IMG/VR virus record: IMGVR_UViG_3300029288_007089
Span: 1-64,000 of that record
Direction: 5' to 3' (one strand)
Length of the DNA: 64,000 nucleotides
Source: a virus
Taxonomy: Duplodnaviria; Caudoviricetes
In this document: positions 1-64,000 of the stretch, in pieces
How the letters are laid out: the number at the start of each line of letters is the position of its first letter
How positions within the stretch are numbered: the first letter of the stretch is position 1
Notes under the pieces: generated by a model
Seen by the model: only the letters and a program-made list of their open reading frames with translations
Database searches by the model: none
What the model was told of the DNA's origin: nothing
Made by a program: the position numbers and the translations under genes

Positions 1-1053
1 CTAACCGCGCCCATGTTTTAGCGCCACCGCTTTCTCCAGCAGCGCCAGCGGCGCGCGTCGGAATGTCTCCTGTAAGCGCACGTCCTGGTAAATGCGCGCG
101 TCGGCCCGTAAGACCGCCGAGTCGGTCAGCCGGCGCAGCGCACCCACCGCGCCCTGCGCATCTTTATGTAAACACGCCGGGTGCATGAGCGCCTTGTGGT
201 AAGTCTGATGGCCGCCCACACAGATAGCGCCCGCGCTCGCCGCCTCAGATGCGCCCTGCCCCGGCCCCGCGCCCATGCCCGGCCCGTCTTCGAGTCCGGA
301 GACGAAGTAGTAGCGGCAGCGCGACAGCGCCTCCAGGTAATCCAGCGCGTCGCCCCACCGGAGCGGGCGCGTCAGCCCGTACAGGGCGTTGAACTGCGCA
401 TTGCTGGTACAGACGGGCGCGCCCAGCAACGCCTCCAGGCCGCGCAGCGCCTTTTCCGCGCCTGGCCCCCACGTCCATACGCCGGCGAGCGCCATTGCTG
501 TGCGCCGGTCCACCCATACGCGATCCTCTTTCTGCGCCGGGAACGCGGCGCGCATGAGGTCGAAGTTGCGCAGGTACGGAAACGCTGCCGCCGCCGGGAG
601 CGCGTCGAAATCCGCCGGCGCGCGCAGCATGTGATCAAGAAATAGATCGTAGCCCTCGGCAGGATGGGCAAGCGCGCGCTGATGCGCGCCGTCCCAGTGC
701 TCGGAGACTATGTAGACCTTGACCGCGCGCGTGTCCGGCAGCGGGATAGGGTCTTCGCAGATGATAAGGTCGTAGTCATCAAGCGGGATGGCGTCGGGGT
801 GCGTTACGCCGTCGCGCGCGCTAACAACCATCTCCGGATAGCCGGCCACAAACGCGCTGGCCTGGCTATAATACGCCGTCTCGACCAGTTGCGGTGTGAT
901 GTAGACATCGGCCCGGAGCGTGCAAATCAACTCCCAGCACGTCGGCTTGCCCAGCCACTGCGCCAGCATGTCGCGCGGCGCGCAGTCGCCCCATCGCATC
1001 GAGAAGCGCGGGCCGTTGGGCTGCGCCGCCTGGAGAAGAAATGCTGTATTCAT
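1..1053 (-). CDS. Putative glycosyltransferase-like protein
   Basis: 350-aa ORF; C-terminal LEALSRCRYYFVSG...GQGASEAASAGAICV resembles the GT-B donor-binding segment; lies beside sugar-pathway genes. Confidence 0.45.
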   Translation of the reverse strand: MNTAFLLQAAQPNGPRFSMRWGDCAPRDMLAQWLGKPTCWELICTLRADVYITPQLVETAYYSQASAFVAGYPEMVVSARDGVTHPDAIPLDDYDLIICEDPIPLPDTRAVKVYIVSEHWDGAHQRALAHPAEGYDLFLDHMLRAPADFDALPAAAAFPYLRNFDLMRAAFPAQKEDRVWVDRRTAMALAGVWTWGPGAEKALRGLEALLGAPVCTSNAQFNALYGLTRPLRWGDALDYLEALSRCRYYFVSGLEDGPGMGAGPGQGASEAASAGAICVGGHQTYHKALMHPACLHKDAQGAVGALRRLTDSAVLRADARIYQDVRLQETFRRAPLALLEKAVALKHGRG

Positions 1054-1367
1054 TGCGTGGCTCTATATTTGGCGTCGTCAATCACAACGGCCTCTTCCCC
1101 ATAGTGCTCAGCAACGCGGTGGTAGAGTTCCGTTTGGTATTTAAGCTCCGCCTTCCCCCATAGAACAGACAATATCGGAACGATCTCAAAATAGGATTGT
1201 TTGGCAAGATACTCATCAGCGCGAAATAGCTTGAAGCCGACCCATCTTCCCGTATCATACTTTTTCTGCGCCGATAGCAGGCGGTTGAACAGAATGCGCA
1301 GAATCAAGTTGAGTATGCCAAGTGACGTGAGTGAACGTTTGTAGCGCCATTCATAAAATCGCTTCAT
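1050..1367 (-). CDS. Hypothetical protein (AT-rich insert)
   Basis: 105-aa ORF, 4-nt overlap with the next gene, clearly lower GC than the flanks. Confidence 0.55.
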   Translation of the reverse strand: MKRFYEWRYKRSLTSLGILNLILRILFNRLLSAQKKYDTGRWVGFKLFRADEYLAKQSYFEIVPILSVLWGKAELKYQTELYHRVAEHYGEEAVVIDDAKYRATQ

Positions 1368-1379
1368 GATTGCCTCGCA

Positions 1380-1619
1380 TTATTCTGGACGACACACAAT
1401 AAGGCATCCATCACCGATCCCAATTGGTATCACCGCAAGCGGGCCAATCCAAAGAACGCCCTCATTCTGTGACCAATAGATAAATGGCGTATCCAGGAGC
1501 AATTCCCGGGTGATACCCGCATAGGTTCCACCTTTCCACTCAACCTTGATAGCGATTTCGGTATCGGTTGTGTTCTTAGAGCACTCAATTTTTGCATCAA
1601 TGACAATCTCTCTCTGCAT
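1380..1619 (-). CDS. Hypothetical protein (AT-rich insert)
   Basis: 79-aa ORF co-oriented in the operon, low GC. Confidence 0.5.
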   Translation of the reverse strand: MQREIVIDAKIECSKNTTDTEIAIKVEWKGGTYAGITRELLLDTPFIYWSQNEGVLWIGPLAVIPIGIGDGCLIVCRPE

Positions 1620-1626
1620 TGTCTGA

Positions 1627-2230
1627 CTATCTCCTCACAAACACCAAATTCTCTTCCTGCCCGTGACTCTGCGCGTGCGTCTCGACAAGCGCGAAGTTGA
1701 ACGCTGCCATGTGCGCCAACACCTCGTCTTTCGTGCCCGCGCCGGCGTAAAGCGCAAACGGCGTCGTCTGTACCCCGACCATCACGCGGTCAAGGTCGCA
1801 CAGCCGCGCGCCGGCGCTGCGCAGCACCGCGAGGTCGCCGCCCTGCGCGTCTACCTTCATGTAGTCCACGTGCGTAATGCCCGCCTGCGCCCAGGCGCAT
1901 CGTAAGCACGGTCGCCGCCCTGCGCGTTGGCAGCCCGCTTGGGTCAACCCACCGCGCCATGCCCTCTTCCGTTACCGGCAGCAGCGAGCTTGTATCGTCT
2001 GCCGTGTTGACATAAAATAGCGCCGTTCCGTCGGTCTCGCAAACCGCCGCCGGGATGACGATGTAGTTGTGCAGGCGCGCGAAGAGTGGCGCAATCGCGG
2101 ACAGGTTCGGCTCGAAGGCGTACACCGTCAGGTCGGGGTTTTGCTGCGCGGCGTACAGCGACGCCTCGCCCCGGTGCGCGCCCACATCGAACCAGACCAG
2201 CGCGCCCTCAGCCGCGTCCGAATGCGACAT
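1627..2230 (-). pseudogene. FkbM-family methyltransferase, frameshifted near 1891-1897
   Basis: N-half (FDVGAHRG...YAFEPN) and C-half (VDYMKVDAQGGD) lie in different frames. Confidence 0.8.
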
Positions 2231-3476
2231 GCGCCACCCCCGCCGGCAGGCGCTTACGGTCCACGATGCGCCAGAGGTCGATGACGGTTTGCCCCGCGCG
2301 GTACTGTACGCTGGCGAATTCGGCGTAGGGCAGCGCGACGATGACGGTATCCGCCTCGTCTACCACCGCCTGCGCGCTGTCGCGGTACTCGACGCCGGCC
2401 AGGTCGGGGCGCGCCTTCGGATCGTAGGCAAGCACGGGCGCGTCTTCCTCGCCTAGCAGCCACGCCACCTCAAGCGCCTGGCTCTCCTCGGTAACGGGCG
2501 TGCCTGCTTTGTACGCCAGGCCCAGGATGCCCACGCGCCCGCCGGCGCGGTCTACCGCCGCCATCACGCGGTCGATCTGCGCCTCGTTGTTGTCCGCCAC
2601 CGCGCGCGGGAGCGCGCCATCGACGCCCAGCGCGCGCGCCAGGTAGCCCATCGCGCGGATGTCGCGCGGGAAGCACGGGCCGCCGGCGCGCCCACCGGCG
2701 CGCAGGAATTTCGGCCCGATGCGGCCGTCCGCGCCGATTGCGCCCGTTACCCGGTCCACGTCCGCGCCGGGCAGTCGCTCGCACATCTCGGCAAGCCAGT
2801 TGGCGTAGGCGATGCGCTGCGTGAGCGCGAAGTTGAGCGCGATTTTGGCAAGCTCGGCGTCCACGATGCTCATACGGTGTACGGCGGGGTTGTTCTCGCA
2901 CACGCTGCGCACCAGTTCCTCCAGCGCGTCGCCGGCGCGCCCGTCGTGTTCGCCAATGACCACCATGTCGGGGTCGAGGAAGTCCCGGATCACCGTGCCC
3001 AGCGCGACGAACTCCGGCAGGTAGCAGAAGCCAAAGCCGTTGCCGGCGCTCTTGCCGCTCGCCGCCTCCAGCGCCGGGAGCACCGCGCGCCGGATGTCGC
3101 CGGGCAGCACAGTAGACATCTGCACGACGAGATGATAGCCGCGCTTTTCCGCCAGCGCCGCCCCGACCTGCTGCATGGCGCGCAGCACGTGGTCGAGGCG
3201 AAAGAACCCCGCCGGGTCGCTGGGCGTGGGCACGATCACGAACGTCGCGTCGGTATGCGTTACCGCGTAGTGCGCGTCGGTCGTCGCCGCCAGTCGCTCC
3301 CCCGCGTCGGCAAGAAGTACGCCCAGGCCCGGCTCGTCGTGCGGCGCTGCGCCCCGATTCACCGCGTCCACGACGCTCGCTTTGAGGTCCACGCCGACGA
3401 CCTCCAGGCCCTGCGCCGCCAGCGCCGCCGCAAAACAACAGCCGAGCTTGCCCAGACCGAGCACGGAGACTTTCAC
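2208..3476 (-). CDS. UDP-glucose/GDP-mannose dehydrogenase family protein
   Basis: GLGKLG Rossmann motif, IVPTP, PEF, AELAKIALN, GGPCFPRD catalytic Cys motif, ILGLAYK. Confidence 0.92.
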   Translation of the reverse strand: MKVSVLGLGKLGCCFAAALAAQGLEVVGVDLKASVVDAVNRGAAPHDEPGLGVLLADAGERLAATTDAHYAVTHTDATFVIVPTPSDPAGFFRLDHVLRAMQQVGAALAEKRGYHLVVQMSTVLPGDIRRAVLPALEAASGKSAGNGFGFCYLPEFVALGTVIRDFLDPDMVVIGEHDGRAGDALEELVRSVCENNPAVHRMSIVDAELAKIALNFALTQRIAYANWLAEMCERLPGADVDRVTGAIGADGRIGPKFLRAGGRAGGPCFPRDIRAMGYLARALGVDGALPRAVADNNEAQIDRVMAAVDRAGGRVGILGLAYKAGTPVTEESQALEVAWLLGEEDAPVLAYDPKARPDLAGVEYRDSAQAVVDEADTVIVALPYAEFASVQYRAGQTVIDLWRIVDRKRLPAGVAHVAFGRG

Positions 3477-3892
3477 GTCGGTTCCTCCAGTCGCGTCATC
3501 TGCACCGCGTAGTTTTGCTGCACGGTGAAATTCGTCTCACTATCCGCCAGCGGCGTGAGCACCATCGTCGCGTTGAGGCGCGCATAGGCGTCGGGGTCGT
3601 CGGTGCGCGTGTAAATCGTCACCGTGCCGCTGTAGTTGCCGCCGCAGTAGGTATCGTTGAGGTATTCAAACTGGCGGCGCGTCATTTTGCCGAAGAACCA
3701 CGTCAGCGACGGGTAGCCGGTGAAGAAGATGGAGCCGTCGCCCTGCGCGCGCGGCTCACCCTTGCGGTACGTGCCCCAGGCGCGCGGCGGGTAGAAATAC
3801 ACGTCGTCAGTGGGCTTGATCGCCTCGATGTTCGTGAGGCTACCCAGTGCAACGTTGTGGCCCTGCGCAATGCGGTAGTCGTAAATGGGCAT
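3473..3892 (-). CDS. Putative tail protein (distal-tail position)
   Basis: 139-aa ORF immediately downstream of the tape measure gene; function inferred from synteny only. Confidence 0.5.
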   Translation of the reverse strand: MPIYDYRIAQGHNVALGSLTNIEAIKPTDDVYFYPPRAWGTYRKGEPRAQGDGSIFFTGYPSLTWFFGKMTRRQFEYLNDTYCGGNYSGTVTIYTRTDDPDAYARLNATMVLTPLADSETNFTVQQNYAVQMTRLEEPT

Positions 3893-3900
3893 ATCGCCGC

Positions 3901-6336
3901 CTAGTTAAAGTAATGGTCCATCGTGCGCACCACGATGCGCTGCACGGCGTCGGCGGTCAGCTGCGGGCTTTGCGCGCCGTCGATGTTGAACGTCAGCGCA
4001 ACGTTGCCGCGCCGCCCCGCGTTCACCATGCCGGCCTGCGCGGGAAAGAACAGCCCCATGCCCGGCGGGAACTGCGCGGTGCGCCCGCCGGCGGTGAACG
4101 TCTCGCGCTGCCCCGCACCCTCGTTCACCAGCGCCCACTCCCCCGCCGCCAGCGGCCCGCCGGCCTGCCGGCGCGAGCCGCCGTAGGTCGAAAACGTCCC
4201 CGGCGTGGCCTGCGCGGGCATACTGATGCGCAGCGCGGCGCGCGCAAACGCGGCGGCGGTGCCCTCCCACAGCCCCGAAAGCGCGGCCAGCGCGCGGGCG
4301 CTCTGCGTGGCGATGATCTCCGCTTTGGCGGCTTCGGTTTGGTTGATGAGGTTGATTTCGTCGATCAGCCCCTTGCGGCGCGCGTCGAGCGCCTGCCGGC
4401 GCGCCGTCGCTTCCTCGGCAAGCGCGCGCGCGCGGTCCGCCGCCGCCTGCGCCAGCGCCTCGCGCCGCTGCTGCTCGATCTGCGCGCGCTCTTTGTAGTA
4501 CGCCGCCTGCGCGTCGGCAAGCGCCTGCTGGTACTGGCGCAGCCGCTCCCGGCGCTGCTCCTCGGCGTGGCGTGCGGCGTCCTCGCGTTCGAGCTTGTAT
4601 TCCTCCTGCCGCTCCTTGCGCTCGCGCACGAAGTTGCGGTTCGCCTCTTCAAGTTGCCGCGTGGTGTCGCGGCGCGAGCGGTAGAGGCCGGCGAAGTCGC
4701 GCGCGGCGATCAGGTCCGCCTCGCGGTCCTGCGCGGCGCGGCGGATGTCCTCCAGGTTCTGCACGTGATCGCGGTAGGCGCGCGCCTCCTCGCGCTGGAA
4801 GGCGATCTGCCGCTCCAGGTCCTCGCGCTGCAACTGCCGCGCCGCTTCCGCCTCGCCGCGCGCAAAGTCCTCAGCAAGCTCGGCGCGACGCTCCTGGAGT
4901 TTCGCCAGCGCGTCGGCGGCGGCGTCGGCGGCGTCCTGGGCAATCTCCACCAGGCGGTCGTTGTACGCCTTCTGAATCGCGGCGCGCTGCGCCAGCGACG
5001 CCTCTTCGATGCGCGCCACGTCCGTGTCGTACTTGGTCATTGCGCCGGCCAGTTGCTCGGTGCGGCGCAGGTTCGCCTCCAGCGTCTTTTGGAGCGCGTC
5101 GGCGGCGCGCGCCTCTTTTTCGCGCGCCTCGGCGAGCGGCAGGATGACCTCCTGGAGAAAGATGACCTCCGCCTTCTCTTTCTCGTACAGGTCGATCAGG
5201 CGGTTCATTTCGTCGCCGATTTCTTTATTCCACACGCCGGAGTCTTTGAGCGCCTGGACCTGCTCTTCGAGGACGCGGATGTATTCCTGACTTTCGGTGA
5301 TGGCGTCGCGCGTGCCCTCAACCGTCGCGGTGCGCATGAGGCGCGCGCGCTCCATCTCCGTGCGCGCTGCTGCCTCTACGCCGGCGATGACTTCCTGCGT
5401 GCGCTGTCGCTCTGCCGCCGCTGCGTCATTGGCCGCCAGCGCGCTTTCGTCAAGCACGCGCGTGTAGGCGTCTACTGCCGCCTGCGCCTGGAGCACGGCC
5501 TGATCCGCCGCATCCATCGCCGCGCCGTAGTCCTCAACGCCGGTAGCGCTGACGCCAAAAAGCGTGCGGATACGCGCGCCGAGGTCGCCGAGCGCGATAC
5601 CCGATTCGCGCTCCCACGCTGCCGCCTCCTGCTGGCGCAGCGCGTCGCGGTAGGCCAGCGCCGCCTCCAGATCGTCGTTTGCCTTCTCCAGTGCCTCGGC
5701 GGCCTGCTGTGAGGTCATGTCGCGCAGCGCCGCGTAGTAGAGCTTGAGCGAGTCGATGGCGACCTGCGTCGCCTGCCGGCTCTCTTTGTAGGCTTCGTTG
5801 GCGAGCACGACCGCGCCGGATACCGCCGCCGCGCCGATGGCAAGCGGGCCGAGCACCGAACTGAGCACGCCCGCCGCGCCGCCGACCTGCGCCATCTCCG
5901 CGCGCATCATGCCCATCGCGTCTACCGCGCCGATGATGTCCGCGCCGAACATCAGGCCCGCGCCCAGGCCGCCGCCCGCGCCGCCGAGCAGCTGTGAGAC
6001 GCCCATCAGCGCCATCTCAGAGCGGCCGATGTCGAAGCCACGCTTAGATGGGGCGCTGGCCGCCGCGCTGGACTGCGAGAGCCGCTTTGCCGCCTTCGCG
6101 GAGTCGTCAAGGCGCTGGCGCAGGCGGTCTACCTTCTTGGCGGTGGCGTCGGAATAGTCGCCGAGGCGGTCAACGTCTTTGCCGGCGGCCTTCGCGTTCG
6201 CGCCGAAGTCGGCGCGCAGCGCCTTCGCCACGCCAGCAGCGGCGCTTTCTAGTTTGGTAAGCGCCTGCTCGCTTTTAGCGAACGACTGGCGCTCCGGCTC
6301 AATTGCCAGCAACGCGCGTACAGTTTCGTCAGCCAT
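3901..6336 (-). CDS. Tail tape measure protein
   Basis: 811 aa, Ala/Gly-rich then long coiled coil, C-terminal AGGPLAAGEWALVNEGAGQRETF motif; follows the tail chaperones. Confidence 0.85.
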   Translation of the reverse strand: MADETVRALLAIEPERQSFAKSEQALTKLESAAAGVAKALRADFGANAKAAGKDVDRLGDYSDATAKKVDRLRQRLDDSAKAAKRLSQSSAAASAPSKRGFDIGRSEMALMGVSQLLGGAGGGLGAGLMFGADIIGAVDAMGMMRAEMAQVGGAAGVLSSVLGPLAIGAAAVSGAVVLANEAYKESRQATQVAIDSLKLYYAALRDMTSQQAAEALEKANDDLEAALAYRDALRQQEAAAWERESGIALGDLGARIRTLFGVSATGVEDYGAAMDAADQAVLQAQAAVDAYTRVLDESALAANDAAAAERQRTQEVIAGVEAAARTEMERARLMRTATVEGTRDAITESQEYIRVLEEQVQALKDSGVWNKEIGDEMNRLIDLYEKEKAEVIFLQEVILPLAEAREKEARAADALQKTLEANLRRTEQLAGAMTKYDTDVARIEEASLAQRAAIQKAYNDRLVEIAQDAADAAADALAKLQERRAELAEDFARGEAEAARQLQREDLERQIAFQREEARAYRDHVQNLEDIRRAAQDREADLIAARDFAGLYRSRRDTTRQLEEANRNFVRERKERQEEYKLEREDAARHAEEQRRERLRQYQQALADAQAAYYKERAQIEQQRREALAQAAADRARALAEEATARRQALDARRKGLIDEINLINQTEAAKAEIIATQSARALAALSGLWEGTAAAFARAALRISMPAQATPGTFSTYGGSRRQAGGPLAAGEWALVNEGAGQRETFTAGGRTAQFPPGMGLFFPAQAGMVNAGRRGNVALTFNIDGAQSPQLTADAVQRIVVRTMDHYFN

Positions 6337-6634
6337 TGCCCTCTTCGCGCTTCTTTTTCTGCCGCTGCTCTTCCGCCCACCGGCAGAAGGCGAGGCCGTT
6401 GCTGTATACCATCAGGTCATGTATCCAGGCTTCGCTCTGGTCCATCAGCCCGCCCGCCTCCGGCAGCATGTTTTTCGTCTCGAACATCTGCCCGGCCAGA
6501 ATCACGTCGTCAACGTCGTGGTAAAGGTCGAAGTCGGGCAACCCCTCAACTGGGTCGTATTCGCCCGCCGCGACCTCCTCCCAGTGCGCGATCAGGTGGG
6601 CGCGGACGCGCTCGCGCCGGCCTCGGCTAAAGGG
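6329..6634 (-). CDS. Tail assembly chaperone -1 frameshift extension (T-like)
   Basis: Open -1 frame (PFSRGRRERVRAHLIAHWEE...) entered at CCCTTTA (plus-strand taaaggg, 6628-6634); no own start codon with RBS seen. Confidence 0.75.
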   Translation of the reverse strand, partial: PFSRGRRERVRAHLIAHWEEVAAGEYDPVEGLPDFDLYHDVDDVILAGQMFETKNMLPEAGGLMDQSEAWIHDLMVYSNGLAFCRWAEEQRQKKKREEGNG

Positions 6635-7008
6635 TCGGCGTCCTCCAGGGAGCCGCCAGGCCCCGCCGCCGGGAGCGCGGGGCCTTCGACCGCGCTTGCC
6701 GCCTCGGTCCAGGCGTCGATCAGGCGTTCGGGGAGGTCTAGCCACGCCTCGAACGCCGCCTCCAGCGCCGCCGCGTCGTCTGCGGGGGAGGGCAGCGCGA
6801 ACGGCAGGCCTTCGGCGGCGCTGACGCGCGACACCTGGCCGATGAAGACGCGCTTGTTGTAAAAGCGGTCGGCTTCGAGCGCGTCTTCGGGCGGCTCGCC
6901 ATCCACGCCGAGCTTGACCTGCATCGCAAAGCGGTTTGCCCGGTCCCGGCGTGTGGACTCGCGCACCGTAATAGTTACGCCGTCGCAGCTAAACGTCTTT
7001 TCGATCAT
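6592..7008 (-). CDS. Tail assembly chaperone (G-like)
   Basis: 138-aa ORF between the major tail and tape measure genes; contains slippery heptamer C CCT TTA near its end. Confidence 0.75.
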   Translation of the reverse strand: MIEKTFSCDGVTITVRESTRRDRANRFAMQVKLGVDGEPPEDALEADRFYNKRVFIGQVSRVSAAEGLPFALPSPADDAAALEAAFEAWLDLPERLIDAWTEAASAVEGPALPAAGPGGSLEDADPLAEAGASASAPT

Positions 7009-7853
7009 GTGTTGCCCGGCACGTTAGTCTGGATCAGCGCCATGACGATATTGCCGTTGTCCGGCGCGTCGGAGAGCGTAAACGCCGGGTTCGCGGTTGA
7101 GGTATTGACGCTGGACGGCGTGACTTCCGTGCCGTTGTCGTACACGGTCAGGTAATCCGAACTGTACGGCGGGTGCGAGAGCGCGAAAGAAGTGATCGTG
7201 CCGTCGCCCTTGTAGGCGTTCCAGCGCGGCTGGTAGTCGCACGTGAACTCGAAGTACGTGCTTTCCGTCGCGCCGTCGGTTGCGCTCGCCATGCTCTCGC
7301 CAAACGGCGTCTTGCTCACGCTGGTCGGCGTCGCGCTGTACGTCTTGTCCGTCGCTGCCTGCTCGAAGCCCTGCGCTGACGGGTAGACGCGCACCGACGG
7401 GTACACGACCATGTGCCACTGGCGCTTCGTGCCGAGCGTGCTGCTGCCCTTCTCGGTATCCAGCGCCTGCCGGTATGTGGCGAAGAACAGTTGCGGTTCG
7501 GAGCCGCGCTGGTCCGTCGCCGCCGCTTTCATTTTCGCCGTGCCAACGGAGCGCACGATGACGCCCTCCAGCATCGCGTCGAGCGCCAGATTGCTCTTGG
7601 CGGTCGTGATGGTGAAGGTGTCAAGGTCCGAGGGCGGCAACTGGTCCTGCGCGAACACGCGGTCGTCGCCGTAGTGCGGTATCTGCTGCGGGGCTGCCGC
7701 CGAGGGCGAGAACGTCTTGATGCCCTCAATGAGCGTACCCTGCACGGGCGTGGCGCTTGCCGTATCCACGTTCGGTAAGCCGGTATCGGTGTCGATGTTG
7801 AATACGATGGCATAGCGTACACCGACGCCACTGACGGTATCCACTGCTGTCAT
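7005..7853 (-). CDS. Probable major tail (tube) protein
   Basis: 282 aa, Thr/Ser/beta-rich, strong AGGAGG RBS, upstream of the chaperone/TMP genes. Confidence 0.65.
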   Translation of the reverse strand: MTAVDTVSGVGVRYAIVFNIDTDTGLPNVDTASATPVQGTLIEGIKTFSPSAAAPQQIPHYGDDRVFAQDQLPPSDLDTFTITTAKSNLALDAMLEGVIVRSVGTAKMKAAATDQRGSEPQLFFATYRQALDTEKGSSTLGTKRQWHMVVYPSVRVYPSAQGFEQAATDKTYSATPTSVSKTPFGESMASATDGATESTYFEFTCDYQPRWNAYKGDGTITSFALSHPPYSSDYLTVYDNGTEVTPSSVNTSTANPAFTLSDAPDNGNIVMALIQTNVPGNT

Positions 7854-7861
7854 TGCGACCT

Positions 7862-7959
7862 CCTAAAAACGAAATGCGCCCGATCAGGACGCACCTGGCG
7901 TTCATGAAATCGGGCGCTCCGGAGGGCGCACAGCCTGGAACTACAGCGCTAGTATAGCA
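7862..7959 (-). promoter_or_regulatory. Extended -10 promoter (TGcTATACT) plus structured leader with terminator-like hairpin before the major tail gene
   Basis: agtata 7951-7956; 9-bp stem 7876-7884/7909-7917 with 24-nt loop, then U-rich run and RBS. Confidence 0.55.
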
Positions 7960-7967
7960 CGCTTTAC

Positions 7968-8447
7968 CTATGCCGTATAGACGTAAGCAATCTCAGCCAT
8001 TTCCTCGACCTGTAAGCGCCACTCAATCGCGGCGTACAGCGGTATTCGCTCGCCCGCCTGTAGCGGATAGGGCCGCACCTGGAAGCCGTCGTCGCCAAGC
8101 AACCGCGCGTGGCGCACGATCGCGTCGTCGGTGGCAAGCTCCAGGCCGGGGCGCGCCATGAAGTGATCGCGTACCCGGTCAAAGAAGGGATCGACCGCAA
8201 GCTGCGCCGCGCTCTCCGTGCCCAGCGCGGCGCTGGCGACAAACAGGATCAGGCGATAGATGCGCGTCTCGACGACAATATCATTGCCGTCAACGTTGAT
8301 ATTGTAGGTCGCCGCGCCGGGGAAGATCACGAACGCCGGCAGCTCCACGTCCAGCAGCGCGCGGGGAATGTTATCAAAGGCAGTCGTCACGCCCTCGATG
8401 TCGCCGCACAGCGCCACGATGCGCGCCCGCGTCGTCTCAACCGTCAT
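7968..8447 (-). CDS. Putative tail terminator/completion protein
   Basis: 159 aa between the adaptor and major tail genes; LPAFVIFPG...YRLILFV pattern. Confidence 0.55.
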   Translation of the reverse strand: MTVETTRARIVALCGDIEGVTTAFDNIPRALLDVELPAFVIFPGAATYNINVDGNDIVVETRIYRLILFVASAALGTESAAQLAVDPFFDRVRDHFMARPGLELATDDAIVRHARLLGDDGFQVRPYPLQAGERIPLYAAIEWRLQVEEMAEIAYVYTA

Positions 8448-8665
8448 GGTTTAGGCCCCATTGGAATTGGCTGTAGTGTTCCATCCTCGAATGCGTAAAA
8501 TAGATTCCCATCAGCATCTATTTTGATAATGTGATCGTGATTCGGGGACTTCTTTGCAATTACGGCCTGACATTCATCAAATGTCTCAAAGATACCAAAC
8601 AGGTCGTCCATGCCGCCCATTGGATAATAGGTATCAAAGCCGAATGCGAGATACTTTTCAGTCAT
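8444..8665 (-). CDS. Small hypothetical protein (AT-rich insert)
   Basis: MTEKYLAFGFDTYYPMGGMDD..., 73 aa, overlaps both neighbours by 1-4 nt. Confidence 0.6.
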   Translation of the reverse strand: MTEKYLAFGFDTYYPMGGMDDLFGIFETFDECQAVIAKKSPNHDHIIKIDADGNLFYAFEDGTLQPIPMGPKP

Positions 8666-9273
8666 CACTCGCCCCCATAAGCGGCTATGCGCACGTAGCC
8701 GCCTTTTTCGAGAATGCGCATCACCATCGGCGGCGCTTCGGCGGGAATGGACATCGAGCCGTCGGCGAATTGCACCGTCTCGCCCGTATTGTCCCGGTTC
8801 TGGTACAGCCACACTGCCAGCCGTGTCGCCGCCTCTTCGATGTCGCCGGGCCGGGTCGCGTCGGTGCAGTAGCCCCGCGCTGCGACGACCGTGATCGCGC
8901 CGCGCCAGTCGGTGGTGTACTGCCAGATTTTGTTGCTGGCGATGGTCAGTTCAATGGCGTACTTCGGCGTGCTGTTCACCGGCAGGAGGTGATATTCGTC
9001 AGACGTGACTTCCGCGCCGTCGCCGTTGGTGACGCTGGACACGCTCACCACGTCCTCGTCGAAATAGAGCTTGCGCCCGCTGAGCGTGGGCGGGCGGCAG
9101 TCCAGGTAGAGCGTGCCCGTCGCATCATAGAACCGGCGCTTGCACGCGCCGTCGATCATGCGCGAGGCGGCGCTGACGAGCGTGCCGAGATAGGCGTCAT
9201 CGGCGGTATCGCTATCCGCCATGCCCAACTGCTGGCGCACGCGCGCAAGCGTGGTGTAATCCCCTGTCGCCAT
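8665..9273 (-). CDS. Head-tail adaptor (gp6/gp15-like)
   Basis: YTTLARVRQQLG...DDAYLGTLVSAASRMIDGACKRRF and PGDIEEAATRLAVWLYQNR motifs. Confidence 0.8.
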   Translation of the reverse strand: MATGDYTTLARVRQQLGMADSDTADDAYLGTLVSAASRMIDGACKRRFYDATGTLYLDCRPPTLSGRKLYFDEDVVSVSSVTNGDGAEVTSDEYHLLPVNSTPKYAIELTIASNKIWQYTTDWRGAITVVAARGYCTDATRPGDIEEAATRLAVWLYQNRDNTGETVQFADGSMSIPAEAPPMVMRILEKGGYVRIAAYGGE

Positions 9274-9282
9274 ATCTGCTCC

Positions 9283-9398
9283 AAACAAAAAGCGCCCGCG
9301 TGAGGCGCAGTGACGCTCTCTAGCGCGGGCGCTCAGGGGCGCACGTTATGTCTCGTAAAAAGTATACACCGTTTACGGTGACGTGTCTATTATGACAA
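9283..9398 (-). promoter_or_regulatory. Promoter TAGACA-17-TATACT with palindromic spacer, plus leader hairpin
   Basis: -10 at 9361-9366, -35 at 9384-9389, palindrome caccgt-tt-acggtg 9367-9380, 10-bp stem 9291-9300/9324-9333. Confidence 0.6.
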
Positions 9399-9431
9399 AC
9401 TGCTCAAATGCTCCTTTGTCAACGCCCGGTT

Positions 9432-9782
9432 TCATTCTGTTTTGCATTGGGAATTCTTTTTATCGAACTCGGCGCGCCGCCTTTGTTCTTTTTGCATTGC
9501 CCTATCTACAAGGCGTACTAGCCCGATGTCGTTTTCACATTCTACAATCAAGTCCTCTTTCTCCATAAGCTCCAAAAGACGCTTAAGCGTGTCACGAATG
9601 TCATATTTCGAATAGGGAAGTTCGACTCGTATTGTCTCCTCTGGTGCCTCCTCATCGCTTCGCTTCTCAATAACGAGCAGATATTTGATCCGATCCGAAT
9701 ACATGCTCTTTTTCTTTTGCGCGCGAATATAGACACGCCAGCCCGCCCAATTGTATAAATAAACCATCTCATCTTTGTTCAT
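9432..9782 (-). CDS. Hypothetical protein (AT-rich insert)
   Basis: 116-aa ORF with RBS GGAGAA, low GC. Confidence 0.6.
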   Translation of the reverse strand: MNKDEMVYLYNWAGWRVYIRAQKKKSMYSDRIKYLLVIEKRSDEEAPEETIRVELPYSKYDIRDTLKRLLELMEKEDLIVECENDIGLVRLVDRAMQKEQRRRAEFDKKNSQCKTE

Positions 9783-9783
9783 G

Positions 9784-10542
9784 TCATTCTCCTATTCCTA
9801 ATCTCTCTATCCGCCCCCGCCACCGGTACAGCGCGCGCCGGCTCTCCATCGCCGTCTGCTCCTGGTCCAGCGACAGCGCGCCCTCGGCGCAGTAGTAGAT
9901 GCCCAGTACGTCCCCGATCTTCTGGAAACACACGCCGTGTGCGGCGAGGCGTAGCCACATCTCGTAATCGCCGGCAATGGTGAACGACTCGTCGAAGTAG
10001 CCGTATTCTTCGTGCAGGCTGCGCCGCCACATCGGGTGCGGCCCGCAGATGCACCGCTCTAGCAGCACGCGCGGCGTAAACTGCGCCCAGCCCGTGACGC
10101 CGCCCGGATACGGCGCGGCGCGCACAATGTTGAACTTGCCGCCCCATGTCGCGTTAGGCGTGTCGGTTACGTAGTCGTCGGCGTATACGAGGCCGATGTC
10201 GGGGCTGGCGTCCAGCGCGTCAGCAAGGCGCTCCAGGGCGTCGGGGGCGCGGCGGTCGTCTACATTGCTATTGCTCACGTAGTCGCCGGTCACAAAGCGC
10301 AGCGCGCGGTTCCAGCTGCTATAGAGCGGCTCCCTAAGCGACGTGATGACCTTGAGCGGGACGCCCTGCGCCAGATAGTCGCGGATCAGCCACGCCTCGC
10401 CCTGCTTGCTGCCCGCGTTGACGACCACGATTTCAAGCCGGCCCTGTGCGTAAAGCGTCTGCGCGAGCAGGTCTTCGACGCAGCCGGCAAAGAAACGCTC
10501 GCCGTTGTAGGTGGAGATGAAGGCGGTGACGGTGCTAGGCAT
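9784..10542 (-). CDS. Glycosyltransferase family 2
   Basis: ISTYN...EIVVVNAGS...GDYVSNSNVDD...GDYEMWLRL. Confidence 0.9.
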   Translation of the reverse strand: MPSTVTAFISTYNGERFFAGCVEDLLAQTLYAQGRLEIVVVNAGSKQGEAWLIRDYLAQGVPLKVITSLREPLYSSWNRALRFVTGDYVSNSNVDDRRAPDALERLADALDASPDIGLVYADDYVTDTPNATWGGKFNIVRAAPYPGGVTGWAQFTPRVLLERCICGPHPMWRRSLHEEYGYFDESFTIAGDYEMWLRLAAHGVCFQKIGDVLGIYYCAEGALSLDQEQTAMESRRALYRWRGRIERLGIGE

Positions 10543-11311
10543 TTAGCCACTCCAATATCTGCCGCGCCCGGTGCGCATACGTATTCGCCTGCGCCCACGC
10601 GACGCCCGCCGTGCCAATGCGCGCCGCTGCGTCGGGGTCGTTAATTAGCGCACACGCCTTTTCCAGCATGTCACTCATGCCCGCGTAGGTGACACAGTTC
10701 ACACTATCCACAAGCCCCAGCGCCGCCAGATCGTCCAGCGCATTCGTCAGGAGCGGCGTGCCCGTCGCCAGAACTTCAGGCACGCGCATAGGCACATCAT
10801 ACGCCAGCGGGTCGCCGTAGTTCGTGGGCACGTTCAGCCCTACGCGCGCGGCATGATAGGTATGCGCCGCGTCCGCGCCGAACACGCCCTGCGCGATACT
10901 GGTGCGAAAACGCGCCATACACGCGCGCAGCATCGCCTCACGCCATGCGTCGCGCACGTAGCCGACAAAACCCACGTCGTACAGCTTCTCGACCGGGGCC
11001 GCCGGCGGCGCATAGCCCGGCGTTACAGCAAGCGGCAACCACTCGCCTCCGACGCGCTCCTGGTCCGGGCGCTGCGCGTGACACACGACCGCGCCCTGCT
11101 CGAGCAGCCGGCGCGCAGCGGCGTCCTCGTGCTGGCGCTCGTGTAGCCAGCGGTTGTCGATCAGGTAGACGACCACGCGCCCGTTGACGACAAGCCCCCA
11201 ACAGTTATCCGTCTGCGGCCCGCGCCCGGCGAACGACACGTCCGCGCCCTCGGCGCGCAAGGCGTTTTCGAGAAAAAAGACGGGGTGATGGCGGTCGGGG
11301 TAGTAGCTCAT
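10535..11311 (-). CDS. Glycosyltransferase-like protein (CgeB/GT-B type)
   Basis: YDVGFVGY...VGLNV...MRVPEVLATGTPLLT. Confidence 0.75.
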   Translation of the reverse strand: MSYYPDRHHPVFFLENALRAEGADVSFAGRGPQTDNCWGLVVNGRVVVYLIDNRWLHERQHEDAAARRLLEQGAVVCHAQRPDQERVGGEWLPLAVTPGYAPPAAPVEKLYDVGFVGYVRDAWREAMLRACMARFRTSIAQGVFGADAAHTYHAARVGLNVPTNYGDPLAYDVPMRVPEVLATGTPLLTNALDDLAALGLVDSVNCVTYAGMSDMLEKACALINDPDAAARIGTAGVAWAQANTYAHRARQILEWLNA

Positions 11312-12048
11312 TTCGGCAACGCCACAATCGTGTACTCCAGGTCGCTATCCAGCATGGCGTCGGTGAACGGCTCCAATTTCGCGCCGAGCCGGTACAGGCC
11401 ATAGCCGATACCGCGCAGTAGCGTTGGTAACCGCGCCGGCGCATCCGGGCCGCTTGCCGTCGCCAATCCTTCGCGCCAGTATTCGAGCATCAGCACGGGA
11501 TATTGCCCCAACGTGAAGGGCATCCCCAGAAGCGCATTAAGCTCACAGCCCTGAATGTCCATCTTGACGAAATCGACGCGCGCGCCGTTTATGAGATCAT
11601 CAATCCGCCCTACCGGAACCTCAATCGTGGCGCGCGGTTCGTGGCCGGGCACGTGAAACATGCGGTGATCGCCGTGGTTGCCGGGCGAGAGGTGCATTTG
11701 CCCGCGCCCCGCCTCATGCCCTGCCGCCGCCTCGATGACGGTTGCGGGCGCGTAGGGCGCGGCAAGTTTAGCATTCTTGCGCAGGATGGCGCACAGGTTC
11801 GGCTCCGGCTCCAGCGCAATCACGCGCCCGGTTTGCCCTACAAGGCGCGCAGCGAGCATGGTGTAGTAGCCGACGTTCGCGCCCACGTCGAGAAAGCTCA
11901 TGCCGGGCTTGACGCGCTCTTGCACGAACGCCGTCTCCTGTGGCTCCCAAATGCCCCGCGCGCGCAGCACCTCCGTCACCGCGCCGGGATCGCTGGCGTC
12001 GATGTAGAGGTCAAAGCCGAGTACGGTATGACAGAGTTCGGCGGTCAC
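11308..12048 (-). CDS. FkbM-family methyltransferase
   Basis: FLDVGANVGYY...VIALEPEP...VDFVKMDIQGCE; GTG start assumed. Confidence 0.9.
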   Translation of the reverse strand: MTAELCHTVLGFDLYIDASDPGAVTEVLRARGIWEPQETAFVQERVKPGMSFLDVGANVGYYTMLAARLVGQTGRVIALEPEPNLCAILRKNAKLAAPYAPATVIEAAAGHEAGRGQMHLSPGNHGDHRMFHVPGHEPRATIEVPVGRIDDLINGARVDFVKMDIQGCELNALLGMPFTLGQYPVLMLEYWREGLATASGPDAPARLPTLLRGIGYGLYRLGAKLEPFTDAMLDSDLEYTIVALPK

Positions 12049-12326
12049 GCCTTTCCTCCTGCCTTCCACTCGTCAGTTATCGGTTGCCAAAATTCCTGCG
12101 GCAAAGCGCGTAACATAGATGCAACTACGACAGGACCGCTGATAAGGCAGCCAAAGGCGAAAGCGCCGGCAACAATCCAATCACTGGTCAAAAGGACAAT
12201 GATGACAGCCGCGATAAGAGACAGCGCCGTAGAGGGGATAATCGACAGGCATGACAAAAGAATGATGAGCGTTGCCTTTGGTTGTAGCTTAACCCTAAAC
12301 ATCTTATCTAGTTCCCACTGAAACAC
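12045..12326 (-). CDS. Small membrane protein (AT-rich insert)
   Basis: Two long hydrophobic segments, low GC. Confidence 0.5.
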   Translation of the reverse strand: MFQWELDKMFRVKLQPKATLIILLSCLSIIPSTALSLIAAVIIVLLTSDWIVAGAFAFGCLISGPVVVASMLRALPQEFWQPITDEWKAGGKA

Positions 12327-12586
12327 ATGTACACGAGCGTTTTGTTGCGATAGACGATTAACGGACCAAAGCGGAATGGCGGGAAGAACATATTTTTGAG
12401 GGCGCTCAGGGTTTGTTCATCCGCTACGGTAAAGCCAAACGAAACCTCAAACGGAGTAAACTTTATGGTTTCGCGCTCTTCCGTATCATCGCTGTCGCTG
12501 GTCAGGCGGAAAGATGAAAACGACGAGAGATCAATCCGCTTTCCGTCTTCGTCTTCTAGATGTGCGCCGCTAATATTGTAGGTCAT
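12308..12586 (-). CDS. Hypothetical protein (AT-rich insert)
   Basis: MTYNISGAHLEDEDG..., 4-nt overlap with the upstream GT. Confidence 0.55.
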   Translation of the reverse strand: MTYNISGAHLEDEDGKRIDLSSFSSFRLTSDSDDTEERETIKFTPFEVSFGFTVADEQTLSALKNMFFPPFRFGPLIVYRNKTLVYMCFSGN

Positions 12587-13512
12587 GCCGCCACCTCCCG
12601 CAACACGCCGGCCACTGTCTCTGCCATGCGCGCCCACGTAAACTGCGCCGCCCACTCCTGGCCCATGCGCCGGCCCTCTTCGCTGTAGCCGGTTGCTGCA
12701 ACCGCCAGCGCCTCAGCAATGCGCGCCGGCTGCGCTACGTCCACGTAAATCGTCGCCTCGCCGCCGATCTCCGCCATGCTGCTCGCGTCATTGCAGATGA
12801 CGGGACAGCCGCACGCCAGCGCCTCAACGATGGGCAGCCCAAAGCCCTCGTACAGCGACGGGTACACCAGCGCCACCGCGCCGCCGTAGGCCGCCGCTAG
12901 TTCCGCGTCGTCAAGCCGGGCAAAGCGCAGCCAGCGGTAGCCGGCCATGAACGCGCGGTCCTGTGGAAGCAAATTGCCCTCACCGCCGATGCACACGACC
13001 GTGCAATCCGCGTGCTCCGCCCACATCGGCCACGCCTGGTAAAGCGCCTGCGCATTTTTGTAGAAGTCGCGCCCGCCTACGAGGAGCACGTAGGGCGTGC
13101 CCGCCTTCTCGCGAAACGCCACGATGTCGTCAAGCGGCGCGGGCGTCAGATCGCAGCCGGGATAGGCGACGGTTGCCGCGCGGTTGGTGTAGCGCAGACA
13201 GTCCTCCGCCGTCGCCTTGCTGATGGCGATGGCCGCGTGCGCGCCGGCAATCGCCGCCCGTTTCTTCATGGCGTCTGGGTTGTACGGTCCCCAGTGCGGA
13301 TACCGCTCATGTACGAAGTCGTACACCATCGCCACCGCGCGTTCATCGTGTGGCGGGAAGCCATAGTAAGTAGACATAAACACGTCGCAGGGCGCGTCGC
13401 CGTCAATGGTAAGCTCCGGCATGGCGCGCAGGAGTTCGGGCACAAGCCGGGACCACAGGCGACTGACGCCGGCCTGATGCTTGCCGTGCGCGTGGTGGAG
13501 GTGGAGGTTCAT
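12583..13512 (-). CDS. Glycosyltransferase family 4
   Basis: VYDFVHERYP, YVLLVGGRDFYKN, LVYPSLYEGFGLPIVEALACGCPVI. Confidence 0.92.
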   Translation of the reverse strand: MNLHLHHAHGKHQAGVSRLWSRLVPELLRAMPELTIDGDAPCDVFMSTYYGFPPHDERAVAMVYDFVHERYPHWGPYNPDAMKKRAAIAGAHAAIAISKATAEDCLRYTNRAATVAYPGCDLTPAPLDDIVAFREKAGTPYVLLVGGRDFYKNAQALYQAWPMWAEHADCTVVCIGGEGNLLPQDRAFMAGYRWLRFARLDDAELAAAYGGAVALVYPSLYEGFGLPIVEALACGCPVICNDASSMAEIGGEATIYVDVAQPARIAEALAVAATGYSEEGRRMGQEWAAQFTWARMAETVAGVLREVAA

Positions 13513-14243
13513 GCCGGCTTCCTCCCGATGAAGTGCCACCCATTGCGGTACACCGGCTCCCAGCGCGCCAGCCACGCCTCCATGTACGCCGCGCCTAGCG
13601 CGAGCGGGTGCCCTGCATCATAGTGGATGGCGGGGTCGATCTCGCGCGGTTCGTCAAAGAGAACAACCCACCCGCCGGGGCGCGTGATATCCCACACTTT
13701 CTGCGTCACGGCGTCGGCGTCACGGCAGTGGTCCAGGACGTTTATCATCACAACGGTGTCGTATTGCTGCGTCGTAGGAAAGTCCTCAATTGTCCCCGCC
13801 TTCAGTTGCGCCATCGGCTCGCCGCGCGTGGGCAACCGCTGATAACCGTTGTTGGGTAGGCCCAGATAGTCACGCATGAGTGGGTCGAGCAGCGTAACCG
13901 TGTGCGCGCGCCGGCCCTCCAGGATAATGCGCGCGTTCGTGAACGGCCCGCAGCCAAGCTCGATGAAGTCCCCCAGGTCGTCAGGCAGCGCCTTGTAGTC
14001 GTCGAACTTCTGCGCATGCGCCACGTTCTTGTCGTCATCCCACTCGCGGGCGTGGATCAGCCACGTGTCGCGCTCGTACTCCTGCGCGCGTTGCCAGCGC
14101 GCCGCGTCCACGCGCGTGATGCCGTGCGCGCCGGCAAAGCGCGCGTCGTTGTCCTGCATGAGCTTGTTCAGCGCCTCGCCCGCGAAGTAGACCTCAATTT
14201 GCGAGGCAACGTAAAGGGGGAGCTTTTTAGTCGCGTTCACCAA
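13509..14243 (-). CDS. Class I SAM-dependent methyltransferase
   Basis: IELGCGP motif I; YDTVVMINVLDHC...RPGGWV. Confidence 0.85.
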   Translation of the reverse strand: MVNATKKLPLYVASQIEVYFAGEALNKLMQDNDARFAGAHGITRVDAARWQRAQEYERDTWLIHAREWDDDKNVAHAQKFDDYKALPDDLGDFIELGCGPFTNARIILEGRRAHTVTLLDPLMRDYLGLPNNGYQRLPTRGEPMAQLKAGTIEDFPTTQQYDTVVMINVLDHCRDADAVTQKVWDITRPGGWVVLFDEPREIDPAIHYDAGHPLALGAAYMEAWLARWEPVYRNGWHFIGRKPA

Positions 14244-15234
14244 TGACCTCCAACACCCGCCGCCACACCGTATCCTTGAACCGCTCCCAGGTGTAGGTTG
14301 ACGTAATGTAATCCGCCACCTCGCGCGAGCGCCGGCGCAGGTCTAGCTCTGGCATGTGCTGGAGGCGGTGTATCTGGTCGAGGTTGAACGGCATGTCGTC
14401 AAGGCGCAGTTCCAGGAACGGCTGCCCCGGCCAGTACCCGCTCTCCTTCGTGCAGGCGACGACCAGCCCCCACGCCGACGCCTCAAAGAGCGTATACGGG
14501 TTGGCGTCCTCGCGGCCCATCGTGATAAAGAAGTCATACTCATCCACAAGCGCCTGGATTGCCGACGGCGTGAAGTCTACCCAGCCGTACTGCTTCATAT
14601 TGGCGACGTGCTCAAAAACCTCCGGGCCGGCGTTGCCGCAGTGCCCCAGGAAGATACCCGACACGCGCGCCAGTTCCGCCACCTCCCGCGCGCCCTTGTA
14701 CCACTTGTCGTTGCCGAGCGCCAGAAACGCGCGCTGTCCCGGCGGGTTCCACTTACGCTTCAGGTACGGGTGCAGCGCCGGCGTGATGGCAAGCTCCAAT
14801 TGCGAGCACTTGTGTTGCAGCGGCGCGTAAGGGCCGTCCTGCCACGTATCCCACCAGTACGGGCCGGTAATGGCGATGGTGTGGTCGCTGCGCTCCATCA
14901 TCTCGATCTGCCGCGCCGTCTCCGCCGGCTGAAACATGCCTGGCGTGTAGGGCTGCATAATGATCTTGTGGCGCGGGCCGGGGTCGGCGTAAATGGCGCG
15001 GTTGACAAAGCCATCGGGATACCAGGGATGGCCGATCACGATGTCATCCGGGCCGATGTCGTGCGGCGCGAGATCGTCAAGCTGGCGGTATTCAAAGCGC
15101 CAGCCACGCGCGGCGCACTGCTCGCGAAACATGCGAATGAGATGCCAGGTGTGGTTGTACGGCCCCTGTAGCGGCTCCGGGCCGTCCATCATGACGACGG
15201 GTATGGAGTAGGAAAACCAAAGCGTGCGGGTCAT
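14227..15234 (-). CDS. Glycosyltransferase (GT-B/GT4-like)
   Basis: FLALGNDKWYKG...DFFITMGREDANPYTLFEASAWGL. Confidence 0.75.
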   Translation of the reverse strand: MTRTLWFSYSIPVVMMDGPEPLQGPYNHTWHLIRMFREQCAARGWRFEYRQLDDLAPHDIGPDDIVIGHPWYPDGFVNRAIYADPGPRHKIIMQPYTPGMFQPAETARQIEMMERSDHTIAITGPYWWDTWQDGPYAPLQHKCSQLELAITPALHPYLKRKWNPPGQRAFLALGNDKWYKGAREVAELARVSGIFLGHCGNAGPEVFEHVANMKQYGWVDFTPSAIQALVDEYDFFITMGREDANPYTLFEASAWGLVVACTKESGYWPGQPFLELRLDDMPFNLDQIHRLQHMPELDLRRRSREVADYITSTYTWERFKDTVWRRVLEVIGERD

Positions 15235-15485
15235 TCTCCCTCCTCGTTCGGCATCTCCCACCGCGCCCCCACCACCGCCAACTGCCGCGCGCCGTCGCCG
15301 ACCTGCACCAGACCGCGCGCCTCCAACTGACGCAGCGCGTAGCGCACGCTTGACGTGGAGGCGTAGGGCGTCAGCGCAATAAGTTCTCGTGTCGTCGGCG
15401 GCCAGCCGTGCGCCCTGATGAAATCGCAGAGCGCCGCGTACACCGCGCGCTGGCGGGCAGTGAGTGGAAGTGTGTCCGTTACCAC
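15231..15485 (-). CDS. LexA DNA-binding-domain-like HTH protein (no peptidase domain)
   Basis: LTARQRAVYAALCDFIRAHGWPPTTRELIALTPYASTSSVRYALRQLEARG. Confidence 0.8.
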   Translation of the reverse strand: MVTDTLPLTARQRAVYAALCDFIRAHGWPPTTRELIALTPYASTSSVRYALRQLEARGLVQVGDGARQLAVVGARWEMPNEEGE

Positions 15486-16474
15486 CAATCCCCTCGCATA
15501 CACGCCGCCAGCGCGTCCTCGTACTGGTCGATCTGCCGGCTCACGTTGCAGAACGTCGTATCCAGAACGTTGTCGCGCACGCGGCGGCGGTCGATGCGCC
15601 ACGCGCGCGCAATCGCGTCCGCAACCGCGCCCACCACGTCGCCCGTCGTGCGCGGCACGAATACGCCCGTCTCGCCGTAGCGCACGAGGTCCAGCGAGCC
15701 GCCCGCCGGCCACGCCACAACCGGCGTCCCGTGTAGCATGGCCTCCAGCGTCGTGAGGCCGAACGCCTCCACGCGCCCAAGTTGCAAAAACACGCGCGCC
15801 TGTTGCATCAGGTGATTGCGCTCCTTTGGCCCCACGATGCCGCGATACTCCACGTTTTCGGTATTGCCCTCGATAGGAAACGTCCCCTGGAGCGACGCGC
15901 CGGCGATGACCAGCTTGACGCCGACGCGGGCGCACGCCTCGATTGCCAGGATGGGCTGCTTGTGATCCGCAAGCGCGCCGAGAAAGAGCGCGAATGGCGG
16001 CTCCTGCGCCTTCACCGTCGGCTCGTACCCTTCTGGGTCGAGTGCGTTGAAAATCAGCCGCGCGCCGCCGAACTCGGGCGGCATGAGCGCCCGCTGTCCG
16101 GTCGAGAGCACGACGGGGCAGCGCGCGTAGCCCTGCCAGATGTCGTGATAGACGTTGACGACGGGCAGTTGCGGGAACAGCGCCGCGAGCGCGTGCAGGT
16201 GGTCGTTGGATAGAAACACGTCGAAGCGCCACTCGGCGTGCCGGCGCATGGCGTCGCGCGCAATGGCGTGCTCGCCGTCGTAGCCGTTCTGCCCGCCGGC
16301 GTCCTTTGGCGTTACGAGGTTGCCGCTGAAACGGGAGCCGGGCGCGGCGAATAGCGTCACGTCATGCCCGCGCGAGTACAGGCCTTCGGCGATCTGATGC
16401 ACCATGCAGCCCAGGCCGTGCCCGCCAGCCATCGGCGTCGGAAAGACGGAGTCAGAGAGAATGGCAATCCTCAT
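15479..16474 (-). CDS. Glycosyltransferase family 4
   Basis: MRIAILSDSVFPTP...GG; EAFGLTTLEAMLHGTPVVA. Confidence 0.9.
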   Translation of the reverse strand: MRIAILSDSVFPTPMAGGHGLGCMVHQIAEGLYSRGHDVTLFAAPGSRFSGNLVTPKDAGGQNGYDGEHAIARDAMRRHAEWRFDVFLSNDHLHALAALFPQLPVVNVYHDIWQGYARCPVVLSTGQRALMPPEFGGARLIFNALDPEGYEPTVKAQEPPFALFLGALADHKQPILAIEACARVGVKLVIAGASLQGTFPIEGNTENVEYRGIVGPKERNHLMQQARVFLQLGRVEAFGLTTLEAMLHGTPVVAWPAGGSLDLVRYGETGVFVPRTTGDVVGAVADAIARAWRIDRRRVRDNVLDTTFCNVSRQIDQYEDALAACMRGDWW

Positions 16475-17631
16475 GCCGCTTTCCACCCTTCCAGCGCCCG
16501 CTCCGCAATCACGCGCAGCACGGGCATGGCGTATTTGCCGATCACGTAGTCGATGTCATAGTCGCGCGCGCCCTCAATCGCGCGCCGCCGGCGCTCCGGG
16601 TCGCCGCGCTCCAAATACGCCGCCTCCAGCGTCTCAACGATTGACGCAATACTGGGGCCAATCCAGAAGGCGTTTTGTTCGCTCCACTCCGGATCGCCCT
16701 CCACGAGCCAGCCGCTAAAGTTCAATTCTTTCTGCGCGCCGAAGTCGGTAGTGATGACGGGGCAGCCGGCGCGCTGGAATTCGAGCACCGGCAGGCCAAA
16801 GCCCTCACCCCGGCTCGGCGCAATGAGCACATCGCTCGCCTGCGCCAGCGTCGCCAGTTCGCGCGCCGGGATGCCGGTGCGGTACCGGTACTGGTCGGCA
16901 ATGCGCACGCGCTGTGGGTCGAGGCCGAGCGTCTTGATGATAACCGGGATGTTGACGCCGCCGAATACCGACGTGAGCAGGTTGCCCGTCTCAGACGTGT
17001 GCAGGTACAACATGGCGTCGGGGTACGTCTGCGCGAACATCTGCCACGCCACCAGCAACTCAGGGATGCCCTTCCTGCTTGGCACGCTGTCGTTGACGCC
17101 CACGAAGGACACGAGAAACACATCATCGGCCAGTCCCAGCGCCTTGCGTGCGGCGCGGCGGTCGCCGGGCTGCCACACCGCCGGGTCAACGCCGTGCGGC
17201 AGGTAGTAGCTCTCATGGCCGGCTACGCGCAGTTGCCGCTCGCCCCAACGTGTAAGCGCAATCGGCGCGCGGCACGCCGCCAGCGCGTTTGTCACCCGTT
17301 CCGGCACGGGCTGGCGATCAATGGGTGTGATGGGATACCAGGGCATGTGGCGCATGATTTCGGGGTTCAGTCCCCAGGCGTCGATGAGAGAGATTGCCGC
17401 GTCGGCGCGGAAGTGCGCCGCGTGCCCGTGAATAATGTCGCTGCCCAGTGGGTCGAGCGCCGGCGGGAGCACCTTGACGCCTTCGACCAGCGCCGGCAGG
17501 CTGCCTGCGCCGATGCCCAAATTGAACACGGCGACCTCGTGCCCCAGGCGCTTCAGGCGCGGCACGAAAAGGCGCGACTGGATGCTATAGCCGGACTGCG
17601 AGGTGAAGTTAGCCGCCCAGAGTATGCGCAA
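16471..17631 (-). CDS. Glycosyltransferase family 4
   Basis: HGVD, RKGIPELLVAW, DVLIAPSRGEGFGLPVLEFQRAGCPVITT. Confidence 0.92.
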   Translation of the reverse strand: MRILWAANFTSQSGYSIQSRLFVPRLKRLGHEVAVFNLGIGAGSLPALVEGVKVLPPALDPLGSDIIHGHAAHFRADAAISLIDAWGLNPEIMRHMPWYPITPIDRQPVPERVTNALAACRAPIALTRWGERQLRVAGHESYYLPHGVDPAVWQPGDRRAARKALGLADDVFLVSFVGVNDSVPSRKGIPELLVAWQMFAQTYPDAMLYLHTSETGNLLTSVFGGVNIPVIIKTLGLDPQRVRIADQYRYRTGIPARELATLAQASDVLIAPSRGEGFGLPVLEFQRAGCPVITTDFGAQKELNFSGWLVEGDPEWSEQNAFWIGPSIASIVETLEAAYLERGDPERRRRAIEGARDYDIDYVIGKYAMPVLRVIAERALEGWKAA

Positions 17632-17953
17632 TTGTGTCGCCTCCCAACGTCCAACCGCATTCGGGGCACCGGATGATGCCAGGGTTGTTGTGTTCGTCTA
17701 CGTTCGTGAGCGCCGCGCCGCAACGCGGGCAGGTATCGGAGATGGATAAATCGCCGGCTAGTGAACTTACCAAGCGCGGCGGCGACGGTACCCACGGCGG
17801 TGGCGGCATCATCCGTCCCTCCCGCCACGCCTCGCACGCCTTGACGACAATGTAGGACACGCTGCGGTCGTCACGCGCGGCTTCCGCTTCCAGCCACGCC
17901 AGCAGGTCGTCGGGGAAGGATATGCCTCTTGCGGTCGTTGTGCGTTTGCTCAT
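17609..17953 (-). CDS. Ribbon-helix-helix protein with C-terminal zinc ribbon
   Basis: RGISFPDDLLAWLEAEAARDDRSVSYIV; CPRC...CPEC. Confidence 0.7.
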   Translation of the reverse strand: MSKRTTTARGISFPDDLLAWLEAEAARDDRSVSYIVVKACEAWREGRMMPPPPWVPSPPRLVSSLAGDLSISDTCPRCGAALTNVDEHNNPGIIRCPECGWTLGGDTIAHTLGG

Positions 17954-18056
17954 TATAGACAAAGCGCCCACTGCACTTACTGCCGGCGGGCGCTCACGGG
18001 CGCACAGATGTTCAAGTCACAGTGTAGCACGGAATTGCAGCGCGTGCAAGTCACAG

Positions 18057-18232
18057 GTCACGGTGCGCTATTCTGAGATTCGCCCACTGCAACTGCAGCA
18101 CAGAACCACACCTCGGCGGGATGTCACAGTGCGCTATTCTGAGATTCGCCCACTGCAACTTTTGCGCAACATCCTCAGGCAGAAACACAGTGCAGGTCAC
18201 AGTGCGCTATTCTGAGATTCGCCCACTGCAAC
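18057..18232 (-). CRISPR. CRISPR array 1: three 37-nt repeats GTTGCAGTGGGCGAATCTCAGAATAGCGCACTGTGAC, spacers of 36 and 29 nt
   Basis: Repeats at 18196-18232, 18123-18159 and 18057-18093 (last has one mismatch); directly downstream of the RuvC nuclease and scaffold. Confidence 0.9.
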
Positions 18233-18380
18233 CCCAGTTGCAGTGCCGTGCAAAGCACGGAGTTCGGTCCAAAGCCGCCGCTAGTGGCGCGTTTTGACGC
18301 GCCAGGAACGCCGGGCGTCCCGTCTGGTCTTACGCGCGGCCCCAGGCCCAGGATGTGTGACTGCATCCTGTTCTCAAACC
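18233..18380 (-). ncRNA. Omega/tracr-like scaffold RNA fused to the first repeat
   Basis: Anti-repeat CACTGCAAC (plus 18237-18245) joined by TGGG to the repeat start GTTGCAGTG; stems covary with the second copy at 55211-55357. Confidence 0.8.
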
Positions 18381-19802
18381 TCATTTGGTTGTTAAAGTAC
18401 TGACGTTTGCGAAACTACGATGGAACTCCCGATAACCTCCCTCCCAGTCTGCCTTGCGGTACAGCGCGCGGCGCGCAATGTTCACCGCCGCGTTGTCGTC
18501 AGAGTGGCCGGCATAACCGCACGCGCCGCAAGTCACACTGCGGTCGTCGCGGTCCATGTCCGCGCCGCACTTGTGGCAGATCACCGAACTATAGGCGGCG
18601 AACACGCGCCGGAACGGGACGCCGGCCAGCTTGCACTTGTACTCCAGGATACGGTCGAGCTTGCGGAACCGGCTCACCACGCGCCCACCGCGTACCTGCA
18701 CGTTGAGGTCTTCGACCACGATGCCGGCCTGCGCATTCTGCGCCGCGCCGATCAGCGTATTGGCGAGCGTGTGCAGGATGTTGTCGTAGGCCTTCTGTTT
18801 GTAGTGACGCTTGGTGATCTTCTGCCCGTTGCGCGCCAGTTGTTCGCGTTCCTTGCCGTGCTTAAGCTGAAGCGCGCGTAAGTCATCGTCGAAGTGCCCC
18901 ATCTCCAGCACCGCGCCGGTCCCGTCCACGAGCGCATACGCGGCGGTGTACAGGATGCCCTTGTCGATGCCCAGGTACGCCGCCGGCTCGTAAACGTCGG
19001 GGCACTCAACCTCAAACGTGACGTGCAGCGCATAGCCGGCGTCGCGCTTCACCAGGAACGCCGCCTTCACGCGCCCCGCCCCGTCGCGGCTCGGCTGCAA
19101 GAATTTCGCCTCGTGCCAGCCGTTGCGCCCGATCTCCAACGGCACAAGAATTGCCGAGGCGCTATTGCTCTTGAATACCTCGCCGGTATCCAGGCGCACA
19201 AGATTATCTGCGCTTGCGCCGATGGGCCTTGTCAGTTCATGGCCCTTCGGTAGCAACCACAGCGCCGCGATAAGCTGGCGCTTTTGTGTGTTCCACAAAA
19301 GAGAGAAAAGGCGATTTCGTGCCGCACCATCTGCCCCGCAGAAATAGAGTGGCATGTATTGGCCGCGCATCCGCATGAGCATGAGGTTGCGCGCTTCGTT
19401 GTAGTCGGCTTCGTCGCCGCCTACAAGAACGAAGTCATCAAGCGCATTGTCCACCGCGTCGGGTGCGGGATCGCGCCCTACCGGAAAGCCGGTTGCGCCG
19501 GCCATGCCATCGAGCGCATAGTAAGATGCGAGGTTACCAGCCACGTCCACAAGTAGGCTGTCTTTGGCGCTGGTGTGTAGTGCGGCATTGGGGCGCGGCA
19601 GGAGCGACATTATGGCCTTGCCGTTGTACTTGTCGCGGTACATGCCCTGTTCGCGCAACAAGTCGTCATTGTCGCGCGCCCAGTCCAACATAGCTTGATA
19701 TGCCAGCGTGTATTCACGCAGTGCGTGATCCATCACCGCCGTTTTATGCGCGGAGGGATTGTGGACTTTGAAAATGCAGGTTAGGTGGATAGAATTGCTC
19801 AT
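18381..19802 (-). CDS. tnpB: Compact TnpB/Cas12f-like RNA-guided RuvC nuclease (473 aa), apparently intact
   Basis: RuvC-I YLGIDKG, RuvC-II IVVEDL, CHKC...CGAC zinc finger, RuvC-III HSDDNAAVNIA. Confidence 0.9.
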   Translation of the reverse strand: MSNSIHLTCIFKVHNPSAHKTAVMDHALREYTLAYQAMLDWARDNDDLLREQGMYRDKYNGKAIMSLLPRPNAALHTSAKDSLLVDVAGNLASYYALDGMAGATGFPVGRDPAPDAVDNALDDFVLVGGDEADYNEARNLMLMRMRGQYMPLYFCGADGAARNRLFSLLWNTQKRQLIAALWLLPKGHELTRPIGASADNLVRLDTGEVFKSNSASAILVPLEIGRNGWHEAKFLQPSRDGAGRVKAAFLVKRDAGYALHVTFEVECPDVYEPAAYLGIDKGILYTAAYALVDGTGAVLEMGHFDDDLRALQLKHGKEREQLARNGQKITKRHYKQKAYDNILHTLANTLIGAAQNAQAGIVVEDLNVQVRGGRVVSRFRKLDRILEYKCKLAGVPFRRVFAAYSSVICHKCGADMDRDDRSVTCGACGYAGHSDDNAAVNIARRALYRKADWEGGYREFHRSFANVSTLTTK

Positions 19803-19866
19803 GCTCTGACTCTCGGTAGTCGGAGGGCCGGTGGGCGTTGCTGCGCCGCGACCGGCACCGCGCATT

Positions 19867-19914
19867 ACTATAGCACAAATGGTCTGACTGCGCAAATAGA
19901 TTCTGTGGTATACT
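19867..19914. promoter_or_regulatory. Divergent promoter pair: TTGCGC-17-TATAGT toward the nuclease (minus) and TGgTATACT (plus)
   Basis: actata 19867-19872, gcgcaa 19890-19895; tatact 19909-19914. Confidence 0.55.
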
Positions 19915-20052
19915 CTAAGTGGCGGATGATCCGGCCACCCGACCGTAACCAGCCGGCGCTGAACCGGGTGTATCCCCCGCATAAATCCACACCATCAACG
20001 AACTGCGATGGGAGCAAATCGCCTTAGTGGTGACGGGGGCCTCCGCTATATG

Positions 20053-20090
20053 ATGGGCACCATCAATGTAGATGGTGCCCATTCTTTTTT
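20053..20090 (+). terminator. Intrinsic terminator oriented for a plus-strand transcript
   Basis: 12-bp perfect stem atgggcaccatc/gatggtgcccat, 6-nt loop, TCTTTTTT tail on the plus strand. Confidence 0.75.
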
Positions 20091-20091
20091 G

Positions 20092-20448
20092 CTATCCCTT
20101 CACCGGCAGGATAAAGCTCACCCCGCTCGCCTGCGCGATGCTGCTCTTGATCTTCACGTACCGGTATGGCGCGATGCAACTCAGGTCGTCGCCGGTCAGC
20201 GCAAATGTGCCGCTCACCGGGCCAAAGCTCTTATCGTCGCCGTCGGTGTTCTTCACGTCAACGTAAGTGCCGCCGCCGGCGTCCGGCAAGTGCGACACCT
20301 GAAACGTGATCGTGCCGTTGGTGAACGACGTGGCGGCGATGAGGCCGAGCACGCCGTACTCGCCGGTGTCGATCTCACTGGACAGCGTGCCGCCGGGCAG
20401 GATCGTGCCGTTCAGCACCGCCGGGCGGTGTCCGATGATGCGCGTCAT
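20092..20448 (-). CDS. Putative virion structural protein
   Basis: 118-aa beta-rich ORF in the post-capsid cluster. Confidence 0.55.
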   Translation of the reverse strand: MTRIIGHRPAVLNGTILPGGTLSSEIDTGEYGVLGLIAATSFTNGTITFQVSHLPDAGGGTYVDVKNTDGDDKSFGPVSGTFALTGDDLSCIAPYRYVKIKSSIAQASGVSFILPVKG

Positions 20449-20503
20449 AGGTCAACCTCCTGTGTGGTGGGGGGCAGGACTTGCGCCCCGCCCCCGCGAA
20501 CGG

Positions 20504-20923
20504 TTAGAGGTCAACCGATTCGAGTAGCACGAAGAGCAGCGCGTTGGCGTCGCGCGAGGTCGGGTCAACCGTATCCTCAACCTGATAGATCAACCCCACC
20601 ACGTCGCCGGCGTTGAACGTGTAGTTCGCGCGCCGCGCCTCGAAGTGCTCCGAGTTTTTGCCCGCGTTCAGGTGCAGCACCGCCGTCGAGAAGGACGGCG
20701 CGAGCGAGCCGTTGATGGTCGGCTGGAAGGTGAGCGTCCCGGTCGTCAGCGACCCGTTGAGCGTACCGCTGAAACCAAAGATACTGCCCGCCGCCGGCAT
20801 CACGTACTCGTTCGTGCTATCCTCCAGCGCAAAGAACGTGCCGTTCGCGTTGGCGATGTTCGTCTTGCCGAACGGGAGCGCCATCGGCAGATGCTTGGGC
20901 GCGCCTGGGAATTGTGCAGTCAT
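20504..20923 (-). CDS. Putative capsid decoration/cement protein
   Basis: 139 aa directly after the capsid gene, strong AAGGAGG RBS. Confidence 0.55.
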   Translation of the reverse strand: MTAQFPGAPKHLPMALPFGKTNIANANGTFFALEDSTNEYVMPAAGSIFGFSGTLNGSLTTGTLTFQPTINGSLAPSFSTAVLHLNAGKNSEHFEARRANYTFNAGDVVGLIYQVEDTVDPTSRDANALLFVLLESVDL

Positions 20924-20946
20924 TTCAGCACCTCCTTAGTGCGCCG

Positions 20947-23691
20947 CTACGAGACTTTGATGTAGTAGAGCAGCGATGCGCAGTCCGTGTCGAAGTTCTC
21001 GAACGCGAAGCGGCTGGTCATGGTCAGGATGTACAGGTCGTCGCGCGCGAAGAACTCCACCGTGCTCGTGACCTGCCGGCGGTAGCCGAGCTTCCACGAG
21101 GGCTTGTGCGCAATGACGATCTGGCCGTACAGGTTGTCGCCGCTGGTGTCGTTGACGTAGCCGCTCGTGTCACCCAGCGCCAGTTCCTGCGTCTGCTTGA
21201 CCTCCACGCCGTCGATGGTGGGCACCACGCCCGTCGTCACGGTGCTGCCCTGGCCGTTGATCGACCACGCCAGCAGTTCGTCAATGCCGAGCAGTTTTCC
21301 GTAGGTTTCGGGGTCGCAGAACATCACCAGGTCGCGCGTGCGCGCGGCGTAGGCGCGGCTGAGCAGGTAGCGCGTCGCGCGGATGTTCTCCAGGTTGGGC
21401 ACCGCACCCGCCATGCTCTGCTTGTTATCGGTGTTGTCCACGAGCGCCAGGTGGCGCAGGCCATCGCCGCCGCCATAAAGCACCTTGTCGTCGTCGTCAA
21501 TGTCCGTGCCGTAGTAGTTGATGTTGGCGCTGCTGTTGGTGCTATCCGCGTTGAGGAGCACGTTGTCGATGGCGTCCTGCATGGCGCGCATCGCCTGCGC
21601 GCGCAGCTGCGGGATGAAGGGGATGATGCTGTCCTCGTTCATCTCGTTCGAGAAGGGCACCTGGAGGCCGAGTTTGCCGGCAGTGAACGTCACCTTCGCG
21701 ACCGTCAGGCGCGACTTTGAGGTAAAGACGTTGGTTGAGTACACGGTGTCGTCGGTCGTGGTCGCCTGCCCCACCGCGTACACAATCGGATCAGTGGACT
21801 CCGCCGGGTACTCGTAAGTCGGGGCGGGCATTTCAAAAACGTCGAAGCTGGAGGCGACGACGTTTTCCAGCCGCGCCCTCTCCCACAGATCACTAGACCA
21901 AAGCGTGGGAATCCACGAGGTGTCGTAGGCAGTGTTGTTGACTTCGTTAGACTTGACGCCATTGGCCTTGATCGCGGCGTAGGTGCGCGCGTCCACGAGG
22001 TAACGGCCCTTTTCGTATTCCTGGGCCGTCTTGATCGCGAGCGCGTTGTAGAATTCCTGGTCGGGCAGGAACTGGCGCTGCACGTCCGGGTCGAGGCCGC
22101 GCGCCGTCTTGAAGGCGCGCAGGAAGCTCATGTCCTGCGCGCTGAGCGGGTCGTACTTGGACGCGACCTGGATATTGGGCTTGCGCTCCGGCAGGCCGTT
22201 GCCGTTGCCCGTGTAGGGCTGGGCCTTCGGCTCGCCGGGCAGCGCGGCCTTGATGCCTTCCTGCACCATGCGCTTGACCTGCGCGGTCGTGAGCGTGCCG
22301 TTGCGGTTGGCGCGCCTCGGTTTCGCCGCCTTGACCGGGGCCGGCTTCGGCTCCTCGGCTTTCGCCTCAGCCTCCGGCTCCTCGGCCTTGTATTCCTCCG
22401 GCGTCTCTTCCTCTTCGTCCTCGGCCATCAGCGCCTCGTCGTAGACCTCCTCTTCGGGCACGGCCTCGGCTTCGGGCGTCACGTCCTTGAGGACTTCGAG
22501 GATCATGTCGGGCGAAGCGCCGGCGGTCTCCATCGCTTCGATGAGCGACCCCTGATCGACTGGCTCCGCCTCCACGACAGAAAGAACAGTAGAAGGCTCT
22601 GCGCCAAGTTCTTTCATCTTGGCGATGAGCCGTTGCTGGTTGTACATGGTTTTCAACCTCCGTTGAGGTGTTGGTTTTTCCGTCACAGTTTCCGTTTTTG
22701 CCGCAAGCGGCGCGGCAGCCGTCGCTAACGCAACCGGGGGCGGGGCGGATACGCTTTCCGCCGTTGCCTCTTTAGCCTTCGCCGGCACGTGGCCCTCTGG
22801 CGTCGGCTCTTCAGGCGCGGGCGCGGGCGTCGCCGCGTCGCTTTCCAGCGCGGTAACATCGAACTTGAGTGCGTGTACCGTCGTGCGGTACGGCTCGGCG
22901 GGCGTGGGCGTCAGGCTGCCCTCGACGATAGGCCAGCGGTCAATGCGCCCGTCGCCGGCGACTTTCACCAGGTGCGGGATGCTGCCCGATGACCAGCCCA
23001 ACTCGCCCCGGCGCACGGCGGCGTACACTTTCTGCGCCCACTGCGCTTTCTGCGGGTCGGGATCGTCGAGCGCAAGCTGCGCCTCGGCATAGATGCCCTT
23101 CGCGTCGGGCGTGACGCGGTAGATGTGACCCACCTCCTCGGTCTGGATATGGCCGTCCAGCCCGTGGTGGTAGAGCACCGGGCGCTCCTTGTACCAACCC
23201 AACTCGAATTCCGTGTCGGGGTGGAACCACTCGCCCTGGCTGTCTTTCTGCTGCGGGTTACCCCACACCACGAGGTAGCCGCCGATGCGCCCGTCGCCCA
23301 CGTCGCTGAGCGCCTTGAGCGCGCCTCCGGCGTAGTAGGTCAGCTCGGCGGCCTTGATGCTGGCGGGGTCGGGCGCGTCGCCCTTTTCCGCCTCCGCCTT
23401 AAGCTGCGCCTCAATTGCTTCCAGCGCCTTGAGGTAGTCGTCGGGGCCGATGTAGAGCCGCCCGTCCTTAACGTGCTCAATGTGCGCCGCCCACAGCGCG
23501 CGGGTGACGCGCTCCGCCTGCGCCGCGTCCTCGTAGTACGCCTTGAGGTGATCGCGCGTCGCCTCCCAGGTCAGGCCGGCCTCTTTGCCGCCGTGCGCGT
23601 AGTACGCGCCGTAGCAGCGTTGGTTGGCCTCCTCTTCCGAGAAGCCCTTGCTGAGATATTCGCGGATGCAGTCGTGTACCCACTGCGGCAT
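20947..23691 (-). CDS. Fused prohead protease - scaffold - major capsid protein (914 aa)
   Basis: HK97-type protease (GYLVVWG..D..G, PVLYHHG, GWSSG, WPIVEGSLTPTPAEP), acidic/Pro linker, capsid (WIPTLWSSDLWERARLENVV; AKVTFTAGKLG). Confidence 0.85.
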   Translation of the reverse strand: MPQWVHDCIREYLSKGFSEEEANQRCYGAYYAHGGKEAGLTWEATRDHLKAYYEDAAQAERVTRALWAAHIEHVKDGRLYIGPDDYLKALEAIEAQLKAEAEKGDAPDPASIKAAELTYYAGGALKALSDVGDGRIGGYLVVWGNPQQKDSQGEWFHPDTEFELGWYKERPVLYHHGLDGHIQTEEVGHIYRVTPDAKGIYAEAQLALDDPDPQKAQWAQKVYAAVRRGELGWSSGSIPHLVKVAGDGRIDRWPIVEGSLTPTPAEPYRTTVHALKFDVTALESDAATPAPAPEEPTPEGHVPAKAKEATAESVSAPPPVALATAAAPLAAKTETVTEKPTPQRRLKTMYNQQRLIAKMKELGAEPSTVLSVVEAEPVDQGSLIEAMETAGASPDMILEVLKDVTPEAEAVPEEEVYDEALMAEDEEEETPEEYKAEEPEAEAKAEEPKPAPVKAAKPRRANRNGTLTTAQVKRMVQEGIKAALPGEPKAQPYTGNGNGLPERKPNIQVASKYDPLSAQDMSFLRAFKTARGLDPDVQRQFLPDQEFYNALAIKTAQEYEKGRYLVDARTYAAIKANGVKSNEVNNTAYDTSWIPTLWSSDLWERARLENVVASSFDVFEMPAPTYEYPAESTDPIVYAVGQATTTDDTVYSTNVFTSKSRLTVAKVTFTAGKLGLQVPFSNEMNEDSIIPFIPQLRAQAMRAMQDAIDNVLLNADSTNSSANINYYGTDIDDDDKVLYGGGDGLRHLALVDNTDNKQSMAGAVPNLENIRATRYLLSRAYAARTRDLVMFCDPETYGKLLGIDELLAWSINGQGSTVTTGVVPTIDGVEVKQTQELALGDTSGYVNDTSGDNLYGQIVIAHKPSWKLGYRRQVTSTVEFFARDDLYILTMTSRFAFENFDTDCASLLYYIKVS

Positions 23692-23699
23692 GGCGCTAC

Positions 23700-23839
23700 T
23701 CCAAAACAAAAAACGCCCCGACTGGGGCGCTCTATGGCGCACACAATCGGGGCGTTTGCACAACGCACGCTTATGCGGTTTGGCGCGGCGGTTTCCCCGC
23801 CGCTGGTATCAGTCTACACCACTTTCTCCGTTATGACAA
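23700..23839 (-). promoter_or_regulatory. Promoter TTGTCA-17-TAGACT plus leader hairpin before the capsid gene
   Basis: -35 at 23834-23839, -10 at 23811-23816; 11-bp stem 23711-23721/23747-23757, then U-run and GGAG. Confidence 0.6.
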
Positions 23840-24126
23840 GTGGCGTCGCGCGCCGGCACGCGCACATTTTCCGGGATCACCAGCGCGTCGCCGAGCAGTT
23901 CCATGACGCGCGGCGACAGCGCCTCCGCGCGCACGAGCACGCAGTTGATCGCGCCGGCGACCTGGAGCACGGGCACGTCGAAGCGCAGCCGGTCGCCGTG
24001 GTAGCGAAACGAGATGACAATGCACTCGTTGCTCAGGTCCAGCGTCAGGTATGGCGCGTTCGTCTTTGGGTCACGCCACGTCTCCAGGCGGCGCGGCTTG
24101 GCAATGGCGAGCGTGTCATTCCCCAT
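23809..24126 (-). CDS. Hypothetical protein
   Basis: ~105-aa ORF in the head operon. Confidence 0.55.
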   Translation of the reverse strand: MGNDTLAIAKPRRLETWRDPKTNAPYLTLDLSNECIVISFRYHGDRLRFDVPVLQVAGAINCVLVRAEALSPRVMELLGDALVIPENVRVPARDATCHNGESGVD

Positions 24127-24697
24127 AGATGCTCTCGCGTACAACCCGTATCCACTCCCGGTGCAATACCGCCGTCGCGTCCTCGGACGCCTGGTCCAGC
24201 GTTTCGCGCACCTCGTCCGGCGTCAACCAACCCGTATCCACGTGAAATTGTTGCTGCCACGAGGGGCGCGATGGATCGCCAATGACGAACGGAAAATGAT
24301 CGGCGGTGTTGCTGACTTTCAATAATGCCTCGCCTGCGCGCAGCGACACCGCCTCCACGCGCCAGGCGAGGTTGACTTTCGCCGGCTTGTTGCGCCGCGC
24401 CGGAATGCCGCGCCCAAAGCCGTCGGTAGCGAAGAACGCGGCCTTCTGGCGCGAGTAGTAGCCAAAGCGCGTGTTGGCGCGCTTATTCCTGTCGGCGGGA
24501 TGGCGCGAGGGCGCCCACCGGATGGGATAGCGCGGCGGTCCCGGCGCGTAGGTAAACAGGTCTTCGGTCAGGAATTTGGTGATCTCGTCGCGCGTCACGG
24601 TAAGCGCCTCACTTGCCAGCGACGGCGCTTCCGCCAACGTCTCACGGATATTCTTCAGCACGCGGTCGTCAGTTATTTCGACGTAGGCTCTGAACAT
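24116..24697 (-). CDS. Putative minor head/head-tail protein (HK97 gp10-like)
   Basis: Basic ORF after the portal with VSNTADHFPFVIG...QQFHVDTGW pattern. Confidence 0.5.
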   Translation of the reverse strand: MFRAYVEITDDRVLKNIRETLAEAPSLASEALTVTRDEITKFLTEDLFTYAPGPPRYPIRWAPSRHPADRNKRANTRFGYYSRQKAAFFATDGFGRGIPARRNKPAKVNLAWRVEAVSLRAGEALLKVSNTADHFPFVIGDPSRPSWQQQFHVDTGWLTPDEVRETLDQASEDATAVLHREWIRVVRESIYGE

Positions 24698-24698
24698 G

Positions 24699-27600
24699 CT
24701 AACCGCCTCCAAAGAGCGGAATGGCGCTCAGATCGCCGCGCGGCTCCGCGCCCGCAGGCGCGGGGATCAGGCCGCAATCGCAGTTGTCGCCGTGACATTC
24801 CAGATTGCTTTGCTTGGGCGCAACGCCCGCCTCGCGCCACTCGCGCGCGGTGTGTATCTGTCCTTCGGCGACGCGGCAGGAGGCGCAGTGCTCAATCGTG
24901 TCGCCGTAGACCCAGATGAGTAGCTGATTATCCTGCGCAAAGAGCTTGCCCAGTTCAAAGGCGTTGCCCAGGCCCTTATTGACCCACACCGCCATACGGT
25001 CGATAAATGCGCGTTGCGCCATCTTGAATTCGTCAAAGGCGCGGTTGGCGGAGGCGAGGCGCTTTTCCGCCTCTGCGCACGCTATTTCGTCACCCGTCTC
25101 GGCGCATTGCTGTTGAAAATCAAACGCCGCCTGAAACATGAAGTCGATAAACTGGCGCTGGGGGAGCATGTCGCCATACAGTTCATTAGCGAGTTTGGTC
25201 CAGTATTTTGCCTCCTCGTTGGCGCGGGCGTGTATCTCGGCGCGCGCTTCGTCGGTGAGATCGTCAGCGCTATCAACCTGCGCGCCGGCGTCGTGCATCC
25301 CGTCGATGAATCCCTGCGTCAGATAGGCGCGTATCTCGGCGCGCCCCAGGTCGCCGAACTCTTTGCGCGGCACCGCCGGCCCGCCCTCTGCGCCCGTCTG
25401 GAAAGCGCGCATCACGAGGTCCACGAGCGCAATATGGTAATCTATCTCCGTCTGCGCAAAGCTCTTGCCTGCCCAGCGGCGCGCAAACACACGCGCCTCA
25501 TCCAGTGCCGCCGCGTTGTCGCCTGTCAGTTTTAGCCACATGCGCGCTACCGCCCGCACGTGCGCCGGAATGTCGCCGGCGTCGGCCTTCGCGCCGTTGA
25601 ATACCCACGCGGCAAGCGCATCATCAAAAGGGAGTTCGTCAACAGCATCCTCCTTGCGCGCCTGTCGCGCCGCCGCAAACACCGCCCGCACGCCGTCCCT
25701 TCCCGCCGCCGCCGGCAATTCCGCCAGCGCCATGCGCACAACGGCCTGCGTCGCCGGCGGCGTCACGTAGCACTCGAAGTCCTGCGCGCGCCTGGTGGAC
25801 TTGAGCGCCACCTTTTCCCACGCGGCAAGCTCATCCGCTACCGATTTCAGATTCCAGGTGTATTGCGGCGCGTCATCGACAAGCTGCACGATTTCGATGG
25901 GCAGGCGCACGCCGGCGACAATCGCCTCAGCGTCTACCTTGTCGAGCAACCCGTCGGCGACGTTGTATGCGAGGGTGACGTGCGGTTTCCAGTCTTCGGG
26001 CTGCGAGTAGTCCGAAACGATAAGGCCGGCGTATATCATGCGCCCCACGCACTCGGCCTGCAACGCGCGCAGGGCATCATTGGCGGCAACGCGCAGCACG
26101 AGACACGCGCCATCTTCCGTATCCCAGACCTCCAGGCGCTCCGCTGCAACCGTGGTCGGCTCCAGCGCATAATTGTCCTGAAAATCCACAAAGGGCGTCA
26201 TGGCCGCGCGCGGCTGTGGTGCGGCGGCATAGCACAGCGACAGGTGCCATTCCGCCGGCGCAAGCCAGTCGGCGTCGGGGTCAACCGCAAACAGCGTCTC
26301 CCAGAGCGCGGCGAGGTCGCCGTTGTTGGCAAGGCTTACCCAGAAGCCAAAGCCGGCGTCTTTAGTCGCAACGGGCCGCGCCTTCTGCCGCTGCGTCACC
26401 CCGCGCACGACCGTCGCCGGCTTCCATTCCGCGCGCTCGCGCCCGTTGCCGTTGCCGGGAGTGAGCAGTTTCGGCTTCGGCGCGGGTAGATGCGGCGCGG
26501 TGGTTGTCGCCTGCGCCGCCACCGGCGGCGGGGCCGGCGCAAGCGGCATCTGGTCCAGTTGCGCGACCGGGATGGGCTGCCCGCCCAGATAGAGCACGTT
26601 GCCGGCCGGCAACGGCTCCAGGCCCTCGGCGTCGCGCGCCTCGTTGAGTGTGATGAGGCCCGCGCCTAGGCGTTGCGTGGTCAACTGCGTCTGACGCAGC
26701 GCGTCCTCGGAGAGCGCCTTGATTTCGTCGAAGACGAACTCGAACTCCGCGTCGCCGCTGGCGTCAAAGAACGGCATGGCCTGCGCGTTGATGTCGGCGG
26801 CGATGTCGCGCCCATCAGGGATAACGCGGCTCTCCGCAAACCACTGCTGGTCGCGCAGCTTGTTCTCGTAAGTCACCTCCGCGCCGGTGTCCACCAGTGA
26901 CAGGGGCACGCCGAACGCCGCGCAGATTTCGCGGCGCACGCTCTCGCGCAGGCCGGCGTCATCCAGTGTCGGCGCGCGCTGCACCTCGATGACGGAGACC
27001 TTGCGCTCCAGCAGCGCCGGCTTGCCCGCCTTGTCCGGCCCCTGAAACTGCGCCTTCCACGTGTCCATAAAGCGCGTCGCGTCGGCCGGTGACATGGCGT
27101 TTTCGGGCACGAGCAGGATGCCGGGCCGCGCGTCATTGGCGTAAAAGGCGCGCGTCACCCGCGCCACGTCGCGGTCAATGCCCAATTCATCCATGATGGT
27201 CAGGAAAGGCGACAGGCCGCGCAGGTCGTCGAACGGGTTGTCGGTGTGCGCGAAGATCATCTCGTGCGGGTCGAATTCGGCGTAGTTCGCGCCGCCGGGC
27301 GCGCTGTACATGAACTTACGGATGTAGCCGGTCGAGGCGTCTACCGTGACGCCCAGGTTGTTGAGCCAGTTCAGGCCGGCGGGGTAGTTGGCGCGGTTGC
27401 GCGTCTTCTCGACGAAGACCTCACCCCATAGCTTCATGCTCCACTGCCACTTGCGCAACAGCTTTTGCTCGTTGCGGCGCAGCGCGCGCGCCAGCGGGTG
27501 GTCGGGCAACTCCTCGCGACTGTCCTTGTCCACCACGCGCCAGCGCAGGCCGGCTATGGCGTCGGCGCACACATTCACCGCGCGGAAAGCCCACACCGAC

Positions 27601-27809
27601 ACGACGAGGGCATAGGCGAGGCCGGTAGCGGAATTGCTCAGGTACTGGTCGGCGCTGTAGTACACGCCGCCGGTCCAGTAGCTATCGCCAGCCTTGATCG
27701 CCTCCATGCGCCCGGACGAGTCGAGGCGGAAACCGATTACGCCATCGCGGGCGGCTTTCACCGCCGGCGCGTCCGGCGCTTTCCTGCGAAATGGTTTGAG
27801 CAGGTCCAT
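24699..27809 (-). CDS. Portal protein fused to a 2H phosphoesterase and a MuF-like head-morphogenesis domain (1036 aa)
   Basis: HK97 portal motifs (VWAFRAVNVCADAIAGL, DDLRGLSP, FYANDARPG, ICAAFGVP, ITLNEARD); 2H motifs HLSL and HVTL; C-terminal HCASC...CHGDNCDC. Confidence 0.85.
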   Translation of the reverse strand: MDLLKPFRRKAPDAPAVKAARDGVIGFRLDSSGRMEAIKAGDSYWTGGVYYSADQYLSNSATGLAYALVVSVWAFRAVNVCADAIAGLRWRVVDKDSREELPDHPLARALRRNEQKLLRKWQWSMKLWGEVFVEKTRNRANYPAGLNWLNNLGVTVDASTGYIRKFMYSAPGGANYAEFDPHEMIFAHTDNPFDDLRGLSPFLTIMDELGIDRDVARVTRAFYANDARPGILLVPENAMSPADATRFMDTWKAQFQGPDKAGKPALLERKVSVIEVQRAPTLDDAGLRESVRREICAAFGVPLSLVDTGAEVTYENKLRDQQWFAESRVIPDGRDIAADINAQAMPFFDASGDAEFEFVFDEIKALSEDALRQTQLTTQRLGAGLITLNEARDAEGLEPLPAGNVLYLGGQPIPVAQLDQMPLAPAPPPVAAQATTTAPHLPAPKPKLLTPGNGNGRERAEWKPATVVRGVTQRQKARPVATKDAGFGFWVSLANNGDLAALWETLFAVDPDADWLAPAEWHLSLCYAAAPQPRAAMTPFVDFQDNYALEPTTVAAERLEVWDTEDGACLVLRVAANDALRALQAECVGRMIYAGLIVSDYSQPEDWKPHVTLAYNVADGLLDKVDAEAIVAGVRLPIEIVQLVDDAPQYTWNLKSVADELAAWEKVALKSTRRAQDFECYVTPPATQAVVRMALAELPAAAGRDGVRAVFAAARQARKEDAVDELPFDDALAAWVFNGAKADAGDIPAHVRAVARMWLKLTGDNAAALDEARVFARRWAGKSFAQTEIDYHIALVDLVMRAFQTGAEGGPAVPRKEFGDLGRAEIRAYLTQGFIDGMHDAGAQVDSADDLTDEARAEIHARANEEAKYWTKLANELYGDMLPQRQFIDFMFQAAFDFQQQCAETGDEIACAEAEKRLASANRAFDEFKMAQRAFIDRMAVWVNKGLGNAFELGKLFAQDNQLLIWVYGDTIEHCASCRVAEGQIHTAREWREAGVAPKQSNLECHGDNCDCGLIPAPAGAEPRGDLSAIPLFGGG

Positions 27810-27811
27810 AT

Positions 27812-29347
27812 TCACCAGTCCAGTGACCACACCTGCATCGGTGCGGCCATGAGATGCGCCCAGTGCGCCAGCACAACCGCGTCGCCTTTGTCGGGCGAGC
27901 GGCCAAGTCGCGCCTGTATCGCCTCTTTCGGCTCCACCACAATGCCGCGTGGCGTAGCCTTCCAGCGCGGCGCGCAAAGGTCGGCCAGCAACTCGCGGTC
28001 ATCGGGCAGCATCAGCCCGTCGCCCGTATTCGGGTCAAGCGCCTCGCGCAGCTTCCAGTATGACGCCGCGCGCACGTTGACAAAGCGGAGCTTGCCGCTC
28101 CTGTCGGTCTGGTCCGATCCCGCCGCGTTGTCGATTGCCATGACGGTAAAACCGGGCGCATTCAGTGAGTCGTAAACCGACGCGCCGACGCCGATTACGT
28201 CAACGCCGATGACTGCCTGTCCCTCGTGCGCCGATAGCACGAGCGCCGCCGCCGCCGGGCCGTCGGGCGTTGACGCGCCGGGATAGGTCAAGAGCGACGC
28301 GAAATACGGGCCATAGACGCGCGCTATGGCCGTGCGGTCCTTGCCGCCGCGCGCCACATCCACGCCAAGCGCCGATAGCCCCATATCCGGCGCGCCGGCC
28401 TCCCCGTGGCGCTGCTGGGCGAGACGCACCCATTCCGTCGGAATTACCTGCCAGGGATCATCCTCAACGCCAACGGTGAAATCGCCAAAGAGTAGTTGCG
28501 AGCGCAGCGGTTCGGGCAGGTTTTGTAGCACCGCCTCGTAGCGCCCGTCGTGCGACAGGTGGGGGTTGTCCCTGAGCAACGCGGGGATAAAGGTGCGCGA
28601 CTTAGGCGTGATCGTCTCGCCCTTCCACACGAACGGCTCTCCGTTCTCACGCTCCTGGTCCTCGTTGTCCACGCGCGCATACCAGCGCAATTCGCCCGGC
28701 TGCGCGGGATAGGGATACTGCGCGTCAAGCCACGCGCGCCAGTACCGAATCACCCATTCCCCCTCTGCCGTCGTGGGCGGGTTGCCCGTCGCGATAATGC
28801 GCACGCGCTGGCGCGGATCGGTCGTGCGCGCCCAGCCCGAAAGAAAACGGTACTGGCTTTCGGTGAATTCCGTCACCTCGTCGAAGCCCTTGAAGTCATG
28901 TGCGCGACCCTTGTACTTGACCACATCGACCTCACGCTGCACCGCGCCGAACTCCAACATGCGCCCACCGGGAATGCTACGCCAGACGTGCTCCCACCCG
29001 TTGTATTTCGCCCTGTCCGCAAGCAGGTCGCGGCTGCGCTGGATAAGGCCGTCTGCGCCCGTAAGCTGCGTAAATTCGCGCCGGAAGATGATGCTCTTCT
29101 TGTGGCGCGTCAGGGCGCAGCCCAGAAGCAACTCGCTTTTGCCGCCGCCGGCTGCGCCGCCAAAGAACAGTTCATCGGCAGGGCAATCCAATGCATCGGC
29201 CTGGGGCGAAGCGGGAATAGGCAACCAGACGGTGGCCTCCTCTGGCGCGCCATCCTCACCCGACCACTGCCGGATCAGGCCGCGCCAGGAGTCGGTCCAT
29301 GTCGCGCCCGATGGCGGCAATGGCATCGCGGTCCTTGACGTGCTCAC
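27812..29347 (-). CDS. terL: Terminase large subunit
   Basis: GGAAGGGKS Walker A, GFDEVTEF Walker B, ATGNP, LGVDVARGGKD, SPDKGDA. Confidence 0.95.
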   Translation of the reverse strand: MSTSRTAMPLPPSGATWTDSWRGLIRQWSGEDGAPEEATVWLPIPASPQADALDCPADELFFGGAAGGGKSELLLGCALTRHKKSIIFRREFTQLTGADGLIQRSRDLLADRAKYNGWEHVWRSIPGGRMLEFGAVQREVDVVKYKGRAHDFKGFDEVTEFTESQYRFLSGWARTTDPRQRVRIIATGNPPTTAEGEWVIRYWRAWLDAQYPYPAQPGELRWYARVDNEDQERENGEPFVWKGETITPKSRTFIPALLRDNPHLSHDGRYEAVLQNLPEPLRSQLLFGDFTVGVEDDPWQVIPTEWVRLAQQRHGEAGAPDMGLSALGVDVARGGKDRTAIARVYGPYFASLLTYPGASTPDGPAAAALVLSAHEGQAVIGVDVIGVGASVYDSLNAPGFTVMAIDNAAGSDQTDRSGKLRFVNVRAASYWKLREALDPNTGDGLMLPDDRELLADLCAPRWKATPRGIVVEPKEAIQARLGRSPDKGDAVVLAHWAHLMAAPMQVWSLDW

Positions 29348-29912
29348 TTACCACCCCCAGAAACGCCGACAGCAGCATGACAGACGCCTCCACGCTGACC
29401 ATCATCTGCATCTCGACCAGCCGCTTGCGTTCGCTCTCCACCAGCCGGCGGCGCGCCTCTAGCAGTTGCCGTATCTCGGCGGTGATGTCCTGCTCCTGCG
29501 CGCCCTGGCGCACGAGCGACACGACGGCGTTCAGGTGCGCCGCTATGCCGGCGTTGTCGTTGTCCGCCCGCGCCTTCAGGAGCGCGCCGACCTCGTTGCC
29601 CAGCGCCTTCCACAGCCCGCCGCTCTCGCCGGTGTCCAGGCGTGCGATCATCTCCGTCAGCAGCGCGTCCGTCAGTGCCACCTCCTCGCGCAGGTTGAGC
29701 AGTTCGGCGTCCGCCTGCGCCTCCTGGTAACGCGCGGCGAGGCGCGTGGGCAGGTGCTTGGAGTAGCGGCCCGTTACGGTCTGTGGCAGCGCAAAACCGC
29801 GCGGCGTTTTGCCGCCGTGGATGTGGCACACGTTGCGCCCCGGCACGGCGGCGTTTTTGCACCGCTCGCCCGTCCGTTTTGACTTCGCCGTACACTGCGC
29901 CATTAGCTGCAT
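29256..29912 (-). CDS. terS: Terminase small subunit (HGGxSTG-type N-terminus)
   Basis: CTAKSKRTGERCKNAAVPGRNVCHIHGGKT; immediately upstream of terL. Confidence 0.8.
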   Translation of the reverse strand: MQLMAQCTAKSKRTGERCKNAAVPGRNVCHIHGGKTPRGFALPQTVTGRYSKHLPTRLAARYQEAQADAELLNLREEVALTDALLTEMIARLDTGESGGLWKALGNEVGALLKARADNDNAGIAAHLNAVVSLVRQGAQEQDITAEIRQLLEARRRLVESERKRLVEMQMMVSVEASVMLLSAFLGVVSEHVKDRDAIAAIGRDMDRLLARPDPAVVG

Positions 29913-30149
29913 CCATGAGGGTTTGCCCCATCCATGAGGGTATCACTCCCCCCGCGCCGGCTCCAGACCGAGGGCGGCGAGGCGCTTGACCGAACGCCCG
30001 TTCTGGTATATACTGAATGTGTCTAGGTGGCGTTGCTCAGAGGGCGGATTTATGTTTCTATCAACATGCTTCCTGCGGGTTAAACGAGCGCTGCCTAGAC
30101 AACAACGCCGCCGCCCAAGGGAAGCACCATTTTTACTAAGGAGCGCACA

Positions 30150-30932
30150 ATGAACGAAACCGTCATCTCGTGGACCAAGAAAACGTGGAATCCGGTGTTC
30201 GGCTGTAGCAAGGTCAGCGAAGGCTGCCGCTACTGCTACGCCGAAACGCTGGCGCTGCGCTACAGGCATTCCACAAAGCCGTGGACTGCCGCCAATGCCG
30301 TGGAGAATGTACGGCTGCAAGAGCACAAGCTGCGCGAACCGTATGCGCTCAAAGAGCCAACGATGATCTTCGTCAATTCGATGAGCGATCTGTTCCATGA
30401 GCGGGTGCCAGACAGCTACATCGCGCGCGTCTTCGCCGTAATGAATGATCTGCCGCAACACACATTTCAGGTCCTTACCAAACGACCAGAGCGTGCATGG
30501 AAGTGGTATGGTCCGTGGACAGAAAACATCTGGATGGGTGTATCGGTAGAACTTCAAAAACACGTGGACCGCATTGAGTTGCTGCGCTACGCGCCGGCCA
30601 AGGTCAAGTTTGTCTCGTTCGAGCCGCTGCTTGGGCCTATCGAGGGTGTCCATCTGCGCGGCATCCACTGGGCCATCGTGGGCGGCGAAAGCGGCGCACA
30701 TCTGACGCCGGACAGCCCGCGTTGGCTCAACATGGCGTGGGCGCGGGCGCTGCGCGATCAATGCGTCAGGGCTGGCGTCGCGTTCTTCTTTAAACAGGAC
30801 AGTGGCACACGCACCGAACTGCGACCGTATCTGGTCGAAGAAGACGGTAGCCACACGATATGGCAACAAATGCCTAAACACGACGAGGCTCCAGTCCAAA
30901 ATCGGCAATACGCTCAAGCGCCACTGCTGTAA
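30150..30932 (+). CDS. DUF5131 (phage Gp37/Gp68-like, radical-SAM-like) protein
   Basis: TWNPVFGCSKVSEGCRYCYA, IFVNSMSDLFH, FQVLTKRPER, SFEPLLG, WAIVGGESG. Confidence 0.92.
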   Translation: MNETVISWTKKTWNPVFGCSKVSEGCRYCYAETLALRYRHSTKPWTAANAVENVRLQEHKLREPYALKEPTMIFVNSMSDLFHERVPDSYIARVFAVMNDLPQHTFQVLTKRPERAWKWYGPWTENIWMGVSVELQKHVDRIELLRYAPAKVKFVSFEPLLGPIEGVHLRGIHWAIVGGESGAHLTPDSPRWLNMAWARALRDQCVRAGVAFFFKQDSGTRTELRPYLVEEDGSHTIWQQMPKHDEAPVQNRQYAQAPLL

Positions 30933-32031
30933 CTTCTGGCGACAATTCCACATTTAACGACGCTCTGGCAAGCTGCTCGCAGGCCAGGAGCGTCGTGCCC
31001 GTGCCCGCAAACGGGTCGGCAACAATCTGCCAATCAAAACCACGAAGCATTTCCACAAAAATTGCAACTGCCTTCCCGTGACCCATAACCGTGTTTTCAA
31101 ATTCGCTACCGCCCACTTCTATCACGCTGCCGTAACCAGAGGTAGGACGATGCCAACCAAGCGTCTCACCGCCTCGCGTCAACATTACAATGTTGTGGTG
31201 ATACCACAGCGGCATAAACTCTGATGGAATGGCGCGCGACGCTCGCGTGCGCCACACGAAATCAAGACAATATTTCCAGTCATCGTCTGCCAATGAAAAT
31301 GCCTGCTTGCCGCCCGTCAGAATAATAGCGCGCGGCGCAAAAAACGCAGCGGTATCCATAACGATATGTGCATCCAAATCATATGGCGGGTCAGTGACGA
31401 TAATATCTGCTCGTGTGTCTCTCATCACCCGCGCCACGTCCTCCGCCTTCGTGCTGTCCCCGCACAGCAGCCGGTGCGCACGCCCCGGCGTCGCCTTGCT
31501 CGGTATCTCCCACAGGTCGCCGGGCTGCACGCCCCACTTCGCCTGCAACTCCGCCGCGCGGTCCACCTGCGCGCCGGCGTCCTCCGCCGGCTCCGGCGCG
31601 TCGCCCAGCCCCCACTCCGCCAACTCCTCCGCCGTCCACCACGCGCCCAGGTCCGCGCCTTGTTCCCGCGCCCACGTTAGCGCCTCCACGTCCCAGTCGA
31701 GCGAGTGCTCTTGCACAACGTTATCCGCAATTGCCAGCCCGCGTCCCTCTGGCGTGTCTAGGTCAAGGTCTTTGCGCTGCACAAAAACGGGCACCTTGCC
31801 ATCCGTCTCAATAACGATAGCTTCCTCAAATCCCTCAGCAACCAACACTTCATGTGTGAGGTTGCCCGCCATAATGCGCCCGTTGCGGTCCAGTAGCCCA
31901 GAGCGCCCGGCCCCAAACCTGCGGATACTCTCCACCAACTGCCAATGTCCGCGCTCGGTGTGTCTATTGGGGTTATGGTCGTCGGGCGCGAAGTCGGTTA
32001 GTTTGACTTTACGGATGGTCGGTTCATTCAT
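30874..32031 (-). CDS. ParB-like N-terminal domain fused to an amino-DNA methyltransferase
   Basis: HNPNRH...IMAGN; RLLCGDST, IIVTDPPY, VADPFAGTGTTLLACEQL. Confidence 0.85.
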   Translation of the reverse strand: MNEPTIRKVKLTDFAPDDHNPNRHTERGHWQLVESIRRFGAGRSGLLDRNGRIMAGNLTHEVLVAEGFEEAIVIETDGKVPVFVQRKDLDLDTPEGRGLAIADNVVQEHSLDWDVEALTWAREQGADLGAWWTAEELAEWGLGDAPEPAEDAGAQVDRAAELQAKWGVQPGDLWEIPSKATPGRAHRLLCGDSTKAEDVARVMRDTRADIIVTDPPYDLDAHIVMDTAAFFAPRAIILTGGKQAFSLADDDWKYCLDFVWRTRASRAIPSEFMPLWYHHNIVMLTRGGETLGWHRPTSGYGSVIEVGGSEFENTVMGHGKAVAIFVEMLRGFDWQIVADPFAGTGTTLLACEQLARASLNVELSPEVTAVALERIADFGLEPRRV

Positions 32032-32083
32032 TGCATTTATTCCTCAACCATGCTATACTGTTCTGTATATAAGGGAGGCTAAT

Positions 32084-32653
32084 ATGGATGTTCCTGTCGC
32101 AGTCAAGAAAATGGCAAAACCCTTTGAGGTGCGTCCCGTTAAAGACACGAAAGGCCTTTTTATCACATCGGGTGGACAAGTTATATCTATCAAGGTTCAC
32201 GGCAGTAAATTTGGCAGGATCGATCCCTCTCGGCCCCGGTTTCTGTCGATGCCGAAATCTAAATATGGCTATCCGATGGTTAGCATCAATAATCGAATGG
32301 TATATGTGCATAGGTTGGTTCTGGAAACCTTTGTAAAATCGCAGCCACCTGGACTTGAGGCGCGCCACCTGGATGGTAACCCTGAAAACAATAATATTGA
32401 TAACCTTTGTTGGGGTACCCACGCTGAAAATCACCAAGATAGCGTATGGCATGGCACAAGCAAGAATCCTCCGCGCAACAACGTCCGTGGTTCTGATAAT
32501 GGGCAATCGAAACTTACTCAAGACGATGTTCTTAAAATTCGCGCCAATTGCGCACGCGGTGTGTCGCAATATATCCTTGCGCAAGAATTTGGCGTTACCC
32601 AACAAACCATAAGTGATATTGCCCGGCGAAAAAGCTGGCGCTGGTTGAAATAA
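32084..32653 (+). CDS. HNH homing endonuclease with C-terminal HTH
   Basis: VHRLVLETF...RHLDGNPENNNIDNLCWGTHAEN; SKLTQDDV...LAQEFGVTQQTISDI; own TGcTATACT promoter and RBS; low GC. Confidence 0.9.
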   Translation: MDVPVAVKKMAKPFEVRPVKDTKGLFITSGGQVISIKVHGSKFGRIDPSRPRFLSMPKSKYGYPMVSINNRMVYVHRLVLETFVKSQPPGLEARHLDGNPENNNIDNLCWGTHAENHQDSVWHGTSKNPPRNNVRGSDNGQSKLTQDDVLKIRANCARGVSQYILAQEFGVTQQTISDIARRKSWRWLK

Positions 32654-32737
32654 TCCCCGCTCCGTCCCCCGGTTGGCGTTGTGCGGGTCGGGCGTGAAGT
32701 CGGTTAGCTGCGCTTCGTATATCTGAGATTCGTCCAT
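32654..32737 (-). pseudogene. Orphaned 5' fragment of the ParB-methyltransferase gene
   Basis: MDESQIYEAQLTDFTPDPHNANRGTERG parallels MNEPTIRKVKLTDFAPDDHNPNRHTERG at 32031. Confidence 0.75.
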
Positions 32738-32812
32738 GTCATCCCTAAAAACAAAGACGCGACTCCCTTGCGAGAAGCCGCGCCTGCGGGATTGCCTCGT
32801 CAGACAGCGGTG

Positions 32813-33028
32813 CTACTGCGCCTCGTCCTCGACCTCTACCGGGTCAAACGGCCCGATGGACGGCGTAGGCTGCAAGAGACTCCTGCCGCCCTGCACAACC
32901 ACCGTCACCCGGCCATGCCCGATGCTGAGCACTTCGTTCATGCGCTCGATCCACTGGCGCAGCAAGTCCGGGTTGATCCGGCCCAGCGCCGGCAGGTCGT
33001 TGGTCGGGGCGATAGCGCTCTTGTCCAT
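32813..33028 (-). CDS. Small hypothetical protein
   Basis: 71 aa (IGHGRVTVVVQGG), downstream of the TTGACA-17-TAAACT promoter at 33030-33058. Confidence 0.6.
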   Translation of the reverse strand: MDKSAIAPTNDLPALGRINPDLLRQWIERMNEVLSIGHGRVTVVVQGGRSLLQPTPSIGPFDPVEVEDEAQ

Positions 33029-33108
33029 AAGTTTACAGTGTCCTCTCTGTTATGTCAACGCCGCGCGCGGGAGCATAGAACGCATGTTGCATTGACGGCG
33101 CTGCCCCC

Positions 33109-33966
33109 ATGCCCTACACTGGCGGCATGGACATCGTACAACGTCGCGTCACCGTGCGCCCCACGCTGCTCGTGCTCATTCTCGCGCTTGCGTTCCTGCT
33201 CGTCGTGTACATGCGCGTGCTGCCCTGGGGCGGCATCGACTGGCGTGACTACTTCCGCCCTGCGAGCCTCGCGCTCTTGCGCGGCGCGTCGCCATACACT
33301 GTGGACGGATTCTACTCGCCACCGTGGACAGCGCTGCTGCTTGCGCCGCTGGCGGTGCTGCCCTTCGACATCAGCCGCATGGTGTTTCTCCTTGGCGCGC
33401 TCACGGCATTCGTGTACCTGCCGCGCCGATACGGCGCGTCGCGTCTCGCGGGTGCGCTCTTCGTGCTCTCCCCGCCGGCCATTGCCGGCCTCGCCACACA
33501 GAACATTGACTGGCTGGTCCTGTGCGGCCTATTGCTGCCCCCGCGCTGGGGGCTGTTCTTTGTGCTCATGAAGCCGCAGACGGTGGGCTTCGTCGCCATC
33601 GTCTGGGCGCTGGAGGCGTGGCACGCGGATCGCCTGCGTGGACTGCGGCGGCTGCTATGGCCGGTGACGCTGGCGACACTCGCGTCGTTCGCCCTCTTCG
33701 GCTTCTGGCCCGCTGCCGCGTCGGATCTGACACACGACACGTACTGGACGTCGCTCTGGCCCATCGGCGTCCCGTTCGGCCTGGGGCTGGCGGTGCTGGC
33801 GCTACAGAGGCGCAGCGAACGACTCGCGTGCGTCGCCTCGCCGTTGCTGGCTCCGCACGTGCTGATGCATAGCTGGGTCGGCGCGCTGCTGGGCGTGTGT
33901 GACAACACCGCGCTCATGGTGGCGGTCGTCGGCGGCCTGTGGGCGGTGCGGCTGTTCATGGCATGA
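33109..33966 (+). CDS. Polytopic membrane protein, GT-C/GT87 (DUF2029)-like
   Basis: DWRDYF...GASPY...FYSPPWTALLLAPLAVLP followed by many TM segments, LMKPQ. Confidence 0.65.
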   Translation: MPYTGGMDIVQRRVTVRPTLLVLILALAFLLVVYMRVLPWGGIDWRDYFRPASLALLRGASPYTVDGFYSPPWTALLLAPLAVLPFDISRMVFLLGALTAFVYLPRRYGASRLAGALFVLSPPAIAGLATQNIDWLVLCGLLLPPRWGLFFVLMKPQTVGFVAIVWALEAWHADRLRGLRRLLWPVTLATLASFALFGFWPAAASDLTHDTYWTSLWPIGVPFGLGLAVLALQRRSERLACVASPLLAPHVLMHSWVGALLGVCDNTALMVAVVGGLWAVRLFMA

Positions 33967-34930
33967 TGCGCGCCTCCGCAACCTGTGCCGCGATCCACGC
34001 ATACGTGTGCGCGATACCATCCTCCAAACTCACGCGCGGCTCCCAGCCCAGCACGGCGCGGGCGCGGCTGATGTCGGCGTTGCGCGTGCGCACGCCCTCC
34101 GGCCCCGGCGTGTGGTTGAGCACCAGCGTCACCCCGGCGGCGTCCATGATGAGGCGCGCCAGTTCGTCGATGCTCACCGCGCGGTCGCTGCCCAGGTTGA
34201 GCGGCGTCGTGTGGTCGCTCTCCATCAAACGCAGCAACCCCTCAACCGCATCATTGACGTACAGGAACGAGCGCACCTGCTGGCCGTCGCCCCAGATGTC
34301 GATGTGGTCCGCGCCGTGTAACTTCGCCTCCGCTACCTTGCGGCACAGCGCCGCCGGCGCTTTCTCGCGCCCGCCGGTCCATGCCCCCAGTGGTCCATAC
34401 ACGTTATGCAGCCGCGCCACGCGCGTCTCCAGGCCGGCGTTGCGCCGGTACGCCGCGCACATGTGCTCCGCGTCCAACTTCTCCCAGCCGTATACGCTGT
34501 CCGGCAGCGCGGGGTAGGCGTCGGCCTCGCGCAGCGGCGCGCTGTCGGCGTCGGACTGGCGGTACTGCGGGTACACGCACGCGCTGGACGTGAAGAGGTA
34601 GCGCAGCACGTAACTGGCGGATGCGGCCTCGATCATGTTGGCATTGATGAGTGTGTTATTGCGGATGATGGCGGCGTCGTTGTCGCCGGTAAAGACGAAG
34701 CCCGCCCCGCCCATGTCGGCGGCGAGTTGAAATACCCACTCAACGCCGCGCACCGCCTCACAACAATTGCCGTAGTCGCGCAGGTCCAGGAGCTTGAATT
34801 CATCCGCCGCCGTGGGCGCAAACTCCGGACGCTTGAGGTCCGCGCCGCGCACCCAGTGGCCGGCGGCCTTGAGGCGCGCGACGAGATGGTGGCCGATGAA
34901 GCCGCCCGCGCCGGCGACGAGAATTCTCAT
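33956..34930 (-). CDS. NAD-dependent epimerase, GDP-mannose 3,5-epimerase-like
   Basis: GAGGFIG, LAADMGGAGF, FTSSACVYP, YGWEK, GGREKAPAALCRK. Confidence 0.9.
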   Translation of the reverse strand: MRILVAGAGGFIGHHLVARLKAAGHWVRGADLKRPEFAPTAADEFKLLDLRDYGNCCEAVRGVEWVFQLAADMGGAGFVFTGDNDAAIIRNNTLINANMIEAASASYVLRYLFTSSACVYPQYRQSDADSAPLREADAYPALPDSVYGWEKLDAEHMCAAYRRNAGLETRVARLHNVYGPLGAWTGGREKAPAALCRKVAEAKLHGADHIDIWGDGQQVRSFLYVNDAVEGLLRLMESDHTTPLNLGSDRAVSIDELARLIMDAAGVTLVLNHTPGPEGVRTRNADISRARAVLGWEPRVSLEDGIAHTYAWIAAQVAEARIMP

Positions 34931-34970
34931 GGCTTTTCCCCGGCGTTCGTGTCCGTTTTCTCTAGAGACA

Positions 34971-36423
34971 TCAATGTTTTTCTTTATCTTCCTTTGAGGT
35001 CGGCCAATTGCGAGCGCCGAGAACGCCCACCATCAGGCCGGACAGAAAAATCATGGCGCGAATCTTTGCCTCTGAGTCGTCTACAAAAAGCACGACCACA
35101 ATGACCCCTGTGACAAAGCCGAGCAATAGAAATGGTCCCATCGTTGGCTCCCGTCCGCCCTTGGCGGTCAAAAATGTGCCCGTCTAATATGTTAGCGCGT
35201 CCGTATACTCTGCGCCCGCCAACTTGCCCCCGCCGGCAGGTCCGTCACCGGCCTGGGCGTCTCCCGCTCCACCATGCCGACCCACACCGTGCCGCGCGGC
35301 TGCTGCGGGTCGCGGCGCAGCGTGTAACCGGCGGGCGCGGTGACGCCGCGTGCGTCGTGCGGGTTGAGCACGATGAGGTCCGCCCACAGGCCGTGCTCGC
35401 GAAACAGGCGCTGCGCAAGCTCCGTCACCTGCGCGCCGAAGTCGCCGGCGTGTGTGGCGTGAATGCCGGTGCCGCGTTGTTTAGTCGTCATGATTCGTGT
35501 CCTCCTGTGACGGTTTTAGATTCGCCTCCGCTTCCACCGCCCGCGCGCAGTACCGGCACACGCGCTCCGGGCGTTCCGCGCACACCTGCGCCGCCTCGTC
35601 GAGCGCCGGCGCGTGGCGGCACTGCGGCACGGCGTCGCGGTAGATGTGCCACTTGCGCACGTTGCCGCAACAGTCGCAGATGGTGCGGCGGCGCGCGTAG
35701 ATGAGGGTGGGGGCAACGACTACCGGGACGATGGTGAGGGTGGCGGCGTCGCTCACGTCTTCGCCCCCACCAGCGCCCACACGCGCAACACCGGCCTGAC
35801 GCCGCGCGGCGTGACGCTCAGTTGCGGCTCAATGCGCACCTCAATGCCACGCGCGGGAATGCGTATCTCGATGGCGTGGCGCTCGTTTTCCTCGTCCGGC
35901 TCCGCGTACAGCACCGGCGCGTCGTCAGGCGCGCCGGCGGGTTGCAGCGCCACGCCGCATAGCCGGCTGAAGATGTCGGCCAGCGTCTGCCAGTCAGCGG
36001 CGCTGCCGGTGCGCGCCTCGAGTTCGGTAGGCTCGCTCACCTCACGCTCCTCTCGCGGCTCCCACCGCCTAGTCCCGGAATTCCCGCGCCGCCGCCGCGT
36101 TCACGTCGTCCTGCGTGGCGGTCACAGCGTCGGCAGCGTCGTTAAACCCAATACTCCACGTCATGCGGTGCCTTCTCATACCTGTCCCATGTATGACGCA
36201 AGCGATAGAGCGCCGTCATGACGCCGCGCCAAAGCCAGCGCCACCACGCAATACGCCCGGTACCCGCGCACGTTTCGCACTCAGACATGACGTGACGCGG
36301 GCCGAAGCCGTCCTGCTCAATGTAATCGTGCCAGCCCCCGCCCCGGCAATCGGGACAGCGGGGTAGCCGGTTCTCTTGCCAGTCGCGCCAGAACCAGCGT
36401 AGGTCGCTCCTGAGTTTTTTCAC
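34971..36423 (-). other. Run of five small hypothetical ORFs (34971-35171, 35192-35491, 35481-35780, 35753-36040, 36142-36423), two with Cys pairs
   Basis: Head-to-tail ORFs downstream of the helicase. Confidence 0.55.
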
Positions 36424-36439
36424 GGTTCGCTCCTTTCGT

Positions 36440-37816
36440 TCACAGCGTCGCCAAATCCACGCGGCGCGTCTCCAGGTCGCGGAAGCGCATCGCGTTACGG
36501 TCAAAGAACAGCTTAACTGTGCCCGTCGGCCCGTTGCGAAACTTGAGCACGATGACCTCTAGCACGTTCACGTCTGCCGTGTCCCGGTCGTACATCGCGT
36601 CGAGATACAGGCCCAGCACAATGTCGGCGTCCTGCTCTAACTGCCCGCTGTCGCGCAGGTCCGACAGTTGCGGGCGCTTCTCGCCGCGTTGCTCCAGCGC
36701 ACGCGACAATTGCGCGGCGGCGATCACCGGGCAGTTCATCTCGCGCGCCAGCGCCTTCATTGCGATGCTGATGGCGGTGACTTCTTCGTACCGCTTGTTG
36801 CGGTCCAATACCTTGATGAGTTGGGTATAGTCGATCAGCACCGCGTCCACGCGCCCGCGCAGCGCCCGGAGCCGGAGCGCCTCGGCGCGTATCTGCGCCG
36901 GCGTCAGCCCGCCCCGGTGGTCGATGTACAGGTTGTCGCCAAGTTCGTCATTGAGCCGCGTCAATCCGCCCATTGCGCGCGTGTACTCGTCTGCCGTGAC
37001 GCGCCCGGTGCGCAGGCCGTGCGAGTTGACGCCCGACGCGCCGGAGAGCGCGCGCCGCGCCAGTTGGATGTCGGCCATCTCCAGCGAGAAGAGCGCGACA
37101 ACCTTGCCGGTGCGCACCGCGTGCTCCGCGATGTTCATGAGCATGATGCTCTTGCCCACACCAGGCCGGGCCGCGATCAGCACGAACTCGTCTGGCTCCA
37201 CGCCACCCAGGTGCTTGTCGAGGTCGGTAAAGCCGGTGGCGAAGTTGTGCGTCCGCTCCGGCGCGGCATAGCGCGTCTCCAGTTGCGCGTACAGGTTGTC
37301 GAGCGCGCGGCGAAATGGTTGCAGGCCGCCGCCGGCGGCGCGCGCATCGTCGAGGGTGAGCATGTCCTGGTAGACGCGCTCCATGAGCACGGGCGTCTCC
37401 AGTGCCTCGTCGTGCGCCAGCTTCGCTACCTCGCCGGCGTAGGCGAGCAGCCGGCGGCGCAACGCGGCGCGCGCCACCACTTGCGCGTAGGCGTCGGCGT
37501 GGATGCTGGTTGGCGTGAGCGTGATCAGGCGCGTGAGATACGCCGGCCCGCCCGCCTCTTCGAGTTGGCCCACGCGCCGGAGTTCTTCCGCAACCGTGAG
37601 GTTGTCGATGGCCTCCCGGCGCGCGTGCAGGCGTGCGATGGCATCCCAAATCCAGCCGTGGCGCACGATGAAAAAGTCAGCGACCTCGACCAGCCCGTGT
37701 ACCCACACGTAGGCCTCCGGGTTGATGAGCACCGCGCCCAGGAGCGCCTCTTCCGCCTCGACGGAGTTGGGCGCGATCACCGCAATGTCAGCTTGTTTCC
37801 CGTTCTGCCGGCTCAT
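36440..37816 (-). CDS. dnaB: Replicative DNA helicase, DnaB family
   Basis: AEEALLG, IAARPGVGKS, FSLEM, IDYTQL, AAQLSRALEQRGEKRPQLSDLRDSGQLEQDAD, KFRNGPTG. Confidence 0.95.
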   Translation of the reverse strand: MSRQNGKQADIAVIAPNSVEAEEALLGAVLINPEAYVWVHGLVEVADFFIVRHGWIWDAIARLHARREAIDNLTVAEELRRVGQLEEAGGPAYLTRLITLTPTSIHADAYAQVVARAALRRRLLAYAGEVAKLAHDEALETPVLMERVYQDMLTLDDARAAGGGLQPFRRALDNLYAQLETRYAAPERTHNFATGFTDLDKHLGGVEPDEFVLIAARPGVGKSIMLMNIAEHAVRTGKVVALFSLEMADIQLARRALSGASGVNSHGLRTGRVTADEYTRAMGGLTRLNDELGDNLYIDHRGGLTPAQIRAEALRLRALRGRVDAVLIDYTQLIKVLDRNKRYEEVTAISIAMKALAREMNCPVIAAAQLSRALEQRGEKRPQLSDLRDSGQLEQDADIVLGLYLDAMYDRDTADVNVLEVIVLKFRNGPTGTVKLFFDRNAMRFRDLETRRVDLATL

Positions 37817-38831
37817 GTTGTGCCCTCTTTTCGGCTAGCCAGTCGTCAGTCTCAACCGCGAATGCGTCCTTCGCCAGCACCCACAACAACTCTGCGTTCT
37901 GTAGCGCGTAGTGGCGCTGCGGCGAGGCGCGCGCCTCGCCGGTGGTGAACAGCCGCGCGAAGAGCGGCCACTGCGCCCGCGCCAGCTCGGACAGGTAATG
38001 CGTCGGCGGCTCGTAGGGCTGCCCGTCGCAGAGCGTGCGCGCGTGCACCGCCCGCGCGCAGTTGACCAGTTCGGCCCAGGCGTCGGGCGAGAGTTGGGCG
38101 AGCGGCGCGTATTTGTTGGGTGGTGGCACGCGCGACTCGACCTGCCGGATAAAGTGCCCCGTCATGGCGTCGTCGGGCACCTTACCGGCGGCATTGTCCG
38201 CAACCGTCTTAAGCCACCAGCCCATCAAGAACCAGTTAGGGTATTCGGTAGCGACGATGTCTTGCGCCTTCGTACCCCAGTCGAGACCGAAGCCGCGCAT
38301 GAGGAGAATCTTCTGATAGTCCGAATTCGACGACGACGGTGCGCGCGCGTCGCCATTTGCGCGCTCCGCGCCTATGGTGTCGTTATTATGGGTTGGTTCA
38401 GATGGGATAGTTCTTGTGACACCGGTGACACTAGGGGTAGTGTCATGGGTGACACTAGGGGTAGTGTCATGGGTGACACTAGTGTCATGGGTGTCACGCT
38501 TTCGAGGCTCATTCCATACCGTATAGACATTGGAATCGTAACGGCGCGTAGCAGGATCATAGCGGCGCTCGATGTCAACGTAGCCCGCGCATTCTAGCTC
38601 CTTGATGAGCCGAATGATCGTGCGCCGGCTAAGCCCTATATCTTTGGCGAGGCGTGTCATGCCTGGCCAGGCTGCCTGTTCTGAGTTCATGTATCCGCAA
38701 ATATTGGCATACAAAAGCCGTGCGCCTTGTGAGAGTGTCGTATCCCTAATGCACGCGACAGATACCGACGCCTTCCAGGGATCACCGCTCTTCAGTGTGC
38801 CATGTTCTGCGACCTCATCCGTGTTGCTCAT
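37788..38831 (-). CDS. Phage replication initiator (N-terminal winged HTH)
   Basis: LSQGARLLYANI...AWPGMTRLAKDIGLSRRTIIRLIKELECAGYV; internal iterons; precedes dnaB. Confidence 0.8.
   Translation of the reverse strand: MSNTDEVAEHGTLKSGDPWKASVSVACIRDTTLSQGARLLYANICGYMNSEQAAWPGMTRLAKDIGLSRRTIIRLIKELECAGYVDIERRYDPATRRYDSNVYTVWNEPRKRDTHDTSVTHDTTPSVTHDTTPSVTGVTRTIPSEPTHNNDTIGAERANGDARAPSSSNSDYQKILLMRGFGLDWGTKAQDIVATEYPNWFLMGWWLKTVADNAAGKVPDDAMTGHFIRQVESRVPPPNKYAPLAQLSPDAWAELVNCARAVHARTLCDGQPYEPPTHYLSELARAQWPLFARLFTTGEARASPQRHYALQNAELLWVLAKDAFAVETDDWLAEKRAQHEPAERETS
38416..38497. repeat. Palindromic iteron-like tandem repeats (probable origin)
   Basis: gtgacactaggggtagtgtcatgg at 38425-38448 and 38449-38472, plus a shortened copy at 38473-38490; each holds tgacact/agtgtca inverted arms. 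Confidence 0.75.
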
Positions 38832-39804
38832 GTGTGTGTCCGTTTAGGCGCTCTAGTATCCGTAGTACCTGATCCACGCAGCCGCTGGCATCCTTGTACA
38901 CTTCGGAGCCGGTGAACCGGATTACTGTCCATCCATTTTCCTGCAAGTAGCGCTCGCGTTGTGCGTCGTTCGTGCGCTGCTCTTTGGTTTTGTGATAGTC
39001 GTGACCGTCTAGCTCGATGGCTATAAACCGTTCGGGAATGGCAAAGTCAATGCGGTAAGAACCCACAGAATATTGTGGATCAACGGTGAGTCCGGTTCGA
39101 AGCGCGGCCAAATAGAACATTTCTTCGATGGGCGATTCTGTTCTGCTTAGGGCCTCATTGGTAGTTTCATAATTGCGAACGACACGCATCAGGGCTTCAG
39201 TGGGATCAGAGAAGTCAAAGATCAGCCGTGACGCCATTCGGTAGACAAACCAGAGGTCATCATATACCTGTGGGCCGGCAATGATGACAAATTTATCGAA
39301 GCTGCGCGCGTATCCTATTTCTGCCAGCGTCCCGAATGCAGAGGGATCATCTAGCCACGCGTAGAACACGTCACAATCTCGAATGGCCGCCAAGCATCGC
39401 CTGACAATAGACGATTGCAATGAAGTCCTAAATTCTGGATTGTAACTTTCGTTAGGATACTGGAGCGCCTCGCCAGTTTCGGAATTGATACCATCGCGAT
39501 AGGGCGAATATTCGGCGTCATACGTGCAGATAAAGCCATGAGAGTTGGAACCATGAAAGCACCCATGATCGTCGGAGACAAAGAACGGGCCTACATAATG
39601 ATGCTGATCTGCGATGGCGTATCGTAGGGGTCTCCATTGCAGTGTCATAACATCTTCATCTGCGCTCTTTGAGCGCACGTTATAGGTAGTGATCGCATTG
39701 GAGCCACAGGAACCGATGAATTGTTCACCCAGGCCGCGCACAATCTTGTGTCGCCAATCATTCTTGGCAATCTTCCCCGCGAGATAAAAGCTAAGCGGTT
39801 CCAT
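38815..39804 (-). CDS. Nucleoside 2-deoxyribosyltransferase-like domain fused to a DUF559/Vsr-like endonuclease
   Basis: AIRDCDVFYAWLD...GTLAEIGYA; SPIEEMF...YRIDFAI...IELDGHDYH...DAQRERYLQENGWTVIRF. Confidence 0.75.
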   Translation of the reverse strand: MEPLSFYLAGKIAKNDWRHKIVRGLGEQFIGSCGSNAITTYNVRSKSADEDVMTLQWRPLRYAIADQHHYVGPFFVSDDHGCFHGSNSHGFICTYDAEYSPYRDGINSETGEALQYPNESYNPEFRTSLQSSIVRRCLAAIRDCDVFYAWLDDPSAFGTLAEIGYARSFDKFVIIAGPQVYDDLWFVYRMASRLIFDFSDPTEALMRVVRNYETTNEALSRTESPIEEMFYLAALRTGLTVDPQYSVGSYRIDFAIPERFIAIELDGHDYHKTKEQRTNDAQRERYLQENGWTVIRFTGSEVYKDASGCVDQVLRILERLNGHTHEQHG

Positions 39805-40138
39805 TCCCGTGCTCCTTCTCGTGGCACTCCCGGCACAGCACAACCACGTCGCGGTCACGTTCGCAGCCGAGGTTTTCATAGGTAAGGTGGTGCACGTCAA
39901 TAAGTCCATACCGCTCGCCACATTCCTCGCAGGTGCGATCGCGGTCCTTTAGAATACGCGCCCGGAACGCGCGCCAGTGCACCGTGCGCAGGTACTGCTC
40001 GTAGGGCATGGCGCGGTACTTCTCAGTCGTCGCTTCCGCCAGCGCGTCGCCGGCGCGGTCCTGTCGGCGCTGCGCAATGCCGAGGCGCGTTTCGTGTTGC
40101 TGGACCAGAACTGCCGTCAATGTGCGTTTCCTAGACAC
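39791..40138 (-). CDS. HNH-type nuclease
   Basis: YLRTVHW...CEEC...VHHLTYENLG...LCRECHEKEH. Confidence 0.8.
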   Translation of the reverse strand: MSRKRTLTAVLVQQHETRLGIAQRRQDRAGDALAEATTEKYRAMPYEQYLRTVHWRAFRARILKDRDRTCEECGERYGLIDVHHLTYENLGCERDRDVVVLCRECHEKEHGNGTA

Positions 40139-40311
40139 AAAAAGCCGCCTTTTCCTTGTACGGGAATAGCGGCTGTGGTATGCTCTCTTTTGGGCATTGC
40201 CGTGGTCGCTAGTCCCGTCACGGTGATGTCTGGAGCGCCGGCGGGTCCGAACCGCTGGCGCTCACTGTTCAGTTGTCCCCCCATTATACTCGAACATCCG
40301 TGCGTCGTCAA
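40136..40311 (-). promoter_or_regulatory. Promoter TTGACG-17-TATAAT with long structured leader ending in a terminator-like hairpin
   Basis: -35 at 40306-40311, -10 at 40283-40288; agccgc...gcggct stem followed by TTTTTG on the minus strand. Confidence 0.55.
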
Positions 40312-40316
40312 CCGCG

Positions 40317-41057
40317 TCACAGCCCCGCCTCCGTAAACAGCGGCAGCCCCGCCACCGGCGAGTACCGCCCCTCCAGGCACGCGCGCACGTGCTGCGCCAC
40401 ATAGCGCCCCATTGCCAGCGGGACGCCGTTGCCGAGCAGGTGCACGCACATGACCTGGTGCGCCCGCCGCGACAGTTCCGCCGGCCACGCGGCGCGCATG
40501 TCATTGGCGAATTCCGGGAAGCCCTGGAGCCGCGCCGCGTCCTGCGCGCTCAGTTCCTCGTGCCCAACGAAGCGCTGGCGCGGTGTGCGCCGCTTCCAGT
40601 TCGTCGCAATGACGGAATATTCGCCCCGCCCCGGTCGCGCTTCCGGTGCGGGCGCAGGCGGCAGGCCGTAAAAGTAGAACAGGCGCGTGCGCTGCGTGTT
40701 GCCGCCGCAGTCCCAGTCGGACAGGCGCGTGTACTCCCATGCCGGCGCGTGCGCCTCCACACCGGGCACGTTCTCCATCACCGCCCATGTCGGCTGTGCC
40801 TCTTCGACAATGCGCAGGAATTCGGGTATCAGGTTCACCGCGCCGGTGCCCGTAAACGCGGCGCTGCTAAACGTCTGGCAGGGCGGCCCGCCGATAATGC
40901 CGTCGAAGCGGCCCGGCGGTGCGCGGAAGTCGCGCACGTCGCCGCCCCACAGCACGTCCGGCCCGCGCACCACGCAGAAGCCCTCCGCCTCGAACGCGCG
41001 CCCGAAGAGGTCCGCGCCGGGGAACAGGGAGAGCACGAGTGGCGTCAACCGCGTCAC
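40317..41057 (-). CDS. DNA cytosine-5 methyltransferase
   Basis: LSLFPG, GGPPCQTFS, MENV, QRTR, AARLQGFP, LGNGVP. Confidence 0.9.
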   Translation of the reverse strand: MTRLTPLVLSLFPGADLFGRAFEAEGFCVVRGPDVLWGGDVRDFRAPPGRFDGIIGGPPCQTFSSAAFTGTGAVNLIPEFLRIVEEAQPTWAVMENVPGVEAHAPAWEYTRLSDWDCGGNTQRTRLFYFYGLPPAPAPEARPGRGEYSVIATNWKRRTPRQRFVGHEELSAQDAARLQGFPEFANDMRAAWPAELSRRAHQVMCVHLLGNGVPLAMGRYVAQHVRACLEGRYSPVAGLPLFTEAGL

Positions 41058-41683
41058 AGCCCCAACTCCTCCTGCACCGCGCCCGCCTCCAACACAACAT
41101 CGCACGCAATCTCATTACCCCACACATCCCAGCCCGGCCAACGCCGCCGCGCGAAAAGCTCCAGCCGGCGCGTGTTGGGATAGAGGCGGTCGATCAGGGC
41201 GTATTGCGCGTCAGGCTTGCGGCTGTGCTCGCGCACCGGCGCGAGGATCACGTCCAGAACGTCGTGCGCCGCCACCGGCATCCGCCCGCGCACCGCCAGC
41301 AGGCAGAACTCGGCGTTCGCGCGGGTGTAGTAGCCCAGGCCCATGTGTAGGCCCGCCCCGCTGCGCTGCGTCTTGACCCAGGTCCAGGCTACCGTGGCGT
41401 AGCGAAAGCCCCAGGCCTCGATCACCTGCTGCGGCGCGCTCAGGCTCCCCGGCGCGCCCAGCAGCAGGGGGCGGGTGGTCCAGTAGAAGAGCGCGGCGTT
41501 GTCCGCCGCCAGGCCCGCCACCGGGAGCCGGCACAGCGCCTCAGTGGACATAACCGGGTAGTGGCGCTCCGGTGAGCGCCCCTTGCCCCGGTCGCTGCGC
41601 GTCTCGAAGCGCGTGGGCGGATCGGCCAGAATGATGTCATACACATCATCGTCCGTTCCACGCAACCGCCCCCGCGTCGTCAT
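41054..41683 (-). CDS. MT-A70 family adenine methyltransferase
   Basis: ILADPP, HYPVM, AWGFRY...WVK, GLGYYTRANAEFCLLA, REHSRKPD, LELFAR. Confidence 0.92.
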   Translation of the reverse strand: MTTRGRLRGTDDDVYDIILADPPTRFETRSDRGKGRSPERHYPVMSTEALCRLPVAGLAADNAALFYWTTRPLLLGAPGSLSAPQQVIEAWGFRYATVAWTWVKTQRSGAGLHMGLGYYTRANAEFCLLAVRGRMPVAAHDVLDVILAPVREHSRKPDAQYALIDRLYPNTRRLELFARRRWPGWDVWGNEIACDVVLEAGAVQEELGL

Positions 41684-41901
41684 GCCCCCGCCTCCGCAAA
41701 CAACTCCGCCAGCGTCATATTCAGCGCCGCGCATATCACCGCCAGCGTCGTCAATTGTGGCGCTCTGCCATGTTCCACTTCATGGATCGTCGTCGCGCAT
41801 ACCTCACCATTGGCGCGGTTCACTACCGCGTCGCGCGACAGGCCCAGCGCCTCGCGCCGCTTGCGCAGGATCGCACCGAGTGCGTAGGCGTCAAGTGTCA
41901 C
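41680..41901 (-). CDS. XRE-family HTH regulator
   Basis: LRKRREALGLSRDAV...TIHEVEHG. Confidence 0.8.
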   Translation of the reverse strand: MTLDAYALGAILRKRREALGLSRDAVVNRANGEVCATTIHEVEHGRAPQLTTLAVICAALNMTLAELFAEAGA

Positions 41902-42943
41902 GCCCGTCCCTCCGTCATCGGCGTCGCCGCCTCTTCCCGCGCCGCGTCGGCGTGGCGCTGCATGGCGTTGGCGCGCAGGTCACGCTCCAGCGCGCAGGGT
42001 TCGTGCAGCCACACGTGCCCGCAGTGGCGACAGTAGTAGCCGTCGCGCGCCGCCTCGATACTGTCCGGGTCGTGGCCGCAGTTGGGGCAATGGGTGGGTG
42101 TCACGCTATAGTCTCCTATGCCATTCCCGCGCCGACCAACTGTCGCTGTTCAGTTCGTTGCCGTCCATGTCGAGCATGACGCCGAATACGCCATCGGCGC
42201 GGGCCTCGAACCATAGCCATAACCGGTTCGCAACGTCACCGGCGTACAGCAATAGCCAGTAGGCGGCGCGCAGGAAACGGTAGCGCAAGCGCGTCACGCC
42301 GCCCGCCTCGCGTACCGGTCGCACAGCGTTTGCGCCAAGTCTGCCGTCACCCATATCAGGAAGAGCGCTGTCAGCGCGTCGGCGCTGTCCACGCCCTGCG
42401 AGATCGCCAGCGCATAGACGAAGATCGCCCCCGCCTTGAATACATCAAGCAATCCGTTCAGTTCAGTCACGAATTTCACGCGCGTCATTTTATTGTCTCC
42501 GTTCACGTCCCCGCCTCCACCGGCAATACCGTCGCCACCTGCCGCCGGCTGTGATCCCACGCGATGCAGAAGCGCAGGCCGGCGTACTCCACCTCGCGGA
42601 TGCTGATGCGGTTGCTCTCGCGTCGCACCAGCCGGCTCTCGTTGCGCGTCACGAGGTGCGCAATGCGCCGCAGGTCTTCCTCGCTCCACCGCGCGCCGAG
42701 CCGTTGCCGCGCGCGGCGTATGGCATGAACGCGCTGCGCCTGGCGCTTCGTTCACGCCCCCGCCTCCAGGTTCCGCCCGAACACCGTCAACTCGTGCCCC
42801 CGGCACTGCGCGTTGGGGCACGTGCGCCGCAGCGTATTGCGCTGCGCATAAGGCACCCAGCCGGTCGTGAAGCCGCACAACGGGCACCGCGCCTGCGCTT
42901 CGGGCTGCTTCGTCTTCGTGGGTGTTGCGACGCGGGCGCTCAC
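41898..42943 (-). other. Run of small hypothetical ORFs (41898-42104 Zn ribbon, 42106-42297, 42294-42488, start-less ORF at ~42500-42750, 42752-42943 Zn ribbon)
   Basis: Overlapping stop/start junctions (GTGA/ATGA). Confidence 0.5.
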
Positions 42944-43068
42944 TGGCGCACCCTCGCCGGATGCTTCTTGGCGACGTGAATATCCAACTTGTTCGCGCCG
43001 ACCTTCATGCCGCACCAGGGGCACGTAACCATTGCGGGGGTCGTAACGCCGGTCTTCTTCTTGGACAC
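42940..43068 (-). CDS. 42-aa C2H2-type zinc-finger microprotein
   Basis: AGGAG RBS, GTG start, MSKKKTGVTTPAMVTCPWCGMKVGANKLDIHVAKKHPARVRQ; stop overlaps the next GTG. Confidence 0.65.
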   Translation of the reverse strand: MSKKKTGVTTPAMVTCPWCGMKVGANKLDIHVAKKHPARVRQ

Positions 43069-43095
43069 GTCATACTCCTATCGCACTCAGGCACA

Positions 43096-43188
43096 TGCGC
43101 TGTTCCCGGAGTCGAACCGGGCCGCGACGTGGTGTGCGCCGCGTACCATACTCATTGCCGCGTCGGTGGGCGGCTAGAGGAACAGCGC
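43096..43188 (-). ncRNA. tRNA-like RNA (acceptor stem plus T-arm, non-canonical interior)
   Basis: GCGCTGTT/AACAGCGC-A stem stacked on CCCGG-TTCGACT-CCGGG; no clean anticodon arm found. Confidence 0.55.
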
Positions 43189-44288
43189 CAGTGGACCGGC
43201 GCTTCCGCGCGCACGGCATGGAGCCGACTTTCGCGGCAGGGAGAGCGGTTGCCGTCCCTCGGCAAAGGCGAAGCGTTCCAGCCTGTGTTAAAGTCCCTGA
43301 ACCGGACCGGTCATGACGCGATCCGGTTCAGGGGGTGCGTGCCCTGGCGTGCGCCGTGCGCACGCTGGTACTAACCGCTCATGTTAAGTTGCCGCCCCCG
43401 ACAACAGGTTAAAAAGCGTGTGACAGTTGACGCATGTATGCGCGCCGGGGGCGGCTGCAAAACGGGCGCGGCGGGGCTTGATACCCGATTGCCGGCAAAC
43501 GTGCGGCGGAGCGTACCGCCGTCACTCATCCCGCCGCGCTACCGACGGGACTTACGACCAACGATGCCGGCTCAGTCGTTAAGGCCTCGCGGCCATAGCG
43601 TGTCCTTCCACGCCGCGCGCCCGTTGTTGCCTATGTTGTTGTAAAAGTCCTGGGCGCTCACATGCTCCGTCTGGAGCGTCAGCCCCGCCATTTGCGGTTG
43701 GTCCGGGTGCGCCCGTCGGTTTGCCCCGCCCCGGCTGCGGGGTCGCTGAATGGTACGTGCCACCGTAACCACACGTCATGCCTATATTGCCCCCTCCGGG
43801 GTGGGGCGGTGCAGCCCGCCTTGCGGCCCGGTTGCCGCCCCACCCGCTGCCAGGAGGAGGAGATATGAACCACCGGGGGCGTCGCCTCTATGCCGGGCTA
43901 GCGACGCGGGTCAAGGAGTCAGGACGTAAATGCACAACGCCCCCCGGCATGGCCCGCGTAAAGCGCCCCGGTTGCCTTCATATTCTTCACAAACGCTCTA
44001 TGTGCGCCTGACATACGTTCATACGTTTTTAGTCTCATACCGAACGTTCACCGAGCGTTCGCGAAAATCATCATATGCTGTTATTAACGTTCTACACTCG
44101 CTATGCTATATTTAGTTGGAAAGGTGCTGCCCCCGCCCCGACGCAGGAGCGCCGCGACTACCAGGGTTGGAGCGCATAGAGCGCCAGGGCGGGGACGCGA
44201 GCTAGGCACTAACGACTTTGGCGAGTGGATAGTGTTTAGCTCTAGAACATGCGGTCTGGTGACATTATAGCACAGAAACCAGACACAC

Positions 44289-44320
44289 AAATGGCCCTCA
44301 CTTCGGTGGGGGCTATTTGT
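44289..44320. terminator. Hairpin with UUCG/CGAA loop downstream of the repressor-like gene
   Basis: gccctcac-ttcg-gtggggc flanked by aaat/atttgt. Confidence 0.5.
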
Positions 44321-44608
44321 TTACGCCCTTATCAGGACGTTCCTCTCCTGGGCCGTCATGGGGACATTGCCGTCCACGCGCACCACAAGATCGTTGATGT
44401 CCTCTAGTCCGAGAAAATCCATGATCTTGTCGGCGGTGGTCCGGCGATAGTCACTCAGGTAGAACTTGGAACCAACCTGCGCCTCATACCACGTGCGCAG
44501 CGTTCGGTCACTGACGCCAATTTCCCGCGACAACTGTTCCCAGTCGATGCGGGCGTACTTCGGCAGACGCTTGCCCAGGAGAGTAGCAAAGTGTGTCTGG
44601 TATCGCAC
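44321..44608 (-). CDS. HTH transcriptional regulator (repressor/Cro-like)
   Basis: WEQLSREIGVSDRTLRTW; first gene of the leftward arm at the divergence point. Confidence 0.75.
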   Translation of the reverse strand: MRYQTHFATLLGKRLPKYARIDWEQLSREIGVSDRTLRTWYEAQVGSKFYLSDYRRTTADKIMDFLGLEDINDLVVRVDGNVPMTAQERNVLIRA

Positions 44609-44645
44609 TATGGACCGTCACCTCCTCTCGCGCATGGTTAAATCC

Positions 44646-44710
44646 ATTATAGAGACTTCCGCCGATTTGTCAACTAAGTAGTTGACAGAGAAACGTATTT
44701 CTGCTAGAAT
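44646..44710. promoter_or_regulatory. Back-to-back sigma70 promoters (genetic switch region)
   Basis: Minus TTGACA-16-TATAAT (44668-73, 44646-51); plus TTGACA-17-TAGAAT (44682-87, 44705-10); the -35 boxes form the palindrome tgtcaacta-ag-tagttgaca. Confidence 0.8.
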
Positions 44711-44732
44711 GTAGTCAAGTACGGAGGCATCA

Positions 44733-45089
44733 ATGACAAAGCCGGATCGCTGTGTTGATTGTGGAATAGAACTGACGCCCGCAAATCTTGATGGTTTCTG
44801 GCCGATAAGCGTGACGCGCATTCGCTGCAATGACTGTATAAGAAAGCGCCGGAAACTTGAATATGTGGCGGGTAAAGCAGTGCAAGATGCAATCAGGCAC
44901 GGCGATCTACCCAAGGCCCAGGCGTTGAAATGCGCAATGTGTGGCAAGCCGGCGTATGACTATCATCACCACAGGGGCTACGATGAGGCACACCACCTTG
45001 ATGTCATCCCGCTTTGTCGGAAGTGCCATGTACGACTACACACAAAAGAAATCTTGGCGCTAAAAGAGGCGGCTCGCGCCGCTTCGTAA
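44733..45089 (+). CDS. Zn-binding HNH-like protein
   Basis: CVDC, CNDC, CAMC...YHHHRGY...LDVIPLCRKCH. Confidence 0.7.
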   Translation: MTKPDRCVDCGIELTPANLDGFWPISVTRIRCNDCIRKRRKLEYVAGKAVQDAIRHGDLPKAQALKCAMCGKPAYDYHHHRGYDEAHHLDVIPLCRKCHVRLHTKEILALKEAARAAS

Positions 45090-45120
45090 AATCCGGTCAC
45101 GGGCACGAAAGGAGACTATC

Positions 45121-45537
45121 ATGCCCACGAAATATGTTGAGCGAACGAAGAGTGGCCTCCCCGCAATGTGGGAGGCGGGTGGCGGAATGTCCAACACGGG
45201 CAACGCTACCATCATCGCGCGTGCCGACGGTAGCCCGAAATCTGCCGTCTACGTGCGCACGCGCGGCACCCTCGCCGGCGAACGCCACGCGCTGATCGCG
45301 GTGGAGCCTGGCGACCTCGTAGTCGATGCGGACCATCATCGCTACGACTTCGAAATCATGGTTGACCAGATCGTCAGCATCAACGGCAAGGAAGCCGAAA
45401 CGCGGACGCTCTATACCTACTCGCGCGGCGAGTGGGACAAGAAACCACCCGCCGGCGTCCTGCGCGCGGTTGAGGCTGCACGCGAGAAGGCGCAGTGCTA
45501 TCACTGCCGGGAGCCGCACTACATTGCAAAGTCGTAG
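45121..45537 (+). CDS. Hypothetical phage protein
   Basis: 138 aa, AAGGAG RBS. Confidence 0.65.
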   Translation: MPTKYVERTKSGLPAMWEAGGGMSNTGNATIIARADGSPKSAVYVRTRGTLAGERHALIAVEPGDLVVDADHHRYDFEIMVDQIVSINGKEAETRTLYTYSRGEWDKKPPAGVLRAVEAAREKAQCYHCREPHYIAKS

Positions 45538-45664
45538 TATACTGTAAAAGCGAAGGCGCGCCGTCAGTTTAGCAGACCAGCGGCGCGCCCCAGCCCTACG
45601 TTCGGTAGTCGCGGGCTATCCCCATTATGACATAGCTCGCGGCCTAGGTCAATAGGAGCGTTCT

Positions 45665-48109
45665 ATGTCCAAGAAGAACAAACCCCTCTTCGCAGACCGC
45701 CTCACCCGGCGCGAATACGAGGCGCTGGAGGAATTCGCGGCCCTCACCGCCGACCGCCCGGATGAATTCATCAGCCCGCGCGACTACGCCACCGAACGCA
45801 GCAATTCCGGCAATGCCTGGTTGCAGGCGCTGTGGCGCGTCTACTCCAAGACGCAGGGGCAGGCGCTTGAGCGCGAGCCGAGCGGTTACATCATGTACCG
45901 CGTGCCCGCCGGCGTTCGCGAGGCCATGCGACAGGCAGCGGAGGCGTAGCCATGTCCGAGAAGAACCGCACAGAGCGTGAATACGACCCTTTCTACAGCG
46001 ACCGGTGGCTGCGACGCATCGAGCGCGACACCGCACGGCTGGCGCGTCTGGTCGAGAGCGGCCAGGCCAGCAGCGCGGAGTACGCCACGCTGTGCGACAC
46101 GCTGGCGCGGCTCCAAGCGGCCTACGACGCCGTGAATGCGGAGGCGTGAGATGACTAAGTGCGCAATCTGCAAAACGGAAGAGGCAACATGGGCCTGGCA
46201 ACCATTCGGCCCCGACCCTGATCCGGTAGGAACTTTCGCCGGGCTTGGCAATCACTATCGCGGGTTTCCCGTCATCAAGGCGTGCGAACTTTGCCGTATT
46301 GAAATTAGAAAAGGCAGTGCGCACGTGGAATTTGACTATAAAGGCACGCACTACATTATGGACGCCGACGGCCCGCAGGCAGTCCCTGCCTATGTCGCCG
46401 ATGCGCTACTGTGGCTCGAAGAAACACGCGCGCCGAAGACGATTGCGGAGGCGTAGCATGACCGTCTACGAGAACCGCCCCGTGACCATCCCCGACACCG
46501 AGCGAGCGCGCCTTATCGCCGTCGCCCTCATCCGCGCCCGCAAGTGGAACGGGGAGGGCGTTGTCGAGTTCCCGCGCCTGAACGCGGCCTGGCAGGTGTA
46601 CGCGCTGGGCAGCGTGGGCGAACTCACCGAGGGCGACGACTACATCATTTACCCGAACGGGAGGAACCGCGATGCCTGAGAACCCTGTCACCTACCGCGA
46701 CACCCAGGCCGAAGCGATGCGCTGGCACGCCACGCCGAAGCCGGTTGAGGAATGGCGCTTGGACGCGGCCTTCCGCGTGATGAGTGACCTCATTGAACGC
46801 GCGACGGCGAACGAGATGGCGCTGAGCACGATGCGCCAGACGTTCGTCGAGTTGCGCCGCCGCGTGACGTGGTTGGAAGAGAAGCTGGCAGAAGCCGGGG
46901 AGGGGGAGAGCGATGACCATTGAGGAACTTATGGAACGCATCGGCGACATGTACAGCGGCTCTGGCCGGCCCGTGTTCGGGGTGACGCTGAACGCGAAGG
47001 TTTGCGTCGAAAAAACGGACTGGCTTGCCTACGCTGACTTCCGCCAAGAGCACGGTGAGAGCGTGCGCGAGATATACGCGAAAGGCAGAACGGCCACCGA
47101 CGCGCTTCTATCGCTGCTCGAAAAAGTGGCGCGCGAACAGAACGGCGAGTTTGGCGTGCAAGGCGTGTCATGCCTGGAGAAGCGCGCGGCGCTGGCGAAG
47201 GAGAGGGACAATGCCTAAAACCCGTGGCGAATGGGTTGTACTGCTCGTGATCGTCGCCGTCATGCTCGGCGGCACTGCGCTCTGCACGCTCGCCGCATAC
47301 GGCGCGTCGGTTAAGTTCGGCGTGCCGGGACTGTAGAGGAGATAGGACAATGAACGTCGAAAGAAAGTACGATGAACTACGCGAGCAGTACGAAGTCGAA
47401 GCCGAGCGCGCCGACCGCGAGCGCCGGCTGGTCGAAGCCGCCGAGCGTCAGGCGAAGGCGCTGGAACAAATCGCGAAGCGCCTGAATGACATCGACAACA
47501 CCCTGAACAGACTCATCGATCTTTCGCCTGCCAGATAGCGGAGAGGAGATACCGATGGTTGCACTACCTAAAACCGACATGACCGCCGAAGCGCTGCGCC
47601 TCCAAGTCCTCATCGACGACTTCTCCCTTGAGGCTTACGACTGGCTGTGCCTCGTGGCCCGCACGCGCGAAGAACGCACCGATACATGGGTGCATCTCTG
47701 CGCCGAAGCGGGCAAAACCAAATATGGACGGGACCGCCTCGACTTCTGGCGGCTCGTGGTCGCCGAACTGCGCGCCGGCGCGCTCGTGCGCGTCCCGATC
47801 CTCGCCGCCATTATCGACCGCAGCGTGGAGGCGGGTGAATTGCCCCTCGCCATCGAATGCCCGGAGTGCGGCGAGACGGCGGCATACGACCGCACCGGCT
47901 ACCGCGCCTGGGTCTGCCTCAACCCGCACTGCGGTCACGCGACGGCGTGGGAGTATGTCGCGCAGTCCATGACGGCGACGGAGTTTAAAGCCGACGCCGA
48001 GGGCAACACCGCGCCGGCGCGGGCGCAGATCGCGGATGAGCTTGTCGCGCGCATGGGCGTCCCGTACTGGCGCGGCGCGCGGCATCCGATTTACGTAGGT
48101 GAGTTGTAA
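45665..48109 (+). other. Run of small early-gene ORFs (45665-45949, 45952-46149, 46151-46456, 46458-46679, 46672-46923, 46913-47218, 47211-47336, 47350-47538, 47555-48109)
   Basis: Tightly coupled ORFs with GGAGG-type RBSs; no recognisable family. Confidence 0.6.
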
Positions 48110-49920
48110 TGCCTACCGTCACCGACGCCATTGCCGAGCGCGGCCCGATGCAGCGCCGCCACCTGGAGATTGACCGCAAGCTGGTCGATCCTATGGCAGT
48201 ACAGCGCGATTGGGTCTGCGTGACGTGCGGCGAAAGCCTGCGGCACAATGGCGACGGCTCGTACCGGTGCGCCTGTGGCGTCATTCAAGTCGGCGCAAGC
48301 GTTATCACGCGCCGCGCCCAGGCGCACCGCCAGTCACGTGAAACATTGGACGCCGACCACTTCCGTATCTTGTGGCGGCAAACGACAGGAGGGAGAGAGA
48401 TGCCGATCAAAGACCGAACTTCCCGCAATGTGGGACTGAGCCGCGCCGGGATCATCCGCCTCGGCCACAAAGTGCCCGTATTCGACAAAGACGGCAAGCA
48501 GCGCACCACGAAATACGGGACGCCCATGACGCGCCCGGTTGACGTGGAATACTTCGTGCTTAACGACGCACCCGCCGTCGCCGAGGCCTACGCCGGCTAC
48601 AAGGCCGCGAAAGACGTGCACGGCTCCGGCCCGACAGAACTGCTCGTGTACCTGCCGTTCGGCGACCCCGCCAAGAATTTCGACGCCAATTACGAATGGT
48701 GGCAGGCCGGCGGCTGCTACTGTCGCGGCAACGGTGAGTTCATCGACCGCGCCTGGAGCAACAACGGCCTTACGCTGCTCATCGAGGACGGCTTCGCGGT
48801 CAAGGCGCACCGCGATAACGAGTGGAGCTTCGGCGACGGCGCGCAGGTGCCATGCTCCGGCGGCGGCGAGACGCGCCTGTACGCGCGGTGCAACGAATGC
48901 CGGCTGTCCGGCGTGTTTCGTATCCTGGTGCGCGACCCGAACGACATGGTACACCTCGTCGCCGACGACCTGCGCTACTACCAGATTCGCACCCACTCCG
49001 GCGTGACCTACGACCGCCTCAGCGAACAGGTGGCGCAGTACGCGCGCTGGGCCGCCGACAATGGCATGGCGCTTCCCGGCATCCCGTTCCGGCTGGTGCG
49101 CGTCCCGGAGACCATGAGCTACGTCGCCACCGACCGCAACGGCGCGCCGACGGAGCGCAAACAGAGCGACCACGCGCTGATGACGCTGATCCCGGATGAG
49201 GAATGGACGCGCGTCATCACCGAGATGCAGTACCGGAGCGCGCTGTCGCTGACCGCGCCGACGGCGCACGCGCGGGAGGCGCTGCCTTCCGGCGAGGTGC
49301 AATTAGAGGCGGAGGAGGCCATCGACGACCCCGACGGCTACGATCATAGCTGGAAACTGGTCGAGGGCGAAGTTGTTGACGAAGAGCCGGAGCAACAGAA
49401 CGGCAACGGCAAACCAACGACCTCCGGCTATGCGGACATGGATGACATGCAGCTTATGGAACACGCCAAGACGACCGCGCGCCCGTGGTCCGGCGATCTC
49501 GCCGCCGCATACCTGCAAATGAAAGCGAAGAAGGGCAAGGGCGCTGCCTCTGACGGCAAGCGCGGCCTGCTCGTGGGCAACCTGGAAAAGCTACTGGGCG
49601 GCGACGATAACGCCACACGCAAACGCCACGAACTGATGCTGGCGCTGTTTGGCGCCGACAGCAGCAAGACGCTGAATGCCGGACAGGTACAGGCGCTGTT
49701 GGACTGGATTGAGAAGGACGGCGAACTGGCACGGCAAGAAGCTGAGCGCATCCTGACGGTCGCGGCGAAGCAGCGCGGGCAGGTGGATATGTTCACCAGC
49801 GCCGAACCCGCACCGGAGGGGGAGGCGACGCAGCCCGAACTCGACAACTGGTTCGGGCCGAAGGACAAGCCGAGCGAAGAGGCGGCGAAGGCCGCGATTG
49901 ACGGAGGGACACCGAAATGA
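48109..49920 (+). CDS. Gp3-like / recombination-directionality-factor-like protein (possible second start at 48400)
   Basis: GIIRLGHK...RPVDVEYF...PTELLVYLP...YEWWQAGGCYCRGNGE; RBS before the internal MPIKD. Confidence 0.6.
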   Translation: MPTVTDAIAERGPMQRRHLEIDRKLVDPMAVQRDWVCVTCGESLRHNGDGSYRCACGVIQVGASVITRRAQAHRQSRETLDADHFRILWRQTTGGREMPIKDRTSRNVGLSRAGIIRLGHKVPVFDKDGKQRTTKYGTPMTRPVDVEYFVLNDAPAVAEAYAGYKAAKDVHGSGPTELLVYLPFGDPAKNFDANYEWWQAGGCYCRGNGEFIDRAWSNNGLTLLIEDGFAVKAHRDNEWSFGDGAQVPCSGGGETRLYARCNECRLSGVFRILVRDPNDMVHLVADDLRYYQIRTHSGVTYDRLSEQVAQYARWAADNGMALPGIPFRLVRVPETMSYVATDRNGAPTERKQSDHALMTLIPDEEWTRVITEMQYRSALSLTAPTAHAREALPSGEVQLEAEEAIDDPDGYDHSWKLVEGEVVDEEPEQQNGNGKPTTSGYADMDDMQLMEHAKTTARPWSGDLAAAYLQMKAKKGKGAASDGKRGLLVGNLEKLLGGDDNATRKRHELMLALFGADSSKTLNAGQVQALLDWIEKDGELARQEAERILTVAAKQRGQVDMFTSAEPAPEGEATQPELDNWFGPKDKPSEEAAKAAIDGGTPK

Positions 49921-50420
49921 CCGCTATTGACGAATTACTTGACCACATCCTGACCGTTGCGCACGAGCAAGCTATTGAGCTTGACGACGCAGACCAGAAA
50001 GCACGTGTGGAGGTTTGGCGAGACATTCAGGCCGGTAAGCTGAACGCAGAAGACTTCGAAGATGAGAGTATGGGATACGACGCCGCGCTTACTCGCGACG
50101 CTCACGAAGCTACCGTCGGCGAGGTGGTGGTGGCGGTTGCGCGTGAGACGGAGTGCAGGAACGACCTGTGTTGGCTGCTCACCCTCTTCCACGCGCGTCG
50201 CGACGCCACCGGCTGGCGCGTGGTCATGCGCGAATACCCGCCGTCGCCGGAAGACTGCGAGCGCATTGGTGAATTGGCGGCACGGTATGGTGTTGCTGTG
50301 AGTGTGGCGCAGAACGAAGCGCTAGAGCCGGAGCCGGTGCCCGACGCGCCGGCGAGGGACGCGGAGATGCCAGAGAACCCGCTGGACTGGCTGAGCGAGT
50401 TGGCGAGAAAGGACGATTGA
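49917..50420 (+). CDS. Hypothetical protein
   Basis: 167-aa acidic ORF, ATGA overlap. Confidence 0.6.
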   Translation: MTAIDELLDHILTVAHEQAIELDDADQKARVEVWRDIQAGKLNAEDFEDESMGYDAALTRDAHEATVGEVVVAVARETECRNDLCWLLTLFHARRDATGWRVVMREYPPSPEDCERIGELAARYGVAVSVAQNEALEPEPVPDAPARDAEMPENPLDWLSELARKDD

Positions 50421-50444
50421 CTATTCAAAGATACCTGCTATAAT
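50417..50444 (+). promoter_or_regulatory. Strong promoter TTGACT-16-TATAAT with extended -10 TG
   Basis: 50417-50422 and 50439-50444. Confidence 0.8.
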
Positions 50445-50449
50445 AATGA

Positions 50450-50556
50450 TTGCTAAGGGACAACGGAGCGATTTTTTGTTCGCGGTAACAAGCCGCTCTT
50501 TGGCGCAAATCGTTCCGTCCCTTAGCAAGACGCGAACAGCCAGAGGGCGGCTTGTT
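50450..50556 (+). ncRNA. Interlocked three-helix 5' leader RNA upstream of the tnpB remnant
   Basis: Pairings 50450-74/50507-28 (22 bp), 50477-84/50531-38 (8 bp), 50487-504/50539-56 (18 bp). Confidence 0.65.
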
Positions 50557-50572
50557 GTTTAGGAAAATAATC

Positions 50573-50941
50573 ATGCTGGTGCGCAGCTACAAATACCGAC
50601 TGTATCCTACACCAACGCAAGTGCGCCGCTTGTTCGCAATGTTGCGCCTGTCGCGCCTACTCTACAACCACATGCTGGGCTATCGAGAGGAGGAGCACTC
50701 CTCATGGGCGCTAAGCCGCGTAAGACTTCATGATTTCATGAAGCAACGGTTTGCCCGAAAGCTCCGTTATTATGCGGAGAGTGCTATGGCGAACGCTAAG
50801 CTGTGTAAGACGCCGCAATTGCGCGGCGCGGTGGTTAGTTCGCAAATCTCTGCCAATCCGGAGCAGCTGGAGGTCTGCGACGCGACACACTCTGCCGGCA
50901 TCGAAGAAACGCCATATCTGGCGGAGACGGCGGCGCGATGA
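50573..50941 (+). pseudogene. tnpB: Internally deleted IS605-type tnpB (only the N-terminal HTH is recognisable)
   Basis: MLVRSYKYRLYPTPTQVRRL...SRLLYNHML; no RuvC motifs; another frame gives a C-terminus-like RGGALLMGAKPRKTS* ending at 50733. Confidence 0.75.
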
Positions 50942-50956
50942 CCGCCACCGGTGGCT

Positions 50957-51213
50957 GTTGCAACCGTCAACCTCCGGAGGTGGAGGGTGCTAGCACTATG
51001 GACGGTGGCTGGTCTGGGATGGCCGGCGTTGTTGCAACCGTCAACCTCCGGAGGTGGAGGGTGCTAGAGCCGTCAGACTTGCCGAGACGCGCCAAGACGA
51101 ACTTGTTGCAACCGTCAACCTCCGGAGGTGGAGGGTGCTAGAATGCCGCACCTCCGGCCACAGATACGCGGTAAGCGTTGCAACCGTCAACCTCCGGAGG
51201 TGGAGGGTGCTAG
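50957..51213 (+). CRISPR. CRISPR array 2: four identical 37-nt repeats GTTGCAACCGTCAACCTCCGGAGGTGGAGGGTGCTAG, spacers of 37, 37 and 35 nt
   Basis: Repeats at 50957-50993, 51031-51067, 51105-51141 and 51177-51213; orientation inferred from the upstream promoter. Confidence 0.93.
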
Positions 51214-51229
51214 ACACAAAACAGGAGGC

Positions 51230-51547
51230 ATGATGAACGCTCAGAATATTGCCAAGCAGTTGATGAAACACTGCGCTAATGAACCGACGGCAGAGGTTCA
51301 CTGGTACGCCGGCGGGACAGTTGACTACCGCTTCTGGACCGGAGAATATATGCTCACCGTATCGGTGTTCACCAATGAGGAGGACCGCAACGAGGCGGGT
51401 AGGTGGCCGAGCATGGGCGCCGTTGATGGCAGCCGGGGCCTGATAACCGACTACGAAGGTCCCGAATACAGCACCGACGCTGGGGCCGTGCGCGCGGCGA
51501 TTGCATTGATGGAAGAGATGCGACAGGACTATGGGGGTGAGGCATGA
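51230..51547 (+). CDS. Hypothetical protein
   Basis: CAGGAGG RBS, 105 aa. Confidence 0.65.
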   Translation: MMNAQNIAKQLMKHCANEPTAEVHWYAGGTVDYRFWTGEYMLTVSVFTNEEDRNEAGRWPSMGAVDGSRGLITDYEGPEYSTDAGAVRAAIALMEEMRQDYGGEA

Positions 51548-51990
51548 CTGATGACGAACTGCGCGCAAAAGCGCACAGGGTAGCCGAGGCGTTAGGCCTG
51601 GGGCGCGAACTGCCGCGCTACCACTGCGGGCGTTGCGGCAACAAGTGGCTGGTCGAGGACACGCCGCGCTGCCCGGAGTGCGACGCGCACGGCGACGGCG
51701 TGGCGCACATCGGCATGGAATTCAGCGCCATTGACCTGCTTACGGAGGCCGGCGTTGCGACACTGTTGGGAATATTGCGCAAATGGCATATCGGCGTTGT
51801 GCCCGAATGGACCGACGAATGGGGCAACGACTACATGACTTACACGGTTGTCGTTAACCGCAAAAAAGGCAAGCGAAGCTACGCTTCACGGCGTTTTTCG
51901 GGCCGCGCCAAAACCCGACCGGCGGCCCTGGTTCTAGCTGCGCACGCGGCACTGGAGGCGGGATGGTTGTGGGAGTTGGTGCATGAGTAA
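51544..51990 (+). CDS. Hypothetical Zn-ribbon protein; intact paralog of the gene disrupted at 55037-55465
   Basis: MTDDELRAK...CGRC...CPEC...ALVLAAHAALEAGWLWE. Confidence 0.7.
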   Translation: MTDDELRAKAHRVAEALGLGRELPRYHCGRCGNKWLVEDTPRCPECDAHGDGVAHIGMEFSAIDLLTEAGVATLLGILRKWHIGVVPEWTDEWGNDYMTYTVVVNRKKGKRSYASRRFSGRAKTRPAALVLAAHAALEAGWLWELVHE

Positions 51991-52411
51991 GTCTAAGCGC
52001 ATTACCGTCCAGCAATGGCGCGCCAACCCGGACCAGTACCCGGACGCCGTGTACATTGGCCGCGCCGCGCCGCGGTACGGGCTGCGCGCCAGCAAGTGGG
52101 CGAACCCGTACCGCATCAGCACAACGGTCACGCGCGACCTCGCTATTGCGCGCTACGTGCTGGACTGCACCCAGGACGGCATATGGCAGTTTGTAAAACG
52201 AGTAGAGGAACTACAGGACAAAATGCTTGTCTGCTGGTGCAAGGCAAACGAGCGCTGTCATGGTGACTTTCTGCTATCGGTTGCGAATGCAGAGACGAGC
52301 GGGCGGGCGTTTGGTAACGCCATTCATTGGCGGTCGTGGGCGTTTATCATTCAATGTCTTGATGCGCCACCGGCGGAAAGCTGTGGTATTGTAGAAGAAA
52401 CGGGTAAATGA
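51983..52411 (+). CDS. DUF4326 family protein
   Basis: VYIGR...SKWANPY...LVCWCK...CHGDFL. Confidence 0.85.
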   Translation: MSKSKRITVQQWRANPDQYPDAVYIGRAAPRYGLRASKWANPYRISTTVTRDLAIARYVLDCTQDGIWQFVKRVEELQDKMLVCWCKANERCHGDFLLSVANAETSGRAFGNAIHWRSWAFIIQCLDAPPAESCGIVEETGK

Positions 52412-52632
52412 GGACGGGACAATGAAGAGCTATCACAACGCACAATTCGCGCGCCTCACCGAGAAGGACAAGCCGAAGCCGACGCAAGCACAGCGCCGCG
52501 CGCAGGGTGAGGCCTACCGCGCCGCTATTCTCCGCTTTGGCGCGCCGGAGCCGGAGGCCGCGCCGGAGCCGGTCGTGCAGGAGGCCGCCAAACGCGGGAC
52601 CAGCTTTCGCGATGCGGTTGGTGTATTTGACC

Positions 52633-53619
52633 ATGATCCTCTTAATATCGTGCGCGTCTATTCTGGTGGTGCTCAACCTCGCCTCGTCGCGCGGTTCACC
52701 GCCAGTCGGGTTAGCCGCACCGAGGATCACGAACACCGCGTCATCTACTTGGACATCTACACCGATCCCGCCCCCGACGATATTGCCGACGCGCACACCG
52801 ACGCCAATCCCGACCGTGACGCCGTTCCTGACCTGGACACCGCCGCCGACATGGACACCGCCGCCGACATGGACGGCGATACCGACGCAGAAGGCGACGG
52901 CGACGTGGACGCGGGAGCCGACGCCAACAATCCCATCAGCCGACACCGCGCCGCCCGCCGCGCAGAACGGGCCTATTTCGATAACGCAGCGCGCCTCGCC
53001 GGACTTCCCAGAGCGCCCGGAGCCTGCACGTTCGTCTGGCGAGACGCGCCCGGCGCTGAGGGAAGTTGAGGTTATCATAATCGTGCTTGGCTTAGCAACA
53101 CTTCTGGGAATGCCCACGCTACAACGTGCCTGGCAGATGCGGGACGTGCGCCCGGTGAACCACTGGCGGCCGGAGCCGGCGCGCGCGGAGCCGTCCGGCT
53201 ACGTTGACCGTTGGGACGTGTACCGCAAATGGCGCAACTGGCTGCGCGCGGTCATTGTCTATGGTGCGGAGCATGGGTTCAGCCGGAGCACGCTGTACGA
53301 CTACTTCCGCCCGCGCTACCCGTTCGCGTCGCAGGCGTTGATATACCGCACGGTGAGCCTGCTCGCGGACACCGACATTCTGTACACCAGCCAGGGACGC
53401 GAGACGGTGCTGCTCGTGACAGTGGGGGAGGCGGTGAAACAGACGCGCGTGCGGTTCGGGCGCGAGACGCAAGAGTTCCCCTTCCCTACCGACGATCCCT
53501 TCGGGCCATTCGAGGTGCGTACCGTCCCTGAACAGGTTAAACAAGTTGAACAGGTTAAACAGGTTGAACAAGCTGAACAAGTAACTATCGCGAAATCGGA
53601 GGGCGAAAATGACGGATGA
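52633..53619 (+). CDS. Membrane protein with Pro/Thr-rich linker
   Basis: Hydrophobic N-terminus, TPTP/WTPPPT repeats, second TM segment, EQVKQV repeats; an overlapping alternative frame starts at 52422. Confidence 0.5.
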   Translation: MILLISCASILVVLNLASSRGSPPVGLAAPRITNTASSTWTSTPIPPPTILPTRTPTPIPTVTPFLTWTPPPTWTPPPTWTAIPTQKATATWTREPTPTIPSADTAPPAAQNGPISITQRASPDFPERPEPARSSGETRPALREVEVIIIVLGLATLLGMPTLQRAWQMRDVRPVNHWRPEPARAEPSGYVDRWDVYRKWRNWLRAVIVYGAEHGFSRSTLYDYFRPRYPFASQALIYRTVSLLADTDILYTSQGRETVLLVTVGEAVKQTRVRFGRETQEFPFPTDDPFGPFEVRTVPEQVKQVEQVKQVEQAEQVTIAKSEGENDG

Positions 53620-54990
53620 CACACAAGAGAAGCGACTATACGTGCGCATCACCGCGCCTGACGGTAAAGGCCCCGCCTACATCTGCGCGCCCGCGGACCT
53701 GCCATCTGACATTGAGGACTGGCTGTTCGACGGGGGAGATGAGCCGTATTTGATGGCGGCAGTTTATATGACGCCCGACGAATTTATGGCATTGCCCGAT
53801 TTCGAGGGCTTCTAAACGAAGCGGGTCGTCACGTAGGGCTGCAACCGACGCGTGACGACCCTGGCCTCACAGGAAGCCATCTCTATTGTAACATGCTTCC
53901 TGTGGGGGACATAGCTCACAGGAGGCTATTCATGTACCCGAAACGATGGTGCCAGGCCGCTATCGCCGCGTGCATCCTCGTCATCCTCGCCGCCGCGCTC
54001 GCGCTCCTCGCCGGCCCCGCCGAGGCGCAGGAGCCGACGCCGTGCCCGTGGCCGACAGCGTGGGCGACGGCGGTCGCTACGGAGATCGCCAGCACGCAGC
54101 GCCAGACGCTCATCATGCGCCCTGTGTGCGCGCCGGCAACGCCCGCGCCGGCGGCTGCGCCTGCCGTCACCGCGCAGGTAGAGACCGGCGATACCGGCAT
54201 GTTCGGCCTGCCGCTATGGTATGAGCGCATAGCCGGCATTGTCGCCATCGTTGGCGCGGTATTCCTGGACATTCTGCGCCGGCGGGCGCTGGCGGCGCGC
54301 CGGCAACCGCGCACGCTGGGCGAGCAGATGGGCGTGTACGAGCGGGGTGGGGGAGGGGACAATGTTTGAGCTTGTCATCCTTCCCATCGCCGCTGCCGTC
54401 GCCGGCGTGTGGTTGCTGTTCAAGTTTGTAGACGGCGGGGACCGCGATGCCGTGTACACGCGCCGGCAGGAGGCTGCGCGCATGAGCGGCTACATTGCGC
54501 GCGACACGCCAATGCCGGACGCGGTATATCCACAACCGCAGCCGCACACGCTGCCAGAGGAGCCGCCGCGCCGTGAGTTGCGGCATCGGTATCCGGAGCT
54601 ATCATGGAAATACGAGAACGGGGACTTCCGCGCCGGCTGGGACGGCACACGCGGGCAATACCACGTGACGGGCAGCAACCCACGCACGCAAGAGACGCGC
54701 GTCCTGCTATTCCGCCGGCAGGCGGATATGGAGTGGTGCGTGAAAGAGATGGGGTACAGGGGGAGGCTGCCATGAGCATCAGAAGCCGCATCCTGGAGCT
54801 TGCGTGGCGCAACAAGCCGCGCTGGTACGTGGCCGCGCGCGTCGTGCGCGGCGAGATACAATTCCGCGTGGTTGCTGCGATGCCCGGCGAGAAGCCGGCG
54901 CTAGAGCCAGGCGAGAAGGTGATCTATGGTCCGCGCGAGGCGAAATGGTGCGCCGACACGGAATGCGCGTACTGGGAGCGGGAGTATTGA
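53609..54990 (+). other. Four small ORFs (53609-53815, 53932-54369 secreted/membrane, 54362-54775 membrane-anchored, 54772-54990)
   Basis: Coupled starts with RBSs; hydrophobic N-termini in two. Confidence 0.55.
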
Positions 54991-55036
54991 GCGGCGGGGC
55001 GAGCAGCCCGCACGCACGGCTGGCGAGGAGGTTGCC

Positions 55037-55210
55037 ATGAACGACGAAGAACTGCGCGCCGCCGGCGCGTGCGGCTATGCCGGCCATTCTGACGACAACG
55101 CGGCGGTGAACATTGCCCGCCGCGCGCTGTACCGCAAAGCGGATTGGCCCGGTGGCTATCGGGAGTTCCATCGTAGTTTCGCAAACGTCAGTACCTTTAC
55201 AACAGAATGA
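55037..55210 (+). pseudogene. tnpB: Chimeric ORF: 5' end of a phage gene (MNDEELRA) fused to the last ~48 codons of the 18-kb nuclease homolog
   Basis: GACGYAGHSDDNAAVNIARRALYRKADWPGGYREFHRSFANVSTFTTE vs ...KADWEGGYREFHRSFANVSTLTTK; homology starts at ~55063. Confidence 0.9.
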
Positions 55211-55394
55211 GGTTTGAGAACAGGGTGCAGTCACACACCCTGGGCCTGGGGCTGCGCGTAAGACCAGAGGGACGCCCGGCGTTCCTGGCGCGTCGAAACG
55301 CGCCACTAGCGGCGGCTTTGGGCTGAATCCCACGCTTTGCGTGGCACCGCAACGCAGGTTGCGGTGGGCGAATCTCAGAATAGGCCATTGTGAC
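55211..55394 (+). ncRNA. Second copy of the scaffold RNA ending in a single repeat variant
   Basis: Colinear with the reverse complement of 18196-18380; repeat GTTGCGGTGGGCGAATCTCAGAATAGGCCATTGTGAC at 55358-55394 (4 differences). Confidence 0.85.
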
Positions 55395-55396
55395 CG

Positions 55397-55465
55397 CTAG
55401 TCCTGGCGGCGCACGCGGCGCTGCAGGCGGGGTGGCTGGAGGGGGAGGGAAGTGATGCTGAATAA
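55397..55465 (+). pseudogene. 3' remnant of the interrupted gene (LVLAAHAALQAGWLEGEGSDAE*)
   Basis: Matches the C-terminus of 51544-51990; in frame with the ATG at 55037. Confidence 0.8.

Positions 55466-64000: not shown

Follow-up and report, generated by a model that had tools for sequence, protein, structure and literature searches.

A predicted miniature nuclease gene in the genome of a temperate phage, followed by a structured RNA and a short array of repeats, raises the question of whether these parts form a CRISPR-like system, a transposon-derived element or the remnant of one. The DNA analysed here (the window) comprises 64,000 nucleotides, positions 1 to 64,000 of the IMG/VR record IMGVR_UViG_3300029288_007089, which is a 72.6-kb provirus, and the locus lies between glycosyltransferase genes on one side and capsid, portal and terminase genes on the other. 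An earlier reading of the sequence alone (hereafter, the sequence-only reading) had proposed a phage-encoded compact nuclease with a natural single guide, and had noted that tnpA, cas1, cas2 and cas4 were missing from the window. This absence extends to the entire record, as a search of all 72.6 kb detected no Y1 TnpA, Cas1, Cas2 or Cas4, and the genome holds one full copy of the nuclease plus one remnant.

The evidence presented here makes it probable that the locus encodes a type V-like, RNA-guided DNA endonuclease system, carried by a phage and lacking adaptation genes, that belongs to a distinct TnpB-derived family with Cas12f enzymes as its nearest solved relatives. The observations under this reading are an intact gene, a conserved RNA structure, arrays that are present and turn over their spacers across the family, and a phage context.

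A predicted compact nuclease of the Cas12f/TnpB type

The nuclease gene (18381..19802, minus strand) encodes a protein of 473 aa, with an ORF start that is confirmed by homologues that begin in the same way. All three RuvC acidic residues (D280, E364 and D435) and the four cysteines of the zinc finger (C409, C412, C425 and C428), to which the sequence-only reading had pointed, proved invariant across the 21 homologues compared, and they align with the RuvC-I, RuvC-II, RuvC-III and CxxC motifs of TnpB and Cas12f structures and chains. A RuvC triad and a TNB zinc finger are therefore found in a protein within the 400-700 aa size class of Cas12f, and the sole domain matched in Pfam was the Cas12f1-like TNB. 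Scanning of the 473-aa protein against NCBIfam yielded no family model above its cut-off; the best match was guided_TnpB (91.5 bits vs a cut-off of 100), with lower scores for Cas12f2 (NF049972; 74.4 bits vs 450), IS607_TnpB (42.5 bits vs 350) and IS200_TnpB (35 bits vs 425). The PADLOC models for Cas12f, Cas14b and Cas12u3 scored 50-82 bits, mostly over the C-terminal half only.

Structural comparison was conducted with an AlphaFold2 model of the nuclease (pLDDT 84), for which the top fold matches were AsCas12f and OsCas12f (E ~1e-17, TM 0.52-0.61), followed by CasX, CnCas12f1 and TnpB. A profile of the family searched against PDB sequences matched AsCas12f with 75 bits (E 3.5e-20) over the RuvC half, so that the earlier description of a compact Cas12f/TnpB-like nuclease is upheld by both fold and profile. 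Two other candidates were rejected as close relatives: Cas12p (9jfs) ranked only 45th by fold, with a TM of 0.36, and was absent among the sequence matches, and LaTranC reached only 24.5 bits in the profile search against the PDB. As the scores fall below all cut-offs and fold and profile come nearest to Cas12f, the protein appears to represent a distinct TnpB-derived lineage nearest to the heterogeneous Cas12f/V-U3 grouping. It lies outside every curated family, the published V-U and TranC clades having been compared by description only. In total, sequence and predicted fold support a compact, TnpB-derived, Cas12f-like nuclease with intact active-site residues.

A structured RNA and a repeat array follow the gene

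Upstream of the nuclease, within a 290-nt gap after the preceding gene, a candidate promoter is found at 19867..19895 on the minus strand. The elements on which the sequence-only reading had based a promoter for this gene are present, namely a -35 box TTGCGC (19895-19890), a 17-nt spacer and an extended -10 box consisting of TGn (19875-19873) and TATAGT (19872-19867), but the site is consensus-like only and was not called by a consensus scan because its -35 box is weak. No terminator was predicted between the nuclease gene and the array in a scan of the minus strand.

The putative guide-RNA scaffold, which resembles a tracrRNA or omega-RNA, spans 148 nt (18233..18380, minus strand), and its first base directly follows the TGA stop codon, in agreement with the roughly 150 nt of structured RNA predicted earlier to start there. 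Folding of the scaffold together with repeat 1 and nine upstream bases (194 nt) gave -88.2 kcal/mol, with z = -4.3 against shuffles, and an Rfam scan of the window detected no known RNA family. Along the minus strand, the scaffold contains stem 1 (18349..18370, 7 bp), whose loop carries GTCACA (18361-18356), which forms the pseudoknot with TGTGAC at the 3' end of the repeat; the conserved GCUUUGC hairpin (18246..18260), which is the last scaffold hairpin before the array and shows compensatory changes in five of its six pairs; and, at 18233..18245, the anti-repeat CACTGCAAC (18245-18237) with the loop TGGG (18236-18233), the anti-repeat being complementary to the opening 9 nt of repeat 1.

Conservation of this fold was measured in an alignment of 12 scaffold-repeat units, with slid alignments and 500 shuffles as controls. 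Base pairing was retained in 88% of the alignment cells vs about 37% in the slid controls, compensatory changes occurred in 21 of 37 pairs, and none of the 500 shuffles reached the observed score. This covariation supports the scaffold fold, with four well-supported elements: stem 1, a long-range stem that closes the variable middle, the GCUUUGC hairpin and the pseudoknot. A further helix, in which the 5' flank of the scaffold (stop codon included) would pair with the middle of the repeat and so close the structure, appeared in the single-sequence fold but is not claimed, because its support across the units is weak (mean z ~-1).

The array begins immediately after the scaffold, and the three 37-nt repeats named in the sequence-only reading were all located, with a chance expectation of 0. 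On the minus strand, repeat 1 (18196..18232) is followed by spacer 1 of 36 nt (18160..18195), repeat 2 (18123..18159), spacer 2 of 29 nt (18094..18122) and repeat 3 (18057..18093), which carries one mismatch.

Contacts between the scaffold and the repeat

The strongest RNA result is the pseudoknot, in which the loop of stem 1 pairs with the last six bases of the repeat, adjoining the guide. An exact complement of the repeat tail was found in the stem-1 loop at 20 of 25 loci of the homologue family, in five sequence versions (GTCACA/TGTGAC, GTTACA/TGTAAC, GTCTCA/TGAGAC, GCCTCA/TGAGGC and GTCGTAG/CTACGAC), and in A3 the helix between loop and repeat tail shows 100% pairing. It is this pseudoknot that the family as a whole conserves, and its topology is the same as in the known TnpB omega-RNAs and Cas12f guide RNAs.

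The second contact is the 9-bp hairpin formed by the anti-repeat CACTGCAAC, the loop TGGG and the start of repeat 1, GTTGCAGTG, which is built exactly as the sequence-only reading had described it. Its pairing is kept by double changes in a second, nuclease-less copy of the scaffold in the same genome (copy B, described below), where CACTGCAAC/GTTGCAGTG has become CACCGCAAC/GTTGCGGTG, and by compensatory or wobble variants in the relative L098, which carries a 95%-identical nuclease. A separate, independent 10-bp version of the cis hairpin is present in L022, and the anti-repeat:repeat duplex has z of -2.3 to -2.7. The hairpin is weak or absent in the relatives L021, L032, L044 and L045. The earlier claim that the anti-repeat joins scaffold and repeat 1 therefore stands for this lineage, in which the hairpin is real, but not for the family, whose shared contact is the pseudoknot. 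Contiguity of the scaffold and repeat 1 is nevertheless a family-wide feature, with the last scaffold hairpin lying no more than 13 nt from repeat 1 in 11 of the 12 aligned units.

The same observations bear on a different reading, in which the locus encodes an ordinary split pair of tracrRNA and crRNA, the hairpin is no more than a consequence of a tracr gene lying next to the array, cleavage separates the anti-repeat from repeat 1, and every spacer works in trans on an equal footing. In several relatives the connector pairs with repeat 1 over only 4-6 bp or not evidently at all, as this reading would have it, and each repeat is also able to fold on itself, its 5' GUUGCAGU pairing with its 3' ACUGUGAC, so that contacts with the scaffold would have to displace the self-fold. 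Precedents exist as well, as Cas12f systems use separate tracrRNAs and Cas12p works with a tracrRNA and a crRNA. Proximity of the scaffold to repeat 1 is, however, common to the whole family, compensatory changes preserve the hairpin, and a 9-bp duplex is short for RNase III. In addition, at copy B, L044, L045 and unit 1 of L098 only a cis guide is possible because a single repeat is present. We consider the split arrangement unlikely on this evidence, although it is the alternative that survives best.

Spacers, targets and the distal end of the array

The spacer search that the sequence-only reading had called for was conducted and returned no target for either spacer. With up to three mismatches allowed, spacer 1 matches nothing else in the 72.6-kb record, no exact 20-mer of spacer 1 or spacer 2 occurs in IMG/VR, and the INPHARED phages gave only chance-level matches for both spacers. 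The roughly 110 spacers of the family likewise yielded 0 matches to the fetched loci or to the window. A PAM guess derived from two tandem loci was inconsistent (...TATCG vs ...CACGT) and was discarded, and a search for an uninterrupted allele of the copy B flank, from which a PAM might be read, gave only three unrelated 17-mer matches.

Beyond repeat 3, a weak distal feature (17965..18056, minus strand), read by eye and with the repeat family D2, consists of a short spacer-like stretch, a degenerate repeat and a repeat fragment. By eye, a shortened and degenerate fourth repeat can be placed at about 18043-18016, ending ...CACTGTGAC at 18016, and an 11-nt fragment of the repeat 5' end at 17975-17965. 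This distal end seems to present the usual picture of array decay. The short array, the mutated third repeat and the decayed-looking distal end count against an active RNA-guided endonuclease system, as do the lack of a protospacer for either spacer, the weak or missing hairpin in several relatives and the consensus-like nature of the promoter. The state of the array and the absence of targets in these searches are also what would be expected if the locus were non-functional, or if the protein, under RNA guidance, bound DNA or acted as a repressor instead of cutting, for which the binding-only relatives Cas12m and TldR provide precedent. Such relatives typically lose their RuvC residues, whereas here the ORF is intact and the catalytic residues are invariant across the family, and the RNA structure is under purifying selection, second copy included. 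A decaying or purely regulatory remnant is accordingly very improbable.

Single-guide copies and exchange of cassettes

Copy B lies at 55025..55394 on the plus strand and lacks the nuclease; what it retains are the last ~59 nuclease codons (to 55210), a scaffold (55211-55357) and a single repeat (55358-55394). Its identity to the main copy is 89%, its stems carry compensatory changes, and by tblastn its protein remnant matches nuclease residues 414-472. Judged from its layout, copy B would be a single-guide state, with the flank from 55395 presumably acting as a fixed guide. L044 and L045 also have one repeat only, and the guide position is occupied by plain flanking DNA in copy B, L044, L045, unit 1 of L098 and unit 1 of L099, where the main locus has its array. 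In L098 and L099, unit 1 (gene, scaffold and one repeat) directly abuts a second unit with its own scaffold and array, which starts with the remnant 3' end of another allele in L098 and with only the stop codon of one in L099.

These solo guides have matches among the nuclease alleles themselves. With one mismatch over 30 nt, the guide of L098 unit 1 corresponds to 18429-18400 in the window nuclease gene and to 55162-55191 in copy B, and for the guide of L099 unit 1 there is an exact match in the L100 allele. Self-immunity of L098 was considered and rejected: its own allele differs from the solo guide by three mismatches, and these are no evidence of self-immunity because they equal the background divergence.

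In L098, the cassette is preceded by a leader with 85% identity to 50451-50566 of the window, and from the start codon onwards the locus is homologous to the window's cassette. The window's counterpart of this leader stands before a truncated classical tnpB, behind which lies a different array of four repeats, built from a different repeat. The same leader stands before different cassettes in L098 and in the window, which indicates that the cassette has been moved or swapped between sites in related phages.

A bolder reading would make these cassettes phage homing elements that are RNA-guided and propagate themselves, observed just as a CRISPR array comes into being. Ancestrally, there would have been a single omega-RNA guided by neighbouring DNA, the solo guides would point at the 3' end of rival nuclease alleles, arrays would grow from the right end, and repeat 1 would stay fused in cis as a record of the split of an omega-RNA into tracrRNA and crRNA. 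We regard this as possible, though on balance doubtful.

A mostly phage-borne family

Searches of a 5.8-billion-protein set detected 129 homologues, and a 50%-identity library contained ~48 clusters at E <= 1e-30. The effectors of the family measure ~450-520 aa, and where its members bear a public name it is 'transposase' or 'TnpB'; others have none. The nearest ESM Atlas clusters are 74-100% viral, and five long contigs of relatives are all phage-like (ERF, RecT, SSB, DnaB, holin, methylases, Thy1 and others), with no adaptation or transposase genes among the neighbours on these five contigs.

Arrays were counted at the 29 loci of the family whose downstream sequence extends for 200 nt or more, and 24 of these carry 2 to 11 or more repeats, beginning 130-330 nt past the stop codon. 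In nearly all loci with sufficient sequence behind the gene, the same scaffold precedes the array. The ~110 spacers of the family are uniform in length (28-39 nt) and all unique to their locus, except in copies of one contig. Close relatives with 95% identical proteins carry different spacers, which shows that the arrays turn over. The family is mostly phage-borne and stands between the TnpB nucleases of transposons and true CRISPR systems.

It is highly implausible that the locus is instead a plain IS200/IS605-type TnpB element with its right end duplicated a few times, serving selfish maintenance of a transposon and not CRISPR-like targeting of foreign DNA: guided_TnpB as best NCBIfam match (91.5 bits vs the cut-off of 100), the single-guide copies whose guide is the flank and the public names of the relatives speak for it, but the record lacks TnpA and there is one full copy per genome, arrays with unique and uniform spacers of 28-39 nt are kept across the family, and no transposase family was reported among the neighbours on the five contigs.

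Proposed mechanism and role

For the phage-borne endonuclease system that we favour, the following course of events is proposed. A single transcript from the promoter-like site (19895-19867) would probably cover the gene, the 148-nt scaffold and the array, and the protein, in the manner of TnpB with its omega-RNA, may bind the scaffold that its own message carries in the 3' part. The scaffold would hold repeat 1 by two contacts, the 6-bp pseudoknot beside the guide and, in this lineage, the 9-bp hairpin, and on account of these two contacts we propose that scaffold, repeat 1 and spacer 1 constitute a natural single-guide RNA, with spacer 1 used in cis. Repeat-spacer units 2 and 3, together with the solo scaffold-repeat copy at 55 kb, could supply further guides, of which units 2 and 3 would need the scaffold in trans, a division between a cis-used first spacer and trans-used later ones that the sequence-only reading had also suggested. 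The RuvC site (D280, E364 and D435) would then cut matching DNA beside a PAM or TAM.

As a protospacer was found for neither spacer, the biological role is one that we infer. Conflict with rival phages or other mobile elements, coupled to spread of the cassette by cutting and recombination, is likely, and would accommodate the inter-phage competition suggested in the sequence-only reading, which had named host gene control as another possible role.

Relation to known systems

Cas12f1 (type V-F, AsCas12f and OsCas12f) provides the best fold and profile match, and the phage system resembles it in its miniature size, its predicted WED-REC-RuvC-TNB architecture, its long structured guide scaffold, its ~37-nt repeat and the position of the array downstream of the gene. 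Identity is only ~16%, however, sequence alignment is limited to the C-terminal half and the curated Cas12f2 cut-off is not reached, and the phage family differs in the contiguity of its scaffold with repeat 1, in its phage context and in its single-guide copies. With TnpB and its omega-RNA (reRNA) of IS200/IS605 elements, the locus shares the start of the scaffold at the gene's 3' end, a pseudoknot beside the guide and solo copies that would take the flank as guide, whereas TnpA, transposon ends and multiple copies are lacking, real arrays with diverse spacers are present and the guided_TnpB score stays below its cut-off.

The TranC and V-U6 to V-U45 systems are alike in having a compact TnpB-like effector, a downstream array of few repeats and no adaptation genes, and in showing, as genomic states, omega-RNA-like and CRISPR-like guides side by side. 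The defining arrangement of these systems, a TnpB-like effector stably linked with a downstream array without cas1, cas2 or cas4, is found here, and the phage locus fits the model proposed for them, in which arrays arise through duplication of an omega-RNA segment and splitting of the RNA. The solved LaTranC is far from the phage nuclease (24.5 bits), and the comparison with the published TranC and V-U clades is one of descriptions only. A published survey lists 40 branches of TnpB associated with arrays (V-U6-45), presumes that the arrays derive from duplication of omega-RNA segments, notes one case of a half repeat fused with the tracrRNA and records inactivated clades among TnpB relatives (PMC10691335). 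The TranC clades formalise the intermediate between transposon and CRISPR system and the split of the reRNA into tracrRNA and crRNA, and include a phage-borne member (10.64898/2026.03.27.714800).

Phage-borne mini Cas12 proteins without adaptation genes have also been characterised, namely Cas12r, from the structural gene cluster of Thermus phages, and Cas12p, and a role in conflict between mobile genetic elements has been proposed for phage-encoded mini type V systems. Cas12r (of the Thermus Lalka phages), the Cas12p 'hacker' and CauTranC9 resemble the present system in being encoded by phages and in lacking adaptation genes, and Cas12r also in its position inside a structural gene cluster. 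Cas12r has 564 aa and needs no tracrRNA, and Cas12p has 500-700 aa and the low fold rank given above, whereas a long scaffold continuous with repeat 1 characterises the family described here. This kind of system is thus already known, since V-U6-45, TranC and the phage mini Cas12 proteins have been published, and the present family with its cis-fused first repeat is a variant of it.

Within that frame, the locus offers a natural, sequence-defined example of the step proposed to lead from a TnpB omega-RNA to a tracrRNA and a crRNA. Within one phage genome, the array fused to its scaffold occurs alongside a single-guide version of that scaffold and a separate mini-array behind a truncated tnpB, and the ~120 relatives show co-evolution of the RNA contacts with the repeat. 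The locus also adds to the evidence for mini type V systems inside phages' own gene modules. In practical terms, a single-guide design (scaffold, repeat and guide) can be read straight from the genome for effectors of ~450-520 aa. Array-bearing distant relatives are also present in phages of Salinibacter ruber (182 records, with strain M8 named as the host), and these could be studied at the bench.

Guide RNA scaffold arrangements among relatives of the nuclease

Tandem scaffold units, each consisting of a guide RNA scaffold and its repeat or repeats, were found 3' of the nuclease gene in a related phage with a 95% identical nuclease (L098:2231-2730) and at another locus (L099:11380-12013). 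The single guide of the first unit derives, at both loci, from a different allele of this nuclease cassette: from its 3' end in L098, and from its stop codon and scaffold start in L099. The tandem units at both loci look like the outcome of cassette replacement by a cut-and-recombine route. In one subclade of homologues (L001, L023 and L024), the gene is followed by a promoter-like site, the array and then the scaffold. As the scaffold in these loci terminates in a 3' half-repeat, a fixed single guide is placed beyond the array, at its far end.

A leader shared between phages and a truncated tnpB

On the plus strand of the window, sequence analysis identified a truncated tnpB and a four-repeat array (50573-51213). 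Here a classical IS605-type TnpB is represented by its N-terminal part alone (MLVRSYKYRLYPT...), and after a further ~270 nt come four 37-nt repeats that are identical to one another. They agree with the repeat of the main locus in the first six bases only, GTTGCA, and the main scaffold's pseudoknot loop is not matched by their tail.

Sequence comparison showed that a leader of ~115 nt (window 50451-50566, plus strand), with a TTGACT-17-TATAAT promoter-like site upstream, is 85% identical to one in the L098 phage (L098:703-818). The leader precedes the truncated tnpB in the window phage and the Cas12f-like nuclease gene in L098, and had no match in Rfam. One possibility is that this leader is a conserved expression site that takes in different RNA-guided nuclease genes.

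Distant homologues in named phages

A search of the Pseudoalteromonas phage J2-1 locus (L103, MF370964.1) for a downstream repeat array found none; its unannotated open reading frame (2501-3847) is 27.5% identical to the window nuclease across 94% of its length. Among Salinibacter ruber M8 phages, 182 records encode a homologue with 27% identity, annotated as hypothetical. In the one Salinibacter record examined, phage B2_17 (L104, OR896349.1; 2336-3838 and 4391-4808), six to seven 30-nt repeats follow the homologue gene in a run. These phages offer a possible bench model of phage-borne mini type V systems.

Neighboring gene and other short repeats

Directly after the main array lies a minus-strand gene (17609-17953) with its own TATAAT box (~17961-17956). 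Judged by sequence (MSKRTTTARGISFPDDLL...), its product resembles a small protein of the ribbon-helix-helix type that carries a zinc ribbon at its C terminus, and it could be a regulator. Elsewhere in the window, a perfect tandem repeat of 2.5 copies of a 24-nt unit with an internal palindrome (GGTGACACTAGGGGTAGTGTCATG; 38424-38497) and six copies of a 9-nt unit (TGAACAAGT; 53529-53582) may be operator or iteron-like sites.

Follow-up and report, generated by a model that had tools for sequence, protein, structure and literature searches.

In the omega-RNA of the ISDra2 TnpB nuclease, a 5' segment of the scaffold base-pairs with the nucleotides immediately preceding the guide; the resulting pseudoknot stacks on stem 1, and a natural tetraloop links the tracr-like and cr-like halves of the molecule (PMC10097598). 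An earlier note on the DNA studied here had stated that TnpB omega-RNAs and Cas12f guides use a pseudoknot adjacent to the guide, which agrees with that work (ISDra2, PMC10097598). TranC systems (Jin et al., Cell 2025, as cited in PMC13565253 and bioRxiv 10.64898/2026.03.27.714800) are TnpB-sized nucleases without adaptation genes, some of them phage-encoded. Their arrays are short, with a median of about 5 repeats (32-38 bp each), and the underlying concept is that the right-end RNA was split into a tracrRNA and a crRNA. Our analysis concerned a 64,000-nucleotide stretch of viral DNA (the window), which is part of a 72.6-kb IMG/VR provirus record with head-protein and integrase genes nearby. 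The region at 18 kb is very probably the tracrRNA-like scaffold of a prophage-borne miniature type V nuclease (Cas12f-like, TnpB-derived) with a guide-adjacent pseudoknot. Its fold is built on the same plan as those of known Cas12f and TnpB guide RNAs.

Effector gene, scaffold and array at 18 kb

A nuclease ORF on the minus strand (19982-18381) specifies a RuvC/zinc-ribbon protein. Although this frame is open to 19982, all homologues align from Met61, and the likely gene is therefore 19802-18384, encoding 473 aa. A 176-nt RNA scaffold (minus strand, 18371-18196) begins 10 nt past the nuclease stop codon and runs into repeat 1 of an array of three 37-nt repeats with two or three unrelated spacers. 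The features of the locus are as follows.

18384-19802, minus strand: effector gene, 473-aa Cas12f/TnpB-like RuvC nuclease (stop codon TGA, 18381-18383)
18349-18370, minus strand: P1 hairpin, with a 7-bp stem (18364-18370 with 18349-18355) and an 8-nt loop, CAGUCACA (18356-18363)
18356-18361, minus strand: 5' strand of the pseudoknot, P1-loop GUCACA, the short anti-repeat
18266-18348, minus strand: P2 long-range helix domain (about 18329-18348 with 18266-18284), enclosing a variable domain with P3 and P4
18305-18321, minus strand: P3 hairpin, inside the P2 variable domain
18285-18304, minus strand: P4 hairpin GGCGCGT-CAAA-ACGCGCC, inside P2 (loop CGAA in the 55-kb copy)
18261-18265, minus strand: GAAC linker, conserved and single-stranded, preceding P5
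18246-18260, minus strand: P5 hairpin CCGUGC-UUU-GCACGG
18224-18245, minus strand: P6, the long repeat:anti-repeat stem (anti-repeat CACUGCAAC at 18237-18245, loop UGGG at 18233-18236, repeat-1 bases at 18224-18232)
18196-18232, minus strand: CRISPR repeat 1, 37 nt, called from periodicity
18196-18201, minus strand: 3' strand of the pseudoknot, UGUGAC, the last six bases of repeat 1, directly 5' of the guide
18160-18195, minus strand: spacer 1
18123-18159, minus strand: repeat 2
18094-18122, minus strand: spacer 2
18057-18093, minus strand: repeat 3, with one mismatch, CACCGTGAC

Homologues of the effector numbered 73, each of 440-510 aa and with identity down to 33%, and across them the RuvC D/E/D residues and the four cysteines of the zinc finger (CxxC..CxxC) were invariant; these motifs are intact in the window effector. 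The Pfam model Cas12f1-like_TNB matched the effector at 1e-17, and sequence likeness to Cas12f, TnpB, and CasX was confined to its C-terminal RuvC/TNB half (E ~1e-18; PDB profile: Cas12f 1e-18). The best-scoring NCBIfam model was guided_TnpB, at 91 bits and below its cut-off of 100, and the scores for Cas12f2 (74 bits vs a cut-off of 450) and IS200_TnpB (35 bits vs 425) were likewise below threshold. PADLOC Cas12f models gave about 60 bits, on the RuvC half of the effector only. An AlphaFold (AF2) model of the effector, built from 45 sequences and with a pLDDT of 86, had AsCas12f chains as its closest PDB folds (E 1e-17, TM 0.55-0.60, about 490 columns, 15% identity), followed in the ranking by TnpB and other Cas12f structures. 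The model has the layout of the Cas12f fold, namely a WED/REC N-terminal lobe and a RuvC domain with an inserted zinc-ribbon (TNB), at a length within the 400-700 aa range, and the nearest ESM-Atlas clusters were mostly viral. No Y1 transposase (Y1_Tnp) was found in the record or among the called genes of homologous loci, no cas1, cas2, or cas4 was found in the record, and a search of IMG/VR for relatives of the effector by peptide patterns returned none. Just downstream of the array, a 120-aa ORF (17609-17971, minus strand) gives a weak score, below threshold (21 bits), against one half of the TNB zinc-ribbon model and has no PHROG match.

Within the scaffold, the P1 loop (CAGTCACA in DNA letters) includes GTCACA, which is the exact complement, over all six bases, of the TGTGAC that ends the repeat, just as the earlier note had read it; TGTGAC repeat ends adjoin the spacer in both the 18-kb and the 55-kb copies. 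In P6, nine base pairs join the anti-repeat CACUGCAAC to the first nine bases of repeat 1, so that the scaffold is fused to that repeat. An Rfam scan of the whole window at gathering thresholds matched no family, and the scaffold folded as a single sequence gave z = -2.7 relative to shuffles. No protospacer was found for any spacer: spacers 1 and 2 had no match as exact 24-26-mers in IMG/VR, and a comparison of all spacers and guides with the window and the fetched loci returned self matches and chance matches of 10-16 nt only, apart from the match between the 55-kb guide and a paralogous gene described below.

Covariation of the fold and of the pseudoknot

A second scaffold copy in the window allowed the fold to be examined by comparison:

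55220-55394, plus strand: second scaffold copy, 88% identity (P1 at 55221-55242, GUCACA at 55230-55235)
55358-55394, plus strand: single repeat of the second copy (UGUGAC end at 55389-55394)

The structure used was obtained with RNAalifold from both copies and the scaffold of a 95%-identical relative (L057), with the pseudoknot added. This fold consists of P1, a long-range P2 that encloses P3 and P4, and then P5 and P6. It includes all four stems that the earlier note had quoted, together with P2, a helix that starts immediately after P1 and was missing from that description. The quoted differences between the 18-kb copy (minus strand) and the 55-kb copy (plus strand) were recovered in P1 (CAGGATG/CATCCTG vs CAGGGTG/CACCCTG), P5 (CCGTGC-TTT-GCACGG vs CCACGC-TTT-GCGTGG), P6 (CACTGCAAC/GTTGCAGTG vs CACCGCAAC/GTTGCGGTG), and P4, where the second copy has the CGAA loop. 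In total, 21 of 176 columns differ between the copies, owing to 20 substitutions and one indel. Ten of the substitutions fall in paired columns. Four base pairs are altered on both sides in a compensatory way (two in P5, and one each in P1 and P6), two further changes affect one side only and preserve a G·U pair, and no pair is broken. When 20 substitutions were placed at random 100,000 times, at least four compensatory pairs arose in a fraction of 1.1e-4, and zero broken pairs was never reached; the compensatory fold that had been claimed from the two copies is upheld.

To widen the comparison, about 55 homologous loci were fetched (44 from metagenomes, 4 from MAGs, and 8 more through exact protein look-ups). 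In most of them, the same P1 hairpin comes after the nuclease gene, and beyond it lie a structured region and a CRISPR array, which in most loci holds 2-5 or more repeats with unrelated spacers. The repeats of the family are 36-37 nt long (28 nt in a distant clade), and mostly start with GTTGCA and end in ..TGTGAC or a variant. A P1-motif scan of IMG/VR gave six loci, which were left out; only one of them (L067) had a model match, a weak one of 66 nt. Four contigs bear MAG labels (Promethearchaeota, Altiarchaeales, Planctomycetaceae, Ardenticatenales), from which no host was assigned, as these contigs are short and possibly binned phage DNA. Among them, homologous contigs of 2-8 kb stand under archaeal MAGs (L053 and L056; Promethearchaeota, Altiarchaeales), and these host labels may be binning artefacts. 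Other family members lie in phage-like contexts with ERF, DnaB, and SSB genes (L059).

A MAFFT alignment (A3) of 29 scaffold instances from 23 loci was scored on P1, P2, P5, and the pseudoknot. In this alignment, 90.3% of the cells were paired, vs 70.9% after shuffling and 29-40% when the 3' partners were slid by 1-3 columns. The covariation score was 0.571 vs 0.209, double changes occurred in 26 of the 32 pairs, and none of 500 shuffles matched any of these measures; since the rows are related, the shuffle counts overstate independence, which the slid-partner control and the pair-type number address only partly. Taken by helix, the paired cells and the pairs with double changes were 94% and 6 of 7 for P1 (29 sequences), 82% and 11 of 13 for P2, and 94% and 5 of 6 for P5. 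P2 contains a nearly invariant U·G as well as several G·U pairs, and the pairing therefore occurs in RNA of the sense strand. A covariance model (R1) built on the nested helices P1, P2, and P5 detected only the two copies in the window, at 157 bits (18 kb) and 152 bits (55 kb), scored a further copy at 68 kb of the record with 86 bits, and recovered scaffolds outside the seed (L019, L029, L026, L055, L017, L056, and the distant clade). Within this subclade, a single compensatory change supports P6; in clades elsewhere in the family, the anti-repeat pairs with another part of the repeat, forming a P6-equivalent stem in another register.

The pseudoknot is identical in both window copies and is therefore testable only in the wider family. 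Its complete pairing in A3 (100%, 29/29) is circular, because the 3' ends of the instances had been chosen by complementarity to the loop. In an independent test, the repeat ends were defined solely by the periodicity of the array, and the loop hexamers were located only by way of the P1 stem, at the start coordinate of the model. The complement of the loop hexamer lay at most 3 nt from the called repeat end in 26 of the 28 array-bearing loci, the two exceptions being L063 (4 nt, a chance extension of the repeat call) and L019 (five of six pairs). After shuffling of the loops among loci, the matches averaged 12.5 with a maximum of 19, and none of 5000 shuffles reached 26. The loop hexamers were of nine types (GUCACA, GUUACA, GUCUCA, GCCUCA, GUUUCA, GUCGUA, GUCGUG, GUCACG, and GUCUCC), and loop and repeat end are partnered as GUUACA/UGUAAC, GUCUCA/UGAGAC, GCCUCA/UGAGGC, GUUUCA/UGAAAC, GUCGUA/UACGAC, and GUCGUG/CACGAC. 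The short repeat:anti-repeat helix, in which the P1 loop pairs with the last six repeat bases over 6 bp, hence covaries across loci. Its positions other than Watson-Crick are mostly sense-strand G·U, which again indicates pairing in RNA of that strand. Covariation in a wider alignment, the check named in the earlier note, bears out both the fold and the loop-to-repeat-end pseudoknot.

These data also bear on whether the 3' end of the repeat might pair with its own 5' end (GUUGCAGUG with CACUGUGAC) as an ordinary hairpin, with no P1-loop pseudoknot. The ends of the window repeat can form nine pairs, including two G·U, and the first and last six repeat bases are fully paired in 13 of 26 loci. 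However, the GUUGCA start is fixed while the repeat end varies, so that such a hairpin does not covary and retains 2-5 of 6 pairs where the end differs, whereas the P1 loop tracks each change of the repeat end. Moreover, compact scaffold copies that lack the 5' end of the repeat still keep the 3' strand, and we regard the repeat hairpin as very unlikely. A second alternative would place the complementarity in the DNA, as terminal inverted repeats of a mobile module, or in a protein-coding or terminator segment. Complementary hexamers do lie near both ends of a block-duplicated unit, and a 69-aa ORF overlaps 18175-18384 on the minus strand. Inverted repeats in DNA would nevertheless not tolerate the departures from Watson-Crick pairing in the pseudoknot, most of which are G·U on one strand, or the invariant U·G of P2; the 5' hexamer is inside a hairpin loop rather than terminal, and the 3' hexamer is carried by every CRISPR repeat. 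A coding role is countered by stops in all frames of the 55-kb scaffold copy and by substitutions that are compensatory, not codon-like. With these points against it, the second alternative is scarcely credible.

Guide modules without their own nuclease gene

Upstream of the 55-kb scaffold lies a truncated gene:

55037-55210, plus strand: nuclease-gene remnant, a 57-aa ORF with the ribosome-binding site GAGGAGG

This ORF joins the opening of a paralogue of the gene at 51544-51990, its start codon and first 8 codons, to the last 49 nuclease codons, which encode one half of the zinc finger and the third of the RuvC motifs. The module replaces the middle of that paralogue: eight codons stand before it, and the last ~20 codons resume 2 nt after UGUGAC. 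As the 3' part of the interrupted paralogue follows the repeat, the would-be guide is flanking gene sequence, and it matches the paralogue at 51940-51961 in 20 of 22 bases. Relative to the 18-kb gene, the remnant shows 10 synonymous and 3 non-synonymous codon changes, and both lineages therefore diverged under protein and RNA constraint, probably before the truncation. Most of the divergence probably arose while the 55-kb copy served an intact nuclease gene, possibly in another phage. The compensatory changes are a mark of past selection and not of present function of the 55-kb copy, despite the absence of broken pairs. The earlier suggestion that both copies were under selection as functional RNA stands for the lineages while they were diverging. 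Directly upstream of the intact paralogue at 51544-51990 lies an unrelated locus (50573-51214, plus strand), comprising the N-terminal ~40 codons of a typical TnpB (MLVRSYKYRLYPT..), ~250 nt, and four 37-nt repeats that start GTTGCAAC and have a palindromic core; the scaffold model R1 gives no match there.

A third copy lies in the record outside the window:

68456-68565 of the record (L005:1454-1563): compact scaffold copy of 110 nt

It has a further compensatory change in P1, a shortened P2 domain, a P5 that is again compensated, and a CUUCCCC-AAAA-GGGGAG hairpin in place of P6, and its UGUGAU end still pairs through a G·U. A readable promoter (TTGTCG-17-TATACT) precedes it. The copy is flanked (L005:~1355-1400 and ~1565-1600) by imperfect direct copies of ~40 nt containing a terminator-like hairpin (GCCCC..GGGGCTTGCTT), and its would-be guide is similar, though not identical, to the upstream hairpin copy. 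In DNA run X2, one loose end contains a W68-like variable region. The modules at 55 kb and 68 kb have the same design as the 18-kb scaffold: neither has its own nuclease gene, and the would-be guide is the DNA that follows, as with omega-RNA.

Similar arrangements were present in relatives. Compact fused forms of 109-152 nt occur in L059, L060, L013 (minus strand), and L055, and those of L060 surround a 64%-identical effector with no CRISPR array:

L060 2750-2863, plus strand: compact scaffold
L060 4404-4512, plus strand: compact scaffold
L060 5824-5939, minus strand: compact scaffold

The loop and 3' end of these three pair as GUUUCA/UGAAAC (twice) and GUCUCA/UGGGAC, and L060 represents an omega-RNA-like state within the same effector family. 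In one clade (L016:4776-4908, L017:2355-2484, L051:468-598), the array adjoins the gene directly and the scaffold lies beyond the array, fused to the 3' half of the repeat only and to a final guide. L057 (2249-2655) has two tandem scaffold units, a junction seen again in an independent run (X17); the first unit has a single repeat and differs in its variable domain, and what would be its guide consists of the final ~50 nt of the nuclease gene preceding the second unit. In L059 (11398-11537), compared with the empty allele of L058 (1960-1990), a compact scaffold of 140 nt is inserted exactly from P1 to the end of the pseudoknot, so that the boundaries of the insertion are those of the RNA; the site falls within the final codons of the nuclease gene and is 20 nt upstream from the resident scaffold. 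Simple tandem duplication was considered for the doubled scaffolds of L057 and L059 and rejected, as the upstream units have variable domains and boundaries of their own.

Such forms raise the question of whether the scaffold is the omega-RNA (right-end RNA) of a TnpB transposon, its "repeat" being the right end and the copies being ends left by transposition or homing. This would accommodate the 55-kb and 68-kb copies, with one or no repeat and a guide from flanking DNA, as well as the array-less compact scaffolds of relatives (three in L060; the L059 copy L059a, L013 on the minus strand, and L055), the precise L059/L058 insertion, and the rank of guided_TnpB as best-scoring NCBIfam model. 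That score is nevertheless under its cut-off, a Y1 transposase is missing from the record and from the called genes of homologous loci, and most loci have arrays of unrelated spacers. The left boundaries of the duplicated modules also vary, taking in 170 nt of the gene at 55 kb, 50 nt in L057, and none in L059. We consider the transposon-end reading unlikely, and it is a question of classification that overlaps with the tracrRNA-like scaffold we favor, the fold itself being undisputed.

On a tentative reading, viewed with considerable doubt, this one phage would keep its guide RNA in three states that all serve one nuclease gene: the array-fused scaffold at 18 kb, the single-repeat scaffold in a disrupted gene at 55 kb, and the stand-alone 110-nt form at 68 kb with a promoter of its own. 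The fixed-guide modules would be active and self-propagating, in that each guide would match the uninterrupted allele of its insertion site in related phages, and cleavage followed by repair would copy the module (homing). The copies described above, among them the exact insertion in L059 relative to L058, allow such homing spread of guide-only modules without proving it. If true, it would provide a living example of the split of an omega-RNA into tracrRNA and crRNA, and of guide-only mobile elements that rely on a resident nuclease.

Proposed function and comparison with known systems

The scaffold would be transcribed in the same direction as the nuclease gene, and the RNA may come from the nuclease-gene transcript or from a promoter just 5' of P1. 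In L063 and in the 68-kb copy, sigma-70-like boxes can be read immediately upstream of P1; scans for consensus promoters and terminators near the 18-kb and 55-kb scaffolds found none adjoining either. One study contributed two metatranscriptome runs in which the contigs on a 551-nt stretch are confined to 18196-18361, that is, scaffold and repeat 1, while in DNA runs the nuclease gene on this stretch was covered too; no absence can be read from the parts left uncovered in the RNA runs X15 and X19. In P5, the RNA-library contigs have the two compensatory changes that also mark the 55-kb copy. As a sign of scaffold expression, they give a weak hint, since they may contain DNA, their ends may reflect strain variation, and they indicate neither the strand nor the ends of the RNA.

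Two contacts tie the scaffold to the repeat: the P1-loop GUCACA, the short anti-repeat, pairs with UGUGAC, and CACUGCAAC, the long anti-repeat, pairs with the start of the repeat. In the proposed mechanism, the scaffold would bind the nuclease and offer spacer 1 as the guide for DNA cleavage. Only UGGG separates the anti-repeat from repeat 1, and therefore the scaffold, repeat 1, and spacer 1 together can act as a natural single-guide RNA. This same arrangement is a point against the favored explanation, because the anti-repeats are occupied in cis and the use of the later spacers (2 and 3) needs another route; repeats 2 and 3 may pair with the scaffold in trans or through long-range pairing in cis, replacing repeat 1.

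These results provide a secondary structure, backed by covariation and including the pseudoknot, for the guide RNA of a Cas12f-like family associated with phages; the family lies outside Rfam and below all curated Cas12f and TnpB protein cut-offs. A natural deletion series (176, 140, and ~110 nt) keeps P1, P2, P5, a short P6 hairpin, and the pseudoknot strand, and so points to the parts that can be dispensed with; this would help in deriving a compact editor from the 473-aa nuclease. Of greater interest within the finding are the fused states and those that lack a nuclease gene. The coexistence of fused, single-repeat, and array states, in one genome and across the family, bears on the origin of type V CRISPR from TnpB by splitting of the right-end RNA, and also on the purpose that such systems serve in phages.

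Among known systems, Cas12f1 (AsCas12f, PDB 8J12 and 8J3R; SpCas12f1; Un1Cas12f1) resembles the present one in its small RuvC and zinc-ribbon effector, AsCas12f being the nearest solved fold, in a scaffold of ~150-200 nt encoded beside the array, and in 37-nt repeats starting with GTTGCA. The short repeat:anti-repeat pseudoknot next to the guide and the long repeat:anti-repeat stem are shared with the RNAs of Cas12f1, Cas12b, and TnpB. Unlike Cas12f1, the effector here is only ~15% identical, is detectable by sequence in its RuvC/TNB half alone, and misses the curated cut-offs; the system is phage-borne, lacks cas1, cas2, and cas4, and has its scaffold fused to repeat 1 through a 4-nt loop; and the long anti-repeat of this subclade pairs with the 5' end of the repeat, not with its pseudoknot-adjacent part. 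The ISDra2 omega-RNA is likewise one continuous RNA from at or near the 3' end of the nuclease gene, with the UGGG loop here as the counterpart of its natural tetraloop, and a guide from flanking DNA is a likeness limited to the 55-kb and 68-kb copies. In contrast to ISDra2 TnpB, there is no TnpA and there are no recognisable transposon ends here, true arrays with different spacers are present at 18 kb and in most relatives, the scaffold starts past the stop codon with no gene overlap, and the N-terminal half of the effector is larger (473 vs 408 aa). LaTranC, the sole TranC sequence compared, was a remote match (E 8e-5 on the TNB domain, TM 0.40). The family of the window effector has both unsplit (fused, compact) and split (array) RNA states, a coexistence in keeping with the TranC concept, and the phage system would fit the idea of a TnpB-to-Cas12 intermediate.

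Follow-up and report, generated by a model that had tools for sequence, protein, structure and literature searches.

The truncated tnpB gene P0002 and the four-repeat CRISPR-like array that follows it on a tailed-phage genome (array 2; Table 1) are read here, with moderate confidence, as the remnant of a phage cassette of TnpB-like nuclease and mini-array, which was recently disabled, is still transcribed and no longer has a cognate nuclease. The window, namely the whole stretch of 64,000 nucleotides that was analyzed, corresponds to bases 1-64000 of a 72,653-bp IMG/VR record, which is classed as a provirus and encodes a portal protein, a large terminase, a head protein, a DnaB-type helicase and a replication initiator. 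The large terminase is ~50% identical to terminases from phages of Betaproteobacteria, and no tRNA genes were found in the phage record. The ancestral cassette would have been arranged in the order promoter, leader, compact nuclease gene and mini-array, from which about 300 nuclease codons, covering the rest of the WED/REC region, the three RuvC motifs and the zinc finger, would have been lost. Left behind would be a strong promoter, a structured leader, a stub of 122 codons and an intact array of four repeats, with the array most likely still transcribed at the head of an operon continuing into the downstream phage genes. Since the 72.6-kb record encodes no cognate nuclease, the array should be unable to direct cleavage alone, and the loss of the nuclease was probably recent.

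Table 1. Features of the stub locus, of other CRISPR-related loci on the phage and of related cassettes on metagenome contigs (window coordinates unless a contig is named).
Feature	Position	Strand	Description
Sigma-70-type promoter	50417-50444	+	TTGACT-16 nt-TATAAT, TG before the -10 hexamer; 11/12 consensus positions
Structured 5' leader of the predicted stub/array transcript	50450-50556	+	Interleaved inverted repeats
ORF P0002	50573-50941	+	122 codons plus stop; remnant of a TnpB-like nuclease gene
TnpB-homologous part	50579-50785	+	P0002 residues 3-70
Non-homologous 3' part of the ORF and 15-nt gap	50786-50956	+	Weak repeat-complementary stretch at 50847-50884; palindrome GCCACCGGTGGC at 50944-50955
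CRISPR-like mini-array (array 2)	50957-51213	+	4 repeats, 3 spacers
Repeats 1-4	50957-50993, 51031-51067, 51105-51141, 51177-51213	+	Exact copies of GTTGCAACCGTCAACCTCCGGAGGTGGAGGGTGCTAG
Spacers 1-3	50994-51030, 51068-51104, 51142-51176	+	37, 37 and 35 nt
AGGAGG ribosome-binding site and ATG of the next phage gene	51223-51235	+	104 aa, called at 51233; 9-19 nt past the last repeat
Cas12f-like P0001 gene	18381-19982	-	Scaffold with anti-repeat CACTGCAAC
Array 1	18054-18237		Three repeats; P0001 system
Type IV-B-like operon	58906-62833	+	csf1, possible cas11, csf2, csf3, AAA_33 P-loop kinase, cysH-like PAPS reductase
P0004 cassette	L006:1927-3530		Gene then array, same strand
P0007 cassette	L022:3001-4520		50% identical, among the nearest relatives of P0004
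P0006 cassette	L023:772-2079		58% identical, among the nearest relatives of P0004

The 37-nt repeat GTTGCAACCGTCAACCTCCGGAGGTGGAGGGTGCTAG occurs in exactly four copies, all on the + strand and identical over all 37 nt including the non-palindromic flanks. Shuffled sequence gave 0 matches in 100 shuffles, and no extra copy was found in the whole record with up to 14 mismatches allowed. The spacers resemble neither one another nor any other part of the genome (each is unique in the record), and the period of 74/74/72 nt is not a multiple of 3, hence this is not a coding repeat. The locus thereby has the make-up of a generic CRISPR array, namely at least three direct repeats, nearly identical and 23-55 nt long, with unique spacers of about equal length between them. 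The earlier note on this DNA, made from the sequence alone, had described four identical repeats of 37 nt with a 12-bp palindromic core, preceded by a GCCACC/GGTGGC hairpin, and all of this was borne out: the core is ACCTCCGGAGGT, around which the repeat is predicted to fold into an internal hairpin of -13.2 kcal/mol, and the preceding hairpin is the palindrome GCCACCGGTGGC in the 15-nt gap between the end of ORF P0002 and the first repeat. Direct reading of both repeats likewise agrees with the note that array 2 shares only the repeat length and the GTTGCA start with array 1.

It has to be considered whether the repeats are protein-binding or structural sites rather than CRISPR repeats, or whether an ordinary IS200/IS605 tnpB fragment came to lie beside them by coincidence, and we assign a low probability to this pair of readings. 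The spacers number only three, no known family includes the repeat, and a dimeric protein could bind the 12-bp palindromic cores and the similar palindrome at 50944; however, all 37 nt are identical in 4/4 copies, non-palindromic flanks included, the spacer lengths are CRISPR-like, and the likely origin iterons of this phage are found elsewhere. These are tandem 24-nt iterons, GGTGACACTAGGGGTAGTGTCATG, at window 38416-38497 within the replication-initiator gene, which likely mark the phage origin. Coincidental adjacency is a matter of the lineage of the stub and is taken up below.

An AGGA ribosome-binding site precedes the ATG of P0002 by 8 nt, and residues 3-42 of the protein match Pfam HTH_OrfB_IS605 (E 5e-11) as well as NCBIfam TnpB models. 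BLASTP against the best relative, P0004, and a profile of 121 TnpB-family proteins agree on an extent of homology from residue 3 to ~70, so that the claim of an N-terminal TnpB remnant was correct, but its proposed size of ~40 codons was too small, with the ORF open for 122 codons. Codons 71-122 have coding-like GC1/2/3 in frame. A single-sequence fold of P0002 predicts two long helices (residues 14-39 and 45-75; mean pLDDT 60, i.e., low confidence), as would be expected of a TnpB N-terminus. Because the profile, run with filters off over the six frames of 50401-51300, and the Pfam models matched only the N-terminus, with no match at the locus to OrfB_IS605 (PF01385) or TNB (PF07282) and no TnpB sequence farther on, the stub has lost the remainder of WED/REC together with the zinc finger and all three RuvC motifs. 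The same negative results (profile in six frames, TNB and OrfB_IS605) leave the suggestion that ~15 C-terminal tnpB codons persist unsupported.

Two candidates for the missing half were rejected. BLASTP aligned residues 53-105 with residues 294-352 of a TnpB (E 0.006), with a suggestive HD..F..L.Y.AESA pattern, and this alignment fails a correction for ~120 queries and is invisible to the profile. A TNB-like match at 17627-17740 was ruled out, as it belongs to a ribbon-helix-helix plus zinc-ribbon protein. That protein, of 120 aa (window 17609-17971, - strand), is encoded directly downstream of array 1, with the ribbon-helix-helix at its N-terminus and the zinc ribbon at its C-terminus, and could be a regulator of the Cas12f-like locus. 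Besides the unrelated P0001, no second TnpB/Cas12 gene was found in the record, and there is no TnpA gene near the stub. No effector with RuvC D-E-D and a zinc-finger/TNB domain adjoins the array, and an IS200/IS605 TnpB transposon is not present either, the HTH part being all that remains and occurring as a single copy in the record.

The lineage of the stub links it to arrays. The only significant TnpB match to the stub among 1.84 billion representative proteins (HMMER) is P0004, a protein of 395 aa (E 2.7e-4), and word-index searches at similar and longer lengths returned the stub itself only. P0004 lies within a very large ordinary TnpB family (>4,000 matches at E 1e-10 or better), and its close relatives P0005-P0007 complete a group of TnpB-like proteins of 375-407 aa. 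In a tree of 90 N-terminal columns, with comparators taken from the hit list of P0004 itself, P0002 groups with P0004-P0007 (SH-like support 0.987), and the exact five-member split of P0002 plus P0004-P0007 was recovered in 98/100 bootstraps (FastTree). Long-branch attraction behind the grouping of P0002 is possible; a ML..SR..YN motif is common to the five proteins and absent from the other 116 TnpBs. P0004, P0006 and P0007 are intact, with all three Pfam TnpB domains, and in each of them (3/3 with readable downstream DNA) a mini CRISPR array follows, starting 78-109 nt past the stop codon and built of 28-29-nt hairpin repeats and ~32-nt spacers. All three loci are on short metagenome contigs, two of which (L006 and L022) carry phage-type neighbors, namely helicase, primase, DnaB and MazG, and the third of which (L023) is a 2-kb contig that ends inside the second repeat. 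Two more distant TnpBs at 45% identity, one of them with a TnpA gene, have no array.

On this short alignment, the stub thus falls into an array-linked effector lineage, and there is good support, drawn from sequence comparison, for its descent from such array-linked TnpBs rather than from a random IS fragment. The note had foreseen a second TnpB-CRISPR pairing on this phage, independent of array 1, and had named array-less full-length relatives as an outcome that would speak against it; both points came out in favor of the pairing, since the stub has no similarity to P0001 and groups with P0004-P0007, and since the full-length relatives with readable downstream DNA do carry arrays. A further check that it proposed, for full-length tnpB relatives with the array-2 repeat, found none, the repeats of the relatives being 28-29 nt long and unrelated. 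The cassettes of P0004, P0006 and P0007 resemble the stub locus in having gene and then mini-array on one strand, but their genes are intact and share a CGTAGCCCGC motif at the 3' gene end, whereas the stub locus has a truncated gene, an unrelated 37-nt repeat and no CGTAGCCCGC motif. A model of the 3' gene end, scaffold and first repeat of the relatives also gave no match in 50401-51300, and we infer the ancestral pairing of the stub gene with array 2 from position and lineage, not from a conserved RNA.

A direct duplication of ~70 bp, which includes a promoter-like TTGACA...TATACT, flanks the P0004 cassette at L006:1820-1895 and L006:3510-3590, and this suggests that the cassette may have been inserted or duplicated as a unit. 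Such duplications show that these units move about, which would favor a coincidental placement of a tnpB fragment beside array 2, but the stub groups with the array-linked clade and not with ordinary TnpBs. The P0004-P0007-type clade is itself a candidate for an ultra-compact CRISPR-associated nuclease lineage, and array-linked TnpB-like proteins of only 375-407 aa may interest those seeking very small programmable nucleases.

Expression signals upstream of the stub appear to be in place. The sigma-70-type promoter overlaps the end of the upstream gene, beginning within its final codons, and neither strand of 50300-51400 has another promoter-like site. The leader spans the interval from ~6 nt past the -10 hexamer to just short of the stub's ribosome-binding site, and its inverted repeats (50450-50475 with 50505-50530, and 50487-50504 with 50539-50556) cannot all form at once; the fold of ~120 nt has an MFE of -53.3 kcal/mol (z = -4.1). 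No Rfam family matches the leader and nothing alike was found elsewhere in the record or among the scaffolds of the relatives, and from its predicted folding it could be an attenuator or switch for the stub/array transcript. As the near-consensus promoter lies upstream and no + strand terminator is predicted between the array and the next gene, transcription of the array most likely continues, on an RNA in which it follows the stub and precedes downstream phage genes.

The same features would also suit a use of the array in trans, in which the array RNA is processed and loaded by an effector encoded elsewhere, so that the nuclease gene became dispensable and was then lost; the effector could come from the host (a CRISPR-Cas system), from a co-infecting relative with an intact homologous cassette, or from the phage itself (its type IV-B Csf complex). 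We consider this rather unlikely. The identical repeats, the strong promoter and the lack of a terminator speak for it, as does a repeat that forms its own hairpin, which is expected of crRNAs recognized without a tracrRNA, and virus-borne Cas-less mini-arrays that exploit host machinery are known (PMC6858448); on the other hand, no Cas6 family is among the Pfam matches of the 25 genes around the locus. The Cas12f-like P0001 of the phage is an unlikely user, because the array-2 repeat has UGCUAG at its 3' end, which does not allow the GUCACA:UGUGAC pairing seen in the P0001 scaffold, and only 6 bp of the anti-repeat duplex would be left. In the P0001 system itself, the anti-repeat CACTGCAAC of the scaffold pairs with the start of the array-1 repeat.

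A scaffold of ~220 nt before array 2, proposed in the earlier note, found no support, as the region resembles neither the other scaffolds of the phage nor those of the relatives. A genome-wide duplex scan for an array-2 anti-repeat gave no outlier, and the same scan picked out the copy at 55 kb for the repeat of array 1. The pairing of the stretches 50846-50885 and 50926-50965 with the array-2 repeat ranks in the top 0.2-0.4% of the genome background, a marginal result once ~20 independent windows are allowed for. The copy at 55 kb is a partial paralog of the P0001 locus (window 55038-55386, + strand; ~90% identical), consisting of the last ~45 codons, ~140 nt of scaffold and one unit like the array-1 repeat, and three of its helices, the anti-repeat/repeat duplex among them, differ through compensatory changes (CACTGCAAC/GTTGCAGTG versus CACCGCAAC/GTTGCGGTG in that duplex). 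A third, shortened copy of the Cas12f scaffold lies beyond the window (G000:C1:68430-68600), with its own promoter-like site and without the anti-repeat/repeat duplex or an array.

Searches for the repeat and for spacer targets, both put forward as checks in the earlier note, yielded neither a relative nor a convincing target, and the array-2 repeat was seen in none of the collections searched. The exact repeat is absent from the viral contigs, and its 26-nt 3' part from one genome each of 185,579 species (exact patterns). A two-core array pattern gave 13 matches in genomes and viral contigs, 0 of them with the flanks of the repeat. A degenerate repeat pattern had no match in metagenomes, and Rfam (gathering and E-value thresholds), including CRISPR-DR, holds no family for the repeat. 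Array 2 therefore belongs to no described repeat family and does not recur in the other genomes searched. For the spacers, nothing below E 0.8 was found in phage and plasmid records, and there was no match in viral contigs; together with the own genome and the metagenome, these searches give no convincing target, and the spacers do not match related viruses or mobile elements as those of a virus-borne mini-array using host Cas proteins would. Both results weigh against use in trans: the repeat or a core-bearing array is in 0 genomes (185,579 species) and 0 viral or metagenome contigs, and no convincing spacer target is at hand.

One partial match was found in the metagenome. The first 23 nt of spacer 3 (51142-51164) match L021:1728-1750 and then diverge; the match lies in a chromosomal gene (PSCyt1 domain), on a contig with planctomycete-type chromosomal genes. 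It was judged to be chance and rejected as a target, as about one hit is estimated for a GC-rich 21-mer at the size of the collection. The start of spacer 3 also resembles the reverse complement of the 3' half of the repeat (11/16 positions).

A partial match of this kind is, however, what would be looked for if the array acted as an RNA decoy or regulator, with repeat hairpins that mimic host or rival CRISPR repeats and sequester Cas proteins, or with spacers that work as crRNA-like regulators through partial matches. Phage repeat mimics, solitary or as mini-arrays, inhibit CRISPR-Cas (PMC10651486), phage crRNA-like regulators are known (bioRxiv 10.1101/2024.10.29.618823), the promoter predicts high expression, and spacer 3 shows 23 contiguous nt of a bacterial chromosomal gene followed by divergence. 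Yet there is no known system with this repeat to mimic, the 23-nt match is about what chance would give for a GC-rich 21-mer (roughly one hit by estimate), and canonical, even spacer lengths would be unnecessary in a decoy, hence we hold this reading to be improbable.

The third candidate for use in trans is encoded on the phage itself, 7.3 kb downstream of array 2 and on the same strand. Its operon has the type IV-B gene set of csf1, csf2, csf3 and a cysH-like gene, with the AAA_33 kinase gene between csf3 and the cysH-like gene. Csf1 (E 1e-12), Csf2 (E 7e-20) and Csf3 (E 3e-10) all score below the curated NCBIfam cut-offs, PAPS_reduct matches at E 4e-15, and cas11 was not identified by a model in the operon. 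Neither arrays nor Cas6 occur in type IV-B loci, for which the uptake of crRNAs from other sources (PMC7038947), or else their uptake or neutralization (PMC7038947; PMC7937560), has been proposed, and an archaeal virus, Fuxivirus, pairs type IV-B with a mini-array (PMC10848311). This background, together with the location of the operon on the same phage and strand as array 2, makes it conceivable, if speculative, that the Csf complex is the user of array 2. In contrast, the operon is 7.3 kb off, and among the isolates of the phage collection a related Csf2 is encoded by Skermania phage SPI1 only, where no array lies within 20 kb. The specific proposal that the array was kept after nuclease loss because it feeds the array-less, Cas6-less Csf complex of its own phage is accordingly very improbable; if true, a borrowed TnpB-type array would be the crRNA source and the first defined guide supply for type IV-B.

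The preferred reading thus remains that of a recently disabled cassette remnant, and how recent the loss was bears on why the array is so well kept. Identical repeats and an undamaged stub fit recent loss or selection alike, and the two are indistinguishable as no close relative of the phage was found. Over 14 kb, the ENA contig L020 from a second assembly shows 100% identity and so reveals no population variation. Searches of viral contigs with the stub, with each of its two flanking genes and with P0004 turned up no related locus, and consequently there is no syntenic phage for comparison. The identity of the repeats, the near-consensus promoter and the coding-like codons 71-122 could mean that the unit is kept by selection. 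As the 72,653-bp record is rated 65% complete (CheckV), a partner gene could lie outside it. If the array RNA is processed and loaded, the locus would be a natural case of guide RNAs that outlive their effector and are used by another.

Compared with known systems, array 2 is like the Cas-less viral mini-arrays (PMC6858448) and RNA anti-CRISPRs (PMC10651486) in being a short viral array without a functional cas gene. The repeats of those elements match host arrays and the mini-array spacers match related viruses, whereas neither a host repeat nor a target was found for array 2. The csf1-csf2-csf3-cysH-like operon described for type IV-B (PMC7038947; PMC7937560) and Fuxivirus (PMC10848311) is present on this phage too, but 7.3 kb separate it from the array, whose physical link is to the TnpB stub. 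Proteins of TnpB size and IS605 ancestry (TranC/type V-U) have been linked to CRISPR arrays several times independently (PMC13565253), and like them the stub is IS605-derived and tied to an array; TranC proteins, however, are active as nucleases and use an omega-RNA that is split into tracrRNA and crRNA, while the stub locus is without a nuclease or a demonstrable tracrRNA. Because it has no RuvC effector, the locus falls outside type V as that type is defined, and going by its gene content it would best be filed as a decayed member of that kind.

The layout may be likened to Cas12r-CRISPR of the Thermus Lalka phages, in which a TnpB-like nuclease and a short array form a working system (bioRxiv 10.64898/2026.04.20.719267). 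There, a phage gene for a TnpB-lineage nuclease stands directly before a short array, without adaptation genes and with high expression, and the crRNA works without a tracrRNA, which by analogy would suit the hairpin-bearing repeat of array 2. Cas12r has a functional nuclease and degenerate repeats of 29 bp, whereas the present locus has perfectly conserved repeats of 37 nt and 122 codons without the catalytic part. Besides the stub locus, the phage encodes an intact Cas12f-like system, of which there are extra scaffold copies, together with a type IV-B operon. Phage cassettes of TnpB and mini-array increasingly look like type V CRISPR systems that were born repeatedly and independently, and the stub locus would represent the other end of that life cycle, with the nuclease gone and the promoter and array still pristine.

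Follow-up and report, generated by a model that had tools for sequence, protein, structure and literature searches.

Within the 64,000-nt stretch of phage DNA analysed here (the window, taken from a 72.6-kb virus record), the gene at 55037-55465 has its middle replaced by a cassette that we call copy B and that consists of the last codons of a Cas12f/TnpB-like nuclease, a complete guide-RNA scaffold and a single CRISPR-type repeat. We propose that copy B serves exclusion or homing as a non-autonomous, RNA-guided cassette and that it originated in recombination or repair involving a spacer and its target, and we put the probability of this reading at about one half.

Copy B Occupies the Middle of a Phage Gene

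On the plus strand, the frame opens with the ATG and nine codons of the interrupted gene (MNDEELRAA; 55037-55064), which align with the start of the intact allele in the related contigs L028 and L032. Translation shows that this 5' remnant is fused in frame to the final 48 codons and stop (55208-55210) of the nuclease (55065-55210), which are read in the nuclease's own frame and align both with 18381-18526 on the minus strand of the window and with the nuclease of the relative L009. The tracr-like scaffold follows (55211-55357), with hairpin 1 (loop GTCACA), a long stem, a CTTTG hairpin and an anti-repeat, and leads into one 37-nt repeat (55358-55394) whose 3' end, TGTGAC, pairs with the hairpin 1 loop as a pseudoknot. 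The guide-equivalent sequence beyond it (55395-55430, of which the first 20 nt are the would-be guide of the initial annotation) is native gene DNA and belongs to the conserved tail of the gene (the 3' remnant, 55395-55465), where the frame picks up at 55397, reads LVLAAHAALQAGWLE... in frame with the ATG at 55037, and stops at 55463-55465. This remnant overlaps the start of the next gene (55452-55877). Copy B holds the scaffold, one repeat and C-terminal nuclease codons without a full nuclease gene. The initial annotation had placed the 3' end of the nuclease, the full scaffold and one repeat inside a paralog of the gene at 51544-51990, with the frame of the ATG resuming 2 nt after TGTGAC, and all of this stands. 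Its view that an element inserted into the gene holds for the unit end, which falls exactly at TGTGAC, but the 330-nt cassette (55065-55394) replaces ~345 nt (codons 10 to ~124) of a 147-aa phage gene and is no simple insertion. Searches of PHROG, Pfam and NCBIfam returned no family for the interrupted gene or its neighbors.

At the left junction (55064|55065), a loose end in X6 runs on as the intact gene after 55064, the left side in L028 likewise continues as the gene, and several contigs from other samples stop at 55064; the join is a 2-nt microhomology. The right junction is exact, as every blastn alignment of relatives to the window begins at 55395, those of L026, L027 and L028 included, and it lies at least 10 nt inside the conserved tail module (W-P-A codons) rather than on a mosaic boundary. 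Overlap with either partner at the junctions amounts to just 2 nt or 0 nt. A GCCG also precedes the left junction, which our best explanation does not account for; two guide-directed cuts were considered as the source of GCCG at both junctions and rejected, because such nucleases cleave PAM-distally. No sigma-70-like promoter or terminator was found at copy B, so that its expression would need operon read-through. Contigs of the RNA run X16 cover 54712-54962 and 55664-55915 and none covers copy B, these contigs being uninformative on expression.

The Scaffold Structure Is Intact

Across the scaffold family, 97% of cells are paired compared with 26-40% in slid controls, and compensatory changes are found in 17 of the 31 consensus pairs. 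The pseudoknot pair itself covaries, being C-G in seven sequences and U-A in five. None of the 31 pairs is broken in copy B, and compensated differences from the scaffold and repeat of the 18-kb locus (copy A) are present in the stems, in the anti-repeat:repeat duplex and in the pseudoknot. These compensatory changes may all be older than the truncation of copy B.

The Presumed Partner Nuclease Lies beside an Array

The intact nuclease that the initial annotation had seen in the same genome, which we presume to be the trans partner of copy B, is a 473-aa protein encoded at 18381-19802 on the minus strand, with a Pfam Cas12f1-like_TNB domain and with a RuvC D-E-D triad and CxxC pairs (four Cys) that are invariant in the alignment of the nuclease family. 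An AF2 model (pLDDT 85) finds its best fold match in AsCas12f/OsCas12f at a TM of about 0.55 (0.5-0.6), with LaTranC a distant fold match at rank 38, and matches to PDB sequences are all weak (E of 2e-8 or worse). The protein stays below the NCBIfam cut-offs for guided_TnpB (91.5 bits against 100), IS200_TnpB (35 against 425) and Cas12f2 (74 against 450), its likeness to Cas12f being one of fold only. Copy A (18057-18380, minus strand) is a scaffold (18380 to 18233) fused to a mini array of three repeats (18232-18196, 18159-18123 and 18093-18057) separated by spacers of 36 and 29 nt. Over 205 nt, copy B and this locus share 88% identity; copy B stands at about 88-90% identity to copy A and to L009 alike, and its peptide resembles the L009 C terminus, which speaks against the initial assumption that it is a within-genome duplicate of the 18-kb locus.

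The TnpA domains PF01797 (Y1) and PF00239 (serine) are absent from the 72.6-kb record, with positive controls, and no TnpA domain was found among the neighbors of the nuclease in relatives. The phage record contains no Cas1, and no left end was found, homology between nuclease loci beginning 2 nt before the ATG. Among cellular genomes (one each of 185,579 species), the nuclease family occurs at five loci only, all on short contigs of metagenome bins and never in multiple copies.

The Target Is Confined to the Uninterrupted Allele

The initial annotation had proposed looking for the empty allele in related phages, and it is there: the full 147-aa gene with the same termini lies at the syntenic place in contigs L028-L032, and it is also present in L026 and L027 and in contigs of other samples (X6 and X7). 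In L028-L032 the gene overlaps the next one by 11 nt, as in the window. Both alleles occur in landfill and sludge samples (runs X1, X2, X6 and X7). Homology to the relatives resumes exactly at 55395, the first base past the TGTGAC of the repeat, and in the intact allele GCCG stands directly 5' of a perfect match to the guide, at the place that the repeat takes in copy B; in the X7 contig (record 24), GCCG is followed by 198 nt identical to 55395-55592, and GCCG precedes the target in three allele types, the site in L028 lying at 2060-2105. The cassette is thus polymorphic in its presence and absence, with the target and its GCCG confined to the element-free allele, so that, in the manner of an omega-RNA, its guide would be hard-wired to the uninterrupted allele. 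The guide is native flanking sequence, as the initial annotation had it, and differs from the intact paralog (51544-51990, plus strand) at five of its first 20 positions (2, 5, 8, 11 and 14), all third codon positions; the paralog has GCGG in front of the matching site, not GCCG. Allowing up to three mismatches, the guides of copy B and of a minimised unit, copy C, have no second match within the window.

A joint of 55069 to 55395 seen in X7 is more likely an intact allele with an unaligned middle than a precise loss of the cassette. Among contigs from other samples none was seen to bridge copy B into the gene tail, and copy B in that place is known only from the source sample. A pattern scan of IMG/VR gave no relatives of the 148-aa paralog or of the nuclease and no match to the scaffold motif; the sole IMG/VR match to a motif of repeat end plus guide start (L033) was set aside as chance, lying inside an unrelated gene without a scaffold.

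The flank of the copy B target is the same as that of the one genuine array protospacer mapped, 54198-54233 on the minus strand of this phage, which spacer 1 of the L013 array matches at 36 of 36 positions and whose 5' flank ends in ..TGCCG. The target of unit 1 in L009 is flanked by ATCG or ACCG, and 5% of the sites in this genome read YCG. GCCG is a plausible PAM or TAM candidate, the motif being derived from the same three targets that support it; one partial spacer match has YCC instead, and in L010, the empty allele of the L008 mini unit, CACGT stands in front.

The Solitary State Appears Derived from an Array

Mini arrays of two to five repeats stand beside nucleases of 39-95% identity in L015, L017, L019, L021, L024, L008, L010 and L009. 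The array is near-universal where downstream DNA is readable and is present in all close relatives, the sole exception being L016 (46% identity), where the 75 nt up to a convergent gene hold no array. This makes the array older than copy B and goes against the initial supposition that it arose by duplication of an end in a sister copy. The scaffold directly follows the stop codon in relatives at 48-95%, and L017 encodes it apart; with one nuclease family, the RNA is thus laid out as a split tracr gene, as a cis-fused scaffold, as a minimised single-guide form and as a solo flank-guided unit. The copy B nuclease remnant nests among the closest array-bearing relatives, so the solo state appears to be derived from an array locus, and on these sequences we take the array state to be ancestral. 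The initial picture of a snapshot of the TnpB-to-Cas12 transition would require the reverse order and is not supported. What the initial annotation had itself named as the opposing case, an array that lost repeats, comes closer in spirit: a contig 100% identical to the copy B scaffold and repeat diverges from the window past 55394, and repeat-spacer-repeat arrays are present on contigs whose repeats are B-like. Six different spacers lie between B-like repeats in X2 and X7, indicating that the arrays turn over, and a 249-nt stretch 100% identical to copy B occurs in another sample and study (X6).

Array spacers directed at a sibling phage come down to one clear case, L013 spacer 1 against 54198-54233. 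The spacers of copy A, L008-L010, L019 and L021 and four of the six from X2 and X7 have no match in the DNA compared, the partial matches of X2d and X2e are too weak to use, and no array was found with a spacer equal to the copy B guide.

Other solitary units share the form of copy B. Unit 1 of L009, the L008 mini unit and L011 each end exactly at the repeat end and pass into native DNA, and unit 1 of L009 is followed by the last 22 codons of a nuclease gene, a second scaffold and an array. On the initial question whether ends always fall at TGTGAC, the ends are precise in five independent units, but TGTAAC or TGTGAT also occur. The left boundaries vary, with 48, 22, ~17 and 0 nuclease codons retained. 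The L008 mini unit resembles a clean 147-nt insertion relative to L010. The guide of L009 unit 1 matches the copy A nuclease gene at 23 of 23 positions and has synonymous mismatches at guide positions 7 and 13 with the nuclease gene adjoining the unit, the pattern that would be expected of a weapon or homing element. Minimised fixed-guide forms are seen twice, in copy C, which has its own promoter and a guide largely buried in a terminator hairpin, and in the L008 unit, from phages whose nucleases are 72% identical.

A Proposed Origin and Role

We suggest that copy B is the solitary guide-RNA cassette of a phage-borne miniature type V system of the TranC type with a Cas12f/TnpB-like nuclease, and that it stems from a locus with an array in a related lineage of phages and overwrote the central part of a phage gene that is small, conserved and non-essential. 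Most likely, an array spacer recombined with its protospacer, or a guide-directed break was repaired, either of which would give the exact right junction, and the left junction would have been closed by an illegitimate 2-nt microhomology join within the nuclease gene; the origin by spacer recombination is one that we only infer. With the guide-side join seamless, the remainder of the gene would act as the spacer, and the copy B RNA, on the nuclease of 18.4-19.8 kb, should recognise only phages with the uninterrupted allele. Co-infecting relatives could then be excluded, or homologous repair from the B-bearing genome could convert the rival allele to copy B, a form of RNA-guided homing. Copy B would in that case be a non-autonomous homing element that works on the same principle as TnpB/omega-RNA homing and the homing endonucleases of phages. 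We further infer that copy B would be expressed, loaded and able to direct cleavage, with either homing or killing as the result. A wider scheme, in which temperate phages run an RNA-guided gene drive on each other, flank-guided solo cassettes home by means of a nuclease encoded elsewhere and some target the rival's nuclease gene, is conceivable but seems doubtful to us.

Alternative Explanations

Copy B might instead be an inert scar, a fragment of a CRISPR locus caught once in illegitimate recombination or break repair between co-infecting phages, which put a dispensable gene out of action and now serves no function. The phage genomes are highly mosaic in this region, the left side was joined at an ordinary 2-nt microhomology, copy B is without its own promoter, and within the interrupted gene it has been seen in the source sample only, all as such an accident would have it. 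Random breaks, however, are not expected to hit the boundary of repeat and spacer precisely in three or four separate units (~1 in 70 each), nor to lie beside the same 5' motif as a true protospacer, and the RNA structure of the supposed scar is fully intact. The circulation of the B-identical 249-nt stretch in another sample and study (X6) also speaks against it, and the minimised forms of copy C and L008 argue for selection on such fixed-guide units; we therefore consider a scar unlikely.

The reading of the initial annotation, an IS200/605-like transposon, would make the repeat the right end of an element that inserted behind a TAM, with the left end, the bulk of tnpB and ~345 nt of gene sequence lost in a later deletion, and with the 18-kb array formed by duplication of the end. 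Such an element would give the precise ends of the five independent units, a guide that is the flank, with the empty allele showing GCCG before the target in the manner of a TAM, and the clean 147-nt insertion of L008 relative to L010, and the guided_TnpB score falls just below its cut-off (91.5 versus 100 bits). It would also need a transposase, and neither a Y1 nor a serine enzyme is found in the 72.6-kb record or among the neighbors in relatives, although a host might encode the TnpA. There is no left end, the left boundaries of the solo units differ, the gene upstream in L009 is not, as would be predicted, the 5' portion of a resident nuclease gene that had been disrupted, and the event at copy B was a replacement rather than a simple insertion. 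With the nuclease family nearly absent from cellular genomes (five loci in 185,579 species) and never multi-copy, and with arrays across the relatives except L016, this origin is in our view improbable.

A regulatory or decoy RNA deserves less credence still. Here the scaffold RNA would titrate or tune the nuclease, as an RNA anti-nuclease or in autoregulation, or would guide binding without cutting to the 51.9-kb paralog. RNA anti-CRISPRs were reportedly described by Camara-Wilpert et al. in 2023, and solitary repeat units of phages can serve as such. The paralog matches 15 of the first 20 guide nt, the copy C guide lies mostly within a terminator hairpin, and natural fixed guides with partial matches regulate genes elsewhere (Cas9 scaRNA, tracr-L and TldR; PMC10705468). 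Against this, wild relatives offer a perfect and properly flanked target, whereas the paralog differs at five PAM-proximal positions and in its flank, the catalytic residues of the nuclease are kept, and the guide target is not a promoter region.

An assembly chimera, in which a CRISPR locus and the gene ends came from two different phages, can be dismissed almost entirely: contigs of other samples do break at 55064 and 55394/55395, as at branch points of an assembly graph, but k-mer assembly cannot make two joins with an overlap of at most 2 nt, orientation, frame and synteny are coherent, 99% of the 31-mers sampled from 54300-56300 are present in independent Logan contigs of the likely source run, and a 79,477-nt contig carries the same gene product.

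Relation to Known Systems

The exclusion or homing cassette that we favor shares much with the TnpB/omega-RNA (reRNA) system of IS200/IS605 elements: a RuvC nuclease of the same superfamily, a scaffold that begins at the end of the nuclease ORF with a pseudoknot beside the guide, a guide that in copy B is the flanking DNA, and a motif and target found only in the unit-free allele. Unlike that system, the copy B family is without TnpA, a left end or simple insertion, the nuclease family is phage-borne, array-associated and below the guided_TnpB cut-off, and the fixed-guide state here would be secondarily derived from a CRISPR-type array. Homing by TnpB has been reviewed, including "non-restorative homing" into co-infecting phages or plasmids, and so have the free-standing homing endonuclease genes of phages, with intronless homing and localised marker exclusion (PMC13565253). 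The parallel with the latter extends to a presence/absence polymorphism in a conserved gene, a target present only in the rival allele and self-protection through differences in the site sequence, but recognition would here be RNA-based, and the cassette at 55 kb, lacking its own nuclease, would be non-autonomous.

TranC systems are intermediates between transposon and CRISPR (Jin et al. 2025, Cell 188:6283, cited through PMC13639567 and PMC13565253), and further TranC clades include one in a phage (bioRxiv 10.64898/2026.03.27.714800). The present family resembles them in its compact 473-aa TnpB-like effector beside a short array of 36-37-nt repeats, in a tracr-like scaffold between gene and array and in the absence of adaptation genes, a likeness of layout, with LaTranC a distant fold match; both the unsplit layout (scaffold and first repeat fused in cis) and the split one (the L017 tracr gene) occur in it. 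As a type V or TranC-like system it shows a D-E-D effector beside an array, a tracr-like scaffold backed by covariation and one foreign spacer target. Solitary scaffold-repeat units guided by their native flank, with an empty allele circulating in the wild, have to our knowledge not been described for TranC. Cas12f (V-F) offers the best structural match and is alike in miniature size, tracrRNA need and the Pfam Cas12f1-like_TNB domain, but identity is ~15%, and the present locus is phage-carried and without cas1, cas2 and cas4.

Virus-borne mini-CRISPR arrays or solitary repeat units are said to have been described by Faure et al. and by Medvedeva et al. in 2019. They are similar in having short arrays or single repeats without adaptation genes and spacers against related viruses, as in L013 spacer 1; unlike them, the present phage brings its own effector, the solitary unit has a full scaffold, and the copy B "spacer" is continuous with a phage gene rather than free-standing. 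Recombination of CRISPR spacers with phage protospacers was reportedly found by Varble et al. in 2019, with transduction of bacterial CRISPR loci as the outcome, and delocalised crRNAs of type V-K CRISPR-associated transposons reportedly by Saito et al. in 2021. The former illustrates that homology between a spacer and its target can join CRISPR locus DNA seamlessly to that of a phage at a repeat|target junction, and the latter that a fixed guide can be kept outside the array for homing. In contrast to both, the outcome here would be a stable, possibly selfish, phage-gene cassette with no transposition machinery.

Implications

The step from TnpB (a fixed guide in a transposon) to Cas12 (adaptive and array-guided) is currently being worked out through TranC systems, and this phage group displays the RNA side of that step in natural variation. 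Rarely for inferences of this kind, there is a matching empty allele in wild relatives, with the join exactly at the repeat end behind a PAM-like motif. In practical terms, the group provides a compact 473-aa nuclease with natural single-guide scaffolds, two of them minimised. If the wider gene-drive scheme is true, recombination at repeat|target junctions would turn spacers into flanks and flanks into spacers, phage arrays without Cas1 could gain or lose guides without an adaptation module, and the step between omega-RNA and CRISPR array would run both ways. If the copy B RNA is active, phages would have in it a natural RNA-guided cassette for homing or exclusion, and array-type systems could revert to omega-RNA logic.

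Anatomy of Copy B and Its Uninterrupted Allele

Copy B, a 330-nt cassette at 55065-55394, lies inside a small phage gene, and its initial annotation was correct as to anatomy, frame, and paralog differences, all of which are seen in the sequence. The gene opens at 55037 with ATG and nine codons and is joined from 55065 to the last 48 codons, in frame, of a nuclease gene (stop codon at 55208-55210), followed by a scaffold (55211-55357), a single repeat ending in TGTGAC (55358-55394), and the conserved tail of the small gene, which begins at 55395 and is coding from 55397, in frame with the ATG at 55037. Copy B is 88% identical over 205 nt to the 18-kb nuclease locus, copy A. Compared with the paralog at 51544-51990, the 20 nt 3' of the repeat carry differences at positions 2, 5, 8, 11, and 14; all five fall on third codon positions, which points to diverged coding sequence rather than a chance match.

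The uninterrupted allele, which had been proposed as the thing to look for in relatives, was found in related contigs (L028-L032 and L026) and in other sequencing runs (X6 and X7). Contigs L028-L032, reached by a search with the gene downstream of copy B, carry a 147-aa gene that shares its first nine and last ∼22 residues with the interrupted gene and lies directly upstream of the 55452-55877 homolog, with the same 11-nt overlap as in the window. L026 shares integrase-side synteny with the window at 90% identity and opens with GCCG and then the tail; in blastn of these relatives against the window, every alignment starts exactly at 55395. Contigs from four other runs were placed on 54300-56300. 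One X7 contig reads through 40 nt of the upstream part of the intact allele, ending in GCCG, into 198 nt identical to 55395-55592, and after 55064 the loose ends of X6 run on as the intact gene, as does L028. Many contigs end at 55064 or at 55394/55395, the behavior expected of polymorphic branch points. Intact alleles are conserved for at least 10 nt upstream of the right junction (W-P-A codons), which places this junction within a conserved tail module and not at a mosaic boundary. Microhomology of 2 nt marks the left junction, where the gene, ending in GCCG, meets nuclease GCGCGTGCGG. The 330 nt of the cassette stand in place of ∼345 nt of gene, so copy B is not a simple insertion. In the intact allele GCCG, found at 1.5% of genome sites, is directly 5' of both junction sites (55064 and 55394), and a PAM reading accounts for the right one only.

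The small gene family has conserved termini (M-T/N-D-x-E-L-R... and ...TWPAALVLAAH..AGWL) with swapped middles, and no match in Pfam, NCBIfam, or PHROG. Members are 51544-51990 in the window, L006, L007, L027:1476-2000, and L028:1230-2137; L028 has two tandem paralogs, and in L027 a DnaN-like N-terminal part is fused to the family tail.

The Nuclease Family

The window (1-64000) belongs to a 72,653-bp IMG/VR record classed as a provirus, with a GC content of 64%, and near-identical DNA was found in runs from landfill, sludge, and soil metagenomes. The 473-aa nuclease of copy A (18381-19802, minus strand) has Cas12f1-like_TNB as its sole Pfam match and scores just under the NCBIfam cut-off for guided_TnpB and far under that for Cas12f2. 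Across 20 aligned family members the RuvC residues D, E, and D and four cysteines of the zinc finger do not vary, and an AlphaFold model (pLDDT 85) best matches AsCas12f and OsCas12f (TM 0.5-0.6, ∼15% identity), followed by CasX and ISDra2/ISFba1 TnpB, with LaTranC distant. Three 37-nt repeats follow the nuclease gene, the first of them forming the 3' part of a ∼150-nt scaffold that starts directly at the stop codon.

Well over 100 relatives of the nuclease were found in metagenomes, with phage genes as neighbors on the longer contigs (ERF, DnaB, SSB, holin, methylases, and DNA polymerase clamp), and a cellular search of one genome from each of 185,579 species gave only five loci, all on short contigs of metagenome bins. 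Relatives at 39-95% identity carry a mini array downstream, with 2-5 repeats that are 36-38 nt long and end in TGTRAC, ATGAGG (L015), or a near variant, and those at 48-95% have a scaffold with the hairpin-1 motif between stop codon and array; among relatives with readable downstream DNA, the array is absent only in L016 (46% identity). In most, scaffold and first repeat are fused, whereas in L017 (39% nuclease identity) the layout is split, with a separate promoter for the array and, on the opposite strand, a tracr-like gene (L017:2610-2840, minus strand) consisting of a consensus promoter (TTGACA-17-TATAAT), hairpin 1, a CTTTG hairpin, an anti-repeat, and a terminator. L020:5377-5650 and L021:5377-5700 encode an identical nuclease protein with different arrays, one with a repeat and a partial repeat, the other with two repeats and a 36-nt spacer.

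The family is TranC-like in general kind. TranC effectors, as outlined in accounts of Jin et al. (2025, Cell 188:6283; cited in PMC13639567 and PMC13565253), are TnpB-like and have arrays, their ancestral right-end RNA having been split into tracrRNA and crRNA, so that the repeat as the 3' part of omega-RNA is an established idea; further clades, one from phage, have been described (bioRxiv 10.64898/2026.03.27.714800).

Conservation of the Scaffold

Twelve scaffolds were aligned (copies A and B, two from L009, and those of L013, L011, L012, L008, L010, L019, L021, and L024), and all share one fold of four helices, including a pseudoknot in which the hairpin 1 loop pairs with the final six bases of the repeat. 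Paired cells make up 97% of the alignment, against 26-40% with the partners slid, and 17 of 31 pairs show compensatory changes; one pseudoknot pair alternates between C-G (loop GTCACA with TGTGAC) and U-A (GTTACA with TGTAAC). Copy B has no broken pair, and its anti-repeat:repeat duplex carries a compensated change relative to copy A. Because such changes may be older than the truncation, they indicate that copy B is undecayed and do not show its use. At copy B neither a sigma-70-type promoter nor a terminator was found; its transcription would come with that of the operon, just as the native scaffold goes with the nuclease mRNA.

Similar Units and Array Targets

Comparable units occur in relatives. 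In L009, a scaffold whose middle is divergent comes after the nuclease gene (protein 95% identical to that of copy A) and leads into one repeat; directly behind its TGTGAC are the final 22 codons from a different nuclease allele, then a second scaffold and an array. The guide of this first unit (L009:2386-2470) matches the copy A nuclease gene (window 18394-18429) at 23/23 positions behind TATCG, and the adjoining L009 nuclease gene departs from the guide by synonymous changes at positions 7 and 13 of the latter. L008 has a 147-nt minimized scaffold, with a short hairpin replacing the repeat duplex and the end TGTAAC, between the nuclease ORF end and the regular scaffold, a site that lacks it in L010. 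In L011 a remnant of ∼17 nuclease codons precedes a promoter-like site, after which come a scaffold with a single repeat and then the antisense of another gene, and in L012 a scaffold lies 3' of an unrelated small gene. L013, 96% identical to the window over 53965-54779, keeps a scaffold and three repeats (865-1200, minus strand) with the nuclease ORF precisely deleted, ATG fused to stop. A third, minimized copy with its own promoter, copy C, lies in the same genome outside the window (68455-68566).

In the copy C region (L005:4411-4610, equal to G000 68411-68610) the promoter-like site is TTGTCG-17-TATACT, the anti-repeat:repeat duplex gives way to a short hairpin, and the unit ends in TGTGAT. 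The copy is flanked by an imperfect ∼43-nt direct duplication of a terminator-like hairpin (L005 4368-4410 and 4567-4610), and its guide is mostly within the downstream hairpin. At 50451-51214 of the window, a conserved leader (50451-50566, TATAAT and a long hairpin) is followed by cargo that differs among three phages: here a gutted IS605-type tnpB N terminus with a 4-repeat array of unrelated repeat, in L009 a family nuclease, and in L013 only scaffold and array. Overall, 50.4-55.5 kb forms a mosaic hotspot of RNA-guided cassettes.

Spacer 1 of L013 matches window 54198-54233 at 36/36 and, equally and with identical flanks, the downstream gene of L013 itself, a self-targeting that may have caused its nuclease loss. 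Six different spacers were seen between B-like repeats on contigs from X2 and X7; the arrays undergo turnover in the wild even though Cas1 is missing from these phages, the 72,653-bp record included. The 5' flank is TGCCG at the protospacer of L013 spacer 1, GCCG at the copy B target in three allele types, and ATCG or ACCG at the L009 unit 1 target. We tentatively take YCG (5% of positions) as the PAM, derived from the same few cases that it explains; neither L008 nor one weak partial match fits it. The 51.9-kb paralog is preceded by GCGG and mismatched at five of the first 20 nt, and in copy B itself the repeat, not GCCG, precedes the guide-equivalent sequence, so both should escape cutting.

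Proposed Origin and Function of Copy B

Sequence comparison fits a copy B that works like an omega-RNA yet is no transposon end. It has a full scaffold and one repeat, and the guide logic first proposed holds: the guide is native flank, and only phages whose gene is uninterrupted have its target behind the right motif. Inert scars are an unlikely explanation, because the right boundary of the solo units is the repeat end every time and the left boundary varies, which is not expected from random breakage. A regulatory or decoy RNA seems less probable still. The initial annotation took copy B for an IS200/605-like right end and a snapshot of the TnpB-to-Cas12 transition. The probability of the former is low: the 72,653-bp record contains no TnpA (Y1 or serine), and the gene was partly replaced rather than simply inserted into. 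As for the transition, the nuclease remnant and scaffold are ∼88-90% identical to copy A and L009, both with array-bearing nucleases, and with arrays across the readable relatives but for L016, parsimony suggests that copy B derives from an array-bearing locus and that its single-guide state is secondary; the snapshot reading is not supported. An assembly artefact is highly improbable.

For the origin of copy B we favor recombination, or guide-directed break repair, at an existing spacer and its protospacer, which would give the seamless repeat/target junction behind a PAM, the other side being closed by an illegitimate join. No array with a spacer equal to the copy B guide was found, so this step is inferred. 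New here, as far as we know, are a derived cassette, solitary and guided by its flank, whose empty allele has been documented in natural populations, kindred units aimed at a rival's nuclease gene, and split, fused, minimized, and solo RNA layouts together in one phage-borne family. With the 18-kb nuclease supplied in trans, copy B would be expected to direct cutting of co-infecting relatives, which would then be excluded or acquire copy B through repair from the B-bearing genome, a logic shared with homing as driven by TnpB or by endonucleases (reviewed in PMC13565253). Homing or exclusion is suggested as well by the L009 unit, which targets rival nuclease alleles and is itself shielded by synonymous changes.
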